Origin: a virus
Lineage: Duplodnaviria > Caudoviricetes
DNA: 31,565 nt
IMG/VR virus record: IMGVR_UViG_3300025751_000087
Span: 1-31,565 of that record
Direction: 5' to 3' (one strand)
The position numbers and the translations under genes are program-made. Under the pieces are notes generated by a model. It made no database searches. It had not been told where the DNA came from and saw nothing but the letters and a program-made list of their open reading frames with translations. Positions 1 through 31,565 of this stretch are shown here, piece after piece (the stretch's first letter is position 1; every line of letters begins with the position of its first letter).

Positions 1-133
1 GATGACAGAAGACGAAGAAGATTACAAAGTAATATACATAAATAAATACGCAAATTGGATGCGTTTTAAAATAAGCACACAAACACAAGCCATTATTAAA
101 GGATGGAAATTGGAAGGGCGTATAATTCAATGA
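1..133 (+). CDS. 3' end of tail nozzle/stabilisation protein (partial second copy of 29576-31345)
   Basis: Encodes ...EDEEDYKVIYINKYANWMRFKISTQTQAIIKGWKLEGRIIQ*, matching the C-terminus of 29576-31345. Confidence 0.9.
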   Translation, partial: MTEDEEDYKVIYINKYANWMRFKISTQTQAIIKGWKLEGRIIQ

Positions 134-353
134 ATGTGGAGTATGTAACGAATAATGATATTGATGAAATTGTTAGCTTCGGTGAGCAATGTTTTAGAAA
201 TATGAAATTAGATAAATTAGGATTAAATTATTGTAAAAAAAGCCATACTCAAAACATGAAAAGGTATATTAATACGGACACCTATGTCAGTATTAAATGC
301 ATGAAAGATCAGTCTATTATTGGTTTTTTATCAGCTTATGCGTCACCGCAGAT
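1..353. repeat. Imperfect terminal direct repeat, left copy (pairs with 31213-31565)
   Basis: Manual alignment at offset 31212: 353 bp, 19 substitutions, no indels. Confidence 0.97.
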
Positions 354-591
354 ATTTAACAATGATCGTGGCATCATGAATGTTTTTACAATACAGGCCA
401 AACCCGGACTGCCAAGCATAACTAAGGGACGTGTTGTAAATGCATTAAGGGTATTTATTGAAGATATATGTAAAAAAGTAGGAATACAATTAATTAATTT
501 TCAGGCAATGATTAGTAATGATTTATCTAAATATTTAGAAAAACATAACTATAAAAAAGGCGATATTTTGTTATATAAGGAGGTAATTTAA
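130..591 (+). CDS. GNAT-fold (acetyltransferase-like) virion assembly protein
   Basis: Start moved to ATG 130 (ATGA overlap with upstream stop). GNAT-like pattern (DIDEIV...IIGFLSA...KYLEKHNYKK). Sits between nozzle and ejection genes as in many podoviruses. Confidence 0.65.
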   Translation: MNVEYVTNNDIDEIVSFGEQCFRNMKLDKLGLNYCKKSHTQNMKRYINTDTYVSIKCMKDQSIIGFLSAYASPQIFNNDRGIMNVFTIQAKPGLPSITKGRVVNALRVFIEDICKKVGIQLINFQAMISNDLSKYLEKHNYKKGDILLYKEVI

Positions 592-592
592 T

Positions 593-853
593 ATGGGAGC
601 ATTAGCACCAATAGGTATGGAGATAGGTAAACAGGCAGCGTTAGGCGTTGGATCGTCAATGTTAGCGAGTGAAGCAAATAAGGCACTTGGACAAACGCAA
701 AAGTCAGGAATACAATCCGGAATGATTTCACCGGCCTTAACTAATTATTTAGGGAAATCCTTAGCGCAACTTGAAGAAGAAAAGAGACGTAAACAAATGT
801 TAGATAGTAGAAGTTTAAATTATAATCCTAATAAATTTGGAGGGTATGCATAA
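593..853 (+). CDS. Small ejection/pilot protein (P22 gp7-like position)
   Basis: Gly/Ala-rich hydrophobic N-terminus, SD AGGAGG, first gene of the ejection cluster. Confidence 0.5.
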   Translation: MGALAPIGMEIGKQAALGVGSSMLASEANKALGQTQKSGIQSGMISPALTNYLGKSLAQLEEEKRRKQMLDSRSLNYNPNKFGGYA

Positions 854-1512
854 TGGGTGGTAAATCAGAAGAAAGAAAAATAAGTGAATCACAACTTGCA
901 GCACAAAAAGAAATGGCAGATGTGCAACTAGCGCAACAATTAGCACAACTTAGAGGGCAACAGCTAGGCCAAGAAGAAGCACTTCAAAGAGCGCAAGATA
1001 TTTACGGTCAAGCCAGTGGCCGATTTGGGACATTGCAACAGGCGGATATACCAGAGCTTACAGGAACGCCAGAAGCCATTACACGATTGCAAGGCTTAAT
1101 ACGTGAAAGAGCTTTACCAGAGCAACAACAAGCATTAAGTAGAACTAAACTAGCACAACAACAGGCAGGAGTTAGAGGCTTAGAAGCTGCATTAATGGCG
1201 CAACAACAAGCTACCAGAATGGGAACTGATTTAGCGAGAGCAGCGGAAGAAGTAGCATTAAAACAAGCATTATCTGATCGTGGATTAAGACAACAAGAAG
1301 CATTAAGACGCCAACAGTCGGCAGAGGAATTCCAAAAACAACAGGCTTTAACTGGATTAGGTCAAACTTTAACACCAGTTCAAAAAGTGGTTGGTGAATC
1401 AGCATTAGAAGCTAAACAGAAAAAAAGAATTGAAGAACTAGAAAAACAAAATACTCTACAAGCACAATTAGCAGCAACGAGACAATTCCAAAGACAGAAA
1501 ATAGGGTTTTAA
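853..1512 (+). CDS. Ejection/DNA pilot protein, Gln/Ala-rich coiled coil
   Basis: MGGK start, Q/A-rich helical composition, TAATG coupling, synteny. Confidence 0.55.
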   Translation: MGGKSEERKISESQLAAQKEMADVQLAQQLAQLRGQQLGQEEALQRAQDIYGQASGRFGTLQQADIPELTGTPEAITRLQGLIRERALPEQQQALSRTKLAQQQAGVRGLEAALMAQQQATRMGTDLARAAEEVALKQALSDRGLRQQEALRRQQSAEEFQKQQALTGLGQTLTPVQKVVGESALEAKQKKRIEELEKQNTLQAQLAATRQFQRQKIGF

Positions 1513-1513
1513 T

Positions 1514-2443
1514 ATGAATCAACAAATAAGAAATAAAGTTAATTTATCAAAAATAGAGCCAAGGCCAAGTAATAACAATATCCTTGCACAATTTTTAGGT
1601 GGTATAGGTAGTATTGGCCAAGGTGTAGGAGAAGCCATAGGACAAGCGGGAACTGGAATTGCCGGGGGTATCGGTCAAGGGGTGGAGCTTATAGGCCAAG
1701 GCATAGGCGAAATGAATAAATCGCCAGAAGGTAGACTTGCATTGCGTGAATTGGTGGGTGCAGCACTTAGAGGCGTAGGGCAAGAAGATTTAGGCGTTGG
1801 GGTTCAACAATTCGCACAGCGTGTTTATCAACCAGAAACACAACGAGCATTGTTTGAAACGCAACAACGAGCAGAAACTAAAAAAGCAGAAAGAAAAGCA
1901 GCAGCGGAAGCAGAAAAAGCAGAAAAAAGAGCTAAAGAACAAATTACAAAACTAGAAGATGATTACAGAAAAGAATATAACACAAAAAAGATAGTAAAAG
2001 ACTCAAAAGAAATTGATTCTGCAATATCAAGAATGGACAACGTTTGGAATAAATATCAAAGCAATCCAAATCCAAACAGTAAAAACGCACTAGATCAAGC
2101 ACTTGTTATTACATTTAATAAAATGTTAGACCCGGGTTCAGTAGTCAGAGAATCAGAGTTTGCACGAACGCCGCAAGGCCAAAGTTTATTTTCTAGAATA
2201 CAAGGAGCTTCAGAAAAACTAGCTGAAGGTGGTGTGGGGCTTACGGATGCAGAAAGAGATGAAATTATTGTTGTTGCTAAACAATTACAAGAAGGCCAAA
2301 TGATTGAACTTGAAAAAGAAAAAGAAATTTACAAAGAGTTAGCACAAAGGCGAGGGCTAAATATTGATAATATAGTTGGCAAAAATAAAATTAAGCCTGC
2401 GGCCCCAAAAGTCTATGATCCACAAACAGGGGAATTTAAATAA
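1514..2443 (+). CDS. Ejection/internal virion protein
   Basis: Gly-rich amphipathic N-terminal repeats, coiled coil, FNKMLDPGSVVRESEF motif I recognise from podovirus internal virion proteins. Confidence 0.6.
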   Translation: MNQQIRNKVNLSKIEPRPSNNNILAQFLGGIGSIGQGVGEAIGQAGTGIAGGIGQGVELIGQGIGEMNKSPEGRLALRELVGAALRGVGQEDLGVGVQQFAQRVYQPETQRALFETQQRAETKKAERKAAAEAEKAEKRAKEQITKLEDDYRKEYNTKKIVKDSKEIDSAISRMDNVWNKYQSNPNPNSKNALDQALVITFNKMLDPGSVVRESEFARTPQGQSLFSRIQGASEKLAEGGVGLTDAERDEIIVVAKQLQEGQMIELEKEKEIYKELAQRRGLNIDNIVGKNKIKPAAPKVYDPQTGEFK

Positions 2444-3909
2444 TGGCAATACAAGTACAAGTAGGTGATCAGTTACTAGAGTTTCCAGAAACTATGACAG
2501 AAGACGAAATAAAACAAGTCTTGCGTAAACAATTTCCAAAACAACCAGAACCAGTACAACAAGTACAAGCACAAACAGAACCAACATTAATTGAAAAGAT
2601 ACGTGGCATATCACCCTTAGAAGTTATAAAAGAAACGCCAAAACAAGTGGCTTCGGACATAGCAAGATTAGCACCGATTGCAGCAGGATTTGTACCAGGG
2701 TTAGGTTTAGCTGCACAATCTGGAATTACTGGAACCAGTCGAGTTATTGAAGGTTTGGCTGAGGGAGAAAGATTACCACAAGCTTTAAAATCAGGGGCTA
2801 TAGCAGCCGGAACTGAATCAGCAATAGGAAAAGCCTTAAAGCTAGGTAAGCCAGCATTAAAACAGATAGCTAAATTTGCTACACGTGCAGAAAAAGGCGT
2901 TATAGATGAAGCAATTAAAAAGCCAATATTAACTAAGATTGATCCTAAAACAAATATAGATACTTCTAATCAAATTAAAACATCGCTTGCAATACTCAAC
3001 AGAAAAAAATCACGTATATATGACAGGGCATTAACCAAAGTAAGCGAAGATGCAAAAAAGCAAGTAACAGATACAAGTAACATAAGTAAAATAATAAAAG
3101 ATTATGATTATAATAAAGCAGGTATACGTGACTTGTTATCAGTAACTAGAGCTAAAACAAAAAAGTATAATCAAAATGCAGTTGATAAATTTATTGCAGG
3201 TAAAGAACTTACTTTTGATGAAGCTAAAAGTGTAAACTCTGTTTTAGCTGACGTGTTACGAAGCACTAATATTGAACCGATTGATAAAATAACAATAGGG
3301 AAACTGAAAGACGGTTTATATAAATCTATGGAGGTTTATCCGGGATTCGAAGAACTAAATAAAAAGTATGCAAAACAAACTAACCTTGTTAAAGATATTG
3401 AAAAAAATCTAGGTAAAGATATTAGCGAAACTAAAGTAAACACACTAACAAATGACGTAATTAAAAGACTAAAAGAAAAGCGACAAACTAAAAGCAGAAC
3501 TATGGATTTGCTTAAAGACTTAGACAAAGAAGTAAAGGCCAAGGGTAATCGTAGTGTAGTTAATCAAATAGAAGCTAACGCATTGCAAGATTCACTCAGT
3601 CAATCTATAGGTAAAAAATCAGGGCTTATAGATAAAATTCTTCCTTATGGACTAGCCGGTAGTGCGCTAGTAGCGCCAGAGGTTGCATTACCACTAGCAG
3701 GTGCAAAATTTGGACAAATGGCTATACAGAGCGGGCCAGTTGCTAGAGCAGCATTAAAAGCTGCACAAGAAGGCGTGCAAGTTCCGCAAGTAGTACCAAG
3801 ACTAGCAGCTAAAGTGCCAGCACTAGCAGTTACCCCAATAGAAAGACAAGAAAGCGGAGGCATAGCCCCAAGATCATTACAACAAATTAAAAAGGAGCGT
3901 GGACTATAA
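2443..3909 (+). CDS. Large ejection/DNA transfer protein
   Basis: 488 aa; N-terminal LEFPETMTEDEIKQVL module; hydrophobic Gly/Ala segments near both ends; synteny. Confidence 0.55.
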   Translation: MAIQVQVGDQLLEFPETMTEDEIKQVLRKQFPKQPEPVQQVQAQTEPTLIEKIRGISPLEVIKETPKQVASDIARLAPIAAGFVPGLGLAAQSGITGTSRVIEGLAEGERLPQALKSGAIAAGTESAIGKALKLGKPALKQIAKFATRAEKGVIDEAIKKPILTKIDPKTNIDTSNQIKTSLAILNRKKSRIYDRALTKVSEDAKKQVTDTSNISKIIKDYDYNKAGIRDLLSVTRAKTKKYNQNAVDKFIAGKELTFDEAKSVNSVLADVLRSTNIEPIDKITIGKLKDGLYKSMEVYPGFEELNKKYAKQTNLVKDIEKNLGKDISETKVNTLTNDVIKRLKEKRQTKSRTMDLLKDLDKEVKAKGNRSVVNQIEANALQDSLSQSIGKKSGLIDKILPYGLAGSALVAPEVALPLAGAKFGQMAIQSGPVARAALKAAQEGVQVPQVVPRLAAKVPALAVTPIERQESGGIAPRSLQQIKKERGL

Positions 3910-4913
3910 TGGCAGTACCAAGTGCAAGTGATTTCAATAAATGGAGTGGAACCAAGTTCACAAATACAGACTGGGATCAGAACATAGACAAAACAGTAGA
4001 AATATTAGCTAATGGCAATTATGACCTTAACGTGGCACAAGTAACAGCTACAAGTTACGTTGGCATACCCTCCGATCAATTTTCGACAATAACAGCAGGT
4101 GAAAACCTTACAGCAGGTGATGTTGTGAGAATTATTGGTGGACAAGCGTATAAAGCAGACAATTCAACAAGTGCCGGTATTACAGCGGTTGTGGGCGTTT
4201 GTAATACCACTGTATCAAGCGGTGGAACGGTTAAAATTGACTATGGGTTTTATAATTCGTTTAGTTCATTAACAGCCGGTACCATATATTACATAGGAAC
4301 AAGTGGATCGATAACAGCAACCAAACCAAGTTTATACCCTGTAGAGATTGGCCGAGCAGTCAGCGCAACAAGAATAAACCTTAATTTTCGCGAAGATGAT
4401 AAACCTACTGGAACTATTATTAGTACAGCTTTAACATCAGCCCCTAAAGGGTATATTGAATGCGACGGTTCAGCAGTTAGTAGAACGACACACGCACGTT
4501 TATTTGGGGAATTAGGCGTTATATATGGTAATGGTGATGGAAGTACCACGTTTAATTTACCTGATTACAGAGGCCGATTTTTAAGAGGTTTTGATAACAC
4601 AGCAGGAACAGACCCGGACGCAGCGTCACGTACAGATCGAGGGGATGGCACGACAGGCGATGCGGTAGGGACTAAACAATCCGATGCATTTCAAGGACAT
4701 CACCATAAATTTTATTCAGCAGCAGATTTGACAAGAGCCAACCCCGGTGGAGGCGGTGATAGTGCAGAAATGCGAGAAGCTGCTAGTGCTACGGTTGCAA
4801 GCGGTAACGATTATGTACAACACGCTACAACAGATTCAACGTTTGGAACAGCACGGATCACAAGTGAAACAAGACCAAAAAACATTAATGTTATGTATTG
4901 TATAAAGCTATAA
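3909..4913 (+). CDS. Short tail fibre protein with phage tail-collar domain
   Basis: PTGTII...APKGYIECDGSAVSRTTHARLF...GDGSTTFNLPDYRGRFLRG collar motif; C-terminal ETRPKNINVMYCIK. Confidence 0.85.
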   Translation: MAVPSASDFNKWSGTKFTNTDWDQNIDKTVEILANGNYDLNVAQVTATSYVGIPSDQFSTITAGENLTAGDVVRIIGGQAYKADNSTSAGITAVVGVCNTTVSSGGTVKIDYGFYNSFSSLTAGTIYYIGTSGSITATKPSLYPVEIGRAVSATRINLNFREDDKPTGTIISTALTSAPKGYIECDGSAVSRTTHARLFGELGVIYGNGDGSTTFNLPDYRGRFLRGFDNTAGTDPDAASRTDRGDGTTGDAVGTKQSDAFQGHHHKFYSAADLTRANPGGGGDSAEMREAASATVASGNDYVQHATTDSTFGTARITSETRPKNINVMYCIKL

Positions 4914-4914
4914 A

Positions 4915-5172
4915 ATGGAACTATTAGAACTCATCCCTGCATTATTAGAAATCATGAAAAGTCCTAACGGTCAGGCATATGTTTTTGTTATACTATATGC
5001 AGGAATGGGTTTCTATGTGTATAAAATGACCACACAATTAAACAATTTTAAAAAAACAATGTCAGAATATAGAGATCATACAGACGAACAATTTAAAGAA
5101 GTTCGAGATGAGCTTAACGACATGAAAAAACTGCTATATAAAATGGCCGGTAAACTCGAAGTCGAAGCATGA
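4915..5172 (+). CDS. Single-TM membrane protein with coiled coil (holin-like)
   Basis: TM segment AYVFVILYAGMGFYVY followed by a heptad-like C-terminus. Confidence 0.45.
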   Translation: MELLELIPALLEIMKSPNGQAYVFVILYAGMGFYVYKMTTQLNNFKKTMSEYRDHTDEQFKEVRDELNDMKKLLYKMAGKLEVEA

Positions 5173-5627
5173 TAAAAGTACACTTTCACAAAAAAGAATA
5201 CAAATGGTGGAATATACTAAAATACACAACAAGCATAATCAAAATATTCTCAAATGATATTTATTATCATGTTAGTTTTGAGATAGATAAAAAGTATTAT
5301 GAATCAGAATTTTTTAGTGGTGTAGCGCGATATGCTAACCCAAGAAATGACATTGCTTACACATTACAATTACATTTAGATAAAAAGATTATTAAAAAAA
5401 TTGTTGATGAATTTGAGTCAATGCTTGGTAAAAAATATGACTTCTTTGGTGTTATATTTGGATTTTTTGGCCAAAAAGTGCATGAATCAGATAAATATTT
5501 TTGTTCCGAATTGTTTTTACCAATTTTAAAACACGCTTACGCAATTACAAAAAATGACTTAAAAACAAATTTAAGCCCTAAAGATGTCCGTATGTTTTGC
5601 CTTGCATTAACAAAAAATGCAAAGTAA
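5169..5627 (+). CDS. Permuted papain-like NlpC/P60 (YaeF/YiiX-type) amidase
   Basis: N-terminal His (YYHVS), LGKKYDF, C-terminal YFCSEL cysteine, LSPKD. Confidence 0.75.
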   Translation: MIKVHFHKKEYKWWNILKYTTSIIKIFSNDIYYHVSFEIDKKYYESEFFSGVARYANPRNDIAYTLQLHLDKKIIKKIVDEFESMLGKKYDFFGVIFGFFGQKVHESDKYFCSELFLPILKHAYAITKNDLKTNLSPKDVRMFCLALTKNAK

Positions 5628-5907
5628 AAACCAAAGTTTGGTAGAAACTACAATGCAAGTTGTATCTGATACTGCAATCAACGTATTTATTGCTGCTCCT
5701 TTGGCATATTTCTTTTATGGTGTTAAAAGTAAAGTCATAATTGAACTAATAATCATTATGACATTAATTAATTTTGGAAAAAGTTATGTCATTAGAAGAT
5801 ACTACAACAATAAAAAAAACAAACGTCACAAATTTAAAAAAGCAATGCGATCAGCTAAACGAAAAAATTACAAATATACAGGATATCACCAAAAATCGCT
5901 GGGATAA
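5617..5907 (+). CDS. Two-TM phage membrane protein (QSKxxSLxE...SYxIRR type)
   Basis: MQSKNQSLVET start, two hydrophobic helices, KSYVIRRYYN motif. Confidence 0.55.
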   Translation: MQSKNQSLVETTMQVVSDTAINVFIAAPLAYFFYGVKSKVIIELIIIMTLINFGKSYVIRRYYNNKKNKRHKFKKAMRSAKRKNYKYTGYHQKSLG

Positions 5908-5998
5908 CATCGACAAGGTTATTGATATATTCAAGACCGGTATTTTGTTATTAATTTTTTTAAATTTAACTATTCTATTTTTTGTTGTTTTTTTATAG
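5786..5998 (+). CDS. Coiled-coil protein with C-terminal TM anchor (XhlA/holin-like)
   Basis: ATG 5786; coiled coil followed by GILLLIFLNLTILFFVVFL; overlaps the previous ORF. Confidence 0.45.
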   Translation: MSLEDTTTIKKTNVTNLKKQCDQLNEKITNIQDITKNRWDNIDKVIDIFKTGILLLIFLNLTILFFVVFL

Positions 5999-6353
5999 TT
6001 TCTAAATCATCATAAAAGTTGTTAGAATCGCCAATGTAAACAATAAATCCTTCATCCTTTTTAGGTACGATTTTTTTATATACTAAAGCTATTTTTACAT
6101 CACGATCATTGAAACCATACTTTTTTTGCAAAATATCCTGTAATGGTTTTATTGGATTATCCCAATCGGATAATTTATTTGAAAAATTAAAAATAAAAAT
6201 TATATAATAAGATTTGATAAGATTTATTTTTTCATTTGGCAGGGTATACAACAGCGTTTTTTCGTATGAGTCATAATTTTTCGTTTTATATCTTCTACCC
6301 TGCCATACCTCATTAACACTTAATAATTTAATTTTTTTTTCAATCTTGTGCAT
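5970..6353 (-). CDS. rusA: RusA-family Holliday junction resolvase
   Basis: SVN motif and DWDNPIKPLQDIL...FNDRDV acidic catalytic pattern. Confidence 0.8.
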   Translation of the reverse strand: MHKIEKKIKLLSVNEVWQGRRYKTKNYDSYEKTLLYTLPNEKINLIKSYYIIFIFNFSNKLSDWDNPIKPLQDILQKKYGFNDRDVKIALVYKKIVPKKDEGFIVYIGDSNNFYDDLETIKKQQKIE

Positions 6354-6355
6354 AA

Positions 6356-6754
6356 TTAAAAAATCTCATTTGCCATGTATCGCAGAGCAAACAGTTGGCG
6401 TGATGCGATTGTATTACTAATCGAAAAATGAAATCTATCATTATTAACTTTTTCGATAGAATCCTGATCTAAAAGATATTTGTGTTTTAATTTATTAAAT
6501 TGATGTTTTATGTCATCAAGAACTGTAAAGTCTGTTAGAGCAATAATTTTTTTTTCACAATCTAACCTTCTTTTTTGATGATCTGTTAATCCTTGTTCAA
6601 TATCAGTTAGCAATAAATCGTGTTTAGTACTTACAATACATATATCAACATATTGTTTTAAGTTTTCACGATATTCTTGGTATTTTTTTTCACCTAAATT
6701 TTGTTTTAGACATGCATTTTTCAAGTGTAAATAACCGTTATTAAGTATCTTCAT
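6356..6754 (-). CDS. Hypothetical protein
   Basis: 132-aa ORF tightly packed in the early operon. Confidence 0.7.
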   Translation of the reverse strand: MKILNNGYLHLKNACLKQNLGEKKYQEYRENLKQYVDICIVSTKHDLLLTDIEQGLTDHQKRRLDCEKKIIALTDFTVLDDIKHQFNKLKHKYLLDQDSIEKVNNDRFHFSISNTIASRQLFALRYMANEIF

Positions 6755-6755
6755 T

Positions 6756-7304
6756 TCAGACTTCCTCCAATAATTTCTTTAATGGATTAACCCCATTCAA
6801 CACATTCTTTTTAGCCTCAATATATACCGTATTAGAGCCTTCAATCTGTTTAATATTATGCTTATTAGGACTTTCTAAAAGCTCGATCTTATTATTTCTC
6901 AAGTCTTTATATAATTCTTTAGCTTCCTTTTCAATAAACACCCAATGTTCAGCTAGACAATCCTCACACCGTTGCTTCCCAATAATCTGCTTAATGGTAT
7001 AAACATCATCATCAATGGGATTCCAATCATAATGGTTTCTTGATTGCTTTCTAAAACGCTCTAAAAACTCATTTACTAGGGCATCTGGTATATCGTTTAC
7101 ATAATCAATAATATTTTTTAATCTTGGGGCAAATTCCGATGTCTCAGCGTGTTTATTTAATGCTTCATTAAGCAATTTTAAATCAATATGCCTTTCGATA
7201 ATTGCTTCAGCCAATGCTTTTATTTGTATTTGTTTGTTTTCTTGTCCTACTAGGGCATATGCTTTTAGTATCATTGCGGTCACTGTTTTTTCGTAGTTAT
7301 TCAT
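6756..7304 (-). CDS. Putative helicase loader/inhibitor-like replication protein
   Basis: Downstream of the initiator; ALNKHAETSEFAPRLKNII resembles the FxPxxxxI motif of phage loader/inhibitor proteins. Confidence 0.45.
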   Translation of the reverse strand: MNNYEKTVTAMILKAYALVGQENKQIQIKALAEAIIERHIDLKLLNEALNKHAETSEFAPRLKNIIDYVNDIPDALVNEFLERFRKQSRNHYDWNPIDDDVYTIKQIIGKQRCEDCLAEHWVFIEKEAKELYKDLRNNKIELLESPNKHNIKQIEGSNTVYIEAKKNVLNGVNPLKKLLEEV

Positions 7305-7648
7305 TAAATTAAATCCTTTAGATAGTGGATGATGTATAGTTTTGGGGATATGGTAACAAAAAGTAACTTGCTAAGATTATAAATGAAAGGGATTAGTGCT
7401 ATTAATGATAGCAATACAGTGTAAGCAATGGCTTCCGGTTCTTCATTGTTTTTTATAAAAAGTATTATCGTGCCAACAAATAATAATAGACATACAAGGC
7501 TAATAATTGTCAAAACGCTATATTTAAACATCCCCCATCTAATAATCTCCTCTAGAATAGCTGGTAGTTCAGCATTTGCGGTATCAATAACCGTCTTTAA
7601 TCCCTCCAATATTTGATTTAAATTTTCGTTTAATAATTCTTTATTCAT
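7304..7648 (-). CDS. Two-TM membrane protein
   Basis: Two long hydrophobic helices; overlaps neighbouring genes. Confidence 0.7.
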   Translation of the reverse strand: MNKELLNENLNQILEGLKTVIDTANAELPAILEEIIRWGMFKYSVLTIISLVCLLLFVGTIILFIKNNEEPEAIAYTVLLSLIALIPFIYNLSKLLFVTISPKLYIIHYLKDLI

Positions 7649-7773
7649 GCAGACACCCCTAGCATATATATAATTGGTAAACCATATACAAGAATTACTT
7701 GATCAGTTGCAAGTGCAACACTATATATAATTAATGACACTGTTGCCATAATAAAAATTCGTTTATTCATCAT
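7645..7773 (-). CDS. Small 42-aa membrane peptide (not in ORF track)
   Basis: MMNKRIFIMATVSLIIYSVALATDQVILVYGLPIIYMLGVSA; SD GGAGG upstream; TGA overlaps the next ATG; fills the gap exactly. Confidence 0.7.
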   Translation of the reverse strand: MMNKRIFIMATVSLIIYSVALATDQVILVYGLPIIYMLGVSA

Positions 7774-8598
7774 TTATTTTCCTCCAATCAATTCTTCATA
7801 AATATTTCTCAAGTTATCTTCTTGCGAAACGTTAGGCTTTGATTTGTATTTACCTTCAACAATTTTAAGCCAGTTATTAGGGCTACAGAATACCCAGTCG
7901 AAGTCGGCCTTCCAGTCTTTGTTGTTCGTTCCCAGCAAAAACGGAGATTCTTGTATGCAATTGTATATTTCTTGTAGATCAAACCCATCTTCACGTTGAC
8001 GCGCATTAATCCCACTTATGCGTTTAATTGTTAGCTGTCTAATTTCTGATAACCCATTACTTTTGGCAAATGCATTCCAAGATTCGAGAATTAAGTCATA
8101 GTGATTTGACTTCTTTTCGACAATAGTATTTATACTATTATCTTCTCTTTCTTTCTTATATCTTTCTTTCTTATATTCTTTAGTTGTGTGCGTGTGTTGT
8201 TCGCAACCTGTTCGTTTGTTGTTCGTTTGTTGTTCGATAGGCTGTTCGTTTGTTGTTCTATCTGTTGTTCTCATGGATGTTATTTCATCGTAATTTTGTA
8301 TTGAAACTATGGTAAATTTTGTTGTGCTTTCTGTTGTGACTAACTTGTGCTTATCCCTGAGACGGTATAGTGCTTTTGTTGTGACCGAACCGTCCCGTTG
8401 TTGTGCGTCAGACCATGACTTTCTGCTAAATAAAACTTGCCCTCTTTTAAGCTGATATTGTATTCCATGAATCATTGATGGTGTTTCTGCGTCATTAACC
8501 CTAGCCTTTAGTAGTAATCGTATAAAAAGCTCTCTGGCGATTACGTCAGAACCAAACCAATCGTCGATATCTTGTGGTATAGGAACCTTCCACATCAT
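7774..8598 (-). CDS. Phage replication initiator (lambda O/DnaD-like architecture)
   Basis: N-terminal wHTH-like region (LKRGQ...FTIVSIQNYD), repetitive linker carrying iterons, C-terminal WKADFDWV...KIVEGKY. Confidence 0.8.
   Translation of the reverse strand: MMWKVPIPQDIDDWFGSDVIARELFIRLLLKARVNDAETPSMIHGIQYQLKRGQVLFSRKSWSDAQQRDGSVTTKALYRLRDKHKLVTTESTTKFTIVSIQNYDEITSMRTTDRTTNEQPIEQQTNNKRTGCEQHTHTTKEYKKERYKKEREDNSINTIVEKKSNHYDLILESWNAFAKSNGLSEIRQLTIKRISGINARQREDGFDLQEIYNCIQESPFLLGTNNKDWKADFDWVFCSPNNWLKIVEGKYKSKPNVSQEDNLRNIYEELIGGK
8130..8270. repeat. Putative replication origin: 7 TGTTC iteron cores plus adjacent AT-rich, strand-skewed tract
   Basis: TGTTC at 8198, 8209, 8220, 8231, 8243, 8254, 8266 (11-12 bp period); CTTTCTTATA repeated within 8151-8175. 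Confidence 0.7.
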
Positions 8599-8894
8599 AC
8601 AACCTCTGGGATATATCTTTTTAGCTTGTCTGAGTTAATTATATACCAATTCTTAGGGGGTGAGCCTCGACGCTCAGTCTCTAGCATCTCAAGATCGTAC
8701 AAGCGTTTTTTAATCGGTAGTTGTTGCGTTCTAGATAACCCAGTATTTTGAAACATTTGATCGGCAGTAACTAAAAACCAGTCTTTATTAGCATATAAAA
8801 ATTCACTGATCATAAAACTCATAAATAAAGCCTCTTTTGCGTTAAGTGTGGGCAGTAAACTCGTAAAAAATATAATGTGTCTTTGTTTGTTCAT
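8595..8894 (-). CDS. Winged-HTH DNA-binding protein
   Basis: TADQMFQNTGLSRTQQLPIKKRLYDLEML...RGSPPKNWY; SD AAGGAG. Confidence 0.65.
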   Translation of the reverse strand: MNKQRHIIFFTSLLPTLNAKEALFMSFMISEFLYANKDWFLVTADQMFQNTGLSRTQQLPIKKRLYDLEMLETERRGSPPKNWYIINSDKLKRYIPEVV

Positions 8895-8952
8895 AGGAAC
8901 TCCTTAATATTAGAATTTCACTATTATTGGTAGTGAATTTGTTTATATTAGT

Positions 8953-8981
8953 ATTATATGTGTATATGTATTTCGTGTCAA
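8953..8981 (-). promoter_or_regulatory. Consensus sigma70 promoter for the replication operon
   Basis: TTGACA-17 nt-TATAAT, perfect consensus on the minus strand. Confidence 0.9.
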
Positions 8982-8982
8982 C

Positions 8983-9015
8983 AAAAAAAAAGGCCACATA
9001 AAATATATGTAGCCT
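8983..9015 (-). terminator. Intrinsic terminator
   Basis: AGGCTACATA-TATTT-TATGTGGCCT stem (one G-U) followed by 8 T. Confidence 0.8.
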
Positions 9016-9028
9016 CTAAACAAATTCA
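8983..9028 (-). ncRNA. Candidate sRNA U3 (5' end antisense to the replication mRNA leader)
   Basis: TTGCTT-18-TATAAT promoter at 9064-9035; 12-nt complement of 8934-8945 at predicted +1; own terminator. Confidence 0.45.
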
Positions 9029-9054
9029 ATAATAATTATACATGATTCCTAAAC

Positions 9055-9115
9055 TTAAAAGCAAGTTATAGGCCATACGGAGTGTGTGGTGTATAGCCTA
9101 TAATCTGATTCGATC
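9055..9115 (-). ncRNA. Candidate sRNA U2 (13-bp stem, 12-nt C-rich loop)
   Basis: TGcTATAAT extended -10 at 9130-9122; stem 9066-9103 with G-U pairing only on the minus strand; loop ACCACACACUCC. Confidence 0.4.
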
Positions 9116-9132
9116 AATTATATTATAGCATA

Positions 9133-9207
9133 TAAGGGGTTGAGGCACATAGATTCCCAACAATGCGCCCCAAAATGTGTTTCAGTCATATGTGACTATG
9201 AGATTAC
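9133..9207 (-). ncRNA. Candidate sRNA U1 (two hairpins)
   Basis: TGtTATAAT extended -10 at 9222-9214; small hairpin 9184-9197; 11-bp stem 9140-9173 with two G-U pairs on the minus strand and a 12-nt loop. Confidence 0.4.
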
Positions 9208-9222
9208 TATTTTATTATAACA

Positions 9223-9441
9223 TTATTTTAGAAAAAGAACATTATTTTTATTTATTTTGATGTAACCATTTCTAATTAGCTCACGAATACATTTTTGCCA
9301 TTTCTTTTCGTCTTTTATGGTTGTTGGATTAACAGGGAAATCAAGGGATTGGCGTGAATATAGATAACAATAAACCCCTTTTGCCTCATAACTAATTTCT
9401 GGATCAATTAATACGGTTGTAGGTAGATTAACTGTTTTCAT
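9223..9441 (-). CDS. Small HTH-domain protein
   Basis: DPEISYEAKGVYCYLYS...IRELIRNGYI pattern of phage wHTH proteins; ATG 9441. Confidence 0.6.
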   Translation of the reverse strand: MKTVNLPTTVLIDPEISYEAKGVYCYLYSRQSLDFPVNPTTIKDEKKWQKCIRELIRNGYIKINKNNVLFLK

Positions 9442-9757
9442 TTTTGACTTGCGGTACAAAATCAACTTTATTAATCAAAAAGTTATTGGTGTATACGGCT
9501 ACGCCCTGTTTTTCATATTTATGATTCTGAAGTGTTGCTTGAATGGCTATGGGCATATCTTTTTTAAAGTATTCTTGGATAAACATCGCGGTCTTGCCCC
9601 ATGCTGTCATGTCGAAAAAGTCACTGATACGCCGTCCTTGTTCGTCTTTCCGATTGCTGGGTACTCTAACGGTTAATCGTACCATAGCATCGCCTTTTTC
9701 AGTCATTCGATACTCAGTGTCTTTTGATATAATTCCTATTAATATAAAATTTTGCAT
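9428..9757 (-). CDS. ssb: Single-stranded DNA-binding protein (short, no acidic tail)
   Basis: NFILIG...DFFDMTAWGKTAMFIQEYFKK OB-fold motifs. Confidence 0.85.
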   Translation of the reverse strand: MQNFILIGIISKDTEYRMTEKGDAMVRLTVRVPSNRKDEQGRRISDFFDMTAWGKTAMFIQEYFKKDMPIAIQATLQNHKYEKQGVAVYTNNFLINKVDFVPQVKNENS

Positions 9758-9771
9758 TTTTTATTCTCCTT

Positions 9772-10260
9772 TTATTTAACGTTCAAATTATGTTTTTCAA
9801 CAAGTTTGCATCCATTTATTTCAAGCCCATTTTTTAATGCGGTCTTTATTGCGGTTTTGTTAGGTGTAACGTTGGTTTTGGTTGTGATGTAATCTTCTGA
9901 TAGCTCTTTAATCTTATCTTCATCAACTTCGACAACGGTTGATTTTCTGGTTTTGAAATTAAGAAGATCGGATTTAAATTCACCGTATAGATTAATTAAG
10001 CCAATAATCGAACGTGATAGTAATTCTATTTTTGTTTTATTGCGTTTTTTGAGTGTTTGTAACCGTTTAATTTCTTCATCAATTTGGCCGTTTTCATATT
10101 GAAGATTGTTAATATAGTGGTAATAATTTGTGGCGGTATCGTCTCGTTTCTCAACATTAATTGCCAATAATTCCTCAGCGTGTTCAGATACAATTCCATC
10201 ATCATCAATGATATCATTGAGAATAGTTTCGTATTCAGCTTTAATTTTCCATAATGACAT
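9772..10260 (-). CDS. Siphovirus Gp157-family protein
   Basis: MSLWKI start, EEIKRLQTLKK coiled coil, PNKTAIKTALKNG.EINGCKLVE C-terminus. Confidence 0.8.
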   Translation of the reverse strand: MSLWKIKAEYETILNDIIDDDGIVSEHAEELLAINVEKRDDTATNYYHYINNLQYENGQIDEEIKRLQTLKKRNKTKIELLSRSIIGLINLYGEFKSDLLNFKTRKSTVVEVDEDKIKELSEDYITTKTNVTPNKTAIKTALKNGLEINGCKLVEKHNLNVK

Positions 10261-10261
10261 T

Positions 10262-10660
10262 TTATATTCTCCTTTCAACTTTTAAATTGCCAAAGGCAAT
10301 AACTTCTGAATCGTCATTGGCAATAACTTCTGAATTGTCATAGGCCCTAACTTCTGAATTGTTATAGGCCCTAACTCTTGAATTGTCATAGGAAGTAACT
10401 ATTGAATTGCCATAGGAAGTAACTTTTGAATCGCCATAGGCACCAACTTTTGAATTGCCAAAGGCAATAACTTCTGAATCGTCATTGGCAATAACTTCTG
10501 AATTGCCAAAGGCAATAACTTTTGAATTGCCAAAGGCAATAACTTTTGAATTGCCATACACATAAAAGATACCTGCCTCAAGAATTGCATAGCCATCTAA
10601 ATCAATCTCATAACCCGTTACTGGCTTTGTTTTGCGTATGTCGTAGTATATTTCTTGCAT
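10262..10660 (-). CDS. Octapeptide-repeat (beta-solenoid-like) protein
   Basis: 12 repeats of xA(F/Y)(G/D)NS(K/E)V; SD AAAGGAG before ATG 10660. Confidence 0.75.
   Translation of the reverse strand: MQEIYYDIRKTKPVTGYEIDLDGYAILEAGIFYVYGNSKVIAFGNSKVIAFGNSEVIANDDSEVIAFGNSKVGAYGDSKVTSYGNSIVTSYDNSRVRAYNNSEVRAYDNSEVIANDDSEVIAFGNLKVERRI
10277..10564. repeat. 24-bp coding tandem repeat, 12 copies
   Basis: Unit of the type AACTTCTGAATTGCCAAAGGCAAT, repeated with variation. Confidence 0.95.
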
Positions 10661-10880
10661 TTTTATTTCTCCTTTTATTTTTGAAAAATCCACTAAACAA
10701 AACTCTAAATGGATTTCTGTATATATAATCCATTAAATCCTCAAGTGGCTCTGGCTCTCTTGTTTGCTTTTGTTTTACAGTATCTGTTTTTATTTTTTTA
10801 GGGGCCTGAATTTTTTTATTTGTATATGCGGAGTATATTTGGCCTTGATAACAGGGTATAGATATTATTTTATTCATCAT
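10608..10880 (-). CDS. Hypothetical protein
   Basis: ATGA-coupled to the upstream SSAP gene; overlaps the next gene by 53 nt. Confidence 0.55.
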   Translation of the reverse strand: MMNKIISIPCYQGQIYSAYTNKKIQAPKKIKTDTVKQKQTREPEPLEDLMDYIYRNPFRVLFSGFFKNKRRNKNARNILRHTQNKASNGL

Positions 10881-11488
10881 TTTAATTTCCTTAAATTTTT
10901 ATTTGTTATGTTTAATCGGGCCACGCTTGGGATGTTTCCATTAATGGTAAGATTGTTGATGTCGTCTATGGATGTGGTCTCGTTAGTCCGGGGATTGGTA
11001 TATGACGACGCTTTTTTGAGGGCTTCACGCTTTTCATCGCTGGTCATATTGGCGCAATACTCATGGATTTGATTCATAACAATTTTAATCGCATTAGTCT
11101 CAACATCGTTTACTGGCATTTCAGCCTTGTATTGTGGCTTTTGTTGTGTAGGTTGTTGTTGATTAATAGCGCTCAATACTTCGTCCGCACTGGCAATGCT
11201 TGAGTTAATTCCAATACCATAGTTACCAAGACATCGTCCAACTGCGGAGGTTTCACAATTCTCAATGTAGGAATTATTGTTAATATTATTACTGCCCTCC
11301 TTTTCATAGGCGTGGCCAGTAGAAACGATCTTATCATTAAGCATTAATGTTGCCTTCATGACACACACGCCATTTTCGTTAGAAATTATCTCAGTTAGTA
11401 ATTGAGCATTTTCGTAATTTTCTCTTAAATGTGTAACTCGCTCGTGAACTTCCACATAATCTTTTCCTTTAATCTTAATTGTTTTCAT
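10877..11488 (-). CDS. Single-strand annealing protein (Rad52/Sak-like)
   Basis: KGKDYVEVHERV...TGHAYE...ENCETSAVGRCL..GIG motifs; adjacent to Gp157 and SSB. Confidence 0.65.
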   Translation of the reverse strand: MKTIKIKGKDYVEVHERVTHLRENYENAQLLTEIISNENGVCVMKATLMLNDKIVSTGHAYEKEGSNNINNNSYIENCETSAVGRCLGNYGIGINSSIASADEVLSAINQQQPTQQKPQYKAEMPVNDVETNAIKIVMNQIHEYCANMTSDEKREALKKASSYTNPRTNETTSIDDINNLTINGNIPSVARLNITNKNLRKLK

Positions 11489-11631
11489 TTTTCCATTACC
11501 TCCAATATTTTCTTTGCCAATGCTATAGCCTCGTCTTTGCGTAATACCGACGTATACATATACACGTCCTGATTATCAATGATTCGAGCAATAAGCTCAT
11601 CATGTGATGTTTTTATTTCTGCTTCTTGCAT
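11485..11631 (-). CDS. Hypothetical 48-aa protein (not in ORF track)
   Basis: MQEAEIKTSHDELIARIIDNQDVYMYTSVLRKDEAIALAKKILEVMEK; start/stop overlaps on both sides. Confidence 0.7.
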   Translation of the reverse strand: MQEAEIKTSHDELIARIIDNQDVYMYTSVLRKDEAIALAKKILEVMEK

Positions 11632-11816
11632 TAGAACAACTCCTCAGCATCTTTATCTGTATAAGGCATATTAGAGATAATTGATTGCCCTAGATTAATA
11701 TTTGCTATTGTTTGTTTGCCTTGATGGAATATATACACGCTACCGTATCCATTGCACTCACACACGCTCTCATCATTTAATTCGATATCTAATGCATTTA
11801 ATAATTTAGTTAACAT
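11631..11816 (-). CDS. Hypothetical protein
   Basis: ATG 11816 preceded by GAGGT; packed in the operon. Confidence 0.65.
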   Translation of the reverse strand: MLTKLLNALDIELNDESVCECNGYGSVYIFHQGKQTIANINLGQSIISNMPYTDKDAEELF

Positions 11817-11817
11817 G

Positions 11818-11940
11818 TTAGACCTCACAACTCCAGACTGCATCCCATTCGCAACCGTCTAATTCTACTGGTTCGCAATCTGCACCCTTACACACCTGGC
11901 ACACTTCCTCGTAATATGTTGGCATTTCGAATCTATCCAT
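11818..11940 (-). CDS. 40-aa acidic Cys-rich peptide (not in ORF track)
   Basis: MDRFEMPTYYEEVCQVCKGADCEPVELDGCEWDAVWSCEV; strong SD AAAGGAG; first gene after promoter P1. Confidence 0.65.
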   Translation of the reverse strand: MDRFEMPTYYEEVCQVCKGADCEPVELDGCEWDAVWSCEV

Positions 11941-11973
11941 TTTTATTTGCTCCTTTGTTTTTTGTATATTTAA

Positions 11974-12002
11974 ATATTACAATGTCTTACAATGTATGTC
12001 AA
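11974..12002 (-). promoter_or_regulatory. Early promoter P1 with operator in the spacer
   Basis: TTGACA-17-TAATAT; two ACAWTGT heptads 10 bp apart. Confidence 0.85.
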
Positions 12003-12005
12003 CAA

Positions 12006-12164
12006 TTATTTTAATTTTTCTTTATTATTTTCCAGAAATTCTTTGACGGCTTGATTGATTAATCCTGATTTGTAATATAGTGGATTGTTTTTACATATTT
12101 CATTTAATTGATCCAACAATTCGGTTTCTATTCTAAACGATAATGGTTGTTTATTTGTTTTCAT
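12006..12164 (-). CDS. Ribbon-helix-helix (Arc/CopG-like) regulator, 52 aa (not in ORF track)
   Basis: MKTNKQPLSFRIETELLDQLNEICKNNPLYYKSGLINQAVKEFLE: strand-helix-helix pattern; SD AAGGAGGTG. Confidence 0.8.
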   Translation of the reverse strand: MKTNKQPLSFRIETELLDQLNEICKNNPLYYKSGLINQAVKEFLENNKEKLK

Positions 12165-12195
12165 TTTTCACCTCCTTTGTTTTTTGTATATATAA

Positions 12196-12224
12196 ATAAT
12201 ACATTGTATGACATTGTATATCAA
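12196..12224 (-). promoter_or_regulatory. Early promoter P2 with operator in the spacer (paralogue of P1)
   Basis: TTGATA-17-TATTAT; two ACAWTGT heptads; leader shared with P1. Confidence 0.8.
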
Positions 12225-12259
12225 TACCTTTAAATAAAATGTTAAATAAAAAAAACAGT

Positions 12260-12289
12260 TTGTTTAATTCTTATGTGATGTTATATAGT
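12260..12289 (+). promoter_or_regulatory. Candidate rightward promoter (possibly leaderless transcript)
   Basis: TTGTTT-18-TATAGT ending 7 nt before ATG 12297; no SD. Confidence 0.4.
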
Positions 12290-12296
12290 TTAATTA

Positions 12297-12851
12297 ATGA
12301 AAGATGTTTTAGAGGAACAAAAGCAAATAAAAACAACAGAACTCAGAGCTAACAAAGGGCAATTAGTTGAGCGTGGAATCCCTACTAATCCACGTAAAAT
12401 AACCAAAGAGAAATTCAATCTATTATTGCAGTCATTGGATAAGGGTAACCTCACACAGATACGGCCATTGGATGTGATTGAGCATGAGGGCAAGTTCATT
12501 GTGTTGTCGGGCAACCAAAGACTCAGAGCATTAAAAGAATTAAAGATAAAGGAAGTGCCTTGTAATATCCTAAAGGATGACTTAGAGCCAGAGACCTATA
12601 GACAAATTGTGTTACAAGCGAACACTAACTATGGGGAGCATGATGATGATCTATTGGCTAATGAATGGGATGCGGTAGAATTGCATGAGTGGGGGTATGA
12701 CTTGCCAGATTGGGAGCCTATAACACCAGAGGATGTGGAAAACCAAGAAGAGAAGTCTGTTTATCTCAAGGTTGAGGGGGAGCAAGTGTTGTTATTGTCT
12801 TTGGTTGATGAATTGACGGCCAAGGGATTAAAAGTGAGTGTTAAGTCATGA
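12297..12851 (+). CDS. ParB/Srx N-terminal domain protein
   Basis: NPRKI...IRPLDV...VLSGNQRLRALKELK..EVP; upstream of terminase genes, as is common in phages. Confidence 0.8.
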   Translation: MKDVLEEQKQIKTTELRANKGQLVERGIPTNPRKITKEKFNLLLQSLDKGNLTQIRPLDVIEHEGKFIVLSGNQRLRALKELKIKEVPCNILKDDLEPETYRQIVLQANTNYGEHDDDLLANEWDAVELHEWGYDLPDWEPITPEDVENQEEKSVYLKVEGEQVLLLSLVDELTAKGLKVSVKS

Positions 12852-13231
12852 ATTCAATTTGTTTTATAGTTCTTGTTGTTTTGTTTATTAATCTATTTAT
12901 TAGTTTTTTTATTAAATATTATAAAATAAATTATTACCGAAAAAGATATACTAATAGGGAAATACAGGAATTTATTTTGAAATTTTGTCATGGATGTTTT
13001 TGCTTATCAACATACAAGCCTGACCCAGAAATGAGCTATAATGTTTACAGTAAAAGGCCAATGACTAAGGAACAATTACAAATATTGATTAATAAACTTT
13101 TAGATGACGGGATTATCGAAATGTTTATACATAATGGGCAAAAGAGTTATTGTATTATTTCAGATAGTAAGTCTGCATTTTTAAGGGGAGTTTACAAGTC
13201 ATGGGAGTTTACAAGTCATGAACACAATTAA
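12848..13231 (+). CDS. Hypothetical protein with N-terminal TM helix
   Basis: Hydrophobic N-terminus; ATGA coupling. Confidence 0.6.
   Translation: MNSICFIVLVVLFINLFISFFIKYYKINYYRKRYTNREIQEFILKFCHGCFCLSTYKPDPEMSYNVYSKRPMTKEQLQILINKLLDDGIIEMFIHNGQKSYCIISDSKSAFLRGVYKSWEFTSHEHN
13186..13219. repeat. Perfect 17-bp tandem duplication of SD plus start region
   Basis: GGGAGTTTACAAGTCAT x2. Confidence 0.95.
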
Positions 13232-13448
13232 AATTAGTTATAATTATGATACCGATGAGACAAAGATTCAATTTAATGAAGAGTTTAATTCTTTGCCAGT
13301 GATACACCAATTAGATGCCATAAAAGATGGATTGTGTCTACTTGAGGAAAGATATAATACATTATTGCATAATTTTAATCAGCAATTATTGACGCGTGAA
13401 GAAGTAAATGAAGGTGCTGATATGAATGATATTGAGGTGAGGGATTAA
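13218..13448 (+). CDS. Hypothetical protein
   Basis: SD GGGAG; coupled to the next gene. Confidence 0.65.
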   Translation: MNTIKISYNYDTDETKIQFNEEFNSLPVIHQLDAIKDGLCLLEERYNTLLHNFNQQLLTREEVNEGADMNDIEVRD

Positions 13449-13843
13449 TGAGATTTTCTGATGATTGCTATAATTGCAGGGATTGTTTAGTAATCGATCA
13501 CAAATCCTACAAAAGAAAACTATCTAAGTTAGTTTGTTCCCCTTTTCGTTTCATACAAAGACTTTTTGTTTGTGATCTTGAGCAAAGAGAAATCGAACTA
13601 AGTAATCAGATTCAAGAGCTTAATAAATTCAAACATGTTAATATTGATGCGATTAATAGAAACACCTTCAACAATTTAGGAAAATCAGTGGCAAGTATGA
13701 AAAACAGAATAAATAAACTGGTGGTTCCTGATGACTACACGGAAGAGTTTCAGTTTATATTTGATTTGAAACACGATTTAAATGAATTTGAAAAACATTG
13801 GAATCAAATTAAAAAATTACCAAAAGAAGTGGGTGATAACTAA
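13448..13843 (+). CDS. Hypothetical protein (N-terminal Cys cluster, coiled coil)
   Basis: CYNCRDC; TAATG overlaps on both sides. Confidence 0.65.
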   Translation: MRFSDDCYNCRDCLVIDHKSYKRKLSKLVCSPFRFIQRLFVCDLEQREIELSNQIQELNKFKHVNIDAINRNTFNNLGKSVASMKNRINKLVVPDDYTEEFQFIFDLKHDLNEFEKHWNQIKKLPKEVGDN

Positions 13844-14280
13844 TGGCGTATAACACCGAAGAATTATATCAAATGGCTTTGAAAATTATCAAAGAACGTG
13901 AAGTTCGAACGATTGAAGGGGTTGTTGCACTTATGCCATGCGACAAAACAACTTTCTACAAGCATTTCCCGATTGATTCCAACGAACTCAACACCATTAA
14001 AAGAGAATTAAATAAAAAAAAGGTCGAGGGAAAAGAAAGATTAATACGTATGATGGGCTCAATTACACATGGTTCACCTGCTGAACGAATTTTTCTTTAC
14101 AAGTTATGGGCGGACAAAGAAGAAAAAGAGGCCATATATGATACAAGCATCAAGGCAAAGATTGAAACACCTAGACATGAAATAACGTTAAATTTAATTA
14201 AAGATGATGAACAAAATTTAATTCAAGAAAAAAAAGAAAGTGAGGAAAAAAATGGGAATAACAACACAAAAACATATTAA
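13843..14280 (+). CDS. Putative terminase small subunit
   Basis: N-terminal HTH (VVALMPCDKTTFYKHFP), helical core, upstream of TerL. Confidence 0.55.
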   Translation: MAYNTEELYQMALKIIKEREVRTIEGVVALMPCDKTTFYKHFPIDSNELNTIKRELNKKKVEGKERLIRMMGSITHGSPAERIFLYKLWADKEEKEAIYDTSIKAKIETPRHEITLNLIKDDEQNLIQEKKESEEKNGNNNTKTY

Positions 14281-14473
14281 TATTATTGATGAGCTTAAAG
14301 AGAAAGCGATTAAAGATAAAGCAAAATTAAATGGGGCATTATTACCAGATGAGAAAGACAGATTTACCCTAGCCATTAATGGTTTGGAAGCAACTAAAAA
14401 GCGTATGCAGATTGATTTATTGGAACAAGAAAAGCAAAACGTAGAAAACGAATTGGATAAACTTAATGCTTAA
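14252..14473 (+). CDS. Hypothetical coiled-coil protein
   Basis: ATG 14252 with SD GAGG. Confidence 0.6.
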   Translation: MGITTQKHINIIDELKEKAIKDKAKLNGALLPDEKDRFTLAINGLEATKKRMQIDLLEQEKQNVENELDKLNA

Positions 14474-14693
14474 TACAGTTTTAAATGATCTCTGGAATAG
14501 TGTTGATCTACTAATTACGTTATTTATTTTTACGGTGGCGGTTGGTATAAATCTTCTTTTTGCTTTTCGTGTGATGTATTTAGTTAAGAAGAACGAAGAC
14601 CCAATCAAAGTCTTTAAAAAATATGAGGATAACGGTACATTGCGTGATGTTCTTTTAAATCAAAAGGAATACGACGAGATTAATGGCATTTAA
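14466..14693 (+). CDS. Single-TM membrane protein
   Basis: LLITLFIFTVAVGINLLFAF helix. Confidence 0.6.
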   Translation: MLNTVLNDLWNSVDLLITLFIFTVAVGINLLFAFRVMYLVKKNEDPIKVFKKYEDNGTLRDVLLNQKEYDEINGI

Positions 14694-14862
14694 GCTCAGA
14701 CTAAATACGCGGTATACGCTCAATGATGGGAATGAATACGTTTTAATTGGCACAACGGGCAATGAGACGGAAAGTAAAAATAAATGTGTAGTGCTTGTGG
14801 ATGATGTTAACTGGAAGCGTAAAAAATTAAAAGTAGAGGATTTTTATAAACAAGTAAAATGA
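14683..14862 (+). CDS. Hypothetical 59-aa protein (not in ORF track)
   Basis: MAFKLRLNTRYTLNDGNEYVLIG...FYKQVK; TGA overlaps the TerL ATG. Confidence 0.65.
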   Translation: MAFKLRLNTRYTLNDGNEYVLIGTTGNETESKNKCVVLVDDVNWKRKKLKVEDFYKQVK

Positions 14863-16145
14863 AAGCCTCACTAAACTATAACCAGTCAGTCATATTTAAT
14901 ACTGTTTTTAACGAAAATATGACAATGAAAAAAGACTGCCCTAGAGAGATCGCTTTCTGGGGTGGCTATGGTTCAGGCAAGAGCTGGGTAAGTATATTAT
15001 TGGCCTATTATTTATGCCATTATCATGAAGGCGTACAATTATTGATGACAAGATACAGCTACAGGCAACTTAAAGATACGTGCATTGTACAGTTTTTAGA
15101 TGCGTTCCCACCTGATGAATACGGTTATACCCATATGAAAGCCGATCATGAGTTTCATTTTGGGAATGGAAGTAAAATCATTTTTAGATCGTTCGATGAC
15201 CCACGCAAGATTCTATCTAGTAGTTACGACGCTGTTATTATGTGTCAGGCCGAGGAACTAAAGGAAGAACACTTTTTGGGTGCGTTGGGGCGTATGAGAG
15301 GAACAGCATTACCAGTTAAATTGATATTTACTGAGGGCAATCCCCGATATGGATGGTGTAAAAAGCGTTATCATGATGATGACCCACCAGAGGATTGTTT
15401 ATATATAAAAGCGACTACATACAGCAACAAAAAAAACTTGCCTAAAGACTACATTAAAAACATGGAAGAGAACTTCCCACCTAGCTATATACAACAGTTT
15501 TTAGAGGGTAATTGGGATTCTACACAGAATGCGGTTTATGACCAATTAATGAGCCACCATATTATACCTAGACAACAAATTCACGATCATTGGTATAAAT
15601 GCATTGGGCTAGACCATGGCACACGTGTTGATACGAGTATCGTATTTATGGCTAAAGATGAGTCAGGGCGTATTTATATATATGATGAATGGCATAAACC
15701 ACAACCAACAGTTAATGAGATTGTGCAAGCGTGTAACCGATATGGCCCAATGCCAATCATTGCCGATTACAGTATGAAGGTACAGGATCGTGACTATGGT
15801 TCTTGGTGGCGAGATTTACAATCACATGGTTTAAATCTCATTGAAGCCGTTAAAGAGAAGTCCGGGAATATCTTATTAGTTAATCAATTATTATTTCAAA
15901 ACAAACTATTCTTTTTTGAAAATATTCCATACGTGATTGACCAGCATAAAAACTACATGTACGTGGATAAGTTACATGCTAACGATGACCAGTTCAAAGT
16001 TGTTAAAAAGAATGACCATTCATGTGATGCGGTTCAATATGCGGTTAGACATTTAAACAATGTTGAAGTTAAAAATCCAAGTGCTAAGTGGGCTATGATT
16101 AATGATGGGCCAACGTTAGATGACTATGTGAAGGAAAAGGTTTAA
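14859..16145 (+). CDS. terL: Terminase large subunit
   Basis: Walker A GGYGSGKS, GRMRG, coupling motif EGNP, nuclease GLDHG and NDHSCDAVQYA. Confidence 0.93.
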   Translation: MKASLNYNQSVIFNTVFNENMTMKKDCPREIAFWGGYGSGKSWVSILLAYYLCHYHEGVQLLMTRYSYRQLKDTCIVQFLDAFPPDEYGYTHMKADHEFHFGNGSKIIFRSFDDPRKILSSSYDAVIMCQAEELKEEHFLGALGRMRGTALPVKLIFTEGNPRYGWCKKRYHDDDPPEDCLYIKATTYSNKKNLPKDYIKNMEENFPPSYIQQFLEGNWDSTQNAVYDQLMSHHIIPRQQIHDHWYKCIGLDHGTRVDTSIVFMAKDESGRIYIYDEWHKPQPTVNEIVQACNRYGPMPIIADYSMKVQDRDYGSWWRDLQSHGLNLIEAVKEKSGNILLVNQLLFQNKLFFFENIPYVIDQHKNYMYVDKLHANDDQFKVVKKNDHSCDAVQYAVRHLNNVEVKNPSAKWAMINDGPTLDDYVKEKV

Positions 16146-16147
16146 AA

Positions 16148-16840
16148 ATGAATATTAAAGAATTTGACGATATAGTTCCCTATACAGGAATTATTGATGA
16201 TTTAAACAAATGGAACGTTCATTATTCGTCTTATTATTTATCACTGGACGAAGAACTGGGCGTATGTACAAGTACTAGGCAAAAAGAATTTACTATCAAC
16301 AATGAAATCTATAAAGAAGAATTTAAAAAAATGGAGCAACAAAAAATTAAAGAGTTAGTCCATGACATCTTGATAAATTTATACCTTAATTCATCAAATG
16401 AACCCCAAAATATAATAATAAAAAGGGTAATGCTTTTTTATTATAAAGATGAAGTAATCCCTGCCCTAACAGAAACCGAAGAAATAACATACACAATAAC
16501 AGATTTAGACCTTAAAAATAAAAGATGCTTTCATATGCTTGTTGCTATGGATACCATAGAAAAGCTGTTTGATATAAACCCCCAAGATTATATATGTAAA
16601 GACAAAAAAATATTTGAGGTACGTAAGCAAATAAATGAAGATTTTCACAAAACATTTGATACCTTGCATATCAACGAGAGCATACTTGAACTTTATTTAT
16701 ATGAATTGACCATTTCGTTAGACAACGAAAATCAGGCAAAGCTATATAAATATTGTTCTTTCCGTTGTTGGTGGGTTTTGGCGAATAAAAAGGAGCTTTC
16801 TAAAATGTATATAAAAAAAGGGGGTAATAAAAATGCATAA
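16148..16840 (+). CDS. Hypothetical protein
   Basis: 230-aa ORF; no motif recognised. Confidence 0.7.
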   Translation: MNIKEFDDIVPYTGIIDDLNKWNVHYSSYYLSLDEELGVCTSTRQKEFTINNEIYKEEFKKMEQQKIKELVHDILINLYLNSSNEPQNIIIKRVMLFYYKDEVIPALTETEEITYTITDLDLKNKRCFHMLVAMDTIEKLFDINPQDYICKDKKIFEVRKQINEDFHKTFDTLHINESILELYLYELTISLDNENQAKLYKYCSFRCWWVLANKKELSKMYIKKGGNKNA

Positions 16841-16871
16841 AAACAAAAAAAAGAAACCAAAAAGATATTAA
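16833..16871 (+). CDS. Possible 12-aa basic peptide MHKNKKKKPKRY
   Basis: SD-like AAGGGGG upstream; fills the gap to the next SD. Confidence 0.3.
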   Translation: MHKNKKKKPKRY

Positions 16872-16888
16872 AAAAAGGAGTATAAAAA

Positions 16889-17473
16889 ATGGATAATATA
16901 GAAATGGCAATAGGAACACTAGAAGCAAGAATGGCGAAGTCTTTAAAGGGTATAAATGATTCTATTGATGCACGAATTGCAACGTCAGTTAAAACTCAAA
17001 TAGCTAATAGTATCGAGTTTCAAGTTAACAATCACCTTAAAGCAATTCAAAATATATCAGTTGATAAAGCATTAACTGTTGAACAGTTGACTCGATTATA
17101 TCAAGATGTGTACCAAGCACTTCAAGACCTAAAATTAAACACCAATGGATATGGTTTATATGAACAAATGCAACAACTAAACAATGCTTTTCAATGCACA
17201 CGAGGCGAATTGCAAACAGTATCAAACAATGTTGAAAAATTAATTAATAATAAATATATCGAAGCTGAAATAACAAAAGAACAACTAAAAGCATTGTATG
17301 ATCAAACCAATACGAGCGGTGATGAATTAGCACGTCAGTTCAAAATGAGTGTAACAGAAGCGTATAACGTTTTGAATTGTAAACGTAAAGATTTAAAAAT
17401 GAGAAATGAATTTAAATTGTATTTGGAAAAGAAATTACAAAAACAAAAGGAACTATTAAATGCCACTGTATAG
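16889..17473 (+). CDS. Coiled-coil protein with possible C-terminal HTH
   Basis: SD AAGGAG; SGDELARQFKMSVTEAYNVLN is HTH-like. Confidence 0.6.
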   Translation: MDNIEMAIGTLEARMAKSLKGINDSIDARIATSVKTQIANSIEFQVNNHLKAIQNISVDKALTVEQLTRLYQDVYQALQDLKLNTNGYGLYEQMQQLNNAFQCTRGELQTVSNNVEKLINNKYIEAEITKEQLKALYDQTNTSGDELARQFKMSVTEAYNVLNCKRKDLKMRNEFKLYLEKKLQKQKELLNATV

Positions 17474-17828
17474 TTTTAAGTGTCAGTCATGCGAACACAT
17501 ACAAGATAATTTTTTTTCACTAAATGACAAGAAAATAGTTAATTGTGAATCATGCCGAAGTACTAATATGAAGCAATATTTTGGTAGTCATAACGTATCA
17601 ATTCATGGATTTACTGAATTTGACGACCCACGCGGTACAGGTGGCAAACTTACAATGAAACAGATTAAAGAAATTGAGAAGAAGCAGAAACTAGTATATG
17701 GGGGGCATGACGAACTTAAAAAAGAAGCAGATAAGAATCGTCAATACAACGAAAACAAAACCAAAAAAAAACTTGAGGGTATTATTGATAAAAGCGTAAA
17801 TACACTACATCAAAAATATAATAGTTAG
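17460..17828 (+). CDS. FmdB-like zinc-ribbon protein
   Basis: MPLYSFKCQSCEH...CESCRS. Confidence 0.8.
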   Translation: MPLYSFKCQSCEHIQDNFFSLNDKKIVNCESCRSTNMKQYFGSHNVSIHGFTEFDDPRGTGGKLTMKQIKEIEKKQKLVYGGHDELKKEADKNRQYNENKTKKKLEGIIDKSVNTLHQKYNS

Positions 17829-17837
17829 GAGGTGATC

Positions 17838-17969
17838 ATGCCATTAGAATATAATAAAAGTAATAAAGCATTTAAAAAAAATGTTAAAACTGAAATAAAA
17901 TCTGGTAAGCCAATTAAACAAGCGTTAGCCATAGCATACAGCATTAAAAAAAGAAAAAAGAAAAAATGA
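17838..17969 (+). CDS. Small basic protein of the MPLxxxxSxxA...KQAxAIAxS type (not in ORF track)
   Basis: MPLEYNKSNKAFKKNVKTEIKSGKPIKQALAIAYSIKKRKKKK; SD AGGAGGT. Confidence 0.8.
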   Translation: MPLEYNKSNKAFKKNVKTEIKSGKPIKQALAIAYSIKKRKKKK

Positions 17970-18133
17970 TTAAAAATTTAGAAATTGTCAAATTTGACTT
18001 TTGTTTTTATACGATTGAAAATTATAACGTCTACATTTCTAACAATGAGCATATTTGCGAATTAATCGATGATATAGACGATTGGTTAGAATCGCATGAT
18101 GAATTTGATACTTTCTGGATTAACATTAACTAA
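17966..18133 (+). CDS. Hypothetical acidic 55-aa protein (not in ORF track)
   Basis: MIKNLEIVKFDFCFYTIENY...FDTFWININ; ATGA coupling. Confidence 0.6.
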   Translation: MIKNLEIVKFDFCFYTIENYNVYISNNEHICELIDDIDDWLESHDEFDTFWININ

Positions 18134-18149
18134 CAAAAAGGAAAACGAG

Positions 18150-18320
18150 ATGAAAATAACTGAATTTAATAAAATGGTATGTGAACGAGAAGGTGGGGAA
18201 GAAGAATTGACCATTGCACAAATTGCGGAAGTAATTAAAATAGCTAACGAGTTAACCAATGGGGTGCTTTATGGCGTTATTGAATTAATGCCTACGGAAT
18301 GTAAAAAATGTTCAACATAA
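18150..18320 (+). CDS. Hypothetical protein (weak resemblance to HU N-terminal helices)
   Basis: ATG 18150 with SD AAGGA; MKITEFNKMVCEREGGEEELTIAQIAEVIK. Confidence 0.55.
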   Translation: MKITEFNKMVCEREGGEEELTIAQIAEVIKIANELTNGVLYGVIELMPTECKKCST

Positions 18321-18760
18321 TTGGTAATCTTGTAGGCTCAGTTGTTGGAACGGTTGGGGATGTTGTTAAAAAAGATCAACAAATCAAAGAAATAAAAGAA
18401 AAAGGTAAACTTGATATTCAACAAGCTAAAATTGATCTGAATGTTGCTAAACTAAAGGCACAAATTAAACAACAAGAAACACAAGCTGCCAACGATATGA
18501 CGTATGATATGCAAGTACTCAAGAATAGGCGTGAATCGTTCATTGATGAGTTTATAATCTTAGGCTTTTTTATTATTATGATTCTAACGTTTATCCCAGC
18601 CACACAGGCAACAATGGCGCAAGGATGGAAAGCATTGAATGACACTGCATGGTGGTTTGAATTTGGAATTGTGGGCATACTTGTTTCAACACTTGGTTTA
18701 AAAGATGTGTTACGTATTTTTCTTGGTGGATCAATCGATAAGCTAAAAAAAAAACAGTAA
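18308..18760 (+). CDS. Holin-like membrane protein
   Basis: Amphipathic N-terminus, coiled coil, SFIDEF followed by two TM helices, basic C-terminus; next to a lysin-like domain. Confidence 0.65.
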   Translation: MFNIIGNLVGSVVGTVGDVVKKDQQIKEIKEKGKLDIQQAKIDLNVAKLKAQIKQQETQAANDMTYDMQVLKNRRESFIDEFIILGFFIIMILTFIPATQATMAQGWKALNDTAWWFEFGIVGILVSTLGLKDVLRIFLGGSIDKLKKKQ

Positions 18761-19233
18761 ATGACCAAAACGTAACAAATTCTAAAATAGTCACGACTAA
18801 AACGGAATCTAATGTAAACCAGTCGAATTCGACCCCTTTAGAATACGATCTTATCTTTGATGTTGTTGATACCTTTAATAAAACCAAACTTGGTAACTTA
18901 TGCATCAATGACCAAAAATGGGAATGCATAAGCGGTAAATATGGAAATGGAGCATTGCCAAAGGGTATGTACAAAATTGAAGATTGCTACAAATTGGATC
19001 CGATTAAAGGTAAAACAGAGGCGTATACAGGTAGAGAATTTCCTTGGGTAGCTAGACTAACGCCACAATTTGAAACAAATCGCACAGGCTTATTAATTCA
19101 TCCCGATGGCAATAAAGAGGGAACGAGAGGTTGTATTGGGATATCTAAAAAAGAAAATGATGTTGCAGTGTATGAATTAATCACAAATTTATTAAAAAGT
19201 AAAAAAGAATTGATACTATATGTTAATAAATAG
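18742..19233 (+). CDS. L,D-transpeptidase-fold (YkuD/Tlde1/DUF5675-like) putative endolysin domain; no own ATG, probably frameshift-fused to the holin-like gene
   Basis: Frame open from 18742; SGKYGNGALPKGMY, RTGLLIHPDG, TRGCIG (His/Cys catalytic pattern). Confidence 0.7.
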   Translation, partial: AKKKTVNDQNVTNSKIVTTKTESNVNQSNSTPLEYDLIFDVVDTFNKTKLGNLCINDQKWECISGKYGNGALPKGMYKIEDCYKLDPIKGKTEAYTGREFPWVARLTPQFETNRTGLLIHPDGNKEGTRGCIGISKKENDVAVYELITNLLKSKKELILYVNK

Positions 19234-19239
19234 TATAAT
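19210..19239 (+). promoter_or_regulatory. Sigma70-type promoter with no downstream same-strand gene
   Basis: TTGATA-18-TATAAT. Confidence 0.65.
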
Positions 19240-19245
19240 TTAGAT

Positions 19246-19328
19246 GAGTAATCATATTTTGGCCTACACCCTTTGTTTTTTTGTATATCTTTTAAATTAG
19301 TAGGCCAATCCCTAACTAATCTTTTTTA
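19246..19328 (+). ncRNA. Candidate trans-acting antisense sRNA U4
   Basis: 9-bp perfect stem TTGGCCTAC/GTAGGCCAA with a 32-nt loop complementary to the leaders at 11952-11969 and 12174-12191. Confidence 0.55.
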
Positions 19329-19648
19329 TAGCGTTTTACGATGTTTTGCCCGATTTGTTTTAACCGTCTAACTGAATCGTAATTGCTTGGTATGGGAGCA
19401 TCCCATCTTTTAAATTGCATTGCTGCTGGGGTTGGTCGTCCTTGCTTGTCTTTTAATGGTTGGCTTTGTTTTAAAATTTGTGTTGCTTTGCGTAATAGAA
19501 ATTTACCACGTGTTAGCTTACGTGACGGACTAGCTTTACTAACATCCCTAACAGGACGAGCGACACTGCCACCGGTGCGGTTATACTCATCCATTTTCTT
19601 ATTTGTACGCTTGTCATAGCGTTTATACTTCTCTTCCGCACTCAACAT
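19316..19648 (-). CDS. Basic phage protein (DUF6321-like)
   Basis: YNRTGGSVARPV...PLKDKQGRPT....FKRW resembles this family from memory; TGATG-coupled to the portal. Confidence 0.5.
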   Translation of the reverse strand: MLSAEEKYKRYDKRTNKKMDEYNRTGGSVARPVRDVSKASPSRKLTRGKFLLRKATQILKQSQPLKDKQGRPTPAAMQFKRWDAPIPSNYDSVRRLKQIGQNIVKRYKKD

Positions 19649-21642
19649 CACCCGATACTATTTATAAAATTAGGTACTTGTGGCATTTCAGGCATTGGTG
19701 GTGGGGGCATTGTTAGCCCTAAGCTGTCTGTTATCGTACTAATTGCCGATACTTGTTGCTCAATAGGTAATACACCAATTAATTCAATAATATCTTTTAA
19801 GCTCATATTTACATTTTTAATGTATGCGTTAAAATCTGGCTCAGGTATTGGCACTTGAGCTTGTTCGTCTTGCTCTTCTTTTATTTTATTGATGATTGCT
19901 CGGTAATTTGGATAATCCAACGTTTTCAAAATTAACTCTTTGACGTCTGGGTTATTGATATCCCCAAATATACCTTGTTGCGCTAATTGCATGGTCGTTG
20001 CAGCGATTGCCGATTGTGATTGTGGCAATGAACTTCCAGCAGTTATTTCAACTTCGTACTCACCCAGTGTTAAATCAGATTTAATGGTATCAATGGCCAT
20101 TAATTCGTTTGTCATCATGTCACGATCATATATGTTTATTTCCATTTCACCCATTTCATTAGGCTCCATTGACGCAAATTGTGTTCCACTGGCCATGCGA
20201 ATGATTCTTGGTTGATTGTAATATAATTGTATCAATACAACAGCTTTATTGCTTATATCGGTTAAGAAGTTTTTGAAATTACGTTGCATCTCACGAATAG
20301 ATGACATTGGCGATTCAATCAAATCACGTACCATTTGACCACTGTTAACACCGGTTGGGCGTTCACCTGATAGCATAATCTCATTGATACGTGCAATCTT
20401 GTATGCATCTTGTTTCAAATCTTGTATATGCTGTCTCATAATTTGTATATCATTAGTCAACTTGTTGGTAACCAACATCGGTTGTGTCATTGGGTCACCA
20501 GGTTGGCTACCAATAATATCAAAATTGCCCTGGAAATGTCTTCGGTAGTTTTCGGGAACAATTAACATTGATTTGTATTTAACAATTAACTCTTGAAGTT
20601 TAGCATATGCATTGGTTAAACGTGCTTGTATTTGCATTAAATCCTCAACGTCACCTTGCCCCATTAGAGAATCACTTTGTGTTGGTGAGTAAGTAGCAAA
20701 TGGGAAACCAAAAGGGTAATCGATTGGCCGATCTTCCAATATTTCCTCACCACTAAAAATGATTAAACGTCCATTTGGGTATTTAAACCTTTCTTCGGTT
20801 TTCATTTCCTGATCTTGCTCTGATTCGTCATCCAAAGGAACAAGCACCGTATCATCTTTTAAGTAACATTCCCAAAGTTCGATATTATGTTCAGTTCCAG
20901 AAGGCTTTAAACTACCTTCATTTAAATACATTTCACTACCGGTAGTTACACCGTTAGCAGTTACTTTACCAGCAACAACCTTGTTTGTAGGCTCTCCCAT
21001 GTCGATAGTTGCCGATGGTGAGCTTAATTTATCAATCTTTTTTAGAATGTCAGGTTTATTTTTGTATTGGTTAATTAAATCAAAACGACTAATAACACGT
21101 TTAACAAATATATAGTTACAGTTTTCAATGTTTGTTGCAGTTGGTTCAGGGTAAAAATCTAATGGACTAACACGCTCTATCCTTATATCACCTAACCCAT
21201 TATTAATTGACTGATTCCATATAACTTTGGCAATACCTACGCCATAGATTGAACCATCACGCATAACTTTTTGTGAGATGTTCGATAATTCCGAACTTCT
21301 TTTAATGTTTTCCCAACAATCATTCAAAATATCAGCGATTGATTCTAATTGCTTTAGATTATCAAAAGTCTGGTGTGATAGATTAGCAGGTTTGACGTTC
21401 GTCGTAATCATTGCATCCAAAGCGGTTGTAGCCTTAGTTTCAACGATTGGCTTTATAACATTATAGTATGCGTTGCCTTGCCCAGCACTTCCAAGCGTTG
21501 TATTTCCATCTCTATCAACGCCAGTAATAGGCTCAAACGAACCATCATAATAACGCTTATATTTTTTAAGCTGCTTGGTGTTATGCCCCGATTTTGCCTG
21601 AGACAATAAATTATTCAGGTATTTAATAAAGGGGTTATCCAT
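19648..21642 (-). CDS. Portal protein (P22-like), on the opposite strand to other structural genes
   Basis: RYYDG, YNVIKPIVE, DGSIYGVGIAKV.W, RVSPLDFYPEP, long Q-rich C-terminal helix; start ATG 21642 or a nearby upstream codon. Confidence 0.88.
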   Translation of the reverse strand: MDNPFIKYLNNLLSQAKSGHNTKQLKKYKRYYDGSFEPITGVDRDGNTTLGSAGQGNAYYNVIKPIVETKATTALDAMITTNVKPANLSHQTFDNLKQLESIADILNDCWENIKRSSELSNISQKVMRDGSIYGVGIAKVIWNQSINNGLGDIRIERVSPLDFYPEPTATNIENCNYIFVKRVISRFDLINQYKNKPDILKKIDKLSSPSATIDMGEPTNKVVAGKVTANGVTTGSEMYLNEGSLKPSGTEHNIELWECYLKDDTVLVPLDDESEQDQEMKTEERFKYPNGRLIIFSGEEILEDRPIDYPFGFPFATYSPTQSDSLMGQGDVEDLMQIQARLTNAYAKLQELIVKYKSMLIVPENYRRHFQGNFDIIGSQPGDPMTQPMLVTNKLTNDIQIMRQHIQDLKQDAYKIARINEIMLSGERPTGVNSGQMVRDLIESPMSSIREMQRNFKNFLTDISNKAVVLIQLYYNQPRIIRMASGTQFASMEPNEMGEMEINIYDRDMMTNELMAIDTIKSDLTLGEYEVEITAGSSLPQSQSAIAATTMQLAQQGIFGDINNPDVKELILKTLDYPNYRAIINKIKEEQDEQAQVPIPEPDFNAYIKNVNMSLKDIIELIGVLPIEQQVSAISTITDSLGLTMPPPPMPEMPQVPNFINSIG

Positions 21643-21677
21643 GAACATATAATACAATCAGAATTTTATATGTTCAT
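21641..21677. promoter_or_regulatory. Perfect 12-bp inverted repeat overlapping the portal start
   Basis: ATGAACATATAA-13 nt-TTATATGTTCAT. Confidence 0.6.
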
Positions 21678-21768
21678 TATCTTTTTTTAAACATTCTGTT
21701 AATTTTATTTCACATTTTGTTAAAAAAAAGTAAATGCATTTTGTAAATTCGGAATATATGATTTCAGT

Positions 21769-22182
21769 ATGGAATTAAGATATGGGCAAGCCATACAACT
21801 CAGAAAAGATATTGATTTAAGTTTCTATTGTGACGGCATATTACCAGCTGGCCAAATGGGATATCAAGAAACCCATTACAAAATTAAATTCGATCAAGCA
21901 ACAATTATTTTACCACAAAGTTTAGTTTCTGAGCTTTTCGAAGAATATGAAATTACAAGCAGCGAAGGTGAGCAAGTTGTTGAGCAAGTTGAAGAATTAA
22001 TTGAAGAAGTTAAGGAATATGTAGAACACGTTGAAGTTCAAAATGATTCTATTGTTGATTTAACTAAATTGAAAAAAGATGAATTAATTCAATTGGTTAA
22101 GACAGCTTTCCCTGATCGTGACTACAGCGGATTAAAAAAAGATGAATTAATTGAGATTCTGGAAGGGCCAACAGATGCATAA
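21769..22182 (+). CDS. Protein with C-terminal Rho-N/HeH-like domain
   Basis: DLTKLKKDELIQLVK...YSGLKKDELIEIL. Confidence 0.65.
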   Translation: MELRYGQAIQLRKDIDLSFYCDGILPAGQMGYQETHYKIKFDQATIILPQSLVSELFEEYEITSSEGEQVVEQVEELIEEVKEYVEHVEVQNDSIVDLTKLKKDELIQLVKTAFPDRDYSGLKKDELIEILEGPTDA

Positions 22183-22525
22183 AGATAAAAAAGAAGGCAT
22201 TATGATTGTTTTTGGTAATTCCAAACCAGAAAAAGACGAATATAAAGAAGATAAAAAAGAGTATAAAGAAAACAAAAACGAAAAGACTGAAAAAGAGTCA
22301 AAATTACAATATACTCTTGAAGATTTTGGCGGTTACACGCCCATGGAATTGGTTTCAAAATTAGAGGAAGCCAAGGACTCTATAGCTAAAGGTAGTACTA
22401 AAGAGGCAATTATGGCTCTTGATTCTTGTATTGTTCGGATAACGGGTAAGCAATTACCAGAAAACGACCCGGATAGTGCTATGAAGACAGACCCATTTTA
22501 CGAACTCGATAAAATACTATCTTAA
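22175..22525 (+). CDS. Hypothetical charged protein
   Basis: ATG 22175; E/K-rich. Confidence 0.65.
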   Translation: MHKDKKEGIMIVFGNSKPEKDEYKEDKKEYKENKNEKTEKESKLQYTLEDFGGYTPMELVSKLEEAKDSIAKGSTKEAIMALDSCIVRITGKQLPENDPDSAMKTDPFYELDKILS

Positions 22526-22545
22526 AAATATTTTAGGAGGAAACA

Positions 22546-23343
22546 ATGGCAGACGACACCCAAGGCGAAGTCGCAACGGAACAAGTCCAACCAGAAGCCA
22601 CCCAAGTAACATTTGGACAAGGCGAAAATACGGACACTCTAGGCGATGCGAATGGACAAGTTGAAAGCGAGTCTATAAATTCATGGGAAGGGGATAAGCG
22701 GTTTGAATCGCACTGGGGAAAAGACCCAAACAAAATGTATGAGTCTTTACGGTACGAAGAAAAACGGCGAGATGAATTTAATAATCAAGTTAATGATTAT
22801 AAAAGGCAAGTTGAAGAACTTCAAAGATATAAAGACGACTATACGCAAATTGAAGAATTGCTCAATCATCCTCAAATTGGTCCAGATATAGAAAACGTCT
22901 TAAATAAATACAGTAACGGTGAACAAGAACAAGTACAGCCACAAACTAATGTTCAAGATGACAGATTAAATGAAATCTTGTCCTGGAAAGAACAGATTGA
23001 AAATCAAGCGTTGTCACATTACGAAACTCAACAGCAAAATGAGGCTTTTAACAAAATTGATAAGTTAGCTGAGCAATATGTCATTAATTACGACAAAGAG
23101 CAGTTTGCTAATTTTATGAATGAAGCACAAATCCCTAAGCATTTATGGTTTGATGCATTTAAAGCCCAAGCATTTGAGCAAGTAATGGCAAAGCATGGAA
23201 CACAAGCAGCAGAACAAGCACTAAGCAAAGCACAAGCAACGCCGAGTGTTGTTACTGGTAGCAATAAAGTTCCAGTGGGGGCAAATCCTCCAAAAAGCAT
23301 CGATGATTTTAAGGCGCAACTTGATTTTATTTTACCGGATTAA
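22546..23343 (+). CDS. Capsid scaffolding protein
   Basis: Acidic disordered N-terminus, coiled coils, directly before the major capsid gene; SD AGGAGG. Confidence 0.7.
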   Translation: MADDTQGEVATEQVQPEATQVTFGQGENTDTLGDANGQVESESINSWEGDKRFESHWGKDPNKMYESLRYEEKRRDEFNNQVNDYKRQVEELQRYKDDYTQIEELLNHPQIGPDIENVLNKYSNGEQEQVQPQTNVQDDRLNEILSWKEQIENQALSHYETQQQNEAFNKIDKLAEQYVINYDKEQFANFMNEAQIPKHLWFDAFKAQAFEQVMAKHGTQAAEQALSKAQATPSVVTGSNKVPVGANPPKSIDDFKAQLDFILPD

Positions 23344-23359
23344 AAAAGGAGAATAAAAA

Positions 23360-24376
23360 ATGGCTTTAACAGCAGCACAGCTAGACGAAGTACAAGCGGT
23401 CGCACATAATGCTTTTGATAAGATTATGCCCGATCAATTTTTAACATCAAGTGCCTTTGGTAGCATGATGTCTAAAAAACCAAATTTGGAATATGTATCT
23501 GGTGGATCTAAAATCCAGCAACCTGTACAAATTGCAGAAAACGCAGCTGATGGTTTCATCGACGGAAAGTTCGATGTATTGGATTTATCAGCTTCTCAAC
23601 AATTAAGTTTTGCAGAATTTGATTTCAAATACCAAAACTACAACGTGTCTATCACTCTTGATGACATTACTAGAACTGGTGACACAGCTAATGCAATCAA
23701 ATCACTTTTAGTGGAAAAGGTTAATTTAGCTGCTGGAACTGCGAAGCGTACCTATGCACAAGCATTGCATGGAAATGGTTCAGATTCTAACGGTAAAGCA
23801 ATCAACGGACTTGCGGATGTAATGGCTGCCTCTGGAACTGCTTATGGTGGTATTACTAACACTGATTTAAACGATTCAACAACTTGGTTGACCGAAATTG
23901 ATTCAGACACTAACACAATTAATTACGCTAATTTAAATAATTTAGTTGGTAAATTAATTGCTCGTGGGCAAGGTGCAGGTGATGCAACTGGTTCATACGC
24001 GCCAGATGTAATGATTTCTAACTCATTCGTACAAGATAAGTTTTTGGCTTCCCAACAGTCTCAGCAACGTTTCGCACGTGAAGACGACTTGAAAGCTGGA
24101 TTTGCTGGATGCAAGTTTAGAAATATAGATTGGTACGTAGATGAATACAGCCCTGGTTCACAAGATGGTTCAACAGCTGACAATTTCTTATATGTACTGT
24201 CTAGCCCAACATTTGCTTTGAAATATAAGTATGGTTTTGAAGGAAAGAAAGCTCCTGTTGATTTTAACGGACGTATTCCTAACCAAGCAATCATCACTTC
24301 ACAGCATTTCATGGCTTACAATCTAGTATGTAGAGCGCGACGTTACAACGGCGTATTTAAAAACTTAACAGCTTAA
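23360..24376 (+). CDS. Major capsid protein
   Basis: 338 aa; GGSKIQQPV, AEFDFK, LHGNG...INGLAD, YGGI motifs; strong SD; synteny. Confidence 0.85.
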   Translation: MALTAAQLDEVQAVAHNAFDKIMPDQFLTSSAFGSMMSKKPNLEYVSGGSKIQQPVQIAENAADGFIDGKFDVLDLSASQQLSFAEFDFKYQNYNVSITLDDITRTGDTANAIKSLLVEKVNLAAGTAKRTYAQALHGNGSDSNGKAINGLADVMAASGTAYGGITNTDLNDSTTWLTEIDSDTNTINYANLNNLVGKLIARGQGAGDATGSYAPDVMISNSFVQDKFLASQQSQQRFAREDDLKAGFAGCKFRNIDWYVDEYSPGSQDGSTADNFLYVLSSPTFALKYKYGFEGKKAPVDFNGRIPNQAIITSQHFMAYNLVCRARRYNGVFKNLTA

Positions 24377-24400
24377 TAATTTTTGAAAGGAGAAAACTAA

Positions 24401-24907
24401 ATGTCTTATGTAAATTCAATCGATACTGATGATTTAACAAATCCCTCTAGCACACGTAAATATGAGCTAGGCGCACGATATGTTGATAATTCAGACACTA
24501 ACGCAATTAAAAAAGAGTATGTGTACGTTAAAGCACATGGTGCATTGACTCAGTACCAGCCATACCAGTTATCAGCGGTTAACACTGCTGGAGCTGAGGT
24601 ATCAACAAAAGCCCCTGCAACTACTGCAAGTGGTGCTACTGTTGTTGCGCCTCAAGTTGCTGTTACTTCTGGTTATTATGCATGGGTTGCTTACAAAGGT
24701 ATCGTAACTGTATTGACTACTGATACATTTGCAGCCGGTGACTATGCCGAAGTATTGAACGCAGGAACTGGTCTTAAATTAGATGGTGGGGTTTCTGGTT
24801 CAACTGCCGAAGGTGCAGGTTCCGTTGGAATCGCAACTACTGCTACAAGCGGTGGTTCAGCATCATTCGTATTGTCAGGAAACGTAGTAGCTGTCGCAGC
24901 TTCTTAA
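24401..24907 (+). CDS. Capsid decoration/cement protein
   Basis: YELGAR...EYVYVKA...GYYAWV..KG; Ala/Thr/Gly-rich; follows the major capsid gene. Confidence 0.65.
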   Translation: MSYVNSIDTDDLTNPSSTRKYELGARYVDNSDTNAIKKEYVYVKAHGALTQYQPYQLSAVNTAGAEVSTKAPATTASGATVVAPQVAVTSGYYAWVAYKGIVTVLTTDTFAAGDYAEVLNAGTGLKLDGGVSGSTAEGAGSVGIATTATSGGSASFVLSGNVVAVAAS

Positions 24908-24916
24908 TGGGTTTTA

Positions 24917-24941
24917 GGGTGGTGGCCAAGTGCCACCTCCC
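24917..24941 (+). terminator. GC-rich hairpin after the capsid genes (attenuator or stabiliser; no U tract)
   Basis: GGGTGGTGGC-CAAGT-GCCACCTCCC. Confidence 0.45.
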
Positions 24942-24953
24942 ATACATAAAGTT

Positions 24954-27900
24954 ATGCCAAGTTATAACGTTTTAGATGGAAATGAAGGTTTTAAAAGATT
25001 CAAGGTTAATGGGAGTGGAACAAATGATGATCCATATATACCAGTCATGAGTGTTAAAGTTGACCCTGATGTAACCAGCGTCACAGGTTGGAGTACGCCA
25101 TTATCAGACGCGAATGTACCAAGTGAAAAACTTGTAAAAGAAACTATTGATAATCAAGAAATTACAGCAGCAAGTTTTAATACTACTAATGGAGTTTTAA
25201 CGCTCACTAAAACAGATGGAAATATTATTGTTGACCTAGATGGTCGATATTTAACGACTATCACGTCAATAGATGCAGATGTTGTAACCGTTTCTAATTT
25301 GGAAATTGATAATTTTAAATCGAGTGCTATTGTTACTGAATCTGAGGGCATTTCTAATAACGATAACGATACAACAATTCCAACAAGTGCAGCGGTTAAA
25401 GACTATGTAGATAATACAGTTATCCCCGATACTAATACTTATGTAACAAGTGCTAGTTTTAATACAAGTGATGGGGTATTAACACTAACATTAAATGATG
25501 CGTCAACCGTCACAGTCGATTTAGACGGGCGATTTTTGCAAAATATCGTTGAAGACACTGCGCCACAATTAGGTGCAGATTTAGATTTAAACTCGAATAA
25601 TATTACAGGTACAGGCGATATTGATATAACGGGCGAAATTACAGCTACTACACTTATAGGCAATATGCGTGGGGCAACAATATTTAAAGCCAAGGCAGGG
25701 GAAGCCTTAACCAAGGGTGACCCAGTGTATATATCAGGTGATGATCTTACAGGGAATCAGCCCGTTGTATCCATTGCCGATTCTGACGACGTAAATAAAA
25801 TGCCTTGTTTTGGATTGGCTGCAGAAACAGTTAATGCAAATGCAAATGTTAATGTGGTCACGTTTGGAACACTTAGTGGGCTAGATACGTCATCGTATAG
25901 CCAAGGAGATATTTTATATATATCAACAACTGGTACATTAACAGCAACTAAACCTACTGGGGAATCATCACTTATACAAAATATTGGCAAGGTTATGAGA
26001 AGTCATGCCAGTGTAGGAAGTATTAAAGTCGGTGGTGCTGGACGTACCAATGATGTTCCTAATTTGAACGACGGAAATGTATTTATTGGGAATTCGAGTA
26101 ATCAATCACAGACTAGGGCTTTAACCCTTGATGATGTAGCTGAGACAGTTGACAAAAAAATATTTACAGCTACGGAACAAACAAAGTTATCAGGCATTGA
26201 GGACAATGCTACAGCAGACCAAACAGCAAGTGAAATAAAAACAGCTTATGAGTCTAATACTAATACAAATGCATTTACAGATTCAGAAAAAACAAAGCTT
26301 ACTGGCATAGCAACAGGCGCAGAAGTCAATGTGCAGGCAAATTGGACTGAAACTGACTCAGGATCAGATGCTTATATACAAAATAAGCCTACAACTATAA
26401 CGAGTGCAGAACAAACTAAGCTTGGCCATATAACAGTCAGTCAGGCAGTAGACCTAGACACGATGGAATCTGACATTACGACTAACAATGCAAAAGTCAC
26501 TAATGCAACTCACACGGGTGATGTTACAGGATCAGAAGCACTAACAATAGCAAATGAGGCTGTTACTAATGCTAAAATGGCACACGTTGCTACTGGAACT
26601 GTTAAAGGTCGAACAAGTGCATTGTCTGGTGATGTAGAAGACTTGGACATTGATACAACATTTAAAACCGCATTAAATTTAAGCAAAACAGATGTTGGTT
26701 TGGGAAATGTAAGTAATATAGATACAACAAACGCAAGTAACATATCAAGTGGTACACTTGCCGAAGCAAGATTGCCAAGTAATATTGACGCAACAAAAAT
26801 TGCGGATGGTACAATATCAAATACAGAGTTTCAATATTTAGATGGAGTCACTAGTAACATTCAAACCCAAATAAATAACGTGAGTAGTGGTGGTATAACA
26901 AGTGTAGAAGCAGACACAACACCAGTTTTAGGCGGTAACTTAGATGCGAACGACAAAAAAATAGAAGCAGTAGATTTATTAAATTTAAGAAGCGCGCCTT
27001 CTAATAGTTTAACAAATATAGGTGATATTAATTATAATACTTCTTACGATACTTTAGAGCTTAAAAATGATATTGGTGAAATACTAATAGGTCAGACCAC
27101 TGAAATACATGTAACTAATCAAACAGGAGGGGCTTTATCTAATGGGATCGCAGTTTATAAATCTGGAATAGTAAGTGGTAAAATATCAATAGGTTACATG
27201 TTAGCCAATGGCACTATAGCAGCTAAAGATTATTTAGGTATTACAACTGAATCTATTGGTAAATCAGGAGACGGAAAAGTTATAAGATTTGGGAGGTTAG
27301 ATAATTTTGATACTAGTAGTTATTCTGTAAATGATACTTTATATTTAAGTGCTAGCAGTTATGGTGGGTTTACAACTACACAGCCAACAGGCTCAAATGT
27401 AGCTATAGCTACTGCTACAGTTTTGACTAGCTCAACTAGTGGCTCTATTTGGGTAAATGCTAATAATATAGACTTAAATGCTAGTGGCTCTAGTCTTACA
27501 GTTGATACAACGCTAAGTACAACCTCAACTAACCCAGTAGAAAATCAAGCTGTCACTAATGAAATAAACACAAAGCAAGACACGATAACTGGAACTACAG
27601 ATATTACTTTAAATGAGCTTACTACAAATGGCGATATTACGGTAAAGGAAGATCAAGACATGTCAATTGTCTTGGGTAGGCTAAGAATAGATTCAAGATT
27701 TTCTGATACATGGAACTTGAGCCATTACGACTTGCCAAGTACATCACAATATCAATTTAGTGGAAATTTAAATACTTTGTTTTTAAATGGCGCATTATAT
27801 GTCAGGTTGCAAGCTGGGGGAAACACTATCGCAAGTGTGATCGATGACGGTATAGAGTTTGAATCTGGTAATCGCTACTATATGAGAAATAATGCAAATC

Positions 27901-28388
27901 TTTTTCATGGTCTTAACACAGACGATCAAACACCAGGCACTACAGCAACTTCTTATTTTGCAGTTTTTGGATCTAGACCCGTAAGTAATACAGATATATA
28001 TAGTTATAGCACCCCGTCCTCTTCGACTAATACAGGTATTCGATTATTGAAGGCAGGAAAATATAAAGTTTCATACACGCTCAATTGGGCTAACATTAGC
28101 TATAATAACAGGTTGAATTTTTTCAGCAGATTGGTAAAACACTCAAGCGCAATTACGCCAACTGAAACAGAATTTCCCGGCACAAGAAGCTTTGGTTACG
28201 CAAGAGATGACAATTTTGCTAAATACGCAACAACAACATGTGTAACCGTAATTGATGTTTCGGCTAATGAATACATAAAATGTAAAACTACAGTTTCTAA
28301 AAATGATAGTACTTTCGATGACAATTTCAACGGCGTTCAATATCACAGAAACAGTTCAATTGTTATTGAGTATTTAGGTAGTATTTAA
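24954..28388 (+). CDS. Long modular fibre protein (tail or head fibre) with C1q/TNF-like C-terminal domain
   Basis: Thr/Ser/Asn-rich; duplicated modules, DTxPxLGxxLD motifs, EKTKLxGI repeats, C-terminal GIRLLKAGKYKVSY; ATG 24954. Confidence 0.75.
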   Translation: MPSYNVLDGNEGFKRFKVNGSGTNDDPYIPVMSVKVDPDVTSVTGWSTPLSDANVPSEKLVKETIDNQEITAASFNTTNGVLTLTKTDGNIIVDLDGRYLTTITSIDADVVTVSNLEIDNFKSSAIVTESEGISNNDNDTTIPTSAAVKDYVDNTVIPDTNTYVTSASFNTSDGVLTLTLNDASTVTVDLDGRFLQNIVEDTAPQLGADLDLNSNNITGTGDIDITGEITATTLIGNMRGATIFKAKAGEALTKGDPVYISGDDLTGNQPVVSIADSDDVNKMPCFGLAAETVNANANVNVVTFGTLSGLDTSSYSQGDILYISTTGTLTATKPTGESSLIQNIGKVMRSHASVGSIKVGGAGRTNDVPNLNDGNVFIGNSSNQSQTRALTLDDVAETVDKKIFTATEQTKLSGIEDNATADQTASEIKTAYESNTNTNAFTDSEKTKLTGIATGAEVNVQANWTETDSGSDAYIQNKPTTITSAEQTKLGHITVSQAVDLDTMESDITTNNAKVTNATHTGDVTGSEALTIANEAVTNAKMAHVATGTVKGRTSALSGDVEDLDIDTTFKTALNLSKTDVGLGNVSNIDTTNASNISSGTLAEARLPSNIDATKIADGTISNTEFQYLDGVTSNIQTQINNVSSGGITSVEADTTPVLGGNLDANDKKIEAVDLLNLRSAPSNSLTNIGDINYNTSYDTLELKNDIGEILIGQTTEIHVTNQTGGALSNGIAVYKSGIVSGKISIGYMLANGTIAAKDYLGITTESIGKSGDGKVIRFGRLDNFDTSSYSVNDTLYLSASSYGGFTTTQPTGSNVAIATATVLTSSTSGSIWVNANNIDLNASGSSLTVDTTLSTTSTNPVENQAVTNEINTKQDTITGTTDITLNELTTNGDITVKEDQDMSIVLGRLRIDSRFSDTWNLSHYDLPSTSQYQFSGNLNTLFLNGALYVRLQAGGNTIASVIDDGIEFESGNRYYMRNNANLFHGLNTDDQTPGTTATSYFAVFGSRPVSNTDIYSYSTPSSSTNTGIRLLKAGKYKVSYTLNWANISYNNRLNFFSRLVKHSSAITPTETEFPGTRSFGYARDDNFAKYATTTCVTVIDVSANEYIKCKTTVSKNDSTFDDNFNGVQYHRNSSIVIEYLGSI

Positions 28389-28410
28389 AAAAAAAGGAGT
28401 ATAAAAAAAA

Positions 28411-28647
28411 ATGAGTTTAGAAGAAAATAAAAGCAACGTGGAATTGAAAGAATTGTATGCCAATGTACTCGAGGCTGGGAATGATTATGATAATCTACCC
28501 GACACTTATAGCAAGATAACTGCAGCAACAAAATTAAAGTTAAAAAATAAAATTGAAACCTTAAAGAAAAATAATCAATACGAATCACAATCAACCGATG
28601 AAGAAAAAGCAAAAATAGATGCTTGGTATCAATCTTCAATTTCATAA
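28411..28647 (+). CDS. Small protein, possible fibre chaperone
   Basis: SD AAGGAG; follows the fibre gene. Confidence 0.55.
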   Translation: MSLEENKSNVELKELYANVLEAGNDYDNLPDTYSKITAATKLKLKNKIETLKKNNQYESQSTDEEKAKIDAWYQSSIS

Positions 28648-28652
28648 AATTA

Positions 28653-29579
28653 ATGTTAGTTAGTGACGTTATAGATAGAATAAATACAGCAATAAGCGAC
28701 GAAGACAGCACAAAAGCGACCAGTAGCTTATTCAGCAATAAAAGAAAAGTTAGCCAACTTAAAAATGCCTTGGATGTATACGCAAGTACCACAAAAGGAA
28801 TAGAGGATATATTCAGTACGCCTGTTAATACGTCAAGCCGAGTAGTTACAGGCCCAACAGATGCCATAAGATCAGAGGCGTACAGGTTAGCGTATATATG
28901 GCGTGATGGGCGTAAAAATGCAATGAGCTTTAAAGATTTGAATTACGTAACAACTGAATTCCCCTATAACACTTACCCAGGGATTCCACGATTTTTTAAT
29001 GTTTGGAATAATGAAATAACTATTTACCCAGATAACAACAATTCAGCACAGACAACCACGCTTAACGGTGCAATTAGTGACAGTGATACAACAATTACAG
29101 TGGCCTCAACAAGTAGTTTTCCTGATTTAAATGGGCGCATAACAATAAATAATGAAAAAATACGCTATACAGCTAAGACGTCAACAACATTTACCGGATG
29201 TACTAGAGGCATTGAAGGAACAACAGCGACAGAGCATAGTGATGCCGATACAGTAACTCATAATAACTTTGTTTTACATTACAGAAAAAAGCATTTTGAG
29301 ATTAGTGTTGATGCTAATGACACCATATCACCTACTGATTTAGCTAAAGAAATGGAAATTCCAGACGAACATATTGAGCCTATAATTGATTTAGTGGCTT
29401 ACAGGCTTTTAATATTAATTGATGACTATAATAGAGCAGATAGATACAAAATTGATGCATCAGCTTTTTATAGACAAGCTAAAAATGACATTGAAGCCGG
29501 TTATGGCGATGTAATGAAAGCCGGTATGATTGGACAACCGTATGATTGGGAAGTTAATAATATAGGGAGTACAATTTGA
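28653..29579 (+). CDS. Head-tail adaptor/tail tubular protein with an inserted beta domain
   Basis: GIPRFF...ITIYP and EIPDEHIEPIIDLVAY adaptor-type motifs; precedes the nozzle gene. Confidence 0.65.
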   Translation: MLVSDVIDRINTAISDEDSTKATSSLFSNKRKVSQLKNALDVYASTTKGIEDIFSTPVNTSSRVVTGPTDAIRSEAYRLAYIWRDGRKNAMSFKDLNYVTTEFPYNTYPGIPRFFNVWNNEITIYPDNNNSAQTTTLNGAISDSDTTITVASTSSFPDLNGRITINNEKIRYTAKTSTTFTGCTRGIEGTTATEHSDADTVTHNNFVLHYRKKHFEISVDANDTISPTDLAKEMEIPDEHIEPIIDLVAYRLLILIDDYNRADRYKIDASAFYRQAKNDIEAGYGDVMKAGMIGQPYDWEVNNIGSTI

Positions 29580-31345
29580 GCTTTGTTGTAGAATCGTATC
29601 AATCTAAAGGGCTACGGGATGATAAAGGACGAAAGTTCGTATCACCGGATTATTTTTACAATATTGAAAATATGAACTATGACAACATCATAGGATGTCA
29701 AAGAATAAAAGCCCCTAGTGTTGAATATAACGTAGGAAGCAATCAAATTGATGGTGGTTATGATTTTAGATACATTGATTCAGTAGGACAATTTCAAAGT
29801 GAAAAAATAATTGTTCAAGGCGGTTCAATCATTAAAGACTTTTTAACTAGCCCTACTACGATTTATACAGGTTTAACAGCAGGTAAAAAATGCACGTTCG
29901 GAATACTAAACGATAAATTATTTATCTCAAATGGCTTTGATTATCCATTGGTTTATGATGGTACTTATGTTAAGGAAATGGGCGCACCAACAGCCAAAGA
30001 CTTGCTTGTCGCAGGTGGATTAACAGGAGCTTACTATTATGCGATGACATATGTTATTGATGGTGTCGAAATTATACTTGGAACTAAGTCAAATACAATT
30101 ACCGTATCAAGTAAAAGCATTGAGCTTGATTTACCGGTAGGGATTGCAACATGCACAGCACGTAAAATATACCGTACAGAGGCAGGGGGTAGCACATTAA
30201 AGCTACTAACAACAATTAACGATAACACCACTACAAGTTATCAAGACAATACAGCCGATGGATCACTTGGTGCAAATATACCGAGTACGAACAGTTCATG
30301 TCCAACACCACAGTTTATAACGGTAAAAGATGAAAAAATAATAGGTGCAGTAAATGCAAATAGACCTAATTACTTGTATGTAACAGAATTTGAGGTAGAA
30401 GTTTTTTTTAATACGTCAGGCGTTTATGACGTGTCGGGGGTAGGGAACGATAATTCCCCATTAACTGGATTAATAGAAGATTATAATCAGATCGTTGTTT
30501 TTTCAGAAAACCATATATATTTAGCGGACACGTCAGGGTTAACAACAAGTGTAAAACAAACAACGTCAAACGTTGGATGCATTGACGGATTTAGTATTGC
30601 TAGAATACCAGAAAATGACATATTACAAGGTGGAATTATGTTTGTTTCTAATTTATACGATGTTCGTATTTTTAGCGGTAATATTGCCACCAACTTAGCA
30701 ACAAGTTTTGATAACTTAACAACAAATAATTTTTCTAGCGCAATAAATAAAGATAGTTTAAAAAATCAGTTAAAAGATAACCGATTAGAAGCAGCATTTT
30801 TTGATTATAAATATCATTTGATTGCTGAAACATTTATGTATGTTTACGATATACGTATTTCAGGATGGACGAAGTATTTTATTAAAACAACAAGTTACAC
30901 CCCTATTTATTGGCGGTTTTTTCAGATCGACCAAACGTTGTATATTACCCAAAAAAATGCAGGTATTGTGGAGCAAATGTACAATGCTTTGAATTATCGT
31001 GGGGAAGAATTAACAGCGTTTTTTGAAACGCCTGAAATAGCGGTGGGAACAGAACAAAAATTCTATAAAAATTTATATGTGTATTATGACAAGTCAGGAA
31101 GTAATACTTTAACAGCAACTGCAACAATAGACAGCACAAAAACAGTAACTGCCACCATCACTTATGATGGAGCGTATTATGACTTTGATTATTTCGATGA
31201 AGATTATTTTGAGACGACAGAAGACGAAGAAGATTACAAAGTGGTATACATAAATAAATACGCAAATTGGATGCGTTTTAAAATAAGCACACAAACACAA
31301 GCCATTATTAAAGGATGGAAATTGGAAGGGCGTATAATTCAATGA
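29576..31345 (+). CDS. Tail nozzle/stabilisation protein (P22 gp10/T7 gp12-like beta-propeller)
   Basis: 589 aa, beta-rich; LFISNG.D, IVVFSE..IY, VGCI, YVYD...GW motifs; TTG start overlapping the adaptor stop. Confidence 0.7.
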   Translation: MSFVVESYQSKGLRDDKGRKFVSPDYFYNIENMNYDNIIGCQRIKAPSVEYNVGSNQIDGGYDFRYIDSVGQFQSEKIIVQGGSIIKDFLTSPTTIYTGLTAGKKCTFGILNDKLFISNGFDYPLVYDGTYVKEMGAPTAKDLLVAGGLTGAYYYAMTYVIDGVEIILGTKSNTITVSSKSIELDLPVGIATCTARKIYRTEAGGSTLKLLTTINDNTTTSYQDNTADGSLGANIPSTNSSCPTPQFITVKDEKIIGAVNANRPNYLYVTEFEVEVFFNTSGVYDVSGVGNDNSPLTGLIEDYNQIVVFSENHIYLADTSGLTTSVKQTTSNVGCIDGFSIARIPENDILQGGIMFVSNLYDVRIFSGNIATNLATSFDNLTTNNFSSAINKDSLKNQLKDNRLEAAFFDYKYHLIAETFMYVYDIRISGWTKYFIKTTSYTPIYWRFFQIDQTLYITQKNAGIVEQMYNALNYRGEELTAFFETPEIAVGTEQKFYKNLYVYYDKSGSNTLTATATIDSTKTVTATITYDGAYYDFDYFDEDYFETTEDEEDYKVVYINKYANWMRFKISTQTQAIIKGWKLEGRIIQ

Positions 31346-31565
31346 ATGTGGAGTATGTAACTAATAATGATATTGCTGAAATTGTTAGCTTCGGTGAACA
31401 ATGTTTTAGAAATATGAAACTCGATACATTAGGATTAAATTATTGTAAAAAAAGCCATACTCAAAACATGAAAAGGTATATTAATACAGATACTTATGTA
31501 ACTATTAAATGCATGAAAGATCAGTCTATCATTGGTTTTTTAGCAGCTTACGCATCACCACAGAT
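31213..31565. repeat. Imperfect terminal direct repeat, right copy
   Basis: Aligns to 1-353. Confidence 0.97.
31342..31565 (+). CDS. GNAT-like protein, 5' part (allelic copy of 130-591, cut by the window end)
   Basis: MNVEYVTNNDIAEIVSFGEQ...; 4 aa differences from the left copy. Confidence 0.85.
   Translation, partial: MNVEYVTNNDIAEIVSFGEQCFRNMKLDTLGLNYCKKSHTQNMKRYINTDTYVTIKCMKDQSIIGFLAAYASPQ

Follow-up and report, generated by a model that had tools for sequence, protein, structure and literature searches.

Exchangeable promoter-hairpin cassettes in an uncultured phage lineage: a likely trans-acting antisense RNA complementary to early leaders

Between two convergent genes of an uncultured phage genome lies an element that sequence comparison identifies as a real and conserved promoter-hairpin cassette, whose predicted RNA carries a loop complementary to the 5' ends of two early leaders encoded 7 kb away. 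The sequences of this and related cassettes, their conservation, their co-variation with the leaders and the occurrence of a host homologue of their 5' module form the established part of this account. Taken jointly, these observations make it reasonably probable that the cassette encodes a trans-acting antisense small RNA, carried in an exchangeable unit, belonging to an RNA-based immunity or incompatibility system and derived from a captured host small RNA.

The stretch of DNA analysed (31,565 nt, hereafter the window) corresponds to a whole podovirus-like genome of ~31.2 kb, 96% complete and ending in a 353-nt terminal overlap. The two copies of this overlap (1-353 and 31213-31565) differ at 19 of 353 positions, which suggests a strain mix at the assembly ends. 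The gene content includes terminase, P22-like portal, capsid, SSB, Gam-like and DnaD-like genes. No close named phage was found (best terminase identity about 27%), and dozens of relatives were taken from viral and metagenome collections. The only match of the capsid protein in bacterial genomes was a contig of a Margulisiibacteriota MAG, and a homologue 44% identical to the product of window ORF 13843-14280 occurs on a chromosomal-looking contig from another genome of the same Margulisbacteria family. Based on these two matches, one Margulisbacteria family is the likely host. The homologue (L117:1412-1834) is a phage small-terminase-like gene embedded in the host contig. Among other features, a 24-nt tandem repeat (10229-10606) encodes an 8-aa repeat in ORF 10262-10693, and a pentapeptide-like repeat gene is found in the early region of the related locus L105.

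Table 1. Predicted elements of the cassette, its putative targets and the sister cassettes in the window
Feature	Position	Strand	Basis or remark
Upstream gene, Tlde1-domain-like (just below Pfam cut-off)	18757..19233	+	Domain search
Predicted sigma70-type promoter of the RNA cassette	19210..19239	+	-10-like box kept at the same place in the relatives compared, whichever cassette follows
Predicted 5' single-stranded tail	19245..19258	+	Alignments; shortened module common to U1, other phage copies and the predicted host small RNA
Hairpin: perfect 9-bp stem (19259-19267/19300-19308) around 32-nt loop (19268-19299)	19259..19308	+	Folding; pair counts, 12 variants
Loop core complementary to 5' ends of P1 and P2 early leaders	19270..19288	+	Sequence match
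Convergent gene, weak DUF6321 match, directly downstream of portal gene	19316..19651	-	Domain search
Predicted target 1: leader (about +1 to SD) behind promoter P1	11952..11969	-	Sequence match
Predicted target 2: leader behind promoter P2	12174..12191	-	Sequence match
Cassette U1: -10 box, host-RNA-related 5' module and hairpin; no target found	9135..9219	-	Sequence
Cassette U2: -10 box and hairpin; no target found	9066..9127	-	Sequence
Cassette U3: promoter, 12-nt 5' seed (9028-9017), terminator hairpin with U-run	8983..9064	-	Sequence, co-variation
Promoter P3 and rep leader; 8945-8934 complementary to U3 seed	8895..8981	-	Sequence, co-variation

The original prediction described a promoter (TTGATA-18-TATAAT) pointing into an 82-bp gap between convergent genes and followed by a perfect 9-bp stem with a 32-nt loop, unlike a normal terminator. 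All three elements were recovered as described (Table 1). The predicted promoter agrees with the consensus at 11 of 12 positions (-35 at 19210-19215, 18-nt spacer, -10 at 19234-19239), its -35 box and spacer sitting within the last codons of the Tlde1-like gene, and the gap runs from 19234 to 19315. Folding confirmed the hairpin, with z = -3.6 for the 58-nt core and z = -1.5 for an 86-nt RNA. On neither strand was it listed as an intrinsic terminator, the 3-8-nt loop and the U-run directly after the stem both being absent; with no U-run after the stem, nothing marks a 3' end of the RNA. Contigs from two metatranscriptome runs, in which 0.06-0.07 of the words were present, leave 19195-19464 uncovered and are uninformative on transcription. 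The portal and DUF6321 genes (19316-21657) are inverted relative to the neighbouring structural genes; their transcript would cross the hairpin as its perfect complement and could possibly act as a late sponge.

The motif CCTTTG-Tn-GTATAT occurs exactly three times in the window, once in the loop with seven T residues and once with six in each of the two leaders, as originally reported. The complement to both leaders spans 18 nt, with one extra U in the loop. On the minus strand, P1 (-35 at 12002-11997, -10 at 11979-11974) precedes a 40-aa Cys-rich ORF (11940-11818) followed by recombination and SSB genes, and P2 (-35 at 12224-12219, -10 at 12201-12196) precedes an Arc/RHH-like ORF (12164-12006). 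Among 53 start regions, the P1 and P2 leaders ranked first and second by Watson-Crick local score and second and third by duplex energy, and the loop is the best antisense match to both leaders anywhere in the window. The original prediction had called for a shuffle test at this base composition: shuffled loops equalled the best score in 58 of 2000 cases over start regions and in 37 of 500 over the whole genome, and the second-best duplex energy was reached by 53 of 1000 shuffles, so that the single-genome match is, taken alone, borderline. In these start-region tests the P1 gene start was taken 4 nt low (the true ATG lies at 11940), the leader being covered except for one base in one test. 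The P1 and P2 leaders are copies of one unit, and their two matches are not independent. The spacers of both promoters (11974-12002 and 12196-12224) contain repeated 7-nt boxes, which could be operators for the Arc/RHH protein.

Comparison with relatives provided 12 distinct variants of the hairpin. C09, C19 and C30 were dropped as coding from 53 automatically called cassettes, and L042 was dropped as unrelated. By mean pairwise identity among the variants, the stem arms (0.93/0.90) and the loop core (0.90/0.87) are conserved, in contrast to the loop flanks (0.32 and 0.60) and the two tails (0.62 each). Loop length ranged from 29 to 43 nt. Three of the 10 stem pairs were altered on both sides, these compensatory changes coming from one or two sequences, with a covariation score reached by 21 of 500 shuffles; the number of paired cells in the stem alignment of the 12 variants was not above that of shuffles. 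A covariance model of the family yielded further weak matches (E 0.13-4.5) at a third site, which motif searches confirmed as family members.

In the relatives, the slot between the Tlde1-like and DUF6321 genes keeps its promoter and exchanges its contents, which consist of the same hairpin, other promoter-hairpin units and sometimes cargo genes. Cargo genes in cassette slots are found at L011:8584-9045, L058:3330-4230, L057, L102 and L013, and encode MORN repeats (Pfam), a leucine-rich-repeat-looking ORF and others. In another reading, no regulatory RNA is released at all, and the hairpin either ends the minus-strand portal transcript on its 3' side or forms the 5' leader for a slot of cargo genes. 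The element does lie between convergent genes, its minus strand folds too (-17.8 kcal/mol, z -3.5), and in L011, L086 and L102 a plus-strand cargo gene with an SD comes after the hairpin, with MORN repeats in L011. Such a reading is nevertheless very unlikely, since both one-sided stem changes give G-U pairs compatible with the plus strand only, a 29-43-nt loop with a conserved core does not resemble a terminator, and the family also occurs at other sites, where it tracks the leaders.

Early leaders behind P1 and P2 fall into three classes according to the hexamer that ends in the first GG of the SD (CAAAGG, CTATGG or TTAAGG). For the eight genomes in which both parts are available, the longest exact complement including this GG was searched for in all known cassette DNA, a post hoc test set up once the pattern was visible. 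Six of the eight genomes exhibited a 9-15-nt exact complement to their own leader class, as against at most 5 nt to the other two classes. These complements measured 12, 15 and 11 nt (CAAAGG), 9 and 9 nt (CTATGG) and 9 nt (TTAAGG), each length being reached by 0-12 of 1000 shuffles. One of the remaining genomes (g31391) has an interrupted match only (609/1000 shuffles), which is nonetheless the best one within its loci; for the partial contig g17864 no exact match to its own leader was obtained (270/1000 shuffles). The site-3 loop of the two CTATGG genomes reads CCATAG in place of CCTTTG, and one of them carries two CTATGG leaders; in the TTAAGG genome L105 the complement is located in the 5' tail of a site-1 unit. 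L009, whose leader is class-C, has a terminase gene identical to that of L106, which carries a class-C cassette. The three classes are clustered by kinship, so that they represent about two independent changes. The terminase tree has little resolution, with 2 of its 13 branches starred. The loop/leader covariation that the original prediction had proposed as a check is supported by this post hoc count of six genomes in eight; energy-based tracking of the own genome was not significant (240/720 permutations).

Predicted net pairing of the 12 variants with P1/P2 leaders lies mostly between -10 and -23 kcal/mol, is weaker for L102 and L056 (-5 to -13 kcal/mol), and amounts to 0 to -10 kcal/mol with rep leaders. 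The L102 loop pairs weakly with every leader tested, and that of L056 is, narrowly (13 vs 12), the best match to its own P1 leader within 54.7 kb of overlapping loci. On a fine scale the RNAs do not track their own leaders: T-run lengths in the loops show no correspondence with A-run lengths in the leaders, the window loop pairs better with the P2 leaders of L011 and L030 than with its own leaders, and for the L011 RNA the window leaders are better partners than its own. Overall, the relatives support the claim of a plus-strand hairpin RNA whose loop appears to be kept complementary to early leaders. The original prediction also named the RHH regulator as a target; it would be a local target in the window and not a conserved one, since relatives retain the leader but have other genes in first position behind P2. 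The RNA might instead act on DNA, by pairing with the displaced non-template strand of open P1/P2 promoter complexes. In favour of this, the complement covers about -2 to +16 with template-strand sequence, yet conservation is centred on the SD-adjacent hexamer rather than on the -10 side and no RNA-guided protein was recognised among the 51 ORFs scanned, which makes this possibility extremely remote.

A second slot, located before the rep gene, holds U1-U3 in the window and up to six promoter-hairpin units in relatives. In all 9 of the 9 loci compared (the window, L058, L071, L072, L073, L080-L082 and L085), the rep leader has a 5' end to which the 12-nt U3 seed is matched. These seeds are of six types, each matching its own rep leader best (1/720 permutations), arguably the cleanest signal in the genome. 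L082 and L085 contain a second U3 copy with a 12/12 match to the L058 and window leaders, for which the sequenced portion of the genome that carries it has no partner. This co-variation and the extra copies show, at the level of sequence, that selection in this lineage maintains short complements to early 5' ends from which they are unlinked, including some whose partner is absent from the sequenced portion of the same genome. In the rep leader, a leader hairpin is predicted to compete with an SD-occluding fold; when the seed-bound stretch is held unpaired, predicted SD accessibility falls in 7 of 9 leaders (from 0.30 to 0.09 in the window) and is unchanged in 2. The claim that all three early promoters have a matching antisense RNA thus gains support from the relatives, very strongly so for U3 and the rep leader. 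About 15 further types of promoter-hairpin units (e.g., L073:5460-5825, L080:4400-4710, L082:440-960, L013:6335-6460 and L017:4215-4290) had no target in phage loci or in partial host searches.

The stem likeness to U2 and the AGTAATC shared with U1 are both present, as initially noted. A modular scaffold-plus-guide system had also been proposed, a view that can be retained in part. Cassettes are indeed exchanged between slots and share a 5' module, but the stem is no fixed scaffold sequence: a different one is found in site-3 RNAs, and in class-C and U3 RNAs it is a 5' tail that would do the pairing. The shared module looks host-derived and is shortened in the window copy, which has lost 7-9 nt of it; U1 carries a more diverged form. 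A search of candidate hosts with the complement of the tail revealed the module in a conserved intergenic element (L140:1475-1545, with homologues L137, L147, L149, L154, L158 and L169), predicted to be a small RNA; besides the same 15-nt module (L140:1501-1515) it has a GC hairpin and a U-rich stretch. The element follows sepF-mazG, and G002 carries a further copy behind a JAB-domain gene. Exact copies of the module numbered seven in 6 of 6 genomes of one Margulisbacteria family and none in 115 other genomes sampled from the phylum. An invariant TTGGCAT lies 20-21 nt upstream of the host module, and sigma54 geometry would presumably place the +1 of the host RNA at the module start, where the phage -10 boxes likewise place theirs. 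Sigma54 is present in 6 of 6 host-family genomes, and a sigma54 promoter may serve the host RNA, although its -12 element is weak. In related phages, 16 distinct module copies stand behind a -10 box, as compared with 0-3 for 30 shuffled motifs; they occupy three sites, some being short-looped like the host copy and others bearing an anti-leader loop. Searches for host homologues of U2, U3 and other cassettes gave chance-level matches only.

Several other associations were considered, and most were discarded. A search of start regions in partial host genomes found no conserved host target of the module; a 10-nt complement just upstream of an SD (L293:1500-1540, in G001) had no equivalent of the same form in 5 other genomes. 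The antisense reading of some loops resembles a pilin start of the form M-I-T-K-x-K-G, but seven pilin-like starts in 5 host genomes had no match, the pattern gave 7 matches (one being the phage contig itself) vs 4 in the control, which is chance level, and T-run lengths disregard codon phase. The idea of a phage RNA antisense to the host element was dropped, the other strand showing the same module, hairpin and conserved upstream box. In a T4-like group (L181/L199/L206/L214) the module match is antisense to a coding frame and the loops match nothing, which points to chance, and other unrelated matches among the 95 were likewise dismissed. A 15-nt match to a cassette 5' tail near position 1500 of L345 (G004), beside a partial tRNA and an integrase-looking gene, may be due to chance or mark a prophage junction.

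The host homologue raises the question of whether the phage RNA mainly mimics the host small RNA or serves as a decoy that draws a host RNA-binding protein, its U-rich loop being a protein-binding site or spacer and the leader match either incidental or left over from an inverted copy of the DNA. In favour of this, a host element has an identical 5' module, related phages possess short-loop copies devoid of any anti-leader loop, the leader match is of low complexity, and the distal loop in the window shows the likeness to the P1 -10 region that is expected of an inverted DNA copy. Against this, the clade of the window (7 of the 12 variants) has lost much of the module and keeps the loop core, and the non-U positions of this core change together with the leader class. 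We regard a mimic or decoy as unlikely. A bolder proposal, and a doubtful one, is that the captured module is a handle for a host Hfq-independent RNA-silencing partner, with guides grafted into the loop and stockpiled against rivals, giving a Cas-free, re-programmable immunity array in phage-phage competition. Hfq-dependent small RNAs are marked by a host Hfq and a 3' U-tail; here, no Hfq match was found in 5 of 5 incomplete host genomes, and the stem of the window hairpin is followed by no U-tail. CRISPR-repeat mimics and viral mini-arrays are recognised by their likeness to host CRISPR repeats and by a host Cas system; here, cas1 was detected in one of 9 incomplete host genomes, and the phage module matches a non-CRISPR locus.

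Under the favoured antisense reading, the cassette would produce an RNA of about 65-70 nt whose loop pairs with the initial 16-18 nt of the early mRNAs predicted from P1 and P2. Pairing would extend from the 5' edge of the SD to the predicted +1 and block ribosome loading on the first genes. Because the target begins at the predicted +1, the free 5' end of the mRNA could thread into the open loop. U3 would have the same effect on the rep leader through a fold switch. Such cassettes would cap early genes for recombination and replication, both in the resident phage and in superinfecting relatives that share its leader class. As to their origin, a host small RNA (5' module and GC hairpin) was probably captured and its loop enlarged to carry the anti-leader sequence, the module decaying in the window copy while the loop core was retained. 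In proposing this scheme, we infer transcription, pairing, repression, the immunity role and the direction of capture.

An immunity or incompatibility function among related phages is suggested by the class-wide pairing and the spare U3 guides. The nearest rival is a purely self-regulatory antisense RNA, which would build up in the course of lytic infection to set the time at which early genes are shut off and would have no effect on other phages. A predicted sigma70-type promoter would fire on entry, the RNAs follow the leader class of their own genome, and no integrase was found among the 51 ORFs scanned, so that a carrier state needing immunity is hypothetical; most of the evidence is in fact common to both readings. 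However, the extra U3 copies, whose own genome has no partner for them in its sequenced portion, exactly match the leaders of other phages, and the window loop is a perfect 19-nt complement of the P2 leaders in L007/L092, L011 and L030. A self-regulatory role alone therefore appears improbable, although self-timing of early genes may coexist with a role in immunity.

If the antisense reading is true, RNA-only phage immunity, known from P1/P7 and P4, would extend to a marine lineage that is uncultured. Two features would be without precedent in the literature searched, namely the use of a captured host small RNA as the basis of guides and the presence of arrays holding guides against the messages of other phages. 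The natural leader classes offer cognate and non-cognate pairs, so that the idea is directly testable with reporters. For marine Margulisbacteria, the cassettes also indicate a small RNA not described before and a likely link between phage and host. No published description of the window RNA, of anti-leader guides on a host small RNA, or of small RNAs or phages of marine Margulisbacteria was found in the mostly non-subscription literature searched. The system is likely a variant of RNA-based phage immunity, with trans-acting antisense RNAs in exchangeable cassettes and, on the evidence of the module, an unexpected origin in a host RNA.

Several known RNAs offer points of comparison. The host element loosely resembles Yfr1 of cyanobacteria, a sister phylum, in its size of about 50-60 nt, its unpaired C/A-rich motif before a GC-rich 3' hairpin, and 9 of 11 motif letters. 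Yfr1 is defined by an exact 11-nt motif between two stem-loops and a guaB-trxA neighbourhood (PMC2190773, PMC6778093), a definition that the host element fails, with its inexact motif, no 5' stem-loop, a position after sepF-mazG or a JAB-domain gene, restriction to one family and no match in Rfam. In cyanobacterial actuatons, read-through from a small RNA drives the downstream gene, and NsiR1 consists of tandem small RNA units (PMC6596454). The arrangement in some relatives suggests a similar read-through into cargo genes. The phage antisense RNAs P22 sar, lambda OOP/aQ and BTP1 STnc6030 control phage genes, the last conferring superinfection exclusion through base pairing (PMC12197685). As far as that source describes them, they are antisense RNAs of their target genes, whereas the window RNA is encoded far away and would pair over 9-19 nt. 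The phage cassettes are also comparable to IS10 RNA-OUT, where a loop pairs with a free 5' end, and pSK41 RNAI, where the antisense induces an SD-occluding fold: free-5'-end loop pairing is proposed here, and an SD-occluding fold is predicted for U3. In contrast to actuatons, NsiR1, RNA-OUT and RNAI, which are chromosomal or cis-encoded, the phage units differ in sequence and are exchanged among phages.

The closest parallels are the C4 RNA of P1/P7 and the CI RNA of satellite phage P4. C4 is a phage RNA encoded in trans; its loops pair with target mRNA at ribosome-binding sites and upstream of them, with specificity set by a few matched RNA/target changes and a link to superinfection immunity (PMC5320573). 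The phage cassette likewise has a loop complementary to a target next to the ribosome-binding site, and matched RNA/target changes are seen among relatives (six of eight genomes, post hoc, and U3; the energy test being negative). It departs from C4, as far as the latter is described there, in having one stem-loop with a 5' tail instead of three stem-loops (P1-P3), a predicted promoter for each RNA instead of RNase P processing, several exchangeable cassettes, and targets at the 5' ends of the main early operons 7 kb away. The Rfam C4 covariance model had no match in the window (E up to 5) or, at the gathering score, in five related loci, and no Rfam family matched the hairpin in the window. 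CI of P4 is an RNA repressor located within the transcript it terminates, and binds nearby seqA (PMC10111431). The RNA proposed here would similarly repress early and replication genes without a protein repressor; unlike CI in that description, it is unlinked to its target, and a block of translation would be its likelier output. In view of these structural and Rfam results, the cassette RNA is not a member of the C4 or CI families, although it likely works as they do.
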